This document shows, in pieces, positions 1 through 64,000 of a stretch of 64,000 nt of DNA. A model generated the notes under the pieces. That model saw nothing but the letters and a program-made list of their open reading frames with translations, had not been told where the DNA came from and did no database searches. A program made the translations under genes and the position numbers. Positions within the stretch are counted from its first letter, which is position 1. Each line of letters begins with the position of its first letter. Location of the stretch: the NCBI GenBank assembly GCA_965203355.1, contig OZ241889.1, positions 32,001 to 96,000 on the forward strand, in the 5' to 3' direction. This DNA is from Candidatus Latescibacterota bacterium. Its GTDB lineage: Bacteria > Latescibacterota > UBA2968 > UBA8231.

Positions 1-146
1 TCCATCACCGCGTGAGACAAAGTGAACGACCGGCCATCATAGCCGATGCCCGTGCCCGCTTCCAAACGCCGGGTAGCAATCGCCACATTGTCCCCGGGCA
101 TGGGCAGGCGGGCTACTTCGCTAAAGGAAAAAGTAGGGTTCGTCAT
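1..146 (-). CDS. UxaA/altronate dehydratase family protein, N-terminal SAF region (runs off the window edge)
   Basis: Reverse strand from ATG at 146 reads MTNPTFSFSEVARLPMPGDNVAIATRRLEAG...; DNVAIA is typical of the UxaA SAF domain; GAAGGA RBS upstream. Confidence 0.6.
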   Translation of the reverse strand, partial: MTNPTFSFSEVARLPMPGDNVAIATRRLEAGTGIGYDGRSFTLSHAVM

Positions 147-165
147 ACAGTCATCCTTCCGGTGG

Positions 166-1275
166 TCAGTGGCCACAGCCGATTCTAACTTCCCGCCCCT
201 CGGCGGCCGAGCGGTACAGCCCGTCGAGGGCGGCTATGACGTTGAGCACTTCTTCTTTTTTTATCGACAACTCGGCCCGCCCTTCAAGCACCTCGACGAA
301 GTGGGCCGCGGCTTTCCAGTGCCCCGAAAAGGGCACCGAGGGGTCGGGCGGCACCTTGATCCGCGTGTCGGCCTGATAGCGGCCCAAGGTGCCGATAAAA
401 GTGAGCGGATTAAACGCGAGGCCGCCCTTGGTGCCCATGATGAGGGTGCCGCCCGTGCCATCGGGCAAATGGGCCGCCCAACTAGCCCGAATGCTGATAG
501 TGGCGTCGTTTTCCAAGCGCAAAAAGCCAGCGGCCATATCCTCGACGTCGTATTCGCCGCTGTCGTAGTTCCGGGGCGCAAACACGCCCTCTGGCGCACC
601 GCTGTCAGTCAGCGACGTGACTACATCTTCATCTTCGCGTTGGTCGGCCAATTTGGTGTACGTCGCGCCCGCAGCGGCCACCACTTTGGGATTGCCCATG
701 ATCCACAGCAGGGCGTCGAGCGCGTGGACGCCCAGGTCGTAGAGGGGGCCGCCGCCCGAGGCTTCTTTCATGTGGAAGCGGCCCCAAGTGGGCACGCCGC
801 GACGGCGGAAAGCCGAGGTTTCAGCGTAGTACATCTGGCCCAAGTGCCCGCTATCAGCGAGTTGCTTGGCCGCGGTATTACTACCGGAGAAACGGCTCGT
901 CTGGGTGACAAATAGATGGCGGCCGGCCGCCTCGGCTGCTGCGTACATAGCGACTGCATCGGCGCGACTGGCGGCAACGGGTTTTTCGCAAAAGACGTGG
1001 GCCCCGGCTTGGAGGACCGCTTCGGCGTAGGCTCGATGCGAGACATTGGGGGTGCAGACGGAGACGATGTCGGGACGCAGTTCATCCATCATGCGCCCAC
1101 AGTCGTCATACGCGCGGGGGATGCCGTGGCGGTCGGCGGTCTGTTGGGCCTTGGCCAAGGTGTGATTGAACACGCCGACTACTTGTACCGCCGGAGCCAA
1201 CGCCAGCCAAGCGGGGATGTGCGCAACGTTGGCGATCATGCCCGTGCCTACGATGGCGACTTTGTATGGGGCCAT
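166..1275 (-). CDS. Gfo/Idh/MocA family oxidoreductase
   Basis: KVAIVGTGMIA Rossmann motif, CEKP motif, GGGPLYDLGVHALD; start trimmed to MAPYK behind an AAGGA RBS. Confidence 0.9.
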   Translation of the reverse strand: MAPYKVAIVGTGMIANVAHIPAWLALAPAVQVVGVFNHTLAKAQQTADRHGIPRAYDDCGRMMDELRPDIVSVCTPNVSHRAYAEAVLQAGAHVFCEKPVAASRADAVAMYAAAEAAGRHLFVTQTSRFSGSNTAAKQLADSGHLGQMYYAETSAFRRRGVPTWGRFHMKEASGGGPLYDLGVHALDALLWIMGNPKVVAAAGATYTKLADQREDEDVVTSLTDSGAPEGVFAPRNYDSGEYDVEDMAAGFLRLENDATISIRASWAAHLPDGTGGTLIMGTKGGLAFNPLTFIGTLGRYQADTRIKVPPDPSVPFSGHWKAAAHFVEVLEGRAELSIKKEEVLNVIAALDGLYRSAAEGREVRIGCGH

Positions 1276-1708
1276 ATTTTTCATCCTTTTGCAGCGAGGT
1301 AAAATCACCGGCGGAGGAATCACGCGCGCCAAAGCCACGCACTCGCAGTTGTAGGCCGAAAGCGAAGACGCCGCTACCCGAAGTTCGTTCTCTTGGCTGA
1401 TGATCTTTTTTTGCATAATGGTTTGCTCCCGTTGGGTAGTCAAGGGCTATGAGAAAATATGAAGGGTGAGGATGCTTTGATCACACAAGAATTGAATGAC
1501 GAACATAATTTCACTATTCTCAGGGCCAGCGGCTAAACCCACTTGAAAGGACAACCACTATGGGCGCGACCGATGTCGACGTTATGACAAAACAAATCGA
1601 CTAAACTCATCGAGAGGACTTTTGGCTGGCTAGGTGTTAAGATGGCGACCCCTAAATTCAAAAAGGAGGCCCTCTCCTTCGTATAGAACTCACGTTAAAA
1701 GGAGGCAC

Positions 1709-3937
1709 ATGATTTACTACGCACATTCCCTAGAAGGTCAGTCGAAGGAACACTGGCAACCGCTACGGGAACACCTGCTCAAGGTCCAAGACGAAGCGGT
1801 GATACGGGGAACCAAGTTCGGTGTTGGCAAAGCCGCGGGATTGGCTGGGCTTTTGCACGATCTCGGCAAGTACACAGAAGCGTTCCAGCAGCGTCTAGCG
1901 GATGGAGCAAGCGTTGATCACGCCACAGCCGGAGCCAAACAAGTCTGTGATTTTACAGTAACAGAAAAACAAGATCGGGCCATAGCACAGTTGCTCGCTT
2001 ACGCCATCGCCGGGCACCACGGGGGTCTGCCGGACATGCACAGTAGTACCGGCTCAGACAATTCGCTTGATGAACGGCTAAAAAAGACGCTTGATCCGCT
2101 TGACTCGACTTGGGAGTTAGAAATTCAGCCTAACGCTACTGGTCTTTGGCCTAAAGGGTTCAAATTGGAGAAGGCGGCAGTAGCGTTCCAGCTTTCCTTC
2201 CTGACACGGATGATCTTCTCGTGTCTTGTCGACGCAGACTTCCGCGACACCGAGCGATTTTACGCTGCGGCAAAAGGTGAGACCATTGACCGTGCCTGGC
2301 CGGTGCTTCCCGAAATAATCGACCCGCTACGCAATAGACTTAACAACCACTTCGCCGGTTTTCCCAGCGAAGGCAAGGTCAATCGCCTGCGCCGCGAAAT
2401 TCTGGAATATGTTCGGACTCAAGCGGATTGCTCCCCGGGCCTATTTTCGCTCAACGTACCGACAGGTGGCGGCAAGACGCTGACTTCCCTCGCCTTTGCT
2501 CTCGACCATGCCAAAGCACACGGGCTTGAGCGCATCGTCTATGCGATCCCTTTTACTTCAGTAATAGATCAGACTGCGGAAATTTTTCGCGATGTGCTAG
2601 GAAAAGATGTAGTCCTTGAACATCATTCGGCGATTGACGAAACCAAGTTCACAAATCGGGCGGGAGCCGATAAGCTACGGCTTGCCATGGAGGATTGGGG
2701 TGCTCCTATCGTCGCAACTACCAACGTCCAGCTCTTTGAAAGCCTATTCGCCCATCGCCCATCGCGGTGTCGCAAGTTGCACAATTTGGCTCGTGCGGTC
2801 ATTGTCTTAGACGAAGCGCAGACTATCCCCCTACATGTACTACGGCCTTCAGTTGCTGCTCTTGATGAACTAGGTCGTAACTATGGTTCATCTATCGTGC
2901 TCTGCACCGCAACACAGCCAGCACTCAAGGCATCTGAGTTCAAAGGTGGCTTTGAAAGAGTCCGTGAACTGGCACCGGACCCGCCCAGCTTGCACCAGCA
3001 GCTTGCCCGCGTCACCATCGGCCATAAGGGTACGCTCGGCGACGACGACCTATGCAAGACCCTCGCCCAAACGGAGCAAGGTATGGTTATTGTCAACAGC
3101 CGGAAACACGCCTTGGACCTTTTCCGGCAAGCCTGCGAAGCAGACATGGAAGGCGTCGTACATCTGAGTACGCGGCAATACGCAGCACATCGCCGCCGCA
3201 TCCTTGAGGGTGTACGCCAGCGGCTAAAGACAGGCAGGCCGTGTCGGTTGGTTGCCACTTCGCTGGTAGAGGCAGGCGTCGATCTGGACTTTCCAAGAGT
3301 TTGGCGGGCCGAGGCCGGGCTCGATTCGATTGCCCAAGCTGCTGGACGGTGCAATAGAGAGGGAAAACGAGAGGTTGCAGACAGTATCGTTACTGTGTTC
3401 CAGCCAGCGGAACATTCCAGTCCGGCCGAGTTGAGCCAACTCGCCGGAGATATGGAACGCATCATGGGTCGCCACGACGACCTACTATCGACAGAAGCTA
3501 TAAAAGACTACTTCAAAGAGGTGTACTGGCGCACAGACGCAAGACTTGGCGATGATTTCTTGCAAAAGTTCAAGATTCGCAAGGACGGCACTGGCACTTC
3601 TTTCTCCTTCCGCGAGGTTGGCGAGGAGTTCCGTCTGATTCGGAACGGTATGCTGCCGGTGATCGTCGCCCGAGAAGAGGAAGCGCACAAGGCTTTGCGC
3701 TATCTCGCTTACACCGAACGGCCCGGCAGCGTGGCCCGGCGGCTCCAGCCTTACATCGTGCAAGTTCATCCTCGTTCTTTAGGACAGCTTCTAAAAAACA
3801 ATCACGTTTGTTTTGAGGCACAGAGACGCTTCGGAGACCAGTTCGCCGTTCTCTTCACTAAGAGTCTCTATCGAGAAGATGTCGGTCTCCTTTGGGAGGA
3901 CGCGGATACGCTCGACAATGAGGTGATGATAATATAA
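1709..3937 (+). CDS. cas3: CRISPR-associated helicase/HD nuclease Cas3 (type I-C)
   Basis: YYAHS, LHDLGK (HD), PTGGGKT, DEAQ, QAAGRCNREG motifs; AGGAGG RBS at 1700-1705. Confidence 0.97.
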   Translation: MIYYAHSLEGQSKEHWQPLREHLLKVQDEAVIRGTKFGVGKAAGLAGLLHDLGKYTEAFQQRLADGASVDHATAGAKQVCDFTVTEKQDRAIAQLLAYAIAGHHGGLPDMHSSTGSDNSLDERLKKTLDPLDSTWELEIQPNATGLWPKGFKLEKAAVAFQLSFLTRMIFSCLVDADFRDTERFYAAAKGETIDRAWPVLPEIIDPLRNRLNNHFAGFPSEGKVNRLRREILEYVRTQADCSPGLFSLNVPTGGGKTLTSLAFALDHAKAHGLERIVYAIPFTSVIDQTAEIFRDVLGKDVVLEHHSAIDETKFTNRAGADKLRLAMEDWGAPIVATTNVQLFESLFAHRPSRCRKLHNLARAVIVLDEAQTIPLHVLRPSVAALDELGRNYGSSIVLCTATQPALKASEFKGGFERVRELAPDPPSLHQQLARVTIGHKGTLGDDDLCKTLAQTEQGMVIVNSRKHALDLFRQACEADMEGVVHLSTRQYAAHRRRILEGVRQRLKTGRPCRLVATSLVEAGVDLDFPRVWRAEAGLDSIAQAAGRCNREGKREVADSIVTVFQPAEHSSPAELSQLAGDMERIMGRHDDLLSTEAIKDYFKEVYWRTDARLGDDFLQKFKIRKDGTGTSFSFREVGEEFRLIRNGMLPVIVAREEEAHKALRYLAYTERPGSVARRLQPYIVQVHPRSLGQLLKNNHVCFEAQRRFGDQFAVLFTKSLYREDVGLLWEDADTLDNEVMII

Positions 3938-3940
3938 AAT
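3912..3940 (+). promoter_or_regulatory. Putative sigma70 promoter in the cas3 3' end driving the mini-array RNA
   Basis: TCGACA (3912-3917), 17 bp, TAAAAT (3935-3940), 13 nt before the degenerate repeat. Confidence 0.55.
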
Positions 3941-3953
3941 GTATAGTAGTAGG

Positions 3954-4040
3954 GTCGCTCTTGCATGGGGCGCGGATTGAAACTACATGTATTACGTACA
4001 CACACATGCCTGTCGCCTCTAATAAAGGAGGGGCGACAGG
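3954..4040 (+). ncRNA. crRNA-like regulatory RNA (degenerate repeat, 28-nt spacer, partial repeat folded into a terminator)
   Basis: GTCGCTCTTGCATGGGGCGCGGATTGAAAC at 3954-3983 resembles the array repeat; spacer 3984-4011; GTCGCCTCT at 4012 resembles a repeat 5' end. Confidence 0.75.
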
Positions 4041-4053
4041 TTTTCTTTATTTT
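4009..4053 (+). terminator. Intrinsic terminator ending the mini-array transcript
   Basis: Stem CCTGTCGCCTCT / AGGGGCGACAGG, 8-nt loop, followed by TTTTCTTTATTTT. Confidence 0.8.
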
Positions 4054-4058
4054 CTTCA

Positions 4059-4086
4059 TTGACAGGATAAATTTTCTATATATATT
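4059..4086 (+). promoter_or_regulatory. sigma70 promoter of the cas5-cas8c-cas7 operon
   Basis: Perfect TTGACA at 4059-4064 and TATATT at 4081-4086 (16-bp spacing) in an AT-rich stretch before the cas5 RBS. Confidence 0.75.
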
Positions 4087-4114
4087 AAGTATAGCACTGA
4101 CAAGGAGTTCATCC

Positions 4115-4774
4115 ATGTTTGGAGTACGTCTGCGCGTGGGAGGCCAATACGCCTGTTTCACGCGACCAGAAATGAAGGTCGAGCGCGTGTCTTACGATGT
4201 AATGACGCCTTCAGCGGCACGCGGTATCTTGGAAGCCATTCACTGGAAGCCAGCTATAGTCTGGCGCATTGACCGCATTCACGTCCTCAAGCCAATTCGG
4301 TTCCAGTCGATCCGGCGCAACGAAGTCGGCAAAAAAATTCCCATGGGGTCCGTCCGCACAGCAAAAAACAGGGGTTCTATCGAGAAGCTCTATACCAAGG
4401 TTGACGAAGAGCGCCAGCAACGCGCCGCTACTGTATTAGCCGACGTAGAGTACGTCATTGAAGCGCACTTTGACATGACGGACGAAGCGGGCGAAAGCGA
4501 TAATGTGGGCAAACACCTCGACATCTTCAATCGCCGCGCCAGGAACGGGCAGTGCTTTCACCAGCCCTGTCTTGGAACGCGAGAATTTGCCGCAGACTAC
4601 ACACTCATCGAGAACGACGACCTGCCGCCAGCGATTGACGAAAGCCGCGACTTGGGCTGGATGCTCTACGATATTGACCACGCAAACGAGCGACAACCGC
4701 TTTTCTTTCGCGCCAGAATGAAACAGGGCGTTGTCGAAATTCCTTCTTCCAATTCGCCGGAGGTGTTGCAATGA
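4115..4774 (+). CDS. cas5: Type I-C Cas5 (Cas5c/Cas5d, crRNA-processing)
   Basis: ACFTRPEMKVERVSYDVMTPSAARGILEAIHWKP and QPCLGTREF; AAGGAG RBS before ATG 4115. Confidence 0.97.
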   Translation: MFGVRLRVGGQYACFTRPEMKVERVSYDVMTPSAARGILEAIHWKPAIVWRIDRIHVLKPIRFQSIRRNEVGKKIPMGSVRTAKNRGSIEKLYTKVDEERQQRAATVLADVEYVIEAHFDMTDEAGESDNVGKHLDIFNRRARNGQCFHQPCLGTREFAADYTLIENDDLPPAIDESRDLGWMLYDIDHANERQPLFFRARMKQGVVEIPSSNSPEVLQ

Positions 4775-6540
4775 GCATTCTATCTTCTCTTGAGCGGGCC
4801 TATCACCGGCTTGCAAAAGAGAATAAAGTGCCGCCGATTGGCTACTCCAATGAGCGGATTGACTATTGCGTTGTCTTGGACACTACAGGCCAGCCCGTGG
4901 GAAAGCCTGTGGACCTACGGGACCATTCAGGGAATAAACCTGTCGCACCCCGGCATTCGGTACCAAGATCAGAGAAGCGGACAGTCAAGATTGTGCCAAA
5001 CTTTCTCTGGGACAAAACATCGTATGTGCTTGGCGTAGTAGAAGACGACAAGCCATCAGAGCGGGCTGCGAAAGAGCATGAGGCTTTTCGGGACCGGCAC
5101 CTCGACGCCCTACAACACAAAAGCGACGCAGGTCTTGTGGCTTGTTATCGTTTTTTGCAATGGTGGAAGCCAGAGTACTTCGATATACGCGGCTGGCCAG
5201 ACGTAATGAAGGGGGCCAATGTGGTGTTCCGGCTAGATGGAGATACAGACTTTATTCACGACCGGCAGGCTGCACGCCAACTATGGGTCTCTCAAATGAA
5301 TCAGTCCCATAGATCGCAAGCCGTTTGTTTGGTGACCGGCAAGAGCTCCCCTATCGCCAGACTGCATCCTTCGATCAAGGGAATACGTGGTGCGCAGTCT
5401 ACTGGTGCGTCCATCGTCTCTTTCAATCTCGACGCCTTTGAGTCTTATGGGCATGAACAGGGCGATAATGCGCCCGTAAGTGAAGATGCTGCCGCTGCCT
5501 ACACAATCGTGCTCAACCATTTCCTCCGTACCAACGAAAACAAGGTCCAACTCGGAGACGCTTCGACTGTATTCTGGGCCGATAGCTCGAATGCAGAAGC
5601 CGCGGCGCAATCCGAAGCCATATTTTCCTTCGTCCTCAATGACACCAACGACGAAGACGACGCGATAAACGATCAGCGCATCAAGTCTATCCTTGAAAAA
5701 ATGGCAAGGGGGCGCCCTATGGAGGAAATCCGCCCAGAGTTGCCCCAAGGGGTGCGCTTTTATGTGCTTGGCTTGGCTCCCAACGCAGCGCGTATCTCGA
5801 TTCGCTTTTGGCTAGAGGACGACTTTGCGACGCTGGCCGAGCATATCAGCTATCACTATCGGGATATGCGCCTTGACCCACCACCACGCCAAGAACAACC
5901 AAGCGTCCGGCTTTGCCTGCGTGAGACCGCTACGACGAAGGTAAAAAATCCATACGAACATATCCCCCCCCAACTCGCTGGGGAGATGCTACGCGCTATC
6001 CTGACAGGTCGCTCTTATCCGCAGACATTGTTATCCACGATCCTCATGCGTCTGCGGTCGGACAAGACCATAACGGGCCTGCGCGTAGCCTTACTCAAAG
6101 CCGTGCTCTGCCGCAAGTGGCGCACGGCTGGCCACTTAACAAAGGAGGATGACCTCGTGTCTCTTGATCCTACAAATGTCGATCCTGGCTACTTGCTCGG
6201 TCGGCTATTCGCCTGTTTTGAGTACGCACAAAAGCAGGCCCTCGGTCGCAATGTCAACGCCACGATATGCGATAAGTACTACGGGGCGGCTTCGGCGACG
6301 CCGCGTTCTGTATTTCCCATCCTGCAACGCAACGCCATGAACCACTTGTCCCGTCTGCGGAAAGACAGGCCTGGAGCACATCGCTATATCGACAACGCAA
6401 TCACCCAGATTTACGGAGGTGCCGCGCCTGATAAACTATTCGTGCCAACGCTCAGCATGGATGCCCAAGCGCTCTTTGCCATCGGCTACTATCACCAGAA
6501 AAACGCTTTCTATACTAAAAAAGAAAAGGAGAACGAATAA
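4771..6540 (+). CDS. cas8c: Type I-C large subunit Cas8c/Csd1
   Basis: [46 protein letters not shown] motifs; operon position. Confidence 0.96.
6157..6540 (+). CDS. cas11: Internally translated small subunit Cas11 within cas8c
   Basis: AGGAGG at 6143-6148 then in-frame GTG at 6157 starting (M)[18 protein letters not shown], the known I-C Cas11 N-terminus pattern. Confidence 0.8.
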
Positions 6541-7484
6541 TGACCGCTCTTAACCATCGCTACGATTTCGTCTATTTATTTGACGTTACCAACGGCAATC
6601 CCAACGGCGACCCGGACGCAGGCAATCTCCCGCGCCTCGACCCGGAAACGAACCAAGGTTTGGTTACGGACGTCTGCCTCAAGCGCAAGATACGCAACTT
6701 CGTTGAACTGGCTAAAGGCGACGAGTCCGGCTATGCGATCTACGTCCAAGAAGGCGCCCTGCTCAACGAGCAACATCGGAAGGCGTATCAAGTTGTGCGC
6801 CCCGATGACGATAAGGTCGAGAGCAGCAAGAAACTAAGCCCAAAAAACGACGAGGAGATGGACGACCTGCGTGGCTTCATGTGCAACAATTTCTTTGACG
6901 TGCGTACCTTCGGCGCGGTAATGAGCACCGGCATCAACTGTGGCCAAGTACGCGGGCCAGTCCAGATGACTTTTGCGCGTTCCATCGATCCGATCGTACC
7001 GCTCGAAGTGTCTATCACGCGCATGGCAGCTACCACCGAAAAGGAAAAGGCGGAACGCGAGCAGGCTAGCAACGATAACGATAGCGACGAGCGGACCGAG
7101 CACCGCACCATGGGTCGCAAACACATTGTGCCCTACGGGCTATATCGGGCGCATGGCTTCATCTCCGCCAAGCTCGCCGAACGCACCGGCTTTTCGCCGG
7201 AAGACCTTGAGGTCCTCTGGAATTCCTTGACGCAAATGTTCGAGCATGACCACTCGGCCGCTCGTGGCGAAATGGTTGCCCGTCGGCTCATTGCCTTTAA
7301 GCACGCTAGTGCCTTGGGCAACGCGCCCGCGCATAGGCTCTTTGAGCGGGTACGTGTGGAGCGCACAGAAGCGAATGGTAGCGAGGGCATCCTGCCTCCT
7401 GCTCGCAGTTTTGCTGACTATCGCGTGGAACTCGACGTAGGCGATATGCCAGCAAATATCGAGGTCGTTGATCTAAGCACCTAG
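6540..7484 (+). CDS. cas7: Type I-C Cas7/Csd2
   Basis: [45 protein letters not shown] motifs. Confidence 0.97.
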
Positions 7485-7515
7485 ACGGGCATCCAATACA
7501 ACAAACAAAGCGTAG

Positions 7516-8193
7516 ATGATGACAAGTGAAGTGCAGTTCGGGCAACCACCTCCTGTGCAGGGAATGGAGCCGATACCAGTGTCGGCATTGCAACATGCGG
7601 TGTACTGCATGAGACAATGCGCTCTAATCCACTTGGAACGACTTTGGGAGGAAAATCGGTTTACCGCTGAAGGTCGAGTGCTGCATCAAACCATTGACGA
7701 AGCAGGGCATCGGCGCAAGGCAGGTGTGCTTCAGATGATGTCACTCCCGATCTACAGCATCCGGCTCAATCTTACAGGGGTCGCCGATATGGTTGAGTTC
7801 CACGAAAGCCAGACAAGTATTACCCCGTTCCCGATCGAGTTCAAACGAGGCAAGGCCAAAGTACATCGCGCCGACGAGGTGCAACTCTGCGCCCAGGCAT
7901 TGTGCCTTGAAGAAATGACCGGTACAGCAGTGCCGATGGGAGCTTGTTACTACGGACAAACCAAACGGCGGAAAGAAGTGTCTTTTGATGCCGAGCTCCG
8001 CACCCTCACCGAGACAACAGTCGAACAAGTAGCCGCGCTCTTCGCTCAAGGCCGCACACCCTCAGCCGAGTACGAAGCAGCCAAGTGCCGCGGGTGTTCG
8101 CTGCTCGACCAGTGTCGTCCCAAGGCGATGGAGCGTTCGGTTCTCGCTTGGCGAACGCGGGCCCTAACATCACACCTTGCAGAATCTGGATAA
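7516..8193 (+). CDS. cas4: CRISPR-associated exonuclease Cas4 (start may be 7564)
   Basis: YCMRQCAL, PIEFKRG, QLCAQALCLEEM, C-terminal CxxCSLxxxC Fe-S cysteines. Confidence 0.95.
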   Translation: MMTSEVQFGQPPPVQGMEPIPVSALQHAVYCMRQCALIHLERLWEENRFTAEGRVLHQTIDEAGHRRKAGVLQMMSLPIYSIRLNLTGVADMVEFHESQTSITPFPIEFKRGKAKVHRADEVQLCAQALCLEEMTGTAVPMGACYYGQTKRRKEVSFDAELRTLTETTVEQVAALFAQGRTPSAEYEAAKCRGCSLLDQCRPKAMERSVLAWRTRALTSHLAESG

Positions 8194-9233
8194 TGCCCAT
8201 GAGGCGATTGCTCAATACACTCTATGTTACTACGCCCGGATCACGTCTGACCAAAGATGGCGAGAACTTGGTCGCGGAAGTAGAAGGTGAGGAGCGAGCG
8301 CGGGTTCCGTTCCACATGTTGGGATCCGTGGTGGTTTTCGGTAGCATTTATATATCTCCACCTTTGATCCAAGCCTGTGCCGCTGGTGGTATCGTCTTAG
8401 TACTCTTGGACCGATTCGGCCGATTCCAAGCCCGAGTCACGGGACCAGTCTCCGGCAACGTACTGCTGCGGCGCGCACAATATAAAGCCAGCGACGAGCC
8501 AGAAGAGATCATTCGCAGTATTCTCGTCGGCAAGATCGCCAATCAGCGAAGTGTCCTACAAAGAGCACAGCGCGATTATGGGGATCAGCTTGAACCTCCT
8601 GGCCATAAAAATATGTCCGCCGCGACGAATCGCCTTCGGCAGATTGTGCAACGCATCAACAACGGCCACGATAGTATAGATAGATTACGCGGTTTTGAAG
8701 GCGAGGCTGCACATATCTATTTTTCGGTCTTTGGTCGCCTGATCCGCGTACCCGAACCAGAGATGGCATTTGTCGGTCGTAATCGGCGACCGCCACGTGA
8801 CCCTATAAATGCTCTGCTTTCATTTCTCTACACTCTTCTTGTCCACGACTGTAGCTCTGCCGCCGAGAGCGTTGGTTTAGATCCTGCCGTGGGGCTCTTT
8901 CACAGAGATCGTCCCGGCCGGCCGAGTCTTGCGCTAGATCTTATGGAAGAATTGCGACCAGTCTTGGCCGATCGGCTTGCATTATCGCTAGTAAATCGTC
9001 GGCAAGTTAGTGCAAAAGACTTCCAGACCCGAGAAGGCGGTAGTGTTTCAATGAGCGACGACGCTCGCAAGACAGTTCTCACTGCTTGGCAGGAACGAAA
9101 GCGCGTAGAGAGGACTCACCCTTTTCTTGGGGAAAAGGCACCGCTCGGTTTGGTTCCATATCTCCAAGCACAGTTGCTAGCTCGGCACCTTCGAGGTGAT
9201 TTAGACGCTCACCCGCCATGGTTATGGAAATAA
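8193..9233 (+). CDS. cas1: Type I-C Cas1
   Basis: LNTLYVT, GNVLLRRAQY, LRGFEGEAA, NALLSFLY, DLMEELR; TAATG overlap with cas4. Confidence 0.97.
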   Translation: MPMRRLLNTLYVTTPGSRLTKDGENLVAEVEGEERARVPFHMLGSVVVFGSIYISPPLIQACAAGGIVLVLLDRFGRFQARVTGPVSGNVLLRRAQYKASDEPEEIIRSILVGKIANQRSVLQRAQRDYGDQLEPPGHKNMSAATNRLRQIVQRINNGHDSIDRLRGFEGEAAHIYFSVFGRLIRVPEPEMAFVGRNRRPPRDPINALLSFLYTLLVHDCSSAAESVGLDPAVGLFHRDRPGRPSLALDLMEELRPVLADRLALSLVNRRQVSAKDFQTREGGSVSMSDDARKTVLTAWQERKRVERTHPFLGEKAPLGLVPYLQAQLLARHLRGDLDAHPPWLWK

Positions 9234-9264
9234 GTCGCCCCTCGCATGGGGCGTGAATTGAAAC
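9234..9264 (+). repeat. Solitary degenerate CRISPR repeat between cas1 and cas2
   Basis: GTCGCCCCTCGCATGGGGCGTGAATTGAAAC starts right after the cas1 TAA; differs from the array repeat by two substitutions and one deletion. Confidence 0.9.
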
Positions 9265-9276
9265 AAACAAAACAAA

Positions 9277-9567
9277 ATGATGGTTCTCGTTACATATGAT
9301 GTCTCGACGACATCTGATGGCGGCACACAGCGGTTACGACGTGTTGCTAAGATGTGTCGCGACTTTGGACAAAGAGTGCAGTTTTCAGTATTTGAGATTG
9401 AGGTGGACTCGGCTCAATGGACTGCTTTGAAGACGCGACTTGAAGCGATTATTGATCCAAAAACCGATAGTCTTAGGTATTATTTTCTCGGTGCGAATTG
9501 GGAGCGGCGCATAGAGCATGTCGGTGCCAAGGCGACTGTCGATTTGAACGGAACACTGATTGTCTGA
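9277..9567 (+). CDS. cas2: CRISPR-associated endoribonuclease Cas2
   Basis: VLVTYDVST, RLRRVAK, GQRVQFSVFE, DSLRYY. Confidence 0.97.
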   Translation: MMVLVTYDVSTTSDGGTQRLRRVAKMCRDFGQRVQFSVFEIEVDSAQWTALKTRLEAIIDPKTDSLRYYFLGANWERRIEHVGAKATVDLNGTLIV

Positions 9568-9753
9568 GAAGGATGGTGCGAACCACAAGCGATTAGGTAA
9601 ACGAGAGGCGGTCCGCACATCGTATAACTCATTGAGAATCAAAGGAATATGGATCGCGAATGGTACTTATCACTCTTCTAATTCGGAAAGTCTACTAGGG
9701 TTCGCGCTAACTTATCTCTTCAGTGTTGTTACACAATGTATTAGCTTGCAACA
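9568..9753 (+). promoter_or_regulatory. CRISPR leader
   Basis: Non-coding, AT-richer stretch between cas2 and the first repeat, with GCGAACC...GGTTCGC inverted motifs often seen in I-C leaders. Confidence 0.85.
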
Positions 9754-18889
<9,136 letters not shown>

Positions 18890-18921
18890 CTCCTCAACAC
18901 CTGCGTGGCATCCACGCTCGA

Positions 18922-19794
18922 TCAGGCATCTGCATCTTCAATACCGCAGGCATCGACATAGACACTTAATAGGCGCTCCTGAAGCAAATTGCGCCCACCA
19001 GTTTCGACCGCGGCCTTATCGAGATTGAAGAAAAACTCAAGCGAGGCAGCGTCACCCACTTTGGCTGCGTATACCTCTGCCAAGCAGCCAAAGAACACTT
19101 CCAGGTCGAGTGGCGGTTTGAGACGGTGCCGGACAAGCAGCTCGGCGACGAGCCGGGTGGACTCGTCGCCACTGGGAGCTGTCGCGCCCGTGGTTAGTGG
19201 CACCCCTTGAGCCAGATGCAGGAAAACGAACTCCATACATTCCCGAAGCAGCCTAGACTCGCGGTCTTTAAGCGCATCGAGCCAGGCCGCTTCCGCCGCA
19301 CGGACCTGCCTTTTGGGGATTATGGCAGCACTGCGCCGCAATAAAATCCATAGACAGGTGATCAACCAACAGGCGGCCTGAAACAGGATTACCGCCAGCT
19401 CCACCAAAGCAACGACCACATGAATATAGACGGCATTCTTTCCGCGCACCTGGATACCTCCAACCTTGGCACTCGAATACCGCGGTTTGAACCAGTTGAA
19501 AGTTCCAACCGCCGTCTTGGTCGAGATCGAAAGGCCGCTCTTCGACAGATTGAGTTTGGTCGGTCCTTTGCCGTAGCGTCCCCGCAAGACGAAACGCCCG
19601 TTTTGTAGAGCGGCTTGTGTGCCGTTCGCGATCCGCGTTGATACGCGCATACCGCGACTGGAATTGGCCGTTACGTTGATCCCCGCTACCTTTGTTTCTA
19701 CACGCAAAGCAACCCCTCCAGTGCGGCTTACCCGAAGGTATTTACCGCGGTATTCAATGCGTTTTAACCGGCCGTCTGCATCTCGTTCCAACAA
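18922..19794 (-). CDS. Hypothetical membrane-anchored protein with a basic beta-rich N-terminus (DUF4236-like)
   Basis: AGGAGGT RBS and TTG start; PTKLNLSKSGLSIS resembles DUF4236; one hydrophobic helix. Confidence 0.6.
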   Translation of the reverse strand: MLERDADGRLKRIEYRGKYLRVSRTGGVALRVETKVAGINVTANSSRGMRVSTRIANGTQAALQNGRFVLRGRYGKGPTKLNLSKSGLSISTKTAVGTFNWFKPRYSSAKVGGIQVRGKNAVYIHVVVALVELAVILFQAACWLITCLWILLRRSAAIIPKRQVRAAEAAWLDALKDRESRLLRECMEFVFLHLAQGVPLTTGATAPSGDESTRLVAELLVRHRLKPPLDLEVFFGCLAEVYAAKVGDAASLEFFFNLDKAAVETGGRNLLQERLLSVYVDACGIEDADA

Positions 19795-19903
19795 TGAAAT
19801 TACCTCCTTTTAGCAAGAAAAAGAGCAGGGCCGTGGCAAAGTCGCCACGCACAAAGCGCCCGGTTCCCCATCCTTAAAAGCCCCTGCATTCGGTTGTATC
19901 CCC

Positions 19904-21625
19904 TCACAACCGCGGCCGCAAGTTCAGCAGCACCAACAGCCAAGTGCGGCTCCAGTACGCACTGTTGATATAGGGATTTTTCGCGCTGGGCCAGTTGGTC
20001 CAATAGGTCTCGTTGTGCGGGATGCGGTGCGGCCATTGGACGAGGGGAATGGAGGGTAACTCGGCCAGCCAGCGGTCCATGGCTTGCCGGTAAAGCTCGG
20101 CCATCTCCGGCGCGTCGGTCGGGGTCTGGCCCATCTGGTCGATCAGCGCGTCGTAGGCCGAGTTTTGCCAGCGCCAAGGCATGTCGGCTGGTTGGCCGGT
20201 GGGCTGGACAAAGCGGCTGTGGTACTGGCGCAGCACAAAATAGGGATCGCGCATCGAGCTGAAGTTGCCGATTAGGTACGCACGGGCCGTGCCCTGACGC
20301 AGGCGCGTGGAAAAGTCCGAGGTCATGCGAAAAGAGGCGTTGATGCCGGCCTTTTTGAGCTGGGCGATGAGCACCGGCGTCAAGTCCTGAAAGTGGGAGA
20401 AAATGTCGATGACCATGCTCAACGGCTGCCCGTCTTTCTCCCAGAAAACCCCGTTGCGCACGTAGCCTTTGCGGGCGAGTATCTCCGCGCTCTTTTCCAG
20501 GTCAAAGACGCCAACTTGGTGTTTGGCGATCAAGTCCTCGGCCAGCGTAAAATACCGACTCATCTGCGGCAGATCGGGCAAGGGCAGCAAGGTCAACGCA
20601 CCTGAGTTTTGCCAGCCAATGGCTACGAGCTGTTCGCGGTCGATCGCGTAGTTGACCGCCCGGCGCATCGCCGGGTCGGACCAAGGGGCCTCCAGCCCAT
20701 TAAACCCCAGCGAAATGGGCCACCAAGTAATGTAGCTATACGGCGGCTCGCGGCCCGTCCAAGTGGTGATGTTGCGATTGCGCTCCAAGAGAGAGACCAT
20801 GTTGGCCGGACGCAGCTCCAAGCAAGTGTCGATGTTGTTGGCGATCAGGTTTTGCACGCGCTTGTGTTCTTCCATGTAGGTCAGGTAGATCAGCCGCTCG
20901 ACTTGGGGCAACTCCTGAAAGCCAAGTTGCTCAGCCCACCAACCCTCGCGCAGGTCCCAGATCCGCTGGGCTGGTTCCGAACGCACCATGCGATAGGGAC
21001 CGGTCAGCACCGGCCAGCCTTTTTGCAGATCGAAATTGGAAAAAGTCAGCGGGTCTTTGTCCTCCCAGATGTGCTTGGGCACGATGGGGACGCCTTGGTC
21101 GCCGCTGTGGACGAAATAGCTGAAGAGGAAGCGCGGGTTAGGGGCCTTGAGCGCGACGCGCGCCGTCAGACTGTCGAGGGCGACCACCTCTTCGACCCAA
21201 GTCGCCATATCCGTCGAGTACACGAGCTGTGGGGCGTGCTCCACCAGCATCTTGATGGTGAAGACCAAGTCGTGCGCCGACCAAGGATGCCCATCGCTCC
21301 ACTCGACGCCCGGCCGAATTTTAACCACGAGTTCGGTGAAATGCTCGTTGAAGTGATGGCTCTCGGCGATCCAAGGTATTAACTCGGAATCTTCCTCGTA
21401 GGCGTTGAAGAAGTAGAGCGGCTCGTAGAGAAAGTTATATCCTATGCGCGAGATGCTGCCCGGGATGAAGGGATTGAAGGAGTTGTAATCCTGGATCTGG
21501 CCGGAGCACGTATTAGGCTCGGCGCAGTCCATGATGAGGGTCCGGTGGCGCGGCACCTTTTTGAGGGTGCCCTCGTCGCCGGCGCAGGCGAGGAAGGATA
21601 CGGTGGCTAAAAGCAAAATGTACAT
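19904..21625 (-). CDS. ABC transporter substrate-binding lipoprotein (family 5)
   Basis: Lipobox-like LAC, YEPLY, WSDGHPWSAHDLVFT, TGPY, RRAVNYAIDRE. Confidence 0.9.
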   Translation of the reverse strand: MYILLLATVSFLACAGDEGTLKKVPRHRTLIMDCAEPNTCSGQIQDYNSFNPFIPGSISRIGYNFLYEPLYFFNAYEEDSELIPWIAESHHFNEHFTELVVKIRPGVEWSDGHPWSAHDLVFTIKMLVEHAPQLVYSTDMATWVEEVVALDSLTARVALKAPNPRFLFSYFVHSGDQGVPIVPKHIWEDKDPLTFSNFDLQKGWPVLTGPYRMVRSEPAQRIWDLREGWWAEQLGFQELPQVERLIYLTYMEEHKRVQNLIANNIDTCLELRPANMVSLLERNRNITTWTGREPPYSYITWWPISLGFNGLEAPWSDPAMRRAVNYAIDREQLVAIGWQNSGALTLLPLPDLPQMSRYFTLAEDLIAKHQVGVFDLEKSAEILARKGYVRNGVFWEKDGQPLSMVIDIFSHFQDLTPVLIAQLKKAGINASFRMTSDFSTRLRQGTARAYLIGNFSSMRDPYFVLRQYHSRFVQPTGQPADMPWRWQNSAYDALIDQMGQTPTDAPEMAELYRQAMDRWLAELPSIPLVQWPHRIPHNETYWTNWPSAKNPYINSAYWSRTWLLVLLNLRPRL

Positions 21626-21640
21626 AGGCCCTATTCTCTT

Positions 21641-22450
21641 TTAACGGCATTGCAGCGCACAAGCGCGGCTTTGGGCCAGCGCGGCTACGGGGTCGGGAAG
21701 TTGGGGGCTAAGCTCAATGCTCGCCGGGCCGGCGTACGGGCTCAGGGCGAGGGCGGCAAACGTCGCGGCGAGCCCCTCCTCGGTCAACACACCCGCTAGC
21801 AGGGGCCAGTGCAAATCGGCCTCCCCGTCGTTGTCATCCAGATGCACGTACCCAAGCCGATCTCCGGCAGCCGCGACGACCGCGGCCGGTTCTTCCTTGG
21901 ACATCTGTAGGTGGCCGGTGTCGAGGAGCAAGTAGAGGTTGGGGTGGTTTAGACGGGACAGGTACTCCAAGGTCCCGGCCGCCGTTGGCAGCGCCTTGCC
22001 AGGGAAGTGCTCAACCCCGACGCGAATCGCCCGCGCGGCCGCAAAGTCCGCCACTTGCCCCAAGGCGTCCCCAAACTGAGGTAGCGCGGCGGGGTCGGTC
22101 CCTGGAACTACATACGCCGTGCTAGCACCAAGGGCGGCGGCGTGGTCCAGCGCCGCGCGGCAGTGGTCGAGAGCGGCTTGTCGAGCGGCGGGCGCGCCGT
22201 CGAGGGCCGCGCCCTCTTCCATGTTAAAGCACAGCGCGAGGCAGGAGACCGACAGGCCGAGGTCGCCAAGGCACGTGCGCGACGCCGGGCTGACAAAGGT
22301 CTTCGCCTGCACGTCAATGGAGCGAAAGCCGATAGCGGCGATAGCGGCGAGGGCGTCTTCTTCCGGGCCAGTCAAGGCCCAAGCACAACAGGATAGCACC
22401 GCGATCTTTCCTTTCGGTAAGCAGGTCAAGCGGGCAGCACACCGTAGCAC
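21641..22450 (-). CDS. Sugar phosphate isomerase/epimerase (TIM barrel); start uncertain
   Basis: VEHFPG, LLDTGH, YVHLDDNDG, IEL metal-binding motifs. Confidence 0.85.
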   Translation of the reverse strand: MLRCAARLTCLPKGKIAVLSCCAWALTGPEEDALAAIAAIGFRSIDVQAKTFVSPASRTCLGDLGLSVSCLALCFNMEEGAALDGAPAARQAALDHCRAALDHAAALGASTAYVVPGTDPAALPQFGDALGQVADFAAARAIRVGVEHFPGKALPTAAGTLEYLSRLNHPNLYLLLDTGHLQMSKEEPAAVVAAAGDRLGYVHLDDNDGEADLHWPLLAGVLTEEGLAATFAALALSPYAGPASIELSPQLPDPVAALAQSRACALQCR

Positions 22451-23229
22451 ACGCGGCGAGTTTCCTCGACCTTGGCGAAACCGAGGCGCGCCAGGGCGTG
22501 GCCGGGCCGGCGGTCCTTCATCACCACGCGGCGGCGAGCAACGCGGCGGGCCTCGCCCACATCCGCCGGAGCGGGGCTACCCCCCCGAGCCAAGTAGCGG
22601 ACCAAATCTAAGCCCGGAGCGTCGGCCATAGTTTCGCTAAACATGGGGTCAAAGTAAACCACATCCCAAGCGTCGTCGGCTTCGCGGCGCAGATAGTCGG
22701 CATAATCGGCGTTTAGGACTTCGACGCGGCGCATGGCCGGGGCGAGGACCGGCGGATCGTCAAGCACGTAGCAAGCCAGGCCACGGGCGACCAGCAGCGC
22801 CAACAGCGGCGAGGCTTCGAGGGTGCGGACGCGACCCGACGCGCCGACCTTGTAAGCGGCCACGATGGCGTCCGCCGCCAAACCGCAGGTACAATCGAGA
22901 ACGCGGTCGCCTAGTTTGAGTTGCAAGGCGTCAATCAAAATGTCGGGCTTGCCTTGTTCCAAGGCGAGGACCCGCAATTTGGCCATGTTGGGATGGTAGC
23001 GGAGGCTCCGTCCGGCGACCCAAAGGGCGAGCTGGCCGCGCTCGACGACAATCAGGCCGGCGAGGGCCTCGTCCACCGCCATTTCAGCGAGCGAGCGGTG
23101 GGCGCGCGGCACATAGCGGTAGCCCGTTTTGCCGGCCAGGCAACGCGCCTTCGCAAGCTCCCGAGGGCCGGGGCGCGAAGCGGTCGTTACGGCGAGAGCG
23201 AGCGGTGGTTCCTGCATCCGGCGGTACAA
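22426..23229 (-). CDS. Class I SAM-dependent methyltransferase (RsmJ-like)
   Basis: VLDCTCGLAADA and DVVYFDPMF motifs. Confidence 0.8.
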   Translation of the reverse strand: MYRRMQEPPLALAVTTASRPGPRELAKARCLAGKTGYRYVPRAHRSLAEMAVDEALAGLIVVERGQLALWVAGRSLRYHPNMAKLRVLALEQGKPDILIDALQLKLGDRVLDCTCGLAADAIVAAYKVGASGRVRTLEASPLLALLVARGLACYVLDDPPVLAPAMRRVEVLNADYADYLRREADDAWDVVYFDPMFSETMADAPGLDLVRYLARGGSPAPADVGEARRVARRRVVMKDRRPGHALARLGFAKVEETRRVCYGVLPA

Positions 23230-23244
23230 CGGCCTTCAACCCAC

Positions 23245-24555
23245 TTAGGCTGGGACAAAACGCTCCAGTCGCCAGCGCTTGGCCCACGTCTTTTCCAAAC
23301 GCACGCACAAGCACACGTCGTTGCCCTGATACGTCTCCGCGAGGACCTGACCCTGCTGATGTAAATGGGCCAAGAGTCGGCCCTCGGCTTGGGGAACTTG
23401 CAACTCCAAAGTGATGTCATCGGCGACGCGATACGCGCGTATTTTGTCGCGCAGCGCGTCGAGGTTGATGGCTTGGCTAGCTGAGATGGCGATGGCGTCT
23501 TCGCGGCCTGCGTATGCGGCCACGACCCGCTCCTCTTCGCCGGGGGCGACCTGATCGATTTTGTTGTACACCCTCAGAGTGGGGCTGTCGGCCAGCCCGA
23601 GGTCGCGGAGGACGCGCTCGACCGTGGCGACCTGCGACTCGTAGTACGGAAAGCTCAAGTCGATCACGTGGAGTAGCAAGTCGGCCTCCACGGCCTCTTC
23701 GAGCGTAGCGCGGAAAGAGGCAAACAGGTGGTGGGGTAGGCGGTTGATAAAACCGACCGTATCGGTGAGCAGGATCTTGTGGTTGCGGTCGAGATCAACG
23801 GCGCGGGTGGTCGAGTCCAAGGTGGCAAAAAGCTGGTCCTCAACTAGCACGTCCGCGCCGGAGAGCATCCGCATCAGGGTGGACTTGCCGGCGTTGGTAT
23901 AGCCCACGAGCGCTACCTTAAAAGCATCGGCGCGATTTCTGCGGTTGGTCGCCATCTGCACGCCGATCTTGTCGAGCTTGGCCTTTAGGAGATTGATCTG
24001 ACGGCGAATCAGGTGGCGGTCAATATCCAATTGTTTTTCGCCTGGGCCTCGAGCGCCGGTCGCCACGCCGGTTGCCCCCCTCCCGCGAACGGCCCCGCTG
24101 CCAGCTTGGCGCGACAGGTGGGTCCAGTAGTTAGTCAGGCGCGGCAGGAGGTAGTTGAGCTGGGCCAACTCGACTTGGAGCCGCGCCGTGTGGGTGCGCG
24201 CGTGGCGGGCGAAAATGTCCAAGATCACCGCGCTGCGGTCGATGATGCGGCGGTTGGTGACGCGCTCCAAGTTGCGCATCTGAGCGGGCGCGAGGTCGTT
24301 GTCAAAGACGATCGCGTCGGCTTTGCACTCGGCCGCAAGCTGCTTGAGGGCAGCGGCCTTGCCCTTGCCGACGTAATGGGCCGGATCAATGCGGTCGCGC
24401 CCTTGAAGCTGACGCGCGGCTTCAACGAAGCCGGCCGTAGCGGCTAAGCGACCGAGTTCGTCGAGGGAGTGCTCGGCCTCCCAAACCGGCATCTCGGGCA
24501 GGGAGACGCCGACGAGGATGACGCGATCTGGGCTCGGTGTGCCATGTATTTCCAT
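23245..24555 (-). CDS. hflX: GTPase HflX
   Basis: GYTNAGKST, LFATLD, DTVGF, NKID, GPGEKQL. Confidence 0.96.
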   Translation of the reverse strand: MEIHGTPSPDRVILVGVSLPEMPVWEAEHSLDELGRLAATAGFVEAARQLQGRDRIDPAHYVGKGKAAALKQLAAECKADAIVFDNDLAPAQMRNLERVTNRRIIDRSAVILDIFARHARTHTARLQVELAQLNYLLPRLTNYWTHLSRQAGSGAVRGRGATGVATGARGPGEKQLDIDRHLIRRQINLLKAKLDKIGVQMATNRRNRADAFKVALVGYTNAGKSTLMRMLSGADVLVEDQLFATLDSTTRAVDLDRNHKILLTDTVGFINRLPHHLFASFRATLEEAVEADLLLHVIDLSFPYYESQVATVERVLRDLGLADSPTLRVYNKIDQVAPGEEERVVAAYAGREDAIAISASQAINLDALRDKIRAYRVADDITLELQVPQAEGRLLAHLHQQGQVLAETYQGNDVCLCVRLEKTWAKRWRLERFVPA

Positions 24556-24736
24556 GCGGCCTTCTTCCTTTTTTGGGCTTGCTGTACAGTGCCTCAAACA
24601 CACACAGAACGCATCACTTTGTCAATATCGCAAAGGCGTTTTCGCGCCGCCAACACACGCTGGCCATAAAACAATCGCTTTGGCAGCAATCGCCGCCAGT
24701 TTTGTCGTCCCTTTGGGCAAACATCGTCGTTTAACA

Positions 24737-24792
24737 TTGACTTTTTGATAAATTAAACCTATGGTAGTAGCCTTGTTTTGCAAACGATTGCT
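24737..24792 (+). promoter_or_regulatory. Putative sigma70 promoter with a downstream LacI-type operator
   Basis: TTGACT (24737), 17 bp, TATGGT (24760); TGCAAACGATTGCT (24779-24792) fits TGNAANCGNTTNCA except at the last base. Confidence 0.5.
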
Positions 24793-24975
24793 TTCCATCA
24801 AAACACGAGCCACCCCATAGCTCCTGCTCTGCCTTTGCGCCTAGTCTATTCGCATTTCTAACAAATAATACAGCCTACCCATTTTAGCCCTGTTGACTTG
24901 CCGATGAGTCTGCCGGGCACGAGATCATGGCCCGAATTTTTGTTGCCGTCTGTAAGCGGAAAAAGAGGACTGACC

Positions 24976-26199
24976 ATGAGCAAACACAGCGGCGGAAATG
25001 CTAACGAGGACCTGTTGCGCGACTTGCGGCTCGCGGTTTGGCGGCACAAAGAACCAGCGGGCGAATTCATGATTCTAGCCCAGGTCTGTCAGACCTTGGA
25101 CCACGCCGGGGTCGCTTACGACGGTTGCCGGTTGTACCGAGTACACACCGACAACGGCGAACACAAGACGCGCGTCCATCCCTTGACAGCCGACGGGCAT
25201 TGGTCGCCGCTAACCAAAGGACAGCAGTGGGTGCTGGGAGCGTGGAAATCAGCCGCGACCTGCTATCGAGCACCGAGCCGCCACGGCGAATGCGCCTGGT
25301 TGGCCCAACAGATGCGCTGCCGTGTCAAAGCCATCCTCGAAACGACCTTTGATCAAGGCGTCCTAGCCGTTTATCGCAAAGAAGCCATCACCTGCCGCAA
25401 CGCAGACATCGGCTTGTTCAAGGGCTTGGGCGAAGTCCTCAGCGGACTATACTGCCGACAAGAAGACCTGTTGCAATTGCAGGCCAAAGAAGCCCAGTTG
25501 CGCCAAGCACAGAAATTGCAGGGGATGGGGCAACTGACAACCGAGTTCGCCGGCGAAATCAACCAACACTTAGAGGCGATCATCGGCGAGACCAGCCTGC
25601 TGCGCGAAGGCGACTTAGCACCCGTCGTCAGCCATGGCGTACAAGTTGTGTACGAGGCCGGCCTCCAAGCGCACAGCACCAGCAAGCGGCTGTTAGAGTA
25701 CGCGCGCCAGCAGAAGACGCAAAAGGAATGGATCAACTTCACCCGCCTCGTGCAGGAGACCGTCCGGCTGACGCGCCAGACGCTCTTGCAAGACCAGATC
25801 GAAATCGTCGAGGCCCTAGCCCCAAACCTGCCCTATATCAAAGCCCATGCCGGCCAACTCCAACAGGTCGTCCTCAATCTCATCCAAAATAGCCGCGATG
25901 CCATCAAGCAGGTGCGCGATGCCGGGCGGATCGCGCTGCGGCTATCGACCCGCCAAGGCTGCATCGCGTTGAAGGTCGAAGACAATGGACCGGGCATTCC
26001 CGCAGAAATCCGGGCCGACGTTTTTGCCCCTTTCTTCACGACCAAGGCGTCGAGCCAGCACAGCGGATTGGGCTTGAGCGTCTGCATGGGCATTGCCCGC
26101 GACCACCACGGCCGCCTATTCGTCGAAGACTGCGTCCACGGGGCCTGTGTAGTCTTGGAATTGCCCAGCAGTTCGCTCGCCGCGTTAGTAAACAACTGA
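24976..26199 (+). CDS. Histidine kinase-like protein with an intact HATPase domain and a degenerate H-box
   Basis: N box QVVLNLIQNSRDA, G1 DNGPGI, F box FFTTK, G2 GLGLS; H-box reads FAGEINQHL. Confidence 0.85.
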   Translation: MSKHSGGNANEDLLRDLRLAVWRHKEPAGEFMILAQVCQTLDHAGVAYDGCRLYRVHTDNGEHKTRVHPLTADGHWSPLTKGQQWVLGAWKSAATCYRAPSRHGECAWLAQQMRCRVKAILETTFDQGVLAVYRKEAITCRNADIGLFKGLGEVLSGLYCRQEDLLQLQAKEAQLRQAQKLQGMGQLTTEFAGEINQHLEAIIGETSLLREGDLAPVVSHGVQVVYEAGLQAHSTSKRLLEYARQQKTQKEWINFTRLVQETVRLTRQTLLQDQIEIVEALAPNLPYIKAHAGQLQQVVLNLIQNSRDAIKQVRDAGRIALRLSTRQGCIALKVEDNGPGIPAEIRADVFAPFFTTKASSQHSGLGLSVCMGIARDHHGRLFVEDCVHGACVVLELPSSSLAALVNN

Positions 26200-26256
26200 C
26201 CTTGTTGCAACGGGTGCGCTCTTATATGTTCAGACCCACAGCGCGCAACGCGGGAG

Positions 26257-26751
26257 ATGAAGCGCATGGTCATCGTACTAATGGGCGTAACGGGCAGCGG
26301 CAAAACGACGGTAGGCGAACAGCTCGCCCAACAGCTCGGATGGGCTTATTACGACGCCGACGACTTCCACCCGGAAGCCAACGTGTGCAAAATGGCCAGC
26401 GGCACCCCGCTTACCGACGCGGATCGCTGGCCATGGCTAGAAGTCCTTTCTGAAGCCATCGAGCACTGGCTCCGGGCCGAGCAAGGCGCGATACTCGGCT
26501 GCTCTGCGCTCAAACAGAGCTACCGCGACCTCTTGGTCGGCGGACGGCCCGGCGTGCAGATCGTCCATCTTAAAGGCCCAAAGGCACTCATCGCCCGGCG
26601 GCTCAAAACGCGGCAACACCGCTACATGCCGGCCAGCCTGCTCGACAGCCAGTTTGCAACCCTCGAAGAGCCACACGACGCCCTGAGCGTGGACATCGGC
26701 CCGGCGCCAGCAGCCATTGCCGCGTTCATTCGCACGGTCTTGCAGCTCTGA
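26257..26751 (+). CDS. gntK: Gluconokinase (GntK/IdnK type)
   Basis: MGVTGSGKTT, DADDFHP, DRWPWL, CSALK, LLDSQFATLEEP. Confidence 0.95.
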   Translation: MKRMVIVLMGVTGSGKTTVGEQLAQQLGWAYYDADDFHPEANVCKMASGTPLTDADRWPWLEVLSEAIEHWLRAEQGAILGCSALKQSYRDLLVGGRPGVQIVHLKGPKALIARRLKTRQHRYMPASLLDSQFATLEEPHDALSVDIGPAPAAIAAFIRTVLQL

Positions 26752-28443
26752 TTAGGTGCCCCATCCCAAGTACACAAACAAGTACATCGCCAAAAAAATC
26801 GTCACCAACAACACGCTGCTACTGATGGGCCACGCCCGCGCAAAGACGCCCGCCGGGCCGTGATATTGGCGCACCTTTGCCAGCAGAGCGAAGACCTGTC
26901 GCTGGCCCCAATCGACCCCTCCTGCCCACAGCGGCGCACCCACCCGGACGCACCACCGCGCCGCCCCTATCAGCAGCTTGCGATAGGTCCAGTCCACGTC
27001 GATATTGGCCGAGCGCAGCTCCGGCGGGTAGTTGCCCGTCAGCTTGAGCGCGACAAAGGCCAGCGCCGAAAAGAACAAAAGCTGGAGTTGCAAAACGATG
27101 TGGGTCGCATTGTACGGATCATAGGCAATCGGGTAGGGCAGGAGCCGGTACAGATAGTGCGGGAACGAGCCAACGCCAATACACAGCACCGCCCCAATCC
27201 CCATCGCCCAGAGCATGTTGCGCGGGGCTTCGCGGCAGCGGATCCCGGCGTCGTGGGCGAAGAAGGCAAAGAAGGGAACCTTAATGCCGGCGTACACGCC
27301 TATCGAGGCAAACAGCAACAGCAACCACACCACGAGGTGTCCCTCTTTGGCCGCGGCCTGCGTGATCATGGACTTGCTGATAAAGCCGCTAAAGAGCGGG
27401 AAGGCCGAAATCGACGCGGCTCCGACCATGCAGAAGCCGCAGGTCAACGGCATGGATTTGTACAGCCCCCCGAGATCCGATCCTTTAATCCGGCCAGTCC
27501 GATAGATCACCGCCCCCATCGACATGAACAGGAGTGCCTTGTAGAGGACATGGACAAAGGCGTGGGCCACTGCGCCGTTGACGCCCATGCCCGGCCCCAA
27601 GCCGACGCCAATGACCATAAAGCCGAGCTGGTTGATGATACTGTAGCTCAACACGCGGCGCAGATCGTTTTCAATCACCGCATAGAAGATGGGGAACATC
27701 GCCATGGCCGCGCCGATGTAGAGCAGAAATTCGGTGCCGGCAAAACTGCGCGCCAACACATAGACCGCGGTCTTGGTGCTAAAGCAACTCAAAAAGACCG
27801 CGCCCGTGGGCGTGGATTCCGGGTAGGCATCCACCAGCCACGAGTGCAACAATGGAAAGGCGCATTTAATGCCAACGCCGAGGAAAATCAGCCGCGTCGC
27901 CCAGCTATCAATGCCCAGATGACCCAGTGCCAGCGAACCGGTCTGCTGGTAGTGCCACGCCGTGCCGACCAACAGCAGCAAGCCAGAACTGACCTGGATC
28001 AGCAGGTAGCGCGTACCCGCGGCAATGGCCCTGGCGCTTTGGTTGGCCCAGATCTGAAAAACCGAGCTGATCGCCAACAGCTCCCAGAAGATGAAGAGCA
28101 CCATGAGATCGCCGGCAAAGACCGCGCCCACAGCCGCGCCCGCGTACAGCAAGCCGGTCGCCGATTGCAAGCGGTCGCGCAGGTGCAGCGAAAAGAGTGC
28201 CGCGAGGAAGGCGGCCAAGTGAAAAAGATAGCCAAAGAGCAGGCTGAGTTTATCGACGCGCACCCAGTGCAATTCGCATCCAGCGAGGGAGCCGACCTGA
28301 CTGTAGCCTGCTTGATAGCCGAGGAGATTGTAGAATCCGGCCAGCGGCAACAGGAGCAACGCCACCCGCCGCACGGCCAGCGGCAAGACCGGCAACAAAA
28401 GCCCGCCGAACAGCAGGAAGGCGGCCGGATGCAGACTAATCAT
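26752..28443 (-). CDS. mrpD: Mrp-type Na+/H+ antiporter subunit D-like membrane protein
   Basis: FWELL, PLLHSWLVDAYPE, YSIINQLG, HAFVHVLYKALLF. Confidence 0.85.
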   Translation of the reverse strand: MISLHPAAFLLFGGLLLPVLPLAVRRVALLLLPLAGFYNLLGYQAGYSQVGSLAGCELHWVRVDKLSLLFGYLFHLAAFLAALFSLHLRDRLQSATGLLYAGAAVGAVFAGDLMVLFIFWELLAISSVFQIWANQSARAIAAGTRYLLIQVSSGLLLLVGTAWHYQQTGSLALGHLGIDSWATRLIFLGVGIKCAFPLLHSWLVDAYPESTPTGAVFLSCFSTKTAVYVLARSFAGTEFLLYIGAAMAMFPIFYAVIENDLRRVLSYSIINQLGFMVIGVGLGPGMGVNGAVAHAFVHVLYKALLFMSMGAVIYRTGRIKGSDLGGLYKSMPLTCGFCMVGAASISAFPLFSGFISKSMITQAAAKEGHLVVWLLLLFASIGVYAGIKVPFFAFFAHDAGIRCREAPRNMLWAMGIGAVLCIGVGSFPHYLYRLLPYPIAYDPYNATHIVLQLQLLFFSALAFVALKLTGNYPPELRSANIDVDWTYRKLLIGAARWCVRVGAPLWAGGVDWGQRQVFALLAKVRQYHGPAGVFARAWPISSSVLLVTIFLAMYLFVYLGWGT

Positions 28444-28696
28444 AGTAATCCTCGCGGCGCATCAGCACCTTGCGCATTTGAGTGGCCGCCAAAACCAAAA
28501 GCACACACGCGACAAACCCGTATATCGCGTAAAAGCCAAACCAGCCCTCAATCGGGAATACGCCTTCGGCAAAGTTCAAATGCCGATGGAAGAGCAGGTC
28601 CGCGCCCAAAAGCAAGGCGCAGAGCGCAAAGAAGATCCAGATCAAACGGCGGACGTTCCTCGGCGGGTCGAATAGGTGTTTTTTCTCTGCGTTCAC
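28436..28696 (-). CDS. Small two-TM accessory protein of the Mrp operon
   Basis: GTG start after GGAGGA RBS; two hydrophobic segments; ends LMRREDYYD; overlaps the next gene. Confidence 0.7.
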   Translation of the reverse strand: MNAEKKHLFDPPRNVRRLIWIFFALCALLLGADLLFHRHLNFAEGVFPIEGWFGFYAIYGFVACVLLVLAATQMRKVLMRREDYYD

Positions 28697-28700
28697 AACC

Positions 28701-30155
28701 TTATCCTCCGATCTGACGGCAGAGGGCGAGGAGCGGGTCGGGATAGAGGAAGAGCAGCAGCCCGCCCAGTGCCGTGCAAACCAGCGGCAAGACGCAGGCC
28801 AATGGGGCTTCCTGTAGGCCGCTTTCTTCATCGGGCGCGGCATAGAAGAAAGCGTTGACGGCCACCGGCAACAGATACGCCATGTTGAGCAGCGAGCTTA
28901 GCACGAGTACGCCAATGGCCGCGTACTGCTCGGCCTCCAGTCCGGCGAGAATGAGGTACCACTTGCTCCAAGCACCGCCCAGCGGCGGCAAGCCGATGAT
29001 GCTCAGCGAGCCAACGAGAAAAGCCCCCATCGTCCACGGCATTTGCCGACCAATACCCTTCATCTCGCTGATCTCGGTTTTGTGCAGAGCAACCGCGATG
29101 GCTCCGGCGCAAAAGAAGAGCGTGATCTTGCCGAAGGCGTGCATGGCAATGTGCAAGCTGCCGCCGAGAATGCCCCAACTATTGGCTAGCGCCGCGCCGA
29201 GCACGATGTAGGCCAGTTGACTGACCGTGGAGTACGCCAAGCGCGCCTTGAGGTTGTCCTTGGTCATCGCCACCAGCGATCCAATGAGAATCGTCGCGCA
29301 GGCCGCGTAGGCCAAATAAGTGCCCAAGCCCGTGTCGGCGAGCAGGTCCATGCCGAAGATATAGACAACGACCTTGAGGATGGTGAAGACGCCAGCCTTG
29401 ACCACGGCGACTGCGTGCAGGAGGGCGCTGACCGGTGCCGGCGCGACCATGGCGGCGGGAAGCCAGCGGTGAAAGGGCATCAGCGCGGCCTTACCCGTGC
29501 CAAAGGCGTAGAGAAAAAGCAGGACGCCGAGGCCCCATGTCGGGGCCTTGCCAGCGAGGATCCCCCCCGGGACGAAGTCGAGGGTGCCGGTGAGATGATA
29601 GGTGGCGACCATCGCCAGCAGCAGGAAGCAGATCGACGTCGAAAGCAGCACGCCCATATAGACGCGGCCCCCGGCTTGGGCATCCGAATTGCGGTGGTGG
29701 GTGACCAGCGGATAGGTCGAAAGCGTCAGTGCCTCATAGCAAAAAAACAGCGTCAACATGTTGCCGGCGAAGGCCACGCCCAAGGCACTGGCGATCGCCA
29801 AGGCAAAAAAGGCGAAGAAGCGGGTCTGGTTTTGCTCGCGGTGCCTCCGCATGTAGCCGATGGAATACACCGAGGTCGCCGTCCACAGCCCAGCGGCGAT
29901 CAGCGCAAAGAGCGCGCCCAGCGGCTCGACGGCAAAGACTAGGGGCAGGCCCGGGAAAACCTCTACCAGATGCACCATGGGCCGGTCCCCGGCCGCGACT
30001 TGGGGCACTAAGGTGCAGACCACGGCAAAAGTGCCTAGCGCGGCGAGCAGGGTCGCGGCTTCGCGCAGATTGGGGCGACAGCCCAACAGGGCGATCAACG
30101 GCACAACGCCCAAAGGCAGGAGCACAGCCGCGACAATGGCCGTCGAAGCACTCAT
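28701..30155 (-). CDS. mrpD: Mrp antiporter subunit D family protein
   Basis: PFHRWLPAAMVAPAPVSALLHAVAVVKAG, RLAYSTVSQ. Confidence 0.88.
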   Translation of the reverse strand: MSASTAIVAAVLLPLGVVPLIALLGCRPNLREAATLLAALGTFAVVCTLVPQVAAGDRPMVHLVEVFPGLPLVFAVEPLGALFALIAAGLWTATSVYSIGYMRRHREQNQTRFFAFFALAIASALGVAFAGNMLTLFFCYEALTLSTYPLVTHHRNSDAQAGGRVYMGVLLSTSICFLLLAMVATYHLTGTLDFVPGGILAGKAPTWGLGVLLFLYAFGTGKAALMPFHRWLPAAMVAPAPVSALLHAVAVVKAGVFTILKVVVYIFGMDLLADTGLGTYLAYAACATILIGSLVAMTKDNLKARLAYSTVSQLAYIVLGAALANSWGILGGSLHIAMHAFGKITLFFCAGAIAVALHKTEISEMKGIGRQMPWTMGAFLVGSLSIIGLPPLGGAWSKWYLILAGLEAEQYAAIGVLVLSSLLNMAYLLPVAVNAFFYAAPDEESGLQEAPLACVLPLVCTALGGLLLFLYPDPLLALCRQIGG

Positions 30156-31633
30156 GGCGTAGCGCCCAAGAGCCAGTGTGCGGCCTGGCGGGCGACCCCG
30201 GCCGTCAACGAGGTCTGCACCCCAAAACCGAGGGTAAGCGCGATGAGCAGCCAGGCCGGGATCTGCATCGAGAGCGGGGCTTCGGCCACCGGCTCGGCCC
30301 CTTCGGGCACTGGCCGGAAATAGGCGATCTCGACAAAGCGCCCAATATAGACCAGTGCCAGCAGCGAGCTGAGCACCACCAGCGCGGCCACCGGCCACCA
30401 CCCGTGCTCCAGCGCGCCCAAGATCAAGTACCACTTGCTGACAAAGCCCACGGTAAACGGCACGCCAACCAGCCCCAAGCCAGCGAGGACAAAGGCGCAC
30501 GAAGTCAGCGGCAGGCGCTGGCCCAACCCACTGAGGTCGGCCAGTTGCAGGGAGTGGATGCGGAAGAAGATGCTGCCAGCGGCCAAAAACAGGGCCGCCT
30601 TCATCAGCGCGTGATTGAACAGGTGGACGATACCGGCTGTCAGCCCAGTAGCCGATCCCAAGCTAATGCCGAGCATCACATAGCCGATCTGCGCCACGCT
30701 CGAATAGGCCAACAGCCGCTTGAGATTGGTCTGGTAGATGGCCACGGCCGAGGCGATGAAAATGCCCAAGAGCACCAGCGGTAACAGCAGGACATCGAGG
30801 TGCATAGTCCCCAAGGCAAAGTCCACGCCAAAAATCGTGAAGACAAAGCGCAAAAAGGCGTAGGCTGCAACTTTGGTCGCCGTGGCCGAAATGAAGGCCG
30901 TAACAGCCGAAGGCGCGTACGTGTACGCGTTGGGCAACCAGATGTGCAGCGGAAAAAGCGCCATCTTGAGCGTAAAGCCAACGCTTATAAAGGCAAAGGC
31001 CACGTGGATGGTGCGGGTGTCGGCAACGGCTTTGATGCGCCCGGCGAGATCAGCCATGTTGAGCGTACCCGTCATCGCGTACATCAGGCCGATGCCGATC
31101 AGGATAAAGGTCGCGCCGATCGTGCCCAAGATCAGGTAGTTATACGTCGCCATAAGGGCGCGGCGGTCCCGGCCAAGACTAATCAACCCATACGCCGAAA
31201 GCGACGAGATCTCCATAAACACGAAGACATTAAAGGCGTCGCCGGTAATGGCAATGCCCAGCAGGCCAGCGAGACAAAGCAGAAAGATCGCGCAGAAATA
31301 CGGGCGGCGCTCGGCTTCGATTTCGCGTGTAGTACTCGCCGGTGCGTAGCTCAGGACCACGGCGCCGATTAGCGCCACTAGGAGGATCAAATACGCATTG
31401 AGGGCATCGACCCGAAACTCAATGCCCCACGGTGCGCTCCAGCCGCCCATAGCATAGGAGATGGGGCCGGCCGAGAGGACTTGCTGCAACAGCAGCGCGG
31501 CCAGCCCCAGCGTACCCCAGCCGACGGCCACGACAAACGGCCATAGCAACTGCCGCGGACGCAGCAATAGGCAGAGCGGCGCAGCGACCAGCGGCAAGAC
31601 GATCTGCAAGGCGGGTAAATGGCCGGCGATCAC
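30152..31633 (-). CDS. mrpD: Mrp antiporter subunit D
   Basis: DAFNVFVFMEISSL, PLHIWLPNAY, KRLLAYSSVAQ; GTG start overlapping mrpC. Confidence 0.9.
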   Translation of the reverse strand: MIAGHLPALQIVLPLVAAPLCLLLRPRQLLWPFVVAVGWGTLGLAALLLQQVLSAGPISYAMGGWSAPWGIEFRVDALNAYLILLVALIGAVVLSYAPASTTREIEAERRPYFCAIFLLCLAGLLGIAITGDAFNVFVFMEISSLSAYGLISLGRDRRALMATYNYLILGTIGATFILIGIGLMYAMTGTLNMADLAGRIKAVADTRTIHVAFAFISVGFTLKMALFPLHIWLPNAYTYAPSAVTAFISATATKVAAYAFLRFVFTIFGVDFALGTMHLDVLLLPLVLLGIFIASAVAIYQTNLKRLLAYSSVAQIGYVMLGISLGSATGLTAGIVHLFNHALMKAALFLAAGSIFFRIHSLQLADLSGLGQRLPLTSCAFVLAGLGLVGVPFTVGFVSKWYLILGALEHGWWPVAALVVLSSLLALVYIGRFVEIAYFRPVPEGAEPVAEAPLSMQIPAWLLIALTLGFGVQTSLTAGVARQAAHWLLGATP

Positions 31634-31986
31634 GAACCCTCTTCCCGGCGTTGGATTTCGTCTTCTTCGATGGTCCCGTAGGCCGCGCGAATGCGCACCA
31701 CTAGCGCCAATCCCACCGCGGTGGTAGCAATGCCGACGACAATGGCGGTGAGGATGAGGACGTGGGGCAGGGGGTTGGAGTACGCGGTCGCGCCTTCGAC
31801 GAGAATGGGGGCGGTGCCGCCCTCGACTTTGCTCAGGCTGATGTAGAGCAAAAAAACCGAAGTCTGGAAGATATTGAGGCCGACCAGCTTGCGGATCAGA
31901 TTGCCGCGGGCAATGACGTTGTAGAAGCCGGCCATCATCAGGAAAATGACGATCCAGTAGCTGTACAGGCCCAAGAACGAACTCAT
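31630..31986 (-). CDS. mrpC: Mrp antiporter subunit C
   Basis: NPLPHVLILTAIVVG. Confidence 0.92.
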   Translation of the reverse strand: MSSFLGLYSYWIVIFLMMAGFYNVIARGNLIRKLVGLNIFQTSVFLLYISLSKVEGGTAPILVEGATAYSNPLPHVLILTAIVVGIATTAVGLALVVRIRAAYGTIEEDEIQRREEGS

Positions 31987-32957
31987 GGCCGCTCTCGGCT
32001 GGCAAAGTGGCAGAAGATGCTGATTACGACCGCGGCCACGGTAACGCCAACCCCTAGCTCAATCAGCAAAATGCCGTAGTGCTCGCCGCGGGTGGGCTCG
32101 CTGGCCAGCACCTTGTATTCGAGGAAATTGCCCCCAGCCAACAGACAGGCCAAGCCCGTGCCGATGTAGAGGAGAAGCCCCAAGGCGAAAAAGACTTGGA
32201 CGCCGCCCGGTGGAGCCACCCGGCGCATCGCCTCGACCCCGTAGATCAGGGCGTAGAGGATGAAGGCCGAGGCAAAAATCACCCCCGCCTGAAAACCACC
32301 ACCGGGCCCAAAATCGCCGTGGAACTGCACGTACAGCCCAAAGAGCAAAATCAGCGGGATGAAGAGCTTGGAGACGACGCGGAGAATCCTCGCGTGCTGC
32401 ATGGACTCGCTGTCGTCGGCTTCCGGCGCGGGACGACCGCCGGACAAGAGCAAGAGCACCGCTATCCCAGCGGTAAAAACCACCGTCACCTCGCCCAAGG
32501 TATCGTATCCTCGGTAGCTAGCCAACACCGAGGTGACCATGTTGGGAATGCCGATTTCCTCGGGCGACTCGGCGATGTAGCGCGGGGCCACGTGTTGGTG
32601 GATCGGAGCGTTGGGGTCGCCCAAGCGCGGCATATCCAGCGTGCCATAGACGAGCGTACCGCCGGTCAGGAAGCAGACGCCGAGGCCGCTCCAAGAGTGT
32701 TGGTTTTGGGTCTTTTTTTTTGGACCGGTCAAGGCAAGCGCGGCCAAGAAGAGGACCGTCGCCAAGCCAGCGCCTACCGCCGCTTCGGTGAAAGCCACAT
32801 CAACGGCGTCGAGCGAGGTAAAAATACACGCCGAAAGCAGGCTGAAGATACCAGTGAGAACCACGGCGGCAAACAAGGCCCGCACCTGAATAATGGCCGC
32901 GGCGATGATGGCGAGAAACGTCATCAACACGACATCGATGTCAATTAGCTCCGTCAC
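31983..32957 (-). CDS. mrpB: Mrp antiporter subunit B (DUF4040-MnhB fusion)
   Basis: DVAFTEAAVGAG, YRGYDTLGE, GPGGGFQAG. Confidence 0.9.
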   Translation of the reverse strand: MTELIDIDVVLMTFLAIIAAAIIQVRALFAAVVLTGIFSLLSACIFTSLDAVDVAFTEAAVGAGLATVLFLAALALTGPKKKTQNQHSWSGLGVCFLTGGTLVYGTLDMPRLGDPNAPIHQHVAPRYIAESPEEIGIPNMVTSVLASYRGYDTLGEVTVVFTAGIAVLLLLSGGRPAPEADDSESMQHARILRVVSKLFIPLILLFGLYVQFHGDFGPGGGFQAGVIFASAFILYALIYGVEAMRRVAPPGGVQVFFALGLLLYIGTGLACLLAGGNFLEYKVLASEPTRGEHYGILLIELGVGVTVAAVVISIFCHFASRERP

Positions 32958-33268
32958 GATTCCTCCCCCGTGCCTTGGGGCGCAAGTCCACTGTGCCGCG
33001 CCGCGCGGGCAATGGCGTGACTGGCAACCGAACTAGTCAGCAGCAAGAACAATCCGATCATGGCCAGCTTGACGGTCGCCAGCGACAGACCGCTCTGAAG
33101 CATAAGCCCCAAGAGGACCAAGCCAGCACCCAACGTATCGGTAACGCCGCCGCCGTGTATGCGGCTGTAAAAGTCGGGCAACCGCAGAAGCCCCACGCCG
33201 CCGACAAAGCAAAAGCCAGCCCCCAACAGCAGACAGATCCAGCTAGCGTAGTAGAGCAGAGCTTCCAT
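32954..33268 (-). CDS. mrpG: Mrp antiporter subunit G
   Basis: GLLRLPDFYSRIH, SHAIARAA. Confidence 0.92.
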   Translation of the reverse strand: MEALLYYASWICLLLGAGFCFVGGVGLLRLPDFYSRIHGGGVTDTLGAGLVLLGLMLQSGLSLATVKLAMIGLFLLLTSSVASHAIARAARHSGLAPQGTGEES

Positions 33269-33534
33269 CAGGCTTGGGCCTCCTCCTCGCCAACGGTCGA
33301 AACGTATTTGAGGATGGCGATGGTGCCGATGAAATTGATTAGCGCATAGACCAGCGCCAAGTCGAGAAAGTCGGGCCGGCCAGTCAAAAAGCCAATGACC
33401 GACAACAGCAATACGGTCTTGGTGCCAAACATATTGACGGCGAGTACGCGGTCGTACACGGTGGGTCCCTTCAGGGCGCGGACCAAGGCCAGCAGCATGG
33501 TGGCCAGCACCCCTATCATCGCAGCGACAAACAC
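33268..33534 (-). CDS. mrpF: Mrp antiporter subunit F
   Basis: GPTVYDRVLA, DLALVYALINFIGTIA. Confidence 0.92.
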   Translation of the reverse strand: MFVAAMIGVLATMLLALVRALKGPTVYDRVLAVNMFGTKTVLLLSVIGFLTGRPDFLDLALVYALINFIGTIAILKYVSTVGEEEAQA

Positions 33535-34046
33535 TAGACCTTTCCCTCCAAGTCGGTTACGCGGGCGTCCAAGGCCCCTGAGCGCACGGCCTCGGCCGCT
33601 TCGCGGGTCAGGGCGTGGACCTCAATGGAGCCTTCGTCGGTCTCAACCGAGACCGTGCCCGGCGTCAGCGTGATGGAGTTCGCGTAAATGACTTGTCCCA
33701 AGTGCGTCTTCTGACTTGCCTTGACCCGGATTAAGCGGGGCGACAGCGGCAGCCGAGGATGCACGATCCGCCGCACCACGTCGATGTTGGATTTGACTAT
33801 GGCCCACAAAAACCAAGGCACATAGCGCAGTAAGCCGGGGATTAGGTGGATGGGATGCCCTTCGGGATCGACGATCTTCATGCGGCGGCAAACAGCGACG
33901 ACCACTAGGCACGACAGCACGCCCAAGCCCAAAAGCATACCCGTGTAAATGCCCGACAAAAGGAGCCAGAGCAAAAACAGCAGGCCGAAAAAACTGAGCG
34001 TTCTGTGCAGCGCGTTTGGCAAAGTGAGCCTCGATTCTCCTAACAA
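33534..34046 (-). CDS. mrpE: Mrp antiporter subunit E
   Basis: ANSITLTPGT, LWLLLSG. Confidence 0.92.
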   Translation of the reverse strand: MLGESRLTLPNALHRTLSFFGLLFLLWLLLSGIYTGMLLGLGVLSCLVVVAVCRRMKIVDPEGHPIHLIPGLLRYVPWFLWAIVKSNIDVVRRIVHPRLPLSPRLIRVKASQKTHLGQVIYANSITLTPGTVSVETDEGSIEVHALTREAAEAVRSGALDARVTDLEGKV

Positions 34047-34333
34047 TCAACAGCATAATTTCCGCAATCGCCGGTGTGAATGCAAGAAATGGCCGAGGCT
34101 CGCACGTTTTCTAACGGCCAGCCATTAGCGGTTCCCCGCGCCGGAACTCACATTATTTTTTGGTTACAGCACAAAAAAGGCGGGCCGCCGGTTTCAGACG
34201 AAAGTTCATCGTCTTTACCAAGGCATGGCCCCACGGCCCGCTGGTCAATACTTCCGATCGCCCGCGCCGAACCCTATATTATGGCTCGCTTACGATCAAC
34301 AGCGCACAGTACTCAGGCTAAAACGACGGAGAA

Positions 34334-35215
34334 ATGGCCATGCTGACCCCAGAACAAATCGCCAGCTACCACGAGAAAGGCTACCTCGGCGTCGAGGGCG
34401 TGTTGGCCCCCGAAGAAGTAGCGGCCCTGCGGCAGACCACCGATGAGTTCGTCGAGCAGTCGCGGGCCGCAACCGAAAGCGACGCCGTATTCGACTTAGA
34501 GCCCGGGCACGCGGCTAACCGCCCCAAGCTGCGGCGGCTCAAAAGCCCGGTTGCCCAGCACGAGACCTACCGCCGCACCCTGTACCACGAGCGCATTCTG
34601 GACATCGTCGGCCAGCTAATCGGCCCGCGCATCCGCACCAACGGCGACAAGCTCAACATGAAATCCGGCGCGTTCGGCAGCCCCGTCGAGTGGCATCAGG
34701 ACTGGGCCTTTTATCCGCACACCAACGACGATCTGCTCGCCGTGGGCGTGTGCATCGACGACATGAACGAGGCCAACGGCTGCTTGCTGGTCATCCCCGG
34801 GTCGCACAAGGGACCGATCTACAACCACCATCTCGATGGCTATTTCGCTGGCGCCGTAACGGCGGCGGATTTCGACGATTCCGCGGCCGAAAAGGTCGAG
34901 CTAAAAGCCGGCGGCATCTCCATCCATCACGTCCGCGCCCTGCACGGCTCCCTGCCCAACACCTCGCCCTATCCGCGGCGGCTCTTGCTGTTGCAGTATT
35001 GCGCTGGCGACGCTTGGCCCTTAGTGCCAGCCACCGATTGGGAGAGCTATGGTCGGACCTTTGTGCGCGGCGAGCCGAGCCGCCACATCCGCGTTGCCGA
35101 CGTGCCCGTGAGCATGCCGCTGCCCGGCGCCAAAGTCGGCGGCTCCATCTACGCTACCCAAACCGTACTGCGCCACTCGACCTTCGGATCGGTGAAAGCC
35201 GCGCAGCCCGTCTAG
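34334..35215 (+). CDS. Phytanoyl-CoA dioxygenase (PhyH) family protein
   Basis: WHQD, NGCLLVIPGSH, HGSLPN. Confidence 0.92.
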   Translation: MAMLTPEQIASYHEKGYLGVEGVLAPEEVAALRQTTDEFVEQSRAATESDAVFDLEPGHAANRPKLRRLKSPVAQHETYRRTLYHERILDIVGQLIGPRIRTNGDKLNMKSGAFGSPVEWHQDWAFYPHTNDDLLAVGVCIDDMNEANGCLLVIPGSHKGPIYNHHLDGYFAGAVTAADFDDSAAEKVELKAGGISIHHVRALHGSLPNTSPYPRRLLLLQYCAGDAWPLVPATDWESYGRTFVRGEPSRHIRVADVPVSMPLPGAKVGGSIYATQTVLRHSTFGSVKAAQPV

Positions 35216-35245
35216 CCAGTGGCCAGTGGGCAGTGGCCAGTGGGC
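35215..35245. repeat. Heptamer tandem repeat (GCCAGTG) x about 4
   Basis: gccagtg gccagtg ggcagtg gccagtg directly at the PhyH stop. Confidence 0.85.
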
Positions 35246-35259
35246 GATTCTTCGTCTTA

Positions 35260-35384
35260 GAAGCGTTTTTAAGATTCAAAAAAAGAACCTAGTAGCAATG
35301 GCGTCTCGCCTGCGGAAAACGCCCGCCCTAAGAGCCGCTCGACGGCCCGTTGAAATAGTCCGGCGAGAAATTTAAAAAGGCTTC
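35260..35384. mobile_element. Putative MITE with terminal inverted repeats
   Basis: GAAGCGTTTTTAA...TTAAAAAGGCTTC, flanked by TTA/TGA; internal CTCGCCTGCGGAAAAC shared with the element at 51914. Confidence 0.55.
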
Positions 35385-35415
35385 TGAGCGGACTGTTATC
35401 ACCAAGAAAATACCC

Positions 35416-36339
35416 ATGAACCTGCAACACCTGCGCTACTTTCTCGCGGTGGCGCGCACGGGCGGCTTTACCCAAGCGGCGCACCAGATGAACGTGACCC
35501 AGCCGACCGTTTCCAGCGCGGTTCTGGAGCTGGAAAAGAGCATGGGAGTCCAGCTCTTCAACCGCGACAATCGGCACGTGGCTCTGACGACCGAGGGCCG
35601 GCTATTGCTGAGCTATGCCGTCCAAGTCGAGGACTTGCTAGAGGAAGCCAGCGAACGGCTACAGCGAAGCGACCTAGCGCCCGGGGGCGGCTTTCAGTTT
35701 GGGGCGGTAGATGCGGCCGTCATCTATCTCCTACCGGAAATCCTCAAAGAGTACATGGGCCGCTATCGAGGCGTCGCGCTCAAGACCCAAGTCGCGCCCT
35801 CGCGTTACCTCATCGACGACCTGCTGATGCAGCGCGCAGAATTCGCGCTGATCCACTTGCCCTACACCCATCCCAAAATCGACGCCGTGCCGATCTACCG
35901 CGACGACATGCCCTTGGTCGTCGGGCCAGCGCATCGCTTCGCCCGCTGCGAGTCGGTCGCCCTCGCCGAAGTAGTGGAAGAGCCGCTGATCCTCTTTCAC
36001 GCCGACTCGGTTTCGCGCAAGGGGATCGACGAAAAGCTCGCCGAAGCCGGCCTAGTGCCGGGCGCGGTGATGGAAATGCGCAGCCCAGAGGCCATGCGCA
36101 AGTTGGTCGAGGCCGGCGTGGGCATCTCGTTTTTGCCGCAGCTAACCATCCGCGAATCGCTGGCCAGCGGCGTGCTCAAAACAGTAGCCGTGCGCGGCGT
36201 CGCCCTCGAGCGCGAAATCGGCGTGGCGTGGCGGCGAGGTCGCTACTTTGGCCAAGCGGTGCGGCTGTTACTCGAAGCCGTATTTGCCGCCTACGGCGGA
36301 CGAGACGAGTGGCTGCAAAAGATCGCGCCAAAAAGCTGA
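35416..36339 (+). CDS. LysR family transcriptional regulator
   Basis: LRYFLAVA, FTQAAHQMNVTQPTVS HTH, LVEAGVGISFLP. Confidence 0.95.
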   Translation: MNLQHLRYFLAVARTGGFTQAAHQMNVTQPTVSSAVLELEKSMGVQLFNRDNRHVALTTEGRLLLSYAVQVEDLLEEASERLQRSDLAPGGGFQFGAVDAAVIYLLPEILKEYMGRYRGVALKTQVAPSRYLIDDLLMQRAEFALIHLPYTHPKIDAVPIYRDDMPLVVGPAHRFARCESVALAEVVEEPLILFHADSVSRKGIDEKLAEAGLVPGAVMEMRSPEAMRKLVEAGVGISFLPQLTIRESLASGVLKTVAVRGVALEREIGVAWRRGRYFGQAVRLLLEAVFAAYGGRDEWLQKIAPKS

Positions 36340-36422
36340 GACCCCGGCGATATTGCCACGATTCGCAGCAGCGGCGTTCTTATTTTTCATTCATTTTTGA
36401 CCCAAAACCGAGAGCGAGCATT

Positions 36423-37784
36423 ATGATTGATCCAAAGGCCGTGCGCGCCAATCCAGACGCCATGCGCGAGGCCATACGGGTGCGCCAGGTCGACCCGGCC
36501 AAAGCCAATGTGGATCGCTGGTTGGCCCTCGACGCCGCGCGGCACAAACTGCAACGGGACATCGACGCGCTCAACAGCGAGAAAAAGCAACTCGCCCAGC
36601 TTGGCCGCACCGACCCGGACGCCGCGCGGCAAAAGGGACGCCAGTTGCGCGAACGCGGGCGGGTGCTAGCGCACGAATTGGGCACCATCGCCGCCGAGTG
36701 GCAGCAAATAGCGGATTGGTTCCCCAACTGGCCGCATCCCGACATGCCGGCCGGAGCGAGCGAGGCCGACAACGTCGAGGAACGCGCCTGGATCCCCGGG
36801 CAAGGCTACCTAGCGGCGGATAAGCTAGGGCGCGGGAACACCTGCGCCCGGTACATGCCCAAGCGTCCTCTCCACACCCAAGACGACTCCTTTGAGCCGC
36901 TGCATCACGCCGACCTCGGCGTCCAGTTAGGCGGCATCGACACCTTGCAAGGCGGCCAAGTTTCCGGCTCGCGCTTTGCCTATTTGCGCGGCGATGTCGC
37001 GCGGATGCAGTACGCCCTCAGCCAGTTGCTCATGGACGAGCTTTTGGCGCGTGGGTACGAGATGTTCGTGCCGCCGCTTTTGGTGCGGGAACGCTCGCTG
37101 TACGGCACCTCGCATTTCCCCGAAGGCCGCGACCAAGTCTATGCCATCAAGACCGACAACGTGGAAGAAGGAGCCGAACTCTTTCTCGTCGGATCGTCCG
37201 AGCCGACTAACTTCAGCTACTTCATGGACCGGACCTTGGACGCAGCCGAGCTGCCCATCAAGCTCTTCGCCTACACGGCCTGCTTTCGCTCGGAAGCCGG
37301 GTCGTGGGGCCAAGATGTCAAGGGTATCAAGCGCATGCACCAATTCGACAAAATCGAAATGAACGCCGTGTGCCTGCCCGATCAGTCCGAAGCCCTGTAC
37401 GAGGAATTTGGCCAAATCAACGAATGGCTCCTGCAAGAACTCGCACTGCCCTACCGGGTCATCGATAAGTGCCACGGCGACGCCGGCTATCTAGCCAGCC
37501 ATCGGCAGCGGGACCTGGAGGTGTGGATGGCTGGGACGGGCGAGTTCATGGAGGTAATGACCGACACCAACGCCACCGACTATCAGGCCCGGCGCTTGAA
37601 CATCCGCTACAAGGGCGCGAGCGGGCGGGGTTTTTGCCATCTGGTCAACGACACAGGTTGCGCGATGGGCCGGCTGTTGATCGCCATTCTGGACAACTAT
37701 CAGCAACCCGACGGCGCAGTACAGGTTCCCGCCGCTTTGCAACGAGTCATGCAGAAAAGCGTCCTGCAGCCGAAAGGCGCGTGA
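36423..37784 (+). CDS. serS: Serine--tRNA ligase
   Basis: N-terminal coiled coil, SGSRF, CFRSEAG, HQFDKIE, DYQARRLNIRY. Confidence 0.95.
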   Translation: MIDPKAVRANPDAMREAIRVRQVDPAKANVDRWLALDAARHKLQRDIDALNSEKKQLAQLGRTDPDAARQKGRQLRERGRVLAHELGTIAAEWQQIADWFPNWPHPDMPAGASEADNVEERAWIPGQGYLAADKLGRGNTCARYMPKRPLHTQDDSFEPLHHADLGVQLGGIDTLQGGQVSGSRFAYLRGDVARMQYALSQLLMDELLARGYEMFVPPLLVRERSLYGTSHFPEGRDQVYAIKTDNVEEGAELFLVGSSEPTNFSYFMDRTLDAAELPIKLFAYTACFRSEAGSWGQDVKGIKRMHQFDKIEMNAVCLPDQSEALYEEFGQINEWLLQELALPYRVIDKCHGDAGYLASHRQRDLEVWMAGTGEFMEVMTDTNATDYQARRLNIRYKGASGRGFCHLVNDTGCAMGRLLIAILDNYQQPDGAVQVPAALQRVMQKSVLQPKGA

Positions 37785-38668
37785 TGGGCAAGCGACTCGA
37801 TGGCCGGGCGATTGCGGCCCAAGTACAAGAGGAATTGCTGGTGGACATCGCACGTCTGAAGCAGGAGCGCGATCTGGTGCCGGGCTTGGCGGTCGTGCTG
37901 GTGGGGGACGACCCCGCCTCCCAGTCCTACGTGCGCGCCAAGGGCCGAGCCTGCAAAGCCCTCGGCATCCACTCCGTGCAAATCGATCTACCGGCCAGCG
38001 CCCCCACCGCGGACGTGTTAGCCGCTGTCGAGCGGCTCAACGCCGACGCCGCGATCCACGGCATCTTAATACAGCTACCGCTGCCGGGCCAAGACGAGCA
38101 ACAAGTCCTCAACGCCATTGACCCGAACAAAGATGTCGATGGCCTGCATCCGGTCAATTTGGGTCGCCTCGTGCGGCAGGAGGAGTGCTTTTGGCCCTGT
38201 ACGCCGCACGGGGTCTTGCAGATTCTCAGCCGCAGCGGGATCGAGGTAGCAGGTCGGCACGTGGTCGTGGTTGGCCGCAGCACGCTCGTGGGGCGACCCG
38301 TAGCCATTTTGCTGGGGCACAAAGCGGCCGGAGCCAATGCCACGGTGACCCTGTGCCACACCGGTACGCGCGACCTCGGGCACTTTACGCGCCAAGCCGA
38401 CATCTTAGTAGTGGCGGCTGGATTTCCCCGTGGCATCACGGCGGACATGGTCAAAGAGGGGGCGGTGGTAATCGACGTGGGCATCAACCAAGTGGACGAC
38501 CCCTCGCGCGAACTCGGCTGGCGGCTCGTCGGCGACGTGGACTACCAACAAGTGCGCCCCAAAGCCCGGGCAATCACGCCCGTGCCCAACGGCGTCGGGC
38601 CGATGACGATCGCGCTGTTGCTCTACAACACCGTGTGGGCGGCCAAGCGGCAGGGGGAAATGGCCTAA
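37784..38668 (+). CDS. folD: Bifunctional methylenetetrahydrofolate dehydrogenase/cyclohydrolase
   Basis: PGLAVVLVGDDPAS, KDVDGLHP, PCTP, TPVPNGVGPMT. Confidence 0.97.
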   Translation: MGKRLDGRAIAAQVQEELLVDIARLKQERDLVPGLAVVLVGDDPASQSYVRAKGRACKALGIHSVQIDLPASAPTADVLAAVERLNADAAIHGILIQLPLPGQDEQQVLNAIDPNKDVDGLHPVNLGRLVRQEECFWPCTPHGVLQILSRSGIEVAGRHVVVVGRSTLVGRPVAILLGHKAAGANATVTLCHTGTRDLGHFTRQADILVVAAGFPRGITADMVKEGAVVIDVGINQVDDPSRELGWRLVGDVDYQQVRPKARAITPVPNGVGPMTIALLLYNTVWAAKRQGEMA

Positions 38669-41221
38669 TCACCCCTGCGCCCAATGCACTAACCCCATTT
38701 CCAACGGGCTTGGCAGATCGGGATGCGAGGGCACCACGCGCAGCGTATAGCCGTGCGAGCCAGCCGCCGCGCACGTGAAGGTGCCGACAAAGTGGTAAGT
38801 GCCGTCGCCATTTTGCCCGGCCAATTCCAGCGGGTACACCTCGGTCTGCGCGAACTCGCGCTGGGCATTGAGGCGGCCGGCGTAAATCTCGACGCGGACA
38901 TCCTCTGGCGTTAGCTCGCCCAACGTCACCGTAGCGCGCAACGGCACCTGCGTCCCCACCTTGGGCTGCCGCGGAAATTCAGCATCCACCGCGCCGATTT
39001 GCACCTGCGCCCACTTGGAGCGCACGTGCGACTTCCAATGCGTCAGCCGCTGAACCCGCTCGCGGTCGTCCGCCAATTCCTCAAAGCGCGCTTGCCCCGG
39101 CAAGTAGAATCGCTCGACGTACTCGCGCACCATGCGGTGGGTATTATACTGCGGTGCAAGCTGGACAATGGTTTCCTTCATGCGGGCGATCCAATCGCCG
39201 GGCAATCCGTCCGCATCGCGCTGGTAGAACAGCGGGACCACCTCGGTCTCTAGCAAGTCGTAGAGCGAGTTGGACTCAACCTCGTCTTGGTACGCCTCGT
39301 CGTCGTAGTCCTCGCCACGGCCAATAGTCCAGCCAGCGTGCTCGTCGCAGGCTTCGTCCCACCAACCATCGAGTACGCTGACGTTGAGCACCCCATTGAC
39401 CGCCGCCTTCATGCCCGACGTGCCCGACGCCTCCAAGGGGCGGCGGGGGTTGTTGAGCCACACATCACACCCTTGCACCAAGTAGCGGGCGAGGTTCATG
39501 TCGTAATCGGACAAAAAGAAAATCCGGCCGTTAAAGGGGCCTTGCCGGGCGAGGTGGACGATTTGGCGGATCAACTCCTTACCAGCGTCGTCGTGGGGAT
39601 GCGCTTTGCCAGCGAAGAAAATCTGCACTGGACGCTGCTCGTCGGAGAACAGGGCCTTGAGCCGCTCGATATGGCGAAAGATCAGGTTGCCGCGCTTGTA
39701 CGTGGCAAAGCGACGGGCAAAGCCAATGGTCAGCACCTCCGGGTCGAGCCGCGCTAAGGTCTGTTCAATTTTGGCCTTAGACGCGCCCTGGCTCCGCATC
39801 TGCTGGCGCAAGTGATGGCAGGCGACGTCAATCAACCGCTTGCGCCGCTGCTGGTGCGTGTCCCACAGTTCGCGGTCGGGGATCTGATAGACCGGCTCCC
39901 ATTCCCGCTCGTCAGCCGATACAAAGCGCCAAGTGTCGCCGAGATAGCGGTCGAACAGCTCGGCCATTTCCAGCGAAACCCACGTGTGGAGATGGACGCC
40001 GTTGGTGACGTGGCCGATGGGGATTTCGCGCTCGGCGAAATCGGGCCATAGGCCCTGCCACATGCGACGACTGACGGTGCCGTGCAGGCGACTGACGCCA
40101 TTGGCCCGGCCCGAAAGCCGCAGCGCCAAGACCGTCATGCAGAAGTCGGCGTGCGAATCGCGGGGGTCAATCCGGCCTAGGCCGATAAATTCCTCGTGCG
40201 ATAGGCCGAGCCACTCGCGGAAATAGCCCAAGTGCTCCTCAACCAAGTGCGCGGGAAACCAGTCGTTGCCCGCCGCGACCGGCGTGTGCGTGGTGAATAC
40301 ATTGCCGACGACGCTGGCCTCGCGAGCCGCCGCAAACGAATAGCCGTGCTCGGTCATTAAACGGCGAATCCGCTCTAGGGCCAAAAAGGCCGAGTGTCCC
40401 TCGTTCATGTGGCAGACCGTGGGTTCGACGCCCACGGCTTGCAGGACGCGCAGACCGCCGATGCCGAGGAGAATCTCCTGCCGGATGCGCATGGCCGCGT
40501 CGCCGCCGTAGAGACGGGCGGTAATATCGCGGTCTGCCGGGGCGTTTTCGTCGAGGTTAGTATCGAGCAAATAGAGCTGCACCCGGCCCACCGGCACCTG
40601 CCAGATCCGCGCTTGCACCGGGCCGTGGGCAAAGGGAACCTCAATGGTGAGATGCCCGCCGTCGGGGTCGTGGACCGGCTGCACGGGCATTTGGTAGAAG
40701 TCGTTTTCCGGGTTTTGCTCTATCTGCCAGCCATCGGCGTTGAGGACTTGGCGGAAATAGCCCTCGCGGTAGAGCAAGCCGACCCCGACGAGGGGAACGC
40801 CTAGATCGCTGGCAGCTTTGAGATGGTCGCCAGCGAGCACGCCCAAGCCTCCAGAATAGATGCGCAGGCTCTCGGTCAGGCCGAACTCCGCCGAGAAGTA
40901 CGCCACCTGTAACCGGCTCTCGCCCGGCCTCTGGCCAAACCACGTCGGCTGGGACAAATAGCCTTCGAACTGCTCAACGGCGCGCTCGATGCGGCTTTGC
41001 AGTTGCTCGTCGATTAGGGCGTCGAGTTGGTCCGGCCGCAGGAGAGTCCAAAAGCGCAGGGGATCGCGCTGGCTCTCAACCCACGTTTCCGGGTCGATCT
41101 GGTAGAGGGTGCGGATGGTTTCCTTGCTCCAACTCCACCAGAGATTGTGTCCCAACTCCCACAGCGGCGTCAGTTGCTCGGGCAAGGACGGAATGATATT
41201 GAGGCGATATAGCGGTTTCAT
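38669..41221 (-). CDS. glgP: Alpha-glucan phosphorylase
   Basis: YFSAEFG, YSGGLGVLAGD, HMNEGH, EASGTSGMKA. Confidence 0.96.
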   Translation of the reverse strand: MKPLYRLNIIPSLPEQLTPLWELGHNLWWSWSKETIRTLYQIDPETWVESQRDPLRFWTLLRPDQLDALIDEQLQSRIERAVEQFEGYLSQPTWFGQRPGESRLQVAYFSAEFGLTESLRIYSGGLGVLAGDHLKAASDLGVPLVGVGLLYREGYFRQVLNADGWQIEQNPENDFYQMPVQPVHDPDGGHLTIEVPFAHGPVQARIWQVPVGRVQLYLLDTNLDENAPADRDITARLYGGDAAMRIRQEILLGIGGLRVLQAVGVEPTVCHMNEGHSAFLALERIRRLMTEHGYSFAAAREASVVGNVFTTHTPVAAGNDWFPAHLVEEHLGYFREWLGLSHEEFIGLGRIDPRDSHADFCMTVLALRLSGRANGVSRLHGTVSRRMWQGLWPDFAEREIPIGHVTNGVHLHTWVSLEMAELFDRYLGDTWRFVSADEREWEPVYQIPDRELWDTHQQRRKRLIDVACHHLRQQMRSQGASKAKIEQTLARLDPEVLTIGFARRFATYKRGNLIFRHIERLKALFSDEQRPVQIFFAGKAHPHDDAGKELIRQIVHLARQGPFNGRIFFLSDYDMNLARYLVQGCDVWLNNPRRPLEASGTSGMKAAVNGVLNVSVLDGWWDEACDEHAGWTIGRGEDYDDEAYQDEVESNSLYDLLETEVVPLFYQRDADGLPGDWIARMKETIVQLAPQYNTHRMVREYVERFYLPGQARFEELADDRERVQRLTHWKSHVRSKWAQVQIGAVDAEFPRQPKVGTQVPLRATVTLGELTPEDVRVEIYAGRLNAQREFAQTEVYPLELAGQNGDGTYHFVGTFTCAAAGSHGYTLRVVPSHPDLPSPLEMGLVHWAQG

Positions 41222-41372
41222 TGTCAATTTCTTCTGTAATTGTAATTGAAGCGGCAGGACGCCTAAGACAGCAGCGTCGGCGCGTTTTGTCAAGGTCTGT
41301 CCACGCTCTATAACTTTAAGAAAATTGCGGCCACAACAAGCGTGGTCGGAAAGTTTTGCAATCTCCAATTGT

Positions 41373-41442
41373 CGGGGTTTAGGCGGAGCCGGGGCGATCC
41401 GTTTAATGGTAGTAAAGCTAAACTTCAAAACGTATCGCTACC
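41373..41442. repeat. Degenerate copy of a palindromic dispersed repeat (partner at 46843-46934)
   Basis: CGGGGTTTAGGCGGAGCCGGGGCGATCCGTT matches the other copy at 29/31; GCTAAACTTCAAAACGTA at 17/18. Confidence 0.75.
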
Positions 41443-41447
41443 TACAC

Positions 41448-41477
41448 TTGACACGCCTTTACTGAAATTCATAAAAT
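41448..41477 (+). promoter_or_regulatory. Putative sigma70 promoter for the surface-protein locus
   Basis: TTGACA (41448-41453), 18 bp, TAAAAT (41472-41477). Confidence 0.65.
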
Positions 41478-41561
41478 ATGCGTTGCAATTCACGGCGGCG
41501 CGGCGCGTTTGGGTTATAGAACCTCCGCCGTTTGCGGCACTTTTAGTCGGATTAACAGGAC

Positions 41562-41708
41562 ATGGGCACAACGTCAATATCACAAAGAACGCCATCGCCG
41601 GGCGCGGTGCCTTGTTCTATGCTTGCGACAACGCCGAGTCTTAATTTACGCAAGTCGTTAAAAAACAATGATTTACCCCCCCCCCCCCCGAATTTTCTTG
41701 GGCATTAA
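41562..41708 (+). other. Putative leader ORF (48 aa) containing a C14 tract
   Basis: ACAGGAC then ATG 41562; reads ...RKSLKNNDLPPPPPNFLGH*; C14 at 41676-41689. Confidence 0.45.
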
Positions 41709-41801
41709 GCCCTAGCTTCACTCGCCAACCTATTCGCCTCGCTCCCCTTCCTAAGCAAAAGCGGGAAGAGGCATTGCTCTGCCCGGCCGCGTCGGTAAGC
41801 C

Positions 41802-41835
41802 CCACTGGCCACTGGCCACCGGCCACCGGCCACCC
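41802..41835. repeat. Heptamer tandem repeat CCAC(T/C)GG x about 5
   Basis: Same unit as 35215-35245 in the opposite orientation. Confidence 0.85.
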
Positions 41836-42025
41836 ATCCACATCACAAACGAAAACCATCCTCGGTAGCTTCGCGGTTATCGGCGGGCGACGTCGTAGTC
41901 CTAGCTCTCGCCGCGAGGCATTCGTCTTTTTTAACGTTCACAAAAACGCAAGAACGCAACGGCTTAGTGATAAGGCTAAGTCCATTTTCTTCTGTCACTT
42001 TTCCCTTTTCTAAAGGAGTGAGATC

Positions 42026-45000
42026 ATGAGTACGCACACGCGGCTTTTTACCTTTCCTTGTTTGCTGATTGCCAGTTTGCTGTTGGCTGTGGAAGCCCCG
42101 GCTCAGACCGAGAATATCGACATATCCGTTGATCGGCGTTCGGTCCGCGAGGATGGGGGAGCGCAAGATATTGCGATAACAGCCGAATTACGCGACACTG
42201 ACGCGAAGGCAAAGGTCGATCTTTATCTTCCGCTGAGTCTCGTCGGTGTCACGTCCCGCTATCTCAACGATTTATTCACCATATCCTTCCCCTCTTTGGT
42301 GATTAAGAAGGACGAGCGCAAGGCCACCGGGACTATCACCATAACCCCGAAAGACAATGCTTGGATCGGCCCTATCGCACGCTCGGCGACCGCTCCAACG
42401 AATGTTGGTTTCCTGACCATAACGGGCACGGTCGATACATCGGCGGTTCTAAAGCGGGTTAATATTCCTATCGTGATTGATATAGGGGGTTCTACTGGCA
42501 ACATCGCCTTAAAAGGCCAAACCACCCCGGCCTATACTGAGACTGGTAGTGTTACTGGCGTCTTCTATATTGAGATTGTTGACGACGAGCAGTTGCCCCA
42601 AAACATCAACCTCTCTTTTTCGCCGTCCAAGCTCGGCAAGGAGGCGGGTCCGACTCCGATTAAAGTGACGGCGACGTTGGATGGCGGCGCGTTGACGCGC
42701 CACGACCTTGAAACCCAGTTGGTTGTTGTTGAGGGCAAGGGGGCTACCAGCGATACGTTGGCGCGCGACTCGAATTTCTCGATTAGCGGGCTGGGAAAGC
42801 TGACCATTCCGAAGGGGCAGACCGAAGCGACGATGACGATCACCGTCGATCCGAGTAATAAGGCGGGCAAGATCGTGCTGGGGGCCAGTGCCAGGGGTGA
42901 TACGACGCTGATAGTGAAGTCAAAACGGTTCAACAGCGCGGGTAAGCAGGTCCGACTCGACTTCCATTTTGATGATTCCTTCGACTCCGATGGTTATATA
43001 AACGACGTATCCGGAAGCTATAATTTCGGCGAAAAGTTTGGGGATGGTGCCGCGCGGAGGCTCGTCGGAATAGACTACAACGGCGATGGGGATGTTGGAA
43101 CAAACAACGATGGGGATGCGTTTGTTGGGTATACTCTTAGCGGCGGGCGTGAGCTCTTAAAAGATTCCGACTTCCTACCTACGGGGACCGTCTTGGTAGA
43201 AAAAGACTTGGGGCTCGACTTATACGGGGATGGCGATTTGTTGGATACCTATGTGGTACCCGCCGATACCGTATTAACGGAACGCGGTTCCCGCTTGTTC
43301 CCTAAAACGGACACGGAGCGTAGATACAGGTGGGGTCCACGAGCAAGCGATAGAGGACCTCGACTCCCTCTCCAGGCCGACTTTAACGGCAATGGCATCA
43401 TCGGTGATGGCAGTAGTACCGGTACTGGTTGGGTCATGAATTATGTGGAACATTTTCCCATTCGCATTAAGGTCAGGGCGGGCGTCATCACGGTCGAGGA
43501 CGTCGCCGTCGCGCAGATCAAGAATTTTACGCTGAGTCCAGCGACGATCCGCGAGGCCGCCGGAGCGACGGACGTTGCGATGACGGTTGAATTGGAGAAA
43601 GCCTTGACCGGCGCGAAGGCGGTGGACTTTCAGATTACGGCCGGTTCTTCCGGGACGCGCGATGTGAATTACGAAGTGGAAGTGATTGAAGGCTTGACGA
43701 TCCCGGCCGGCAACACCAAAGGCACGGCGACGTTGCGCGTCACGCCGGTGGACAACAGCGGTGTGAATAATCCGTGGACGTTCACGGTGCAAGCGAAAGT
43801 CGGCGATGACACATCTCAGATGAAGGATGCGCCGTTCGAGATCACGGACGATGAGACGCTGAGCGATGACATTACGCTGTCGGTCAGCCCGAGCGAAATC
43901 AAAGAGGACGCCGGGGCGACGACCGTTACGGTGACCGGCACGTTGGACGGCAAGGTGCTCGACGCGAATGCGACGATCACGCTGGTCGTGGATCGTACGC
44001 CGGACAAGTCGGCGACGCGGGACGTGGATTACACGGCAGCGCTTAGCTCGCTGACGATTCCGGCGGGCGCGATCACCGGCTCGACGACGATCACGATCAC
44101 GCCCGTCAACGACGGGACCGGCGACAACGACGAGACGATCACGATCAAGCAGCTCACGGACAACCTCAAGAACCAAGACGACGACAAGATCACGGTCAGC
44201 ACCGCGAAGATCACGCTGAAAGACGCGGCGAAGATGGATGATTCTTCCGAGACGACCACGACCACGACCACGGCCACGGGAGGGCCGAGTTTCGGTGCGG
44301 CCGCATTAGCCTTTGAAGCGACGGTAGGTCAGGCGTTCAGCGAGGTGTTGCCCGCCGCGACGGGCGGCCAAGGAACGCTGCGGTACCGGGTCTCGTCGAG
44401 CCTGCCGATGGGGCTGTCGTTTGACGCGGCCACGCGGACGCTTTCCGGGACGCCGACGCTGGCGGGCATGTCCTCGGTCGTCTATATGGCGTTCGATGAC
44501 GCCGACAATGGCCGGGCAAAAACCATCACCATCACCGTCAGCGAAGCCGCGCCGGTCACCGTGGGCGTCGCCAGCGTGATGGCTTCGCAATCGGCGGTGC
44601 GCGAGAACGGCGACACGGCTGAAATCCGAGTTACGGCGACCTTGTCGGGCGCGGCTCCAGCGACCGAGACGGTCCGCTTCACGATTGTGCCGCCGGCCAG
44701 CGGCGCGATGGCCACCCGCGACGTGGATTATACGGCGGCGTTGGCCGGGACGATCACCATTGCGGCCGGCGAGACGATGGGTTGGACGAGGCTTTTCCTG
44801 TCGCCGATTGACAACGCTTCGGCGGACGGGCACAAGTTCTTGGGTATTCGGGCGGCGGCTTCGGGCGGCTGGGGGCAAGTGGACTTGCGGATTTCCGACG
44901 ATGAAACGCCAAGCACGTCTCTGGTGCTGTCGGTGACGCCGAGCGCGCTCAGCGAGTCAGCGGAATTGACGGAAGTAATGGTCATGGCCGCACTGGACGG

Positions 45001-46348
45001 CAAGCCGCTGGCCGAAGATGCCACCGCGACCGTCTCGATTGATGAGGTAGCTTCGAGCGCCCTGCGCGACACGGACTACTCGGCCTTGTTCGATCCGCTG
45101 ATTACCATTGCGGCCGGTTCGATTATGGGTTCGACGCGCCTGTTGGTTGATCCGACGGCCGACAGTATGGCCGAAGGCGACGAGACGATCGTGCTCAACG
45201 CGATGCTGCCCGGCTTGACTTCGGATTCGGCGACGCTGGTGCTGACCGACATGGATAGCGGCATGATGGACGGCGATATGGATGGCGATGAGGATACGAC
45301 GAGCTCCTTGGCTTTCGTCGAGGGCACTTCGGTCGCCGCGCATACCTACACGGCGGGCACGGCGGTTACGCCGTTGGTCCTGCCGGTGGCGATGGGCGGC
45401 GAAGGCTCCATCACGTACAGCGTGTCGGGTTTGCCAGCGGGACTGTCGTTTGACGCGGCCACCCGGACGATTTCGGGTACGCCGGACGCGGCGACCGATG
45501 GTGCCGTTGAAGTCACCTACACGGCGATGGCTGGCGCCGAAAGCGTCTCGCTGAAGTTCGCGATTACCATCAACGCGATGCTGGATTTTGTCGACCTGGA
45601 TTCGTTGTTCGGTCGGTTCAACAGCGGAGCCGGCAAGCCGGTGCCGTCGCAGGCGGGGCTGAATGCGGCGGCGCGGCTGTATCTGGATGCGCCGACAGCC
45701 CTGCCGAGCGTGGGAGAGGATTTCGGCGTTAATGTGCGGTTGACCGACTTCGTGGCGGTCAAGGGCTACGGCTTGCAGATAGCGTATGACGACGATCAGT
45801 TGACCTTCGTCGAGGCGCAGACCGATCAGCCGCTGGGCGATAGCGCATTCGCTACGCCGCAGGTGCGGGCCGAAGCGGGCGTGTTGACGGTAGCCACGCA
45901 CGGCGATGTCGTTTCCGACGGCGAGTTGATGTTGCGCTTGGTCTTCCGGCCGACGACCGAGATCGAGCACACGACCCTCGAAATCACCGACAACCGGACC
46001 TGGGACCAGGCGTTGGGCTTCAACCGCTTGGCATTGCCCGCGCCAGTGTCGTTACAGACGCGCCCAGCCGTGTTCTCGCTGGCAGCCAACTATCCGAACC
46101 CGTTCAATCCGCAGACGACGATTCAGTATGCGTTGCCGCAGGCGGCGGACGTGGGGCTGACCGTGTACAACGTGTTGGGTCAGCCGATTCGGACGCTGGT
46201 CGCCGAGCATCAGAGTGCTGGTCATTACGCGGTGGAGTGGGACGCGACCAACGATAGCGGCCAGAGCGTGTCGTCGGGGATGTACTTCTACCGCTTGCAG
46301 GCGGGCGGCGACTTCCTCGCCGTTCAGAAGATGCTGCTGCTCAAGTAA
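42026..46348 (+). CDS. Large secreted/surface protein with Calx-beta-like and putative Ig repeats and an FlgD-Ig/T9SS-like C-terminal domain
   Basis: Signal peptide; repeated ATRDVDYTAAL and GLSFDAATRT(L/I)SGTP modules; C-terminal NYPNPFNP...GMYFYRL...KMLLLK; AAGGAG RBS. Confidence 0.9.
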   Translation: MSTHTRLFTFPCLLIASLLLAVEAPAQTENIDISVDRRSVREDGGAQDIAITAELRDTDAKAKVDLYLPLSLVGVTSRYLNDLFTISFPSLVIKKDERKATGTITITPKDNAWIGPIARSATAPTNVGFLTITGTVDTSAVLKRVNIPIVIDIGGSTGNIALKGQTTPAYTETGSVTGVFYIEIVDDEQLPQNINLSFSPSKLGKEAGPTPIKVTATLDGGALTRHDLETQLVVVEGKGATSDTLARDSNFSISGLGKLTIPKGQTEATMTITVDPSNKAGKIVLGASARGDTTLIVKSKRFNSAGKQVRLDFHFDDSFDSDGYINDVSGSYNFGEKFGDGAARRLVGIDYNGDGDVGTNNDGDAFVGYTLSGGRELLKDSDFLPTGTVLVEKDLGLDLYGDGDLLDTYVVPADTVLTERGSRLFPKTDTERRYRWGPRASDRGPRLPLQADFNGNGIIGDGSSTGTGWVMNYVEHFPIRIKVRAGVITVEDVAVAQIKNFTLSPATIREAAGATDVAMTVELEKALTGAKAVDFQITAGSSGTRDVNYEVEVIEGLTIPAGNTKGTATLRVTPVDNSGVNNPWTFTVQAKVGDDTSQMKDAPFEITDDETLSDDITLSVSPSEIKEDAGATTVTVTGTLDGKVLDANATITLVVDRTPDKSATRDVDYTAALSSLTIPAGAITGSTTITITPVNDGTGDNDETITIKQLTDNLKNQDDDKITVSTAKITLKDAAKMDDSSETTTTTTTATGGPSFGAAALAFEATVGQAFSEVLPAATGGQGTLRYRVSSSLPMGLSFDAATRTLSGTPTLAGMSSVVYMAFDDADNGRAKTITITVSEAAPVTVGVASVMASQSAVRENGDTAEIRVTATLSGAAPATETVRFTIVPPASGAMATRDVDYTAALAGTITIAAGETMGWTRLFLSPIDNASADGHKFLGIRAAASGGWGQVDLRISDDETPSTSLVLSVTPSALSESAELTEVMVMAALDGKPLAEDATATVSIDEVASSALRDTDYSALFDPLITIAAGSIMGSTRLLVDPTADSMAEGDETIVLNAMLPGLTSDSATLVLTDMDSGMMDGDMDGDEDTTSSLAFVEGTSVAAHTYTAGTAVTPLVLPVAMGGEGSITYSVSGLPAGLSFDAATRTISGTPDAATDGAVEVTYTAMAGAESVSLKFAITINAMLDFVDLDSLFGRFNSGAGKPVPSQAGLNAAARLYLDAPTALPSVGEDFGVNVRLTDFVAVKGYGLQIAYDDDQLTFVEAQTDQPLGDSAFATPQVRAEAGVLTVATHGDVVSDGELMLRLVFRPTTEIEHTTLEITDNRTWDQALGFNRLALPAPVSLQTRPAVFSLAANYPNPFNPQTTIQYALPQAADVGLTVYNVLGQPIRTLVAEHQSAGHYAVEWDATNDSGQSVSSGMYFYRLQAGGDFLAVQKMLLLK

Positions 46349-46717
46349 CATCCACGACACCGCAAGGCACGGAAATGGGACCCTGATGTTCTGGGGTCCC
46401 ATTTTCTTTTCCGTATGAACGTCCGATCGACAGCCTACAGGACCGCTTGCAGGTGGGTGAAGCGTTCCTCGCCGTGCAGAAGATGCTGCTGCTCAAGTAA
46501 CACACGCGACACCGCAAGGCACGGAAATGGGACCCCGATGTTCTGGGGTCCCATTTTCTTTTCCGTATGAACGTCCGATCGACAGCCTACGGCCCGCTTG
46601 CAGGTCGGCGAAGCGTTCCTCGCCGTCAAACTGCTGCTACTCAAGTAGCACACGCGACATCGCGCGAGTTACGAAAATGGGACCTCAGTTTTCTGGGGGT
46701 CTCATTTCTATTGTCAA
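46290..46717 (+). repeat. Three tandem units of about 152 bp, each holding the last 17-18 codons of the surface gene plus a terminator
   Basis: Units start at about 46290, 46442 and 46594; each contains a GAAATGGGACC...GGTC(C/T)CATTT hairpin. Confidence 0.93.
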
Positions 46718-46842
46718 TGTTCGAGAACTAGACAGCGCACTAGTTTCCCCCGCTGTCCACGCCGCCGCCGCCGGGTCCCATTTCTATTGTCAAGGTCGGC
46801 AACTACACTGCACGGCCAAAGCGGGATTAGACCAAATCATTC

Positions 46843-46934
46843 GGTCGTAGTACGTTTTCGGGCGGGCTTGGGTCGCCGGGGTTCAGGCGGAGCCGGGGCG
46901 ACCCGTTCGCTAAATTTCAAAACGTACCACTATC
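46843..46934. repeat. Nested palindromic element (REP/MITE-like)
   Basis: Outer arms GGTCGTAGTACGTTTT / AAAACGTACCACTATC; inner stem GGGTCGCC / GGCGACCC. Confidence 0.75.
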
Positions 46935-46953
46935 GAAAGCTCAGGAGAGTTTT

Positions 46954-47964
46954 ATGCGCGAAACACCCAAAGTGATCATCAGCGGCTTTGCCGACGAGGG
47001 GCCGACCGACAAAAAAGCCGAAGCCCAGCTTGCCATGCTCGCAACGCTGGGCATGTCGCACTACAGCTTGCGCTTTGTCGATGTAGGACCGGGCATAAAA
47101 AATGTGATGCAGCTAACGCCGCCCGAGATCGCACGGCTGCGCCAACTGCACGGCGAATTTGGGATTGCCGTAGCCTCGATCGGCTCGCCGATTGGCAAGG
47201 TCAAGCTACTCGACGTGGAAGACGGCTCGGCCAATGCCTATATCCCATTTGACCAGTATTTGCAACAGGACGTGCAACGGGCCGTGGACCTGGCCGGCGA
47301 GTTCGAGACGCGGCTGATTCGCGGGTTCTCGTTTTACCATCCTCGCGGCGAAGATCCCGCCAACTACGTGGAACCTGCCGCCGAGCGGCTGACGCAAATC
47401 GCCGAGGTTTGCCGCCGAGGCGGGACCATTTTTGGCCTAGAGGTCGAAGCCAATCTCGTCGGCCAGAACGGGCGGCTCCTGCAAAAGCTCTACGAAATGA
47501 TCGACCATCCCAACCTGTACCTGATCTTTGACGGCGGCAATCTGGCGAGCCAAAACCTCACCCCGGGCGAAATCCTGGCCGAGTATCGCGCGATGCGCGC
47601 GGGGATTGGTTGGATGCACATCAAGGACTACAAGATCGACCCGGCTCTCCAATGGGAAGGCGTCGTAGAGGAGGAGCGGCTCAAAAACTTTGTGCCCGCA
47701 GATCGCGGCGACTCCGGGCACGAAGCCATCCTGCGCGACTTCCGCACCCGCCTCCCGGCCTTGGAACGCGAGCTAAAGCAGCAAGGAGTCCCCGGCGTGT
47801 TCTTCGACCTGGAGCCGCACCTAAAGGGCGGCGGACAGTTCGGCGGCTTCAGCGGCGTCGATGGATTCGGCGTCGCGCTGCGGGCACTGCTCAACCTGCT
47901 CGACTACGTGGGCATCGGCTACGCGCTGACCGACTACGAGGCCATCGCTCGACAGCGCACCTAA
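46954..47964 (+). CDS. Sugar phosphate isomerase/epimerase (TIM barrel)
   Basis: SGFADE, IGSPIGK, IFDGGN, MHIKD, LEPHL. Confidence 0.88.
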   Translation: MRETPKVIISGFADEGPTDKKAEAQLAMLATLGMSHYSLRFVDVGPGIKNVMQLTPPEIARLRQLHGEFGIAVASIGSPIGKVKLLDVEDGSANAYIPFDQYLQQDVQRAVDLAGEFETRLIRGFSFYHPRGEDPANYVEPAAERLTQIAEVCRRGGTIFGLEVEANLVGQNGRLLQKLYEMIDHPNLYLIFDGGNLASQNLTPGEILAEYRAMRAGIGWMHIKDYKIDPALQWEGVVEEERLKNFVPADRGDSGHEAILRDFRTRLPALERELKQQGVPGVFFDLEPHLKGGGQFGGFSGVDGFGVALRALLNLLDYVGIGYALTDYEAIARQRT

Positions 47965-49193
47965 CGCCCTTGCGCCAACAGGGCCGCGTGCCGCTTTTGG
48001 AAGGCCGCGCTGTGGTCGTCCTCAATCACCTCCAAATCGACGCCTTGCTCAAAGCCGGGGATGTTGCCAGCATAGAAGGCCCGCTGATAGTGGGCTTCAG
48101 CGGTGAACTCCCACTCCCGCGCTTTGCCGGCCCCTGGCCAGTACACGCGGAGGATGCGCTTTTGGGCCAGGTAGCGGTGTTTGGGCGTCGGCTCGGCGGG
48201 ATCCACTCGGTATTTTGCAATCGCCCCTTCATCTACGGAGACGCCCAAGCCAGGCGCGTCTGAAACCGGCATGTAGCCATCGCGGACTTCAATAGGCTCT
48301 TGCAGCAAATCGTCCTCCCACAGCTCGTGGCAGGTGATGTAGGGTAGTTGGGCATGAGAGAGCACCGCGCCGAGATGGGCCGCATAAGCAGTAGTAAAGC
48401 CCGCGCCGACGAGTTGGAGCCAAAAGGGCTTGTTGTGAGCGGCCGCCAGGGTTGCCGCCCGCCGGGTATCGGTCGCGCCGCCGCCGATGACGAACCCATC
48501 GCAGCAGTTGTTGCGCAGATATTGGTCTTGGTAGTGCTCGACAATGGGCTTGCGCACCCGCTCGCGCAAAATCCGCGCTCCATCCACGTCCGAGTGTAGA
48601 TAAAATGGGCTTTCGTACATGCCGACATTGGGGTTTTCGTCGAGCTGTTGCAGGATGATTTCGGCCTTAGCTTGGTTGAGCAAGAAGCCGTTGAAGTCAA
48701 CGTCGAACTTGTAGTCGGCCGGAACGACCTGGGCGACCGCGTCGGTTTGGGCGATGATGTCGCGCCAAGGGCGGGCCTTCATCTTAAAGCAGGTGTACCC
48801 GCGCTTTAGCGATTCCTCGGCCTCGGCAATCCAGTCTTGGGGCGGCATGTCTATATCCCACCAAGATATGGGACAGCGGTCGCGGAGCTTGACGCCGAGC
48901 AGTTCGTGTACGGGCACGCCGTTGTCTTGGCCCACGAGGTCGAGGCAGGCGACTTGCGGACCAAAGCCAATGTCGTCGCGGTTTATCAGGCTGGCCGGAT
49001 TTTGCCCGGCGAGGCCATCAACCGATGGCTGGCCGTGATGATGGTCGGCCCAGCCCACGAGGCCGTTGTCCGTCTCCAAGCGCACGACCCACACGCGCTC
49101 GTCGTGGGTGGAAGCGCGCTGCATGGCACGCGTGACGTGCTCGGCGTAAAAGGGGATGTTGAGCGCTATGGCTTCAGCGTGAGTGATTTTCAT
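47961..49193 (-). CDS. Mandelate racemase/muconate lactonizing enzyme family protein
   Basis: VRLETDNGLVGW, FKMK, VDFN, APGLGVSVDE. Confidence 0.88.
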   Translation of the reverse strand: MKITHAEAIALNIPFYAEHVTRAMQRASTHDERVWVVRLETDNGLVGWADHHHGQPSVDGLAGQNPASLINRDDIGFGPQVACLDLVGQDNGVPVHELLGVKLRDRCPISWWDIDMPPQDWIAEAEESLKRGYTCFKMKARPWRDIIAQTDAVAQVVPADYKFDVDFNGFLLNQAKAEIILQQLDENPNVGMYESPFYLHSDVDGARILRERVRKPIVEHYQDQYLRNNCCDGFVIGGGATDTRRAATLAAAHNKPFWLQLVGAGFTTAYAAHLGAVLSHAQLPYITCHELWEDDLLQEPIEVRDGYMPVSDAPGLGVSVDEGAIAKYRVDPAEPTPKHRYLAQKRILRVYWPGAGKAREWEFTAEAHYQRAFYAGNIPGFEQGVDLEVIEDDHSAAFQKRHAALLAQGR

Positions 49194-49297
49194 GCGGTCC
49201 TCCGCGGATGATGGGGGCACAAGTTGATGGACAGAAAACACGCAAAGATTGGCGTGTAAGCAACCACTAATTTAATCTCGCAAGGAAAGGTAACGCC

Positions 49298-50797
49298 ATG
49301 AGCAGAACGTATGAAACTTTTGTAGAGCACCTCCACGAGCTGGCCGACATAAACCACGCGCTGGGGCTGATGAGTTGGGACCAAGAGACCTATATGCCGC
49401 CGCGCGGCGCAGCCATGCGGGCCAGAGCGCTGGGGACCTTGGCCGGGCTGTACCACGAGCGGCTCACCGCCCCAGCGTTGGTCGCGCTCGTAGCCGACCT
49501 CAAGCATGCCGAGCTAACAGGCGACCCCGCGGTCAACGTCCGCGAAATCGACCGCCAGCAGAGCCGGGCGCTCAAGCTCCCCAAAAAGCTAGTCGTCGAA
49601 CTGAGCCAGACCGAATCCTTGGGGCACGAGGCTTGGATCGAGGCACGCCAAAAATCGGACTTCGCGCTCTTCCAGCCCTTGCTGGAGAAAATAGTCGCGC
49701 TCAAAAAGGAAGTAGCCGAGCGAGTCGGCTACGAAGGATCCATGTACAACGCGCTGCTCGACGAGTACGAGCCTTATGCGCGGGCCGAGGAAATCGCCCC
49801 GGTCTTTGCCCAGCTCAAAGCGCGACTCGTACCGCTCGTCAAACAAATCGCCGCCACCGGAAAATACCCAGCGCAGGGCGTCCTCGACCAAGAATATCCC
49901 ATTGAGCAACAGGTGCTTTTGGGACAACAAGTGCTGGCGGACCTCGGCTTCGACCTACAGGCCGGGCGGCTCGACTTGGCGGTGCATCCGTTTTGTTCGG
50001 GCACGTCCCGCGACGACGTCCGGCTGACGACGCGCTACCGGGCCGATTGGCTGCCCGGCGCGCTTTTTGGCACCATCCACGAGGCCGGGCACGGGCTATA
50101 CGAACAGGGGCTGCCCGCCGACGCCAGCAGCACCCCAGCCGGCGCGAGCATCTCGCTGGGGATCCACGAGTCGCAGTCGCGGCTGTGGGAGAACATGATC
50201 GGCCGCAGCAAAGCCTTTTGGACGCATTACCTGCCCAAGCTGCGATCCCTCTTTCCCCAGCAGCTCAACGCGGTCGATCTAGACGCCTTTTACGCGGCAG
50301 TCAATCAAGTCGAGCCATCGCTGATCCGGGTCGAGGCCGACGAGGTGACGTACAACCTCCACATCCTGCTGCGTTTTGAACTGGAATGCGACCTAATCGA
50401 AGGGCAAGTCGCCGTGGCCGAGCTGCCCGCGGCGTGGAACGAGCGGATGGAGCAATACTTGGGCATCGGTCCGCCCGACGACGCCCGCGGCGTCCTGCAA
50501 GACACGCACTGGTCCTGCGGCCTGCTGGGCTACTTTCCGACCTATGCTTTGGGCAACCTGTACGCCGCCCAGTTTTTTCATCAAGCCCACCAAGACTTGC
50601 CCGACCTCGAAGCGCAAATCGCGCAGGGCGCATTCGGGCCGCTCAAGACTTGGCTCAACGAAAAAATCCACGCCCGCGGCGCCCGGGTGACAGCCAGCGA
50701 ATTGGTCGAAGAGGTGACGGGCGCGAAGCTGAATGCCGATTACTTCATCGCCTATTTGCAGGAAAAGTTCGGGGCGCTCTACGGCCTCAGCCGATGA
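49298..50797 (+). CDS. Carboxypeptidase, M32 family
   Basis: HPF, HEAGHGLYEQG, HESQS, IRVEADE, GYFPTY. Confidence 0.96.
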   Translation: MSRTYETFVEHLHELADINHALGLMSWDQETYMPPRGAAMRARALGTLAGLYHERLTAPALVALVADLKHAELTGDPAVNVREIDRQQSRALKLPKKLVVELSQTESLGHEAWIEARQKSDFALFQPLLEKIVALKKEVAERVGYEGSMYNALLDEYEPYARAEEIAPVFAQLKARLVPLVKQIAATGKYPAQGVLDQEYPIEQQVLLGQQVLADLGFDLQAGRLDLAVHPFCSGTSRDDVRLTTRYRADWLPGALFGTIHEAGHGLYEQGLPADASSTPAGASISLGIHESQSRLWENMIGRSKAFWTHYLPKLRSLFPQQLNAVDLDAFYAAVNQVEPSLIRVEADEVTYNLHILLRFELECDLIEGQVAVAELPAAWNERMEQYLGIGPPDDARGVLQDTHWSCGLLGYFPTYALGNLYAAQFFHQAHQDLPDLEAQIAQGAFGPLKTWLNEKIHARGARVTASELVEEVTGAKLNADYFIAYLQEKFGALYGLSR

Positions 50798-51815
50798 CCT
50801 GTCGCAGGAATCGCAGTTGGTTCGCGCCGAGAATTTTGCGGACATCGGCCTCGGCATAGCCGCGCGCGGCCAGGCCCACCGCAATGTCCGGCAGGCAGGT
50901 CGCGTCGGCTACGAGCAAACCGCCGCCGTCAAAATCCGAGCCCAAGCCGACGTGGTCGATGCCAGCGACCGCGACCGCGTGCTCAACGTGGTCGAGCAAG
51001 CCGTCGAAGGTAGGGTTGTGCGCGTCGATAAAGTCCGGGACAAAGGTGATAGCCACGACCCCGCCCTTTTCGGCGAGGGCGCACAACTGCTCATCCCCGA
51101 GGTTGCGCGGGTGATCGCAGAGGGCGCGGCAGCAACTATGGGTGGCCATAAAGGGCGCTTGGGCCGCTCGGGCCACGTCCCAAAAGCCCGGCTCGTTGAG
51201 ATGGGAGACATCGACGACCACGCCCAACTCGTTCATCTGCGCCAAGAGCTGGCGGCCAAAGCCGGTTAAACCGCTACCCCCGGCGACCTCGCAGCCATCT
51301 CCGGCCCAAGAGCGAGTGCTGTGGGTGAGGGTCATGGCGCGGACGCCCAATCGGTAGAGCAGCGGCAGGATGTGGGGGCTTTTCTCCAGCGCATCGCTGT
51401 TTTCCACGGCCAGTATGGCCGCGAGCCGACCCTCGGCGCGGGCGCGCTCAAGGTCCGCCGCACAACGCGCCACGGCCACGCGCTCGCGGTGCTCTTCCAC
51501 TTCCTGCAAAAAATAACCCAAGGCATCCATGCAGTAGAGCAAGTGATTGCCCCAAGGACGGGTGCAGTCAACGGCAAAAAACGCCGCGTCCAGCCCGCCC
51601 TCGCGCGCCTTGGGCAAATCGAGCTGAACGCCGTCGCTCCGCGACAGGTACTGCCGCAGATAAGCGACCGCTCCAGTGCGCTGGTGAAGATCCGCGTGCT
51701 GAGTGCCGTCTAAAGACATGCCCCGGCGGATCAGCGCGACGATGCTGTCGTTGTGCGCGTCGATGACTAAGGCGTCTTGGTGTAGGGCGCGGGCGGTCTG
51801 TTCGTCCATTGGCAT
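50787..51815 (-). CDS. Dipeptidase, M19 family
   Basis: DAHND, VDVSH, HPRNL, GLGSDFDG. Confidence 0.94.
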   Translation of the reverse strand: MPMDEQTARALHQDALVIDAHNDSIVALIRRGMSLDGTQHADLHQRTGAVAYLRQYLSRSDGVQLDLPKAREGGLDAAFFAVDCTRPWGNHLLYCMDALGYFLQEVEEHRERVAVARCAADLERARAEGRLAAILAVENSDALEKSPHILPLLYRLGVRAMTLTHSTRSWAGDGCEVAGGSGLTGFGRQLLAQMNELGVVVDVSHLNEPGFWDVARAAQAPFMATHSCCRALCDHPRNLGDEQLCALAEKGGVVAITFVPDFIDAHNPTFDGLLDHVEHAVAVAGIDHVGLGSDFDGGGLLVADATCLPDIAVGLAARGYAEADVRKILGANQLRFLRQVIG

Positions 51816-51913
51816 TATTGCGTCTCCATACTCAAAGGCCCGCAACGCGCCGTTTCCGACCATCAGCACGATTGGGTCCTGACAACATCGTTAAAAGAGA
51901 ATGTACCGCCTGA

Positions 51914-51979
51914 GAGGCGTTTTAAAAACGCTCGTCGACCGCTGTTTTCCGCGGGCGAGTAGGGCCATAAAAACGCTTC
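51914..51979. mobile_element. Short MITE-like element with a TGA target-site duplication
   Basis: TGA|GAGGCGTTTTAAAA...TAAAAACGCTTC|TGA; internal GTTTTCCGCGGGCGAG is the reverse complement (one mismatch) of the core of the 35260 element. Confidence 0.55.
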
Positions 51980-52054
51980 TGATCGGCTTGCCATGGCGTC
52001 AGGGAGAAAAGTCGCTATCGCCGTGCGTATTCTCTGTGGCAAAACCAGCGGGCG

Positions 52055-53041
52055 CTAAGCCATGTACTCGTCGAAATCAATTACCACGCCTCGCTCTGAC
52101 GAAGCCCCTAAGGCGTTGATAAGGCCGACAGTAGCCAAATTGCGCGGGCCTGAGAAAGGCGGCTCCACGTCGTTGAGCACGTAGTCGCGAAACCCGTCTA
52201 AGAGGATTTCTTCGGGATGGGGATTGTCGTCCATCGGCACGATCTCGTCGGCATCGGCTCCGGGCCGCCGGATCGCCAAGCCGCCAGCGGTCTCTTCGAC
52301 CGTGCCCTGTTCGCAGTCGAGCCGCCAGCCAGCACCGCCTTTGTGCGTGGCAAAGGTGCATTGGAAGTTGAACGTGGTGCCGTTGTGGAACTCGATCCAG
52401 CCGTCGATGGCCGCGCCGCCGCTATACGGACTCCAAGGCGGATTGAAACTGTGGCAGAACAGCCGGCGCGGCTCGGAGTCGAGCAGATGGCGCAACTGAT
52501 CGAAGTCGTGGATGCCGCGCTCCCACAAGTAGGCGTGCTGGTCCGCGCCCGAATGATGCACCCGCGGACGCCAGCCGTATTTGGTCATCAAGCCAAAGGA
52601 AGGCCGGCCTAAGTCGCCGCTTTGCAGCAAGCGGCGGATGGTTAAAACCGGCGGATAGTAGCGGGCGTTTTGGGTGACGGCGACCTTGCAGCCGCGCTCG
52701 CGCGCCTCGGCGACGATTTGCCGCGCTTGGCTGAGATCTTTGGTAAAGGGCTTTTCCACCAGCACGTGCTTGCCCGCGCGGACCGCCGCCAAACACTGAG
52801 CGGCGTGCAAGTCGGGCGGCGTAATCACCACCACGGCGTCCGCATCAACAGCTTGCAAGGCATCGGCGAGCGTAGCAAAACACGCCTCTGCGCCTAGGCC
52901 GGTAGTTCCCCGCGCTGTGGCGAGGTTCTCCTCATTGACATCGACTAAGGCGACGGCCGCAAAGTCAATGCGGTCGCGAAAGCGATTCAGGGGCCAGCGG
53001 CCGCGGCCACCAACCCCTAAGTGGATCGTGCGAATAGTCAT
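52055..53041 (-). CDS. Gfo/Idh/MocA family oxidoreductase
   Basis: LGVGGRG, GKHVLVEKP, IHDFD. Confidence 0.9.
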   Translation of the reverse strand: MTIRTIHLGVGGRGRWPLNRFRDRIDFAAVALVDVNEENLATARGTTGLGAEACFATLADALQAVDADAVVVITPPDLHAAQCLAAVRAGKHVLVEKPFTKDLSQARQIVAEARERGCKVAVTQNARYYPPVLTIRRLLQSGDLGRPSFGLMTKYGWRPRVHHSGADQHAYLWERGIHDFDQLRHLLDSEPRRLFCHSFNPPWSPYSGGAAIDGWIEFHNGTTFNFQCTFATHKGGAGWRLDCEQGTVEETAGGLAIRRPGADADEIVPMDDNPHPEEILLDGFRDYVLNDVEPPFSGPRNLATVGLINALGASSERGVVIDFDEYMA

Positions 53042-53043
53042 GA

Positions 53044-54525
53044 TCAACTCCAATCAAGGGCTAGCTGGGTCAACAGGCGCACGCCAATGCCGACGCCGCC
53101 TCGCGGTACATAGGGTTTGGCCTTGTCGCACCAAGCCGTGCCGGCAATGTCGAGATGCGCCCAAGGATAGTCGGCAAACTCGGCCAACAGCGCCGCGGCC
53201 GTGCTGGCACCTGCTGGCCGACCGCCCGAGTTTTTCATATCCGCGATGTCGCTGTCGATCTGGTCGCGGTACTCGGGCCACAGCGGCAGACGCCAGAGCC
53301 GCTCGCCCGTCTGCTTTCCGGCCGCGAGCAACCGATCCGCCAAGTCGTCGTCGTTGGCAAACAGGCCCGAAGCGTGGTGCCCCAGCGCCGTTACGCAAGC
53401 ACCGGTAAGGGTGGCCAGATCGACGACCGCGGCCGGCTCGTACCGAGTCGCATAGGCGAGGGCGTCGGCCAAGACGAGGCGTCCTTCGGCGTCCGTGCTG
53501 ACGATCTCGATGGTCTTACCCGCGAGCGTGCGCAGCACATCGTCCGGGCGGAAGGCGGTGCTGGAGGGCATGTTCTCGGCCGCGGCAATCAGGCCGACGA
53601 TCCGCCGCTTGAGCCCGAGCGCGGCCACCGCCTGCATCGCGCCCAAGACAGCCGCCGCACCAGACATGTCGGTCTTCATCGTGCGGATGCCCTCGACGTT
53701 CTTGAGCGAGAGGCCGCCGCTGTCAAAGGTGATGCCTTTGCCGACAAACACCAGCGGCTCCCCTTTGCGAGGGCCATGCTCAAGGACGATAAAACGCGGC
53801 TTGTTGGCACTGCCCTGCCCAACCGCCACTAGGGCACCCATGCCGAGCTCGACCAAGCCCTTGACGCTGAAGACCCGACAGCGCAGATCGTGGGTTTTGG
53901 CCAAGCGGCGGGCCGTGCGCGCTAGGTAAGCCGGTGTAACCTCGCCGCCGGGATGATTGACCAAATCGCGGGCCAAACAGGTGGCCTCGGCGAGCGCACG
54001 GCCCCGGCCAACACCGCGCCGCACTTCCTTGAGCTTGGCCGCGTCAAATTCTACGATGCACAGCTTGGCCAACGACTGCGGGCGGGGCCGCGTGCGGTAC
54101 TCGTCAAAGCGATAGGCCGCCAACAGCGAGGCTTCGGCCACGGCTTGGGCTACCGCCTCGACCGATAGGCCGCCCGCGCCAGCACCGTGCAGGATGGTGG
54201 CCGCGCGCTCGGCGCCCAAACGGCTGATGGTGCCAATGGCCGTGCCCGCGGCGCGGCGCACCGCTTCGAGGTCAAAGCCCTCCGGCTCGCCCAAGCCAAC
54301 GACGAGGACGCGCCGGGCTGGAAACGGCTTCTGCGCGTAGAGCAACAAGGTCTCGCCCGCATCGCCCCGGAAATCCCCCAAGTCAATCGCCGCCGAGATT
54401 TGACCGTCTAAGGCTTGGTCAACCGCACCCGTCGCCCCGGCCGGGCGCGCTCCGGCAAAGAGGTTGACTACGAGGACATCCGATTCCTGTTTTTGAATAG
54501 CTCCCTGTAGTACTTTAATGTTCAT
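53044..54525 (-). CDS. pepA: Leucyl aminopeptidase, M17 family
   Basis: VGKGITFDSGG, MKTDMSGAA, TDAEGRLVLAD, HLDIAG. Confidence 0.96.
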   Translation of the reverse strand: MNIKVLQGAIQKQESDVLVVNLFAGARPAGATGAVDQALDGQISAAIDLGDFRGDAGETLLLYAQKPFPARRVLVVGLGEPEGFDLEAVRRAAGTAIGTISRLGAERAATILHGAGAGGLSVEAVAQAVAEASLLAAYRFDEYRTRPRPQSLAKLCIVEFDAAKLKEVRRGVGRGRALAEATCLARDLVNHPGGEVTPAYLARTARRLAKTHDLRCRVFSVKGLVELGMGALVAVGQGSANKPRFIVLEHGPRKGEPLVFVGKGITFDSGGLSLKNVEGIRTMKTDMSGAAAVLGAMQAVAALGLKRRIVGLIAAAENMPSSTAFRPDDVLRTLAGKTIEIVSTDAEGRLVLADALAYATRYEPAAVVDLATLTGACVTALGHHASGLFANDDDLADRLLAAGKQTGERLWRLPLWPEYRDQIDSDIADMKNSGGRPAGASTAAALLAEFADYPWAHLDIAGTAWCDKAKPYVPRGGVGIGVRLLTQLALDWS

Positions 54526-54608
54526 AATGGCTCAGGGTTAAAGGGTTAATAGTCAGCGGGACTAACTACCGACCTAGCCCTACTACTGTCAAGGATGCTA
54601 CGGATTTG

Positions 54609-55988
54609 ATGGAAAACGCCGCCCTCATAGGCGATCTCGGCACCTTCTTGCGCCCGGATCAACTGCTAACCTCGGACGAAGATTGCAGCGTCTATGCCTT
54701 CGACGGGACCGCCCTGCTACACCAGCGCCCTGCTTGCGTGGCGTTGCCGGAGAGCCGGGAAGAGGTCGCCCAACTTTTGGCTCTGTGCAACCAGCGCGGC
54801 GTACCCGTGGTGCCGCGCGGATCGGGCACGGGATTGGCCGGGGGGTCGGTTCCCCCGCCAGGCGGGGTCGCGCTCTGCTTGGTCCGGCTCAACCAGATAT
54901 TAGAACTAGACGCGGCCAATCTAGTCATGGTCGTCCAGCCGGGCGTCCTCACTCAGCAGATCGCCGACGCGGCCCAAGCCGCTGGCCTATTTTACCCCCC
55001 GGATCCGGGCTCAATTAAGATCTCGACTATCGGCGGCAATGTCGCCAACAATTCCGGGGGGCTGCGCGGGTTAAAATACGGGGTGACGCGCGACTACGTG
55101 ATGGGGCTGGAAGTGGTACTCGCGGACGGGCAGGTCTTGGAGACCGGCAACAAATGCGTCAAAGATGTGGCGGGTTTCGCGCTCAAAGACCTATTCATCG
55201 GCTCCGAGGGGATGCTCGGCGTCATCACCAAAATCGCGCTGAAACTGGTCCCCGCACCGGCCAGCAAAAAAACCTTGCTCGGCCTCTACGACGAGATGAC
55301 GCAGGCGGCGACCACGGTCTCGGCGATTATCGCGCAAAAAATCATTCCCTGCACCCTTGAGTTTCTCGACCGCACTACCATCGAATGCGTGGAGGCCCAC
55401 GCCGGCATTGGCCTGCCGACGGATTGCGAGGCCGTGCTGCTGATGGAAGTCGATGGACACCCCGCGCAGGTCGCCGAACAGGCCGCTCAGATCGAGGCCA
55501 TTGCCCGCGAGGGCGGCGCCCGCTCGGTGCGACTAGCCGCCTCAGACGCCGAGGCCCAGCAACTCGCCGCGGCCCGGCGCACGGCCTTTAGCGCACTGGC
55601 GCGACGAGCACCAACGGTCGTGCTGGAAGACATCACCGTGCCGCGCAGCGCGCTAGCAGCCATGGTCGCCCATGTGCAGGCCGTCGGCCAGCGGCACCAA
55701 GTGCAGGTGGGGACCTTCGGCCACTTTGGCGACGGCAACCTGCACCCCACCTTCCTGTGCGACGAGCGTGACGCCGAGGAAATGGCCCGCGTCGAAAAGG
55801 CCCTAGCCGAGGTTTTTGCCCACGCCGTAGCATTGGGTGGGACCATTACGGGCGAGCACGGCGTCGGCCTAGCCAAAAAACCCTACTTGCCCAAGCAACT
55901 CGGGCCAGTGGGACTAGCCCTTCTCAAGCGGGTCAAAACCGCCTTCGACCCCAACGACATCTTAAACCGCGGGAACATGTTCGATTGA
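54609..55988 (+). CDS. glcD: FAD-linked oxidase, glycolate oxidase subunit GlcD-like
   Basis: PRGSGTGLAGG, YPPDPGS, GSEGMLG, GDGNLH, TGEHGVG. Confidence 0.9.
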   Translation: MENAALIGDLGTFLRPDQLLTSDEDCSVYAFDGTALLHQRPACVALPESREEVAQLLALCNQRGVPVVPRGSGTGLAGGSVPPPGGVALCLVRLNQILELDAANLVMVVQPGVLTQQIADAAQAAGLFYPPDPGSIKISTIGGNVANNSGGLRGLKYGVTRDYVMGLEVVLADGQVLETGNKCVKDVAGFALKDLFIGSEGMLGVITKIALKLVPAPASKKTLLGLYDEMTQAATTVSAIIAQKIIPCTLEFLDRTTIECVEAHAGIGLPTDCEAVLLMEVDGHPAQVAEQAAQIEAIAREGGARSVRLAASDAEAQQLAAARRTAFSALARRAPTVVLEDITVPRSALAAMVAHVQAVGQRHQVQVGTFGHFGDGNLHPTFLCDERDAEEMARVEKALAEVFAHAVALGGTITGEHGVGLAKKPYLPKQLGPVGLALLKRVKTAFDPNDILNRGNMFD

Positions 55989-57325
55989 GCAACGACGGCC
56001 TGAACTTACTCCGAGACTTGGATTACTCGGTCCTCCAGCAGTGCATGCACTGCGGCCTCTGCCTGCCGACCTGCCCGACGTACGACGCGACCCTGCAAGA
56101 GCGCTCGTCGCCACGGGGGCGGATCGCCATGATGCGGGCCATCGCCGATGGCAAGCTAGAGGCCAGTACGGCCTTTGCCGAAGAGATGTACTTCTGCCTC
56201 GGTTGCCTCGCCTGCCAGACCGCGTGCCCGGCTGGCGTGGATTACGCCGCGCTCTTTGAAACGGCCCGCGCCGAAGTGGAGCGACAGGGCCTACTCGACC
56301 GCACCGTGCGGAACTTCGTGCGGCGTTGGGTCCTCGGCTGGCTCTTTGCCAAACAGACGCGCCTGCGGGCCGTGGCGCGTTTGCTGCGCGTATTCCAGCG
56401 CAGCGGCCTGCAAACATGGGCGCGCCGCAGCGGCCTGCTCAGACTGATGCCCTTTGGCCTGGGGGACTTAGAGCCGCTGGCCCCACAGATTTCTCGGCGC
56501 TTTACCGACCAACTCTATCGCCAACACTTGCAGCGGGAAAACCCACCCGCACCGCGCTACCGGGTCGCGCTGTTGGCCGGCTGCGTTCAAGACCTATCCT
56601 TTGCCGAGGTAAACGCCGATACAATATGCGTCTTGCAGCACAACGGCTGCCAAGTGCTGCTGCCGGAGGGCCAAGCGTGTTGCGGCTCGCTGCACGCGCA
56701 CAACGGCGCAGTCGAACAGGCGCGGCAACAGGCGCGGCGCAACCTCGACGCCTTTGACGCTGAAAACCTCGACGCCATCGTCGCCAACGCCGGCGGCTGC
56801 GGCTTGCACTGCAAGCACTACGACCGCTTGCTCGCCGACGATCCCATCTATGCCGAGCGAGCCGCTGTGTGGAGCGCAAAGGCAAAAGACGTCCACGAGT
56901 GGCTCGCCGACATCGGCTTGCGCCCGCCCCGCGCCGCCATGCCCCCACAAAAGGTCGCCTACCACGAGTCGTGCCACCTCAAACACGGGCAGCGGGTTTC
57001 CGCCGCCCCGCTCCAAGTGCTCCAAGCCGTGCCGAACTTGCAGCTCGTGCCGCTGGCAGAAGCCGACTGGTGCTGCGGCAGCGCTGGCATCTACAACATC
57101 ACCCAGCCCGAACTATCCATGCAGCTACTCGACCGCAAAATGGCGCACGTGTGTGCGACGGGCGCGACCGCCGTAGCCACGGGCAACACGGGCTGCGCCA
57201 TCCAACTCCAATACGGCGTCCGCCGGGCAAACGCCGCCGTGGCCGTCGTCCATCCCGTGTCGCTTTTAGCCGCAGTCTATCGCGCTGAAAACCAAGGAGG
57301 AACGCCATGCAACACTTTGGCCTAA
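55985..57325 (+). CDS. glcF: Glycolate oxidase Fe-S subunit GlcF-like
   Basis: Two CxxCxxCxxxCP motifs and two CCG domains. Confidence 0.9.
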   Translation: MSNDGLNLLRDLDYSVLQQCMHCGLCLPTCPTYDATLQERSSPRGRIAMMRAIADGKLEASTAFAEEMYFCLGCLACQTACPAGVDYAALFETARAEVERQGLLDRTVRNFVRRWVLGWLFAKQTRLRAVARLLRVFQRSGLQTWARRSGLLRLMPFGLGDLEPLAPQISRRFTDQLYRQHLQRENPPAPRYRVALLAGCVQDLSFAEVNADTICVLQHNGCQVLLPEGQACCGSLHAHNGAVEQARQQARRNLDAFDAENLDAIVANAGGCGLHCKHYDRLLADDPIYAERAAVWSAKAKDVHEWLADIGLRPPRAAMPPQKVAYHESCHLKHGQRVSAAPLQVLQAVPNLQLVPLAEADWCCGSAGIYNITQPELSMQLLDRKMAHVCATGATAVATGNTGCAIQLQYGVRRANAAVAVVHPVSLLAAVYRAENQGGTPCNTLA

Positions 57326-57651
57326 CCATTGAGCTGAAGGACGATCCCGAACAGATCGCCCAATACAAAGCCTACCACGCCGATCCTTGGCCCGAACCAC
57401 TTCAGGGCCTGGGCGAGGTCGGCATCACCGACATGAAAATTTTTCTCTTGGGCCAGCGGATGTTCATGTACATGACCGCGACCGACGAGTTCGATCCAAC
57501 CCGCGACTTCCCGCGCTACGTCGAGCAAAACCCCAAGGCAAAGGAGTGGGACGAACTGATGCGAACCTTTCAGCAGCAGGTGCCCGAGGCCAAAGCGGGC
57601 GAGTGGTGGGCCAATATGGAACTCGTGTTTGACTTGCAACTACACGTGTGA
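57307..57651 (+). CDS. L-rhamnose mutarotase family protein
   Basis: YKAYHADPWPE, GITDMKIF, WANMELVFDL. Confidence 0.85.
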   Translation: MQHFGLTIELKDDPEQIAQYKAYHADPWPEPLQGLGEVGITDMKIFLLGQRMFMYMTATDEFDPTRDFPRYVEQNPKAKEWDELMRTFQQQVPEAKAGEWWANMELVFDLQLHV

Positions 57652-57714
57652 GAGGCGATGCGGTTGTGCGCGTCAAGCAACAGCCAATAGACTATTCGAC
57701 CGGAGGAACTAGCA

Positions 57715-58410
57715 ATGAGAATTGAACCCGAAATCGCCAGCGTTTCGCTCGTCGTGCTTGGCCGTTTTAATCCTGCTATTTTCACCCCCGCGTGGTTCGG
57801 ATGGAATGGGCTTCTTCCCGAAAAGACGGTCAAAATTGCAGGTACGAAAATCGTCCATCCTCAAATCGCGATATTCGAGGCGGATTGGCTCAATCTGCAT
57901 GTCCAACCAGAATCCTTCCAAATCAACACGACTCAGGCTCCTTATGTTCGCCTGCGGGACTTGGCTGCCCGTATTTTCCGAGACCACCTTCCCCATACGC
58001 CACTTAGAGTATTGGGAATTAACCGAGAAGTACACTTTTCCGTGCGGAGCTTTTCCGTGCGAGATCAGCTCGGTAGATTGCTAGCACCGGTCGAACCATG
58101 GGGAGACTGGGGCCGGGAACTGGAACCGGACGGAGAGCATGGTGGAATGGCTTCCCTCACGATGAGACAAGTAAATCCGCAAGGCAGGCCGCTGGGCGGA
58201 CAAATAAACGCGACCGTAGAACCATCCAACCGGATCGGCCAAGGCCGTCTCGGTGTTTACGTTCAGGTCAACGACCACTATACTATTGAAGACGTAGAAA
58301 GCCAGATGGGAACCAGCAGTATCGTCGATCTGCTAGAGGATAACTTCGACGAATCTCTGCGCCGCGCCGACCAAATCATCGATCACATTATGTCTTTAAC
58401 GGAGGAATAA
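57715..58410 (+). CDS. Hypothetical protein, first gene of a three-gene cassette
   Basis: GGAGGA RBS; N-terminal LGRFNPAIFTPAW, GINREVHF and C-terminal VNDHY; family not confidently recognised. Confidence 0.8.
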   Translation: MRIEPEIASVSLVVLGRFNPAIFTPAWFGWNGLLPEKTVKIAGTKIVHPQIAIFEADWLNLHVQPESFQINTTQAPYVRLRDLAARIFRDHLPHTPLRVLGINREVHFSVRSFSVRDQLGRLLAPVEPWGDWGRELEPDGEHGGMASLTMRQVNPQGRPLGGQINATVEPSNRIGQGRLGVYVQVNDHYTIEDVESQMGTSSIVDLLEDNFDESLRRADQIIDHIMSLTEE

Positions 58411-58412
58411 GG

Positions 58413-59027
58413 ATGTCGGAAACCGCATTCATCCCGGCGAGCAACAGACTCCAGAATTCATCAGGGATCAACAAAAATCCGAGTGCAGCTAATACTCTTG
58501 CTCGATTGCTTCTTCGGGAAGGGCATGCGGACCGGATCGCGGCTGCACTAAAACAGCATCAAGACGCGAAGCAGTATGACATTGACGTCTTGGAGAGGAC
58601 CATTGAGGGTCGTCCGACATCAAATAGGATCGGTTCCGATGTCGGCGCAGTCATCGCTCTGCCTGACTTAGCGCAAGATTCGCCTACTTTGCCCCAAGTC
58701 AGTTTTCACCAACTCCAAGAGTGGGACGGATATGTCATAGAAATAGGAGAAGACGATTTCACGGTGCGGCTTTTAGATCTGACCGCTGGTTCCTCGCATG
58801 AAGAAGAAGAAGCCGTCATTCCTCTTTCCGAGATTTCAGAAGACGATCGCAAGCGTATGCGTCTTGGTAGTATTTTTCGCTGGGTTATCGGCTATGAGCG
58901 TTCCGCGAGTGGAAGTAAACAGCGCGTCTCCCGTATCGTCTTCCGCGAACTTCCTGTTGTAACCAAACAGGACATAGCCGAAGGAGAGGAATGGGCTAGG
59001 AAGGTCGCTCAGTCATGGGCGGACTAG
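58413..59027 (+). CDS. Hypothetical protein with a beta-rich (OB-like) C-terminal domain
   Basis: Starts 2 nt after the previous stop; LQEWDGYVIEI...FTVRLLDL...GSIFRWVIGYE. Confidence 0.75.
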   Translation: MSETAFIPASNRLQNSSGINKNPSAANTLARLLLREGHADRIAAALKQHQDAKQYDIDVLERTIEGRPTSNRIGSDVGAVIALPDLAQDSPTLPQVSFHQLQEWDGYVIEIGEDDFTVRLLDLTAGSSHEEEEAVIPLSEISEDDRKRMRLGSIFRWVIGYERSASGSKQRVSRIVFRELPVVTKQDIAEGEEWARKVAQSWAD

Positions 59028-60097
59028 CGGCCCTTGGAGCACCGCTTGGACACAATGTGATAGAAGTGACGGTTATAGGACCTAGTTACGGAGAGTGCAT
59101 CCTTCTTCATATTGGGAATGGAAGTTGGATAATTGTCGATTCCTGTCTTAACGCGGAATCGCATCCAGCGGCACTGGCTTATCTCCATTACATGGGCTTA
59201 GATCCTTCTGAAGTAGTTCACCTCATAGTTACCACTCATTGGCACGACGATCATATACGTGGTATGGGAAAACTAGTCGAGGTCTGTGGCAAGGCGACGT
59301 TCTGTTGTGCAGGTGTTTTGGGTGCGAATGAGTTCCGCGCAGCGGTGGGGGCTATGGCGAGCCATCCTATGTCCAAGACTAGTTCTGGAATGCAGGAACT
59401 CTACGAGGTCTTCTCACTGCTCGCGACAAGAGCCTCCAAGCCTATATTCGCTATTGCCAACCGTCGCATTTTCAACCGAGACGGTTGCGAGGTATGGTCT
59501 CTTTCACCTTTCGACAAGGAATTTGGCCTGTTTCTCCAAGAAATAGGTCGTCTCCGGCCACAGGAACGCGAAACAAAAAGGCGCATTCAGACCTTGACGC
59601 CAAACAAAATTGCAGTCGTTTTGTTGATAAAGATTGAAGATGCAGTAATCCTTCTTGGCTCTGATCTTGAAAGGCCTGGTTGGCTAGAGATACTCGCGGA
59701 TCACGAATCGCCGAAGTGCAAAGCCTCCGTTTTCAAAGTTCCACATCACGGTTCCCAAAGTGCCCACGAAGATAGAGTATGGAGTGAGATGCTGCATATT
59801 GAACCAATAGCGGTGCTCACTCCGTGGAGCAAAGGCGGACGGAGCTTGCCGACGCGGAGCGACGTAAGCCGTATTCTCTCATTTACTCGAAAGGCTTATG
59901 CTACGACATCATCCGGTCCTCTTAGCCGCAAACCAGTACGCAGAAGAAATAGAACGGTAGAAAAGACGATCCGGGAAGCTAGCAAAAGTATCAGCCACGT
60001 AGCCCCGCCTCCAGGAATAATCCGTTTGCGCCGGGAATTTGGGGCACAGGATTGGGGTATTGAGATGTTTGAGCCAGCCTGTCGATTGAGCGGATGA
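59015..60097 (+). CDS. MBL-fold metallo-hydrolase, ComEC/Rec2-like putative nuclease
   Basis: IIVDS, THWHDDH (HxHxDH), GSDLE, KVPHHGS. Confidence 0.88.
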   Translation: MGGLAALGAPLGHNVIEVTVIGPSYGECILLHIGNGSWIIVDSCLNAESHPAALAYLHYMGLDPSEVVHLIVTTHWHDDHIRGMGKLVEVCGKATFCCAGVLGANEFRAAVGAMASHPMSKTSSGMQELYEVFSLLATRASKPIFAIANRRIFNRDGCEVWSLSPFDKEFGLFLQEIGRLRPQERETKRRIQTLTPNKIAVVLLIKIEDAVILLGSDLERPGWLEILADHESPKCKASVFKVPHHGSQSAHEDRVWSEMLHIEPIAVLTPWSKGGRSLPTRSDVSRILSFTRKAYATTSSGPLSRKPVRRRNRTVEKTIREASKSISHVAPPPGIIRLRREFGAQDWGIEMFEPACRLSG

Positions 60098-60109
60098 AAG
60101 GTGATACGT

Positions 60110-63100
60110 ATGACTAATCCCCGCGCCACTTTCCAAACGCTTTTGCGCGAGTTGTTTCAGTTTGACTGCGCCGATTTGGACTTTGGCATATACCGCATTG
60201 TGAATCGCAAGCGGGAGGTCATTGAGCGGTTCATAACCGATGATTTGCCGAAAGCGGTAGCCGTGCAACTCGACAGCGGCGCGTTGGCCGATCAGGCGCA
60301 GGCCGAGCGAGCGTTGCAGGAAGTTCGTCAGCGGATTGGGGAGACCTTGGGGGACGCCATTGATGCCGACGGCAATCTGGCAGAGATGTATCACAACACG
60401 CCGCTTGGTAGAGATTACTTAGAGTTGAAGGCGAAATCCGTTGGCGGTCAAGGCCGCGATGCTCTCGAGGCGGCCATTTTCAATCACCTGTACGCTTTCT
60501 TTAGCCGCTACTACCAAGACGGCGATTTCATTTCCAAGCGTCGGTATTCCAAACGCCAACGCTACGCCATTCCGTACAACGGCGAAGAAGTGCATCTCCA
60601 TTGGGCCAATAGCGATCAATACTACATTAAGACCGGCGAGCATTTTTGCGATTATTCGTTTGCCGTGCGCGGCGTCACCGTGCATTTCAAACTTCAGATT
60701 GCCGATGTCGAGCAGGACAACGTAAAGGGCGACAGGCGGTTTTTTCTGCCGTGTATTGAGACGATTGCTTGGGACGAGAAGGCCAAGCGACTTGACATTC
60801 CGTTTGAGTATCGGCCGCTGACTGGATCGGACGACTACGGCAAGAAGAATCAGCAGGAGGCCATCATCGCGAAAGCTGTGGCGGAAATTCCCAAGCAGTT
60901 GGCTAGGGCTACTGACGCGCTGGCGGCTTTGACGGGTGAAAAACGCCGGAACGACGATGCGCAGGCTGTCTCTTTCCTCGAACACCACTTGCGCCAATAT
61001 ACTCGGCGCAACACGTCCGATTTCTTCATTCACAAAGATCTGAAGGGCTTTCTCGTCCGCGAACTCGATTTCTACCTGAAGAATGAGGTGCTGAATCTCG
61101 GCGACATGGAAGTGGCAGGAGAAGATCGCGCTGAGGGCTGGTTTCAGATGATGCGGACGATCCGTTCGGTCGGCGACCAAATCATCGACTTTCTGGACCA
61201 GATCGAAGGCTTCCAGAAAATGTTGTGGGAGAAGCGAAAGTTCGTCACCGAGACGCACTACTGCATTGCGGTTGCACACATTGCCGAGAACTTCTATGCG
61301 GACATCGCCGGATGCGAGGCGCAGTGGGACGAGTGGAAAGCACTGTTCAGCATTGACGAAGATCAAATCGACCTGTTCAACGCGGGCAAGGACAAGACAG
61401 GCAAGCGCGTCGAGTTCTTAAAGGCGCGTCCGACGCTCGTCCTCGATAGCAAACACTTTGACGGCGATTTTGTGGATCGGCTGTTGGGTAGCTTTGACGA
61501 TTTGGACGGGATGACGGATGGAGTTTTGATACACGGCGAGAATTTTCATGCTCTCCACTTTCTGTCGGAAGAATACAAAGGAAAACTACAGTGTGTGCAT
61601 ATTGATCCCCCGTATAATACTCAGTCATCACATGGCTTTCTCTACAAAAATGAATACCAACATTCGAGTTGGCTCGCAATGATGCAAAACCGTATTGCGG
61701 CTACTGTTCCCTTGCTGCGTCAAGAAGGTTCTTTTTTATGTCATATTGATGAGAATGAATATGAGGTTTTGTACTTGCTGTTTGCGAATACAGGCATACC
61801 AGATGGCGGCACTATCGTTTGGGATAAGAAGAATCCCATGCTTGGACGCAAAGGCATTGCTACCCAACATGAGTACGTCTTGTGGCGAGCATGGAGCGAG
61901 TCGTCGGTGTACTTACGTCCTGCTAATGTCCGCATGATGATCGACAAAGCGGAATCACTAATTCGAGAGTACGGATATGTCAATGAACAGGTCCGGCGTG
62001 ATTTCAGTAATTGGGTCAATAGTTGCGAAGGTTTGACCGGTGGAGAGCGAGCGTATCGACTGATTGATGACAATGGTCGGGTTTATCGTGGCGTAGCGAT
62101 GACATGGCCTAACCCTAAGCAGCCACCAGACAAGTTTTTTATTCCCCTTATTCATCCTGTTACCAAAAAGCCATGCCCTGTTCCAAGTAGAGGATGGTCT
62201 CGTACACCTGAAAAAATGCAAGAACTATTGGACCGAGACGAAATCATCTTCGGCAAAGACGAGACCGTACAGCCAACACGAAAGATATTTCTAAAACCTG
62301 ATTCCGGTCGGCAACTATCGTCGGTGCTTAGCGATGCTAGCAGAGGTAAAAACGACTTAGAAAAACTGGGCTTTGAGTTTTCCTACTGCCATCCGGTTTC
62401 GCTCTATGTGGAACTGTTGGGGGCCGCTGCGGCAGAAAGTGGAGATACAGTTCTCGACTACTTCGCCGGCTCTGGCACCACCGGCCACGCCGTCATCAAC
62501 CTCAACCGAGAAGACGGCGGCCAACGAAAATTCATCCTCGTCGAGATGGGCGATCACTTCGACACCGTTCTACTCCCGCGCATTAAAAAAGTCGCATTCA
62601 CGCCCGAATGGAAAGACGGCAAACCCAAGCGCATGGCAACGCCTCAAGAAGCCGAGCGAGGGCCGCGCATCGTCAAGTACATGCACCTTGAAAGTTATGA
62701 GGATGCTCTGAACAACATCGACTTCGACGAAGCGGCCGCACAAAAAGCGTTGCAATTCGACGACTACCTGCTCAAGTACATGCTCCAATGGGAAACCAAG
62801 CGCAGCGCGACCCTGCTGAACGTAGAAAAGCTATCGCAACCCTTCCGCTACACGCTACATATCCACGCCGACGGCCAAACGCGGCAGCAAATCGCCGACA
62901 TCCCAGAAACCTTCAATTACTTACTCGGCCTGCGCGTCGAGACGCGGCGCGTATATTACGACGACGACCGACGATACTTGGTCTATCGCGGCCAAACGGA
63001 CCAGCAACAAATCGTCGTCATCTGGCGAGAAACCCAAGGCTGGGACAAAGCCGCTCTAGTGCGCGACAAAGAGTTCGTAGCCGAGCAGCAATTAACCGAC

Positions 63101-63205
63101 AGCGCGGACGAAGTCTATGTCAACGGCGATTCATTCATCCGCGAAGCCAAAGCACTAGAACCAACGTTCAAGCGGCGAATGTTCGCGGAGACGAGGACAC
63201 AATGA
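60110..63205 (+). CDS. mod: Adenine-specific DNA methyltransferase, type III R-M Mod-like
   Basis: IDPPYN before DYFAGSGTT (beta class); LDFGIYRI, FFSRYY and DFFIHKDL in the long N-terminus. Confidence 0.9.
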   Translation: MTNPRATFQTLLRELFQFDCADLDFGIYRIVNRKREVIERFITDDLPKAVAVQLDSGALADQAQAERALQEVRQRIGETLGDAIDADGNLAEMYHNTPLGRDYLELKAKSVGGQGRDALEAAIFNHLYAFFSRYYQDGDFISKRRYSKRQRYAIPYNGEEVHLHWANSDQYYIKTGEHFCDYSFAVRGVTVHFKLQIADVEQDNVKGDRRFFLPCIETIAWDEKAKRLDIPFEYRPLTGSDDYGKKNQQEAIIAKAVAEIPKQLARATDALAALTGEKRRNDDAQAVSFLEHHLRQYTRRNTSDFFIHKDLKGFLVRELDFYLKNEVLNLGDMEVAGEDRAEGWFQMMRTIRSVGDQIIDFLDQIEGFQKMLWEKRKFVTETHYCIAVAHIAENFYADIAGCEAQWDEWKALFSIDEDQIDLFNAGKDKTGKRVEFLKARPTLVLDSKHFDGDFVDRLLGSFDDLDGMTDGVLIHGENFHALHFLSEEYKGKLQCVHIDPPYNTQSSHGFLYKNEYQHSSWLAMMQNRIAATVPLLRQEGSFLCHIDENEYEVLYLLFANTGIPDGGTIVWDKKNPMLGRKGIATQHEYVLWRAWSESSVYLRPANVRMMIDKAESLIREYGYVNEQVRRDFSNWVNSCEGLTGGERAYRLIDDNGRVYRGVAMTWPNPKQPPDKFFIPLIHPVTKKPCPVPSRGWSRTPEKMQELLDRDEIIFGKDETVQPTRKIFLKPDSGRQLSSVLSDASRGKNDLEKLGFEFSYCHPVSLYVELLGAAAAESGDTVLDYFAGSGTTGHAVINLNREDGGQRKFILVEMGDHFDTVLLPRIKKVAFTPEWKDGKPKRMATPQEAERGPRIVKYMHLESYEDALNNIDFDEAAAQKALQFDDYLLKYMLQWETKRSATLLNVEKLSQPFRYTLHIHADGQTRQQIADIPETFNYLLGLRVETRRVYYDDDRRYLVYRGQTDQQQIVVIWRETQGWDKAALVRDKEFVAEQQLTDSADEVYVNGDSFIREAKALEPTFKRRMFAETRTQ

Positions 63206-64000
63206 GCAATAAATCGACGATCATTGAAGAAATCGATCGGCTGAAAAGGGAACTGGACAAATTGCGTCCATTGCCGGCTGACATCGTGGGGCGCATAGAA
63301 CAAAAGCTCAGGCTTGAGTCGAATTATCACTCCAACGCCATAGAAGGCAACAGCCTGACTCTCGGCGAGACGAGAAGTCTGATCCTCCATGGGCTTACTG
63401 CCCACGGGAAACCCATGCGCGATCATTTGGACATTGAGGGGCATGACGAAGCAGTAAAGGCGATAGAGGATGCCGTAAAAAGAAACGAGGGCCTCAACGA
63501 AGCCTTCATCCGCAATCTCCATAAAGTGTTGTTGAAGGAGCCTTACGAAAATGATGCAATAACGCCAGAAGGACAGCCCGCGAAGCGTCTCATTTCTATT
63601 GGCACGTACAAAACACAGCCCAACAACGTGCGAACCTCTACCGGCGAGATATACTATTTTACGCCCCCGGAACAGGTGAAACCGGCGATGAGCGATCTCA
63701 CAGACTGGTACAGAAAAAACGAAGAAAAGGGCGAACACCCCATTGTCATGGCGGCCACATTTCACTACCGCTTTGTCCGCATTCATCCTTTTGACGATGG
63801 GAACGGACGCATGGCTCGGCTTTTGATGAATATGATCTTAACCAAACACGGCTACACGCTGGCAATCATACCCATAGAGGAGAGAGGCCAATACATCCAA
63901 ACGTTAGAGCAAGCCGACAAGAGCGAAGACTTAGCCGAGTTTATCACTTACATCGCACATTGTTGCCAATATGCCCTGAATCTCCATCTGCAAGCCGTGC
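63202..64000 (+). CDS. Fic family protein (runs off the window edge)
   Basis: ATGA overlap with mod; SNAIEGN inhibitory motif and HPFDDGNGRMAR catalytic motif. Confidence 0.93.
   Translation, partial: MSNKSTIIEEIDRLKRELDKLRPLPADIVGRIEQKLRLESNYHSNAIEGNSLTLGETRSLILHGLTAHGKPMRDHLDIEGHDEAVKAIEDAVKRNEGLNEAFIRNLHKVLLKEPYENDAITPEGQPAKRLISIGTYKTQPNNVRTSTGEIYYFTPPEQVKPAMSDLTDWYRKNEEKGEHPIVMAATFHYRFVRIHPFDDGNGRMARLLMNMILTKHGYTLAIIPIEERGQYIQTLEQADKSEDLAEFITYIAHCCQYALNLHLQAV

Follow-up and report, generated by a model that had tools for sequence, protein, structure and literature searches.

Several CRISPR-Cas systems are known to be regulated by RNAs that resemble crRNAs. The CreR RNAs described for type I-B, I-E and V-A systems (Liu et al., 10.1101/2023.03.10.532045) come from a degenerate mini-CRISPR in which the 5' handle survives in psiR1 and the 3' hairpin in psiR2; no toxin gene is coupled to it, and this sets CreR apart from CreA. 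Their spacer pairs partially with a site that has a cognate PAM in the promoter of the effector cas operon, and this autorepression is predicted to respond to the crRNA load and to anti-CRISPRs. Type I-C creA-like elements are mentioned there as predictions, and we found no I-C experiment in the part of the article available to us. In type I-C itself, solitary repeat units, or crlRNAs, supervise the Nezha, Gabija and 'CRISIS' cargo systems (10.1101/2024.12.27.630466). Units situated before cas5c are processed by Cas5c into RNAs of 48-50 nt that carry an 11-nt handle; pairing over 16 bp leads to an about 21-22-fold repression of TTC-flanked promoters. In CRISIS-type loci the cargo lies between cas3 and the unit, and the target of the unit abuts the -35 of the promoter of the cargo defence genes; neither 'autoregulation' nor 'autorepression' appears in the available text of that report. 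Regulatory mini-arrays of type I-F1 have a short spacer that is partly complementary to a cas promoter, with mismatches at positions 6 and 12, and their repression needs Cascade whereas Cas3 is dispensable (Shmakov et al., PMC10120712). CreTA and CrePA use a crRNA-like RNA to direct the effector to a promoter within the cas locus, which is thereby repressed (PMC12737573; 10.1101/2024.01.05.574328).

The DNA analysed here, a 64-kb stretch that we refer to as the window, carries a type I-C locus made up of cas3, cas5, cas8c, cas7, cas4, cas1, cas2 and a 119-repeat array. Between cas3 and cas5 lies a short element that, judging from its sequence, is probably a type I-C Cas-regulating crRNA-like RNA of the CreR type, a reading to which we assign a probability of about 0.7. 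The element, with its predicted autorepression, resembles CreR in all of the respects given above, and differs from it in subtype, in a psiR2 that would also be an intrinsic terminator, in a target that covers the -10 box and lies 93 nt 3' of the spacer start, and in a seed mismatch at position 3. With CRISIS-type units it shares the subtype, the location directly 5' of cas5c, an 11-nt handle, a 3' hairpin, a TTC PAM and pairing over about 16 bp with a mismatch at position 6 (10.1101/2024.12.27.630466), but the window has no cargo, and the target lies downstream of the unit and is the cas5 promoter itself. The short, partly complementary spacer and the mismatches at positions 6 and 12 are also seen in the I-F1 mini-array, which belongs to a different subtype; 'I-C' is absent from the accessible text of PMC10120712. 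The window resembles CreTA and CrePA in the use of a crRNA-like RNA aimed at a promoter within the cas locus, although it has no toxin gene and the putatively repressed promoter drives cas5 directly.

The element is thus most likely a new instance of known CRISPR self-regulation, I-C regulators of cargo genes having already been validated (10.1101/2024.12.27.630466). Similar I-C units may already be contained in Figure S7 of 10.1101/2023.03.10.532045 or in Supplementary Data 1 of 10.1101/2024.12.27.630466. The original prediction referred to crRNA-like cas regulators of other class 1 systems; such regulators are indeed known, but they are not limited to other systems, as I-C units have been validated by small-RNA sequencing and reporter assays (10.1101/2024.12.27.630466). 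The I-C experiments in that report, as far as its available text goes, concern cargo genes and not cas genes. If confirmed, the unit in the window would provide a clean I-C case in which Cascade uses a crRNA-like RNA to repress the promoter of its own genes.

A mini-array between cas3 and cas5

The elements that follow one another 3' of the cas3 stop are a promoter-like site, a repeat-like hairpin, a spacer, a hairpin terminator, a second promoter-like site and then cas5 (Table 1). The promoter, repeat, spacer, terminator, TTC and target had all been located beforehand by the original prediction, and every one of its coordinates proved right.

Table 1. Positions in the window of the cas genes, the mini-array and its putative target.
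Feature	Position	Strand	Basis or remark
cas3, 767 aa	1634..3937	+	ORF list; Pfam matches: Cas3 C-terminal, DEAD, HD domains
Mini-array promoter-like site TCGACA-17-TAAAAT	3912..3940	+	score 10/12
Repeat-like psiR1 GTCGC...ATTGAAAC	3954..3983	+	hairpin and handle CGGATTGAAAC (3973-3983)
Spacer-like psiS, 28 nt	3984..4011	+	positions 1-17 would pair with target
psiR2 hairpin and T-run	4008..4053	+	terminator scan, fold
cas5 operon promoter-like site TTGACA-16-TATATT	4059..4086	+	score 11/12
TTC PAM	4074..4076	+	between -35 and -10 hexamers
Protospacer-like target TATATATATTAAGTATAG	4077..4094	+	covers -10 box and predicted transcription start
Putative regulated genes cas5-cas8c-cas7	4115..7484	+	ORF list, Pfam; followed by cas4, cas1, cas2
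cas5	4115-4774	+	ribosome-binding site AAGGAG 4102-4107
cas8c	4771-6540	+	
cas7	6540-7484	+	
CRISPR array	9754..17578	+	119 repeats at <=4 substitutions, 118 exact

The last codons of cas3 overlap the mini-array promoter (TCGACA at 3912-3917, TAAAAT at 3935-3940), the -10 hexamer of which covers the cas3 stop codon at 3935-3937; transcription is predicted to start at about 3947-3949. The gap between the cas3 stop and psiR1 is only 16 nt, and the end of the psiR1 handle lies 131 nt from the cas5 ATG, the distance being 47-170 nt in most related loci. At 30 nt, psiR1 is slightly shorter than the 32-nt array repeat; ATTGAAAC is identical to the repeat at 8/8 positions and 10/11 handle bases are kept. 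Folding gives a stem of 6 bp, a 5-nt loop and an unpaired handle, a geometry like that of the array repeat (7-bp stem, 5-nt loop, 11-nt tail), and Cas5 cleavage is predicted directly 5' of 3973.

The spacer is followed by the 5' end of a repeat, GTCGCC (4012-4017), embedded in a 13-bp hairpin (4008-4041) with a T-run after it. The fold (-23.9 kcal/mol, z = -6.0) suggests that one structure, psiR2, would both provide the RNA with its 3' hairpin and terminate transcription intrinsically. Because the spacer is 28 nt long, as against 32-37 nt for array spacers, and the psiR2 stem has 13 bp as against 6-7 bp in the repeat, assembly of this RNA into Cascade is only assumed. An Rfam scan of the window gave no match at gathering thresholds. 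A second solitary repeat, near-perfect, lies between cas1 and cas2, and no target for it was found within the 64-kb window.

The spacer match over the cas5 promoter

TTGACA-16-TATATT is the top promoter-like site within 1200-4400, and its predicted transcription start lies about 21 nt from the cas5 ATG. The target had been placed over the -10 box of this promoter, and that is where it lies (TATATT, 4081-4086). Spacer and target match at positions 1, 2, 4, 5, 7-11, 13-15 and 17 and mismatch at positions 3, 6, 12, 16 and 18, precisely as claimed; with every sixth base ignored, 13/15 positions agree. In favour of a regulatory role, the target has the right PAM, is on the right strand and sits on the top promoter of the region. 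Against it, there are mismatches at position 16 and at seed position 3, where a C in the crRNA would face an A in the target strand. In type I-E, mismatches in the seed usually make Cascade bind less well. Both spacer and target are AT-rich with TA repeats. An origin of the target by duplication of the spacer was considered as well; the flanks, judged by eye, are unrelated.

How often such a match would arise by chance was estimated in several ways. On both strands of the 64-kb window, the target is the sole site, apart from the spacer itself, with no more than 2/15 mismatches (every sixth base ignored), and the next three sites have 4 mismatches each. When shuffled spacers were compared with the 93 nt 5' of cas5, the same score together with a TTC was reached by 2e-5 of 200,000 mononucleotide shuffles and by 1.7e-3 of 100,000 dinucleotide shuffles. 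When mock spacers were taken from 151 I-C loci, 19 of 15,100 had a TTC-flanked site of equal quality somewhere in their own locus, as did 11 of 11,113 AT-rich ones. The per-spacer chance rate is therefore about 0.1%, and the match is statistically unusual.

The unit could nonetheless be real and its match to the cas5 promoter coincidental, the unit being a decaying or orphan solitary repeat, or one with its target elsewhere in the genome. The mismatch at seed position 3 and the AT-richness of both sequences are compatible with such a coincidence, and distant targets are possible, the target search having covered the 64-kb window. We regard this alternative as unlikely, given the chance rate, the correct PAM, strand and place over the -10 box, and the fact that no better site exists within 64 kb.

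Units upstream of cas5 in other type I-C loci

The survey set consisted of 151 usable I-C loci, the window included (150 others). An unrestricted search for self-matching 10-mers in 2.6 kb per locus was too noisy, and the search was limited to handle-adjacent spacers. The unit in the window belongs to a widespread I-C class: handle-like units upstream of cas5 occur in 49 of the 151 loci (52 units), and in 48 of the 150 others (51 units). For 29 of the 51 other units a TTC-flanked target was found, with mismatches at positions 6/12/18 and pairing over about 16 nt; TTC is also the PAM in 10.1101/2024.12.27.630466. A TTC-flanked seed match in the unit's own locus was complete (10/10) in 24 of the 52 units and 9/10 in a further 6, the window among them, compared with 19 (10/10) and 183 (9/10) of 15,100 mock spacers under the same seed criteria. 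About one third of Cas5-related I-C loci thus have a unit before cas5, and a PAM-flanked target can be recognised for more than half of these units.

Mismatches in the 28 distinct spacer-target pairs follow a clear profile, with rates of 0.86, 0.75 and 0.82 at positions 6, 12 and 18, 0-0.04 at positions 1-5 and 7-11, 0.11-0.21 at positions 13-16, and roughly random values from position 17 on. The mismatch pattern in the window agrees with this profile; among the 29 other targeted units, just 5 have a seed mismatch.

No target with any PAM was found in the fetched locus for 22 of the 52 units, among them that of L001, the nearest genome relative, and these units lend some weight to a coincidental match in the window. 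They also bear on a different possibility, namely that the unit acts in cis only and targets no DNA, either as a Cas5-processing site and terminator parting the transcription of cas3 from that of the Cascade genes, or as a sponge for Cas5 or Cascade. A strong terminator does follow the unit, units directly 5' of cas5 are common even where no target is detectable, and no target in the window corresponds to the solitary repeat between cas1 and cas2. Such a role would, however, leave unexplained both the PAM-flanked match with its covariation (see below) and the PAM-flanked partial targets of 30/52 units. We consider it quite improbable as the whole explanation, and it is compatible with the regulatory reading rather than exclusive of it.

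The related loci vary in layout. One of them, L134, has the layout of the window, with its target 93 nt downstream of the spacer start and on the same strand. In L070, L080, L114, L115 and L131 the unit stands before cas5 and the target lies about 1.5-2 kb upstream, with genes in between, an arrangement of the kind described for the cargo-supervising I-C units (10.1101/2024.12.27.630466). Many related I-C loci, unlike the window, have a small ORF in the position of the CreTA toxin: between targeted promoter and unit there is either such an ORF (24-56 aa) or cargo genes. In a Pfam search of the small ORFs at E up to 0.1, none of 8 matched. By likeness to these relatives, the window might be expected to hold a CRISPR-repressed toxin-antitoxin or a cargo-supervising module. 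Neither the 16-nt gap before psiR1 nor the roughly 21 nt between the predicted start and the cas5 ATG can fit an ORF or a cargo gene, and we rejected both readings for the window as there is no room for a gene, leaving them only a very small probability.

Close relatives and a putative feedback loop

Only L001 exceeded 72% Cas5 identity in a scan of genome contigs, and a scan of metagenome contigs gave no locus above 71%. The Cas5 of L001 is 93% identical, and a homologous unit is present with the -35 hexamer of the mini-array promoter kept. L001 lacks 34 nt that carry the PAM, the target and the -10, and no target was found for its unit in 8.6 kb, using both spacer registers, no more than 1/10 seed mismatches and any PAM. 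That the nearest genome relative keeps the unit without its target counts against the regulatory reading. Two IS copies, located in cas3 and cas8c, interrupt the L001 locus.

A public run, X5, contains a contig about 92% identical across the region. Here the TTC at 4074-4076 and the mini-array -35 are unchanged, and the -10 of that promoter has one change, at 3938. Two further changes are paired, 3991 A>G at spacer position 8 and 4084 A>G at target position 8, whereas the remaining changes in spacer and target (spacer position 18, target position 12) are at flipped positions; a 16-nt insertion starts directly after position 15. The position 8 change reads as compensatory, although it is a single event for which we roughly estimate a coincidence at 0.04-0.1. 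Together with the other changes at neutral positions, it argues against a chance match. Covariation of spacer and promoter in relatives, which the original prediction had proposed to look for, was accordingly seen once, in X5, but not in L001, which is without the target. In another run, X7, the stretch is spanned at about 87% identity with 21 gap letters, which suggests the presence of most of the 34-nt target segment. No exact match to the 24-nt handle-plus-spacer stretch, as might be carried by a phage mimic of the regulator, was found in viral contigs. In X5, 4018 T>C gives GTCGCCCC, the same as in the array repeat.

Sequence evidence, namely the anatomy, the rare match, the widespread class of units and the one compensatory change, supports the idea of a crRNA-like guide that takes Cascade to the cas5 promoter. 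We propose the following mechanism. The promoter within the end of cas3 would transcribe the degenerate one-spacer mini-CRISPR, Cas5 would cleave the repeat-like hairpin to leave an 11-nt handle from 3973, and the repeat-derived hairpin terminator would set the 3' end, giving an RNA of about 50 nt if trimming occurs in the loop, as it does in validated I-C units. Once it carries this RNA, Cascade may read the TTC and pair over about 15-17 nt with the -10/start region of the cas5-cas8c-cas7 promoter, forming an R-loop that would block RNA polymerase and be too short to license Cas3. The terminator would shield cas5 from upstream transcription, and the cas5 promoter would therefore be the main input to Cascade synthesis, closing a negative feedback loop. 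When Cascade is drawn off the regulator by crRNAs from the 119-repeat array or by anti-CRISPRs, cas expression would rise, as may be supposed by analogy with other subtypes. If confirmed, the loop could act as a sensor of anti-CRISPRs against I-C Cascade. Promoter, unit, terminator and -10 target all lie within 180 nt, a compact layout that would suit reporter tests.

A more far-reaching and rather doubtful extension of this proposal is that this lineage invented the loop recently and as a self-contained device. The segment of about 34 nt with the PAM, protospacer and -10, which L001 is without, would have converted a terminator-insulated solitary unit into an autorepressor. The seed would be imperfect on purpose, the C/A at position 3 having stayed while position 8 co-varied in X5, and weak, easily out-competed repression would suit a 119-repeat array. 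On this view, the solitary repeat between cas1 and cas2 would serve as an extra Cas5 processing site, such that repeat-derived elements would split the cas transcript into separately controlled modules.

The solitary unit upstream of cas5

A complete type I-C system is encoded in the window, all its genes on the plus strand as read from the ORF list and Pfam, together with an array whose repeat is GTCGCCCCTCGCGTGGGGGCGTGGATTGAAAC and whose spacers measure 32-37 nt. Between cas3 and cas5 lies a degenerate one-spacer mini-CRISPR, and every element of it listed in the original prediction was found in place. A promoter scan returned its leading promoter-like site and that before cas5 as the two top sigma-70-like sites within 1200-4400. 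The first repeat-like element (psiR1) folds much as the array repeat does, with a stem, a 5-nt loop and a single-stranded handle. The target is identical to the spacer at positions 1, 2, 4, 5, 7-11, 13-15 and 17 and spans the -10 hexamer (4081-4086) plus the predicted transcription start, and its TTC PAM is located between the -35 and -10 of the cas5 promoter-like site. G+C content is 59.5% for the whole window and only 27% for 4042-4114. On a reading of the sequence, the unit is accompanied by neither a small ORF nor cargo, and the targeted promoter directly drives cas5.

Features of the type I-C locus and its solitary unit (window positions)
Feature	Position	Strand	Basis or remark
cas3	1634-3937	+	ORF list, Pfam
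TCGACA-17-TAAAAT, sigma-70-like site	3912-3940	+	score 10/12
Repeat-like element psiR1	3954-3983	+	ATTGAAAC kept, 10/11 handle bases kept
Spacer	3984-4011	+	28 nt
13-bp hairpin and T-run (psiR2)	4008-4041	+	GTCGCC (repeat start) built in; terminator scan, folding
TTGACA-16-TATATT, sigma-70-like site	4059-4086	+	score 11/12
TTC	4074-4076	+	directly before target
Target	4077-4094		
cas5	4115-4774	+	ORF list, Pfam
cas8c	4771-6540	+	ORF list, Pfam
cas7	6540-7484	+	ORF list, Pfam
cas4	7516-8193	+	ORF list, Pfam
cas1	8085-9233	+	ORF list, Pfam
cas2	9277-9567	+	ORF list, Pfam
CRISPR array	9754-17578		after cas2; 119 repeats, 118 exact

Specificity of the match and the I-C class

Chance resemblance was weighed in several ways. 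When both strands of the 64 kb were scanned with every sixth position ignored and 15 positions scored, the target was, the spacer itself aside, the sole site with at most 2/15 mismatches, and the next three sites had 4. Shuffled spacers were compared with the 93 nt before cas5, an equal score and a TTC being required; the match was equalled in 2e-5 of mononucleotide shuffles (n=200,000) and in 1.7e-3 of dinucleotide shuffles (n=100,000), the latter null being conservative because an 18-mer offers few distinct dinucleotide shuffles. Of 15,100 mock spacers from I-C loci, 19 had a TTC-flanked site of equal quality somewhere in their own locus, as had 11 of 11,113 AT-rich mock spacers (at least 12/18 A+T).

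We surveyed the top-ranking Cas5 relatives, 80 from genome_contigs (590/596 stretches confirmed) and a further 80 from metagenome_contigs (586/598 confirmed), which gave 151 usable loci, window included, with 300 nt or more upstream of cas5. A handle-like motif (at most 2 substitutions, GAAA core intact, within 3 kb upstream of cas5) was present in 49 of the 151, with 52 units in total including that of the window, most of them ending 47-170 nt upstream of cas5. Targets were searched for in each unit's own locus as seed positions 1-5 and 7-11 adjoining TTC. Ten of ten seed positions matched for 24/52 real units and 19/15,100 mock spacers, and only nine of ten for 6/52, the window among them, and 183/15,100, respectively. 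The remaining 22 units lacked a target, whatever the PAM, in the 6-9 kb fetched for their own locus (L001, L003, L007, L010, L025, L027, L050, L055, L078, L082, L083, L098, L101 with two units, L108, L116, L124, L135, L136, L141, L142 and L148).

Across 28 distinct spacer-target pairs, the window left out, mismatch frequencies were 0.86, 0.75 and 0.82 at positions 6, 12 and 18, 0-0.04 at positions 1-5 and 7-11, 0.11-0.21 at 13-16, 0.61 at 17 and 0.54-0.75 at 19-24, near the random expectation of 0.75. Therefore, I-C regulatory units pair over roughly 16 nt and leave every sixth base unpaired, and, by sequence comparison, the mismatch pattern of the window fits this profile. Between two of the loci, L063 and L072, positions 7 and 14 are changed in both the spacer and its own target. 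The former also carries, at 2750-2980, its solitary unit in two tandem copies with the same spacer, each of which matches one and the same TTC-flanked minus-strand target at 2723.

Relative to the spacer, the target is usually 157-283 nt upstream, on either strand, just past the cas3 stop, and inspected loci run in the order target, promoter-like sequence, small ORF of 24-56 aa with its ribosome-binding site, unit, cas5. Five loci (L070, L080, L114, L115, L131) have the target 1.5-2 kb upstream, with genes between target and unit in the two inspected, L070 and L080. L134 alone resembles the window, with its target on the same strand at an identical offset, 93 nt downstream from where the spacer starts; this target precedes a small ORF and cas3, the unit region is 340-500, and the mismatches fall at positions 6, 12 and 18.

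Small ORFs with good ribosome-binding sites between target promoter and unit are common in I-C loci (L145 2795-2869, L103, L144, L149, L152, L122, L062 3725-3874, L137 2610-2777, L014 3733-3891, L134 512-682). One group encodes 24-28 aa with a basic N-terminus and a C-terminal EPP, IPP or DP; others encode hydrophobic products of 35-56 aa. None of eight tested had a Pfam match, and the literature texts searched held no description of such ORFs in I-C. They are candidate CRISPR-repressed toxins (CreT-like).

Covariation in close relatives

The closest genome relative, L001, a MAG carrying the label Latescibacterota, has a Cas5 93% identical to that of the window. Its unit is homologous, the spacer differing at 5/27 aligned positions and following the handle after 4 extra nt, but the 34 nt holding PAM, target and -10 are missing and no target was detectable in the fetched locus. 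Inverted copies of a 1.18-kb element (2018-3195 and 4983-6160, 95% complementary, each with a 360-aa ORF), which looks like an IS, disrupt cas3 and cas8c. Since both genes are interrupted, the L001 system is inactivated, and its missing target is therefore weak evidence either way.

Among public sequencing runs, X3 and X4 contain the window sequence itself, which may derive from them. A contig of X5, a run labelled sponge metagenome, is about 92% identical and covers 3602-4600 unbroken, with 49 substitutions and 34 gap letters. Two substitutions fall in its spacer, 3991 A>G (position 8) and 4001 C>T (position 18), and two in its target, 4084 A>G (position 8) and 4088 A>T (position 12). Only position 8 is a pairing position, and there spacer and target carry the same change; the rest fall at flipped positions. 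Coincidence in position and base would have a chance of about 0.04-0.1, assuming one substitution among 15 positions per partner with transitions favoured. A 16-nt insertion starts after 4091 (position 15), the TTC is intact, the -35 hexamer is also retained by a reading of the listed indels, and 4018 T>C brings psiR2 closer to the repeat. The covariation proposed as a check in the original prediction is seen once, in X5, and this one event is suggestive rather than decisive; L001 has no target to compare. At about 87% identity, a further run, X7, covers the region with just 21 gap letters, so the 34-nt segment is probably present.

A proposed feedback loop and known regulators

The feature is real, and its best reading, to which we give a probability of about 0.7 and which is in line with the original prediction, is a cargo-free, terminator-insulated I-C unit of the CreR type (Cas-regulating crRNA-like RNA, no toxin gene) that targets the cas5 promoter at its -10; the uniqueness of the target in 64 kb and the class profile fit this reading. 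Against it stand C/A mismatches at positions 3 and 16, a short spacer, a long 3' stem, the missing target of L001 and the single covariation event. We infer the following steps. Transcription would start from 3912-3940, Cas5 would cut before 3973 and the hairpin would form the 3' end, giving an RNA of about 50 nt made of handle, spacer and half of the hairpin. Cascade on the TTC would open about 15-17 bp as an R-loop covering the -10 box and start site, stopping RNA polymerase without Cas3 cleavage. The terminator would make the 4059-4086 promoter the main driver of cas5-cas8c-cas7, and hence the repression a negative feedback. Competing crRNAs or anti-CRISPRs would relieve the repression, by analogy with CreR studies of other subtypes.

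On this reading, the window unit would be a further example of an already known kind of regulator. CreR autorepression has been demonstrated in I-B, I-E and V-A, in a study whose consulted part only mentions I-C creA-like elements, from a manual search (Figure S7; 10.1101/2023.03.10.532045). An I-F1 mini-array has been validated (PMC10120712), in the searched text of which 'I-C' is absent. I-C units directly before cas5c have been validated experimentally, through sRNA-seq, Cas5c cleavage and gfp reporters; repression was 21-22-fold, the PAM is TTC, pairing extends over 16 bp with position 6 mismatched, and the RNAs are 48-50 nt long and end in a 3' hairpin loop (10.1101/2024.12.27.630466). 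In the available text of that work, where the words 'autoregulation' and 'autorepression' are absent, those units control cargo defence systems, whereas the window unit is cargo-free with its target on the cas5 promoter. Phage mimics targeting I-C loci have also been reported (10.1101/2024.10.29.618823). Our literature search, which covered open-access main texts, found no published I-C CreR experiment.

A second solitary repeat, of 31 nt and near-identical to the array repeat, fills the cas1-cas2 gap (9234-9264), with a 6-bp stem and an 11-nt tail, TGAATTGAAAC, that abuts the cas2 start directly. No partial target for it, PAM-flanked or otherwise, was found within the 64-kb window, and L001 has just a more degenerate sequence between the same two genes. 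The repeat may let Cas5 process the cas mRNA, or it may be a recombination relic. Within the array, multi-unit repeat-spacer blocks are duplicated internally (12925-13224, 13516-13815 and also 14504-14803), two being 100% identical and the third 84% identical.
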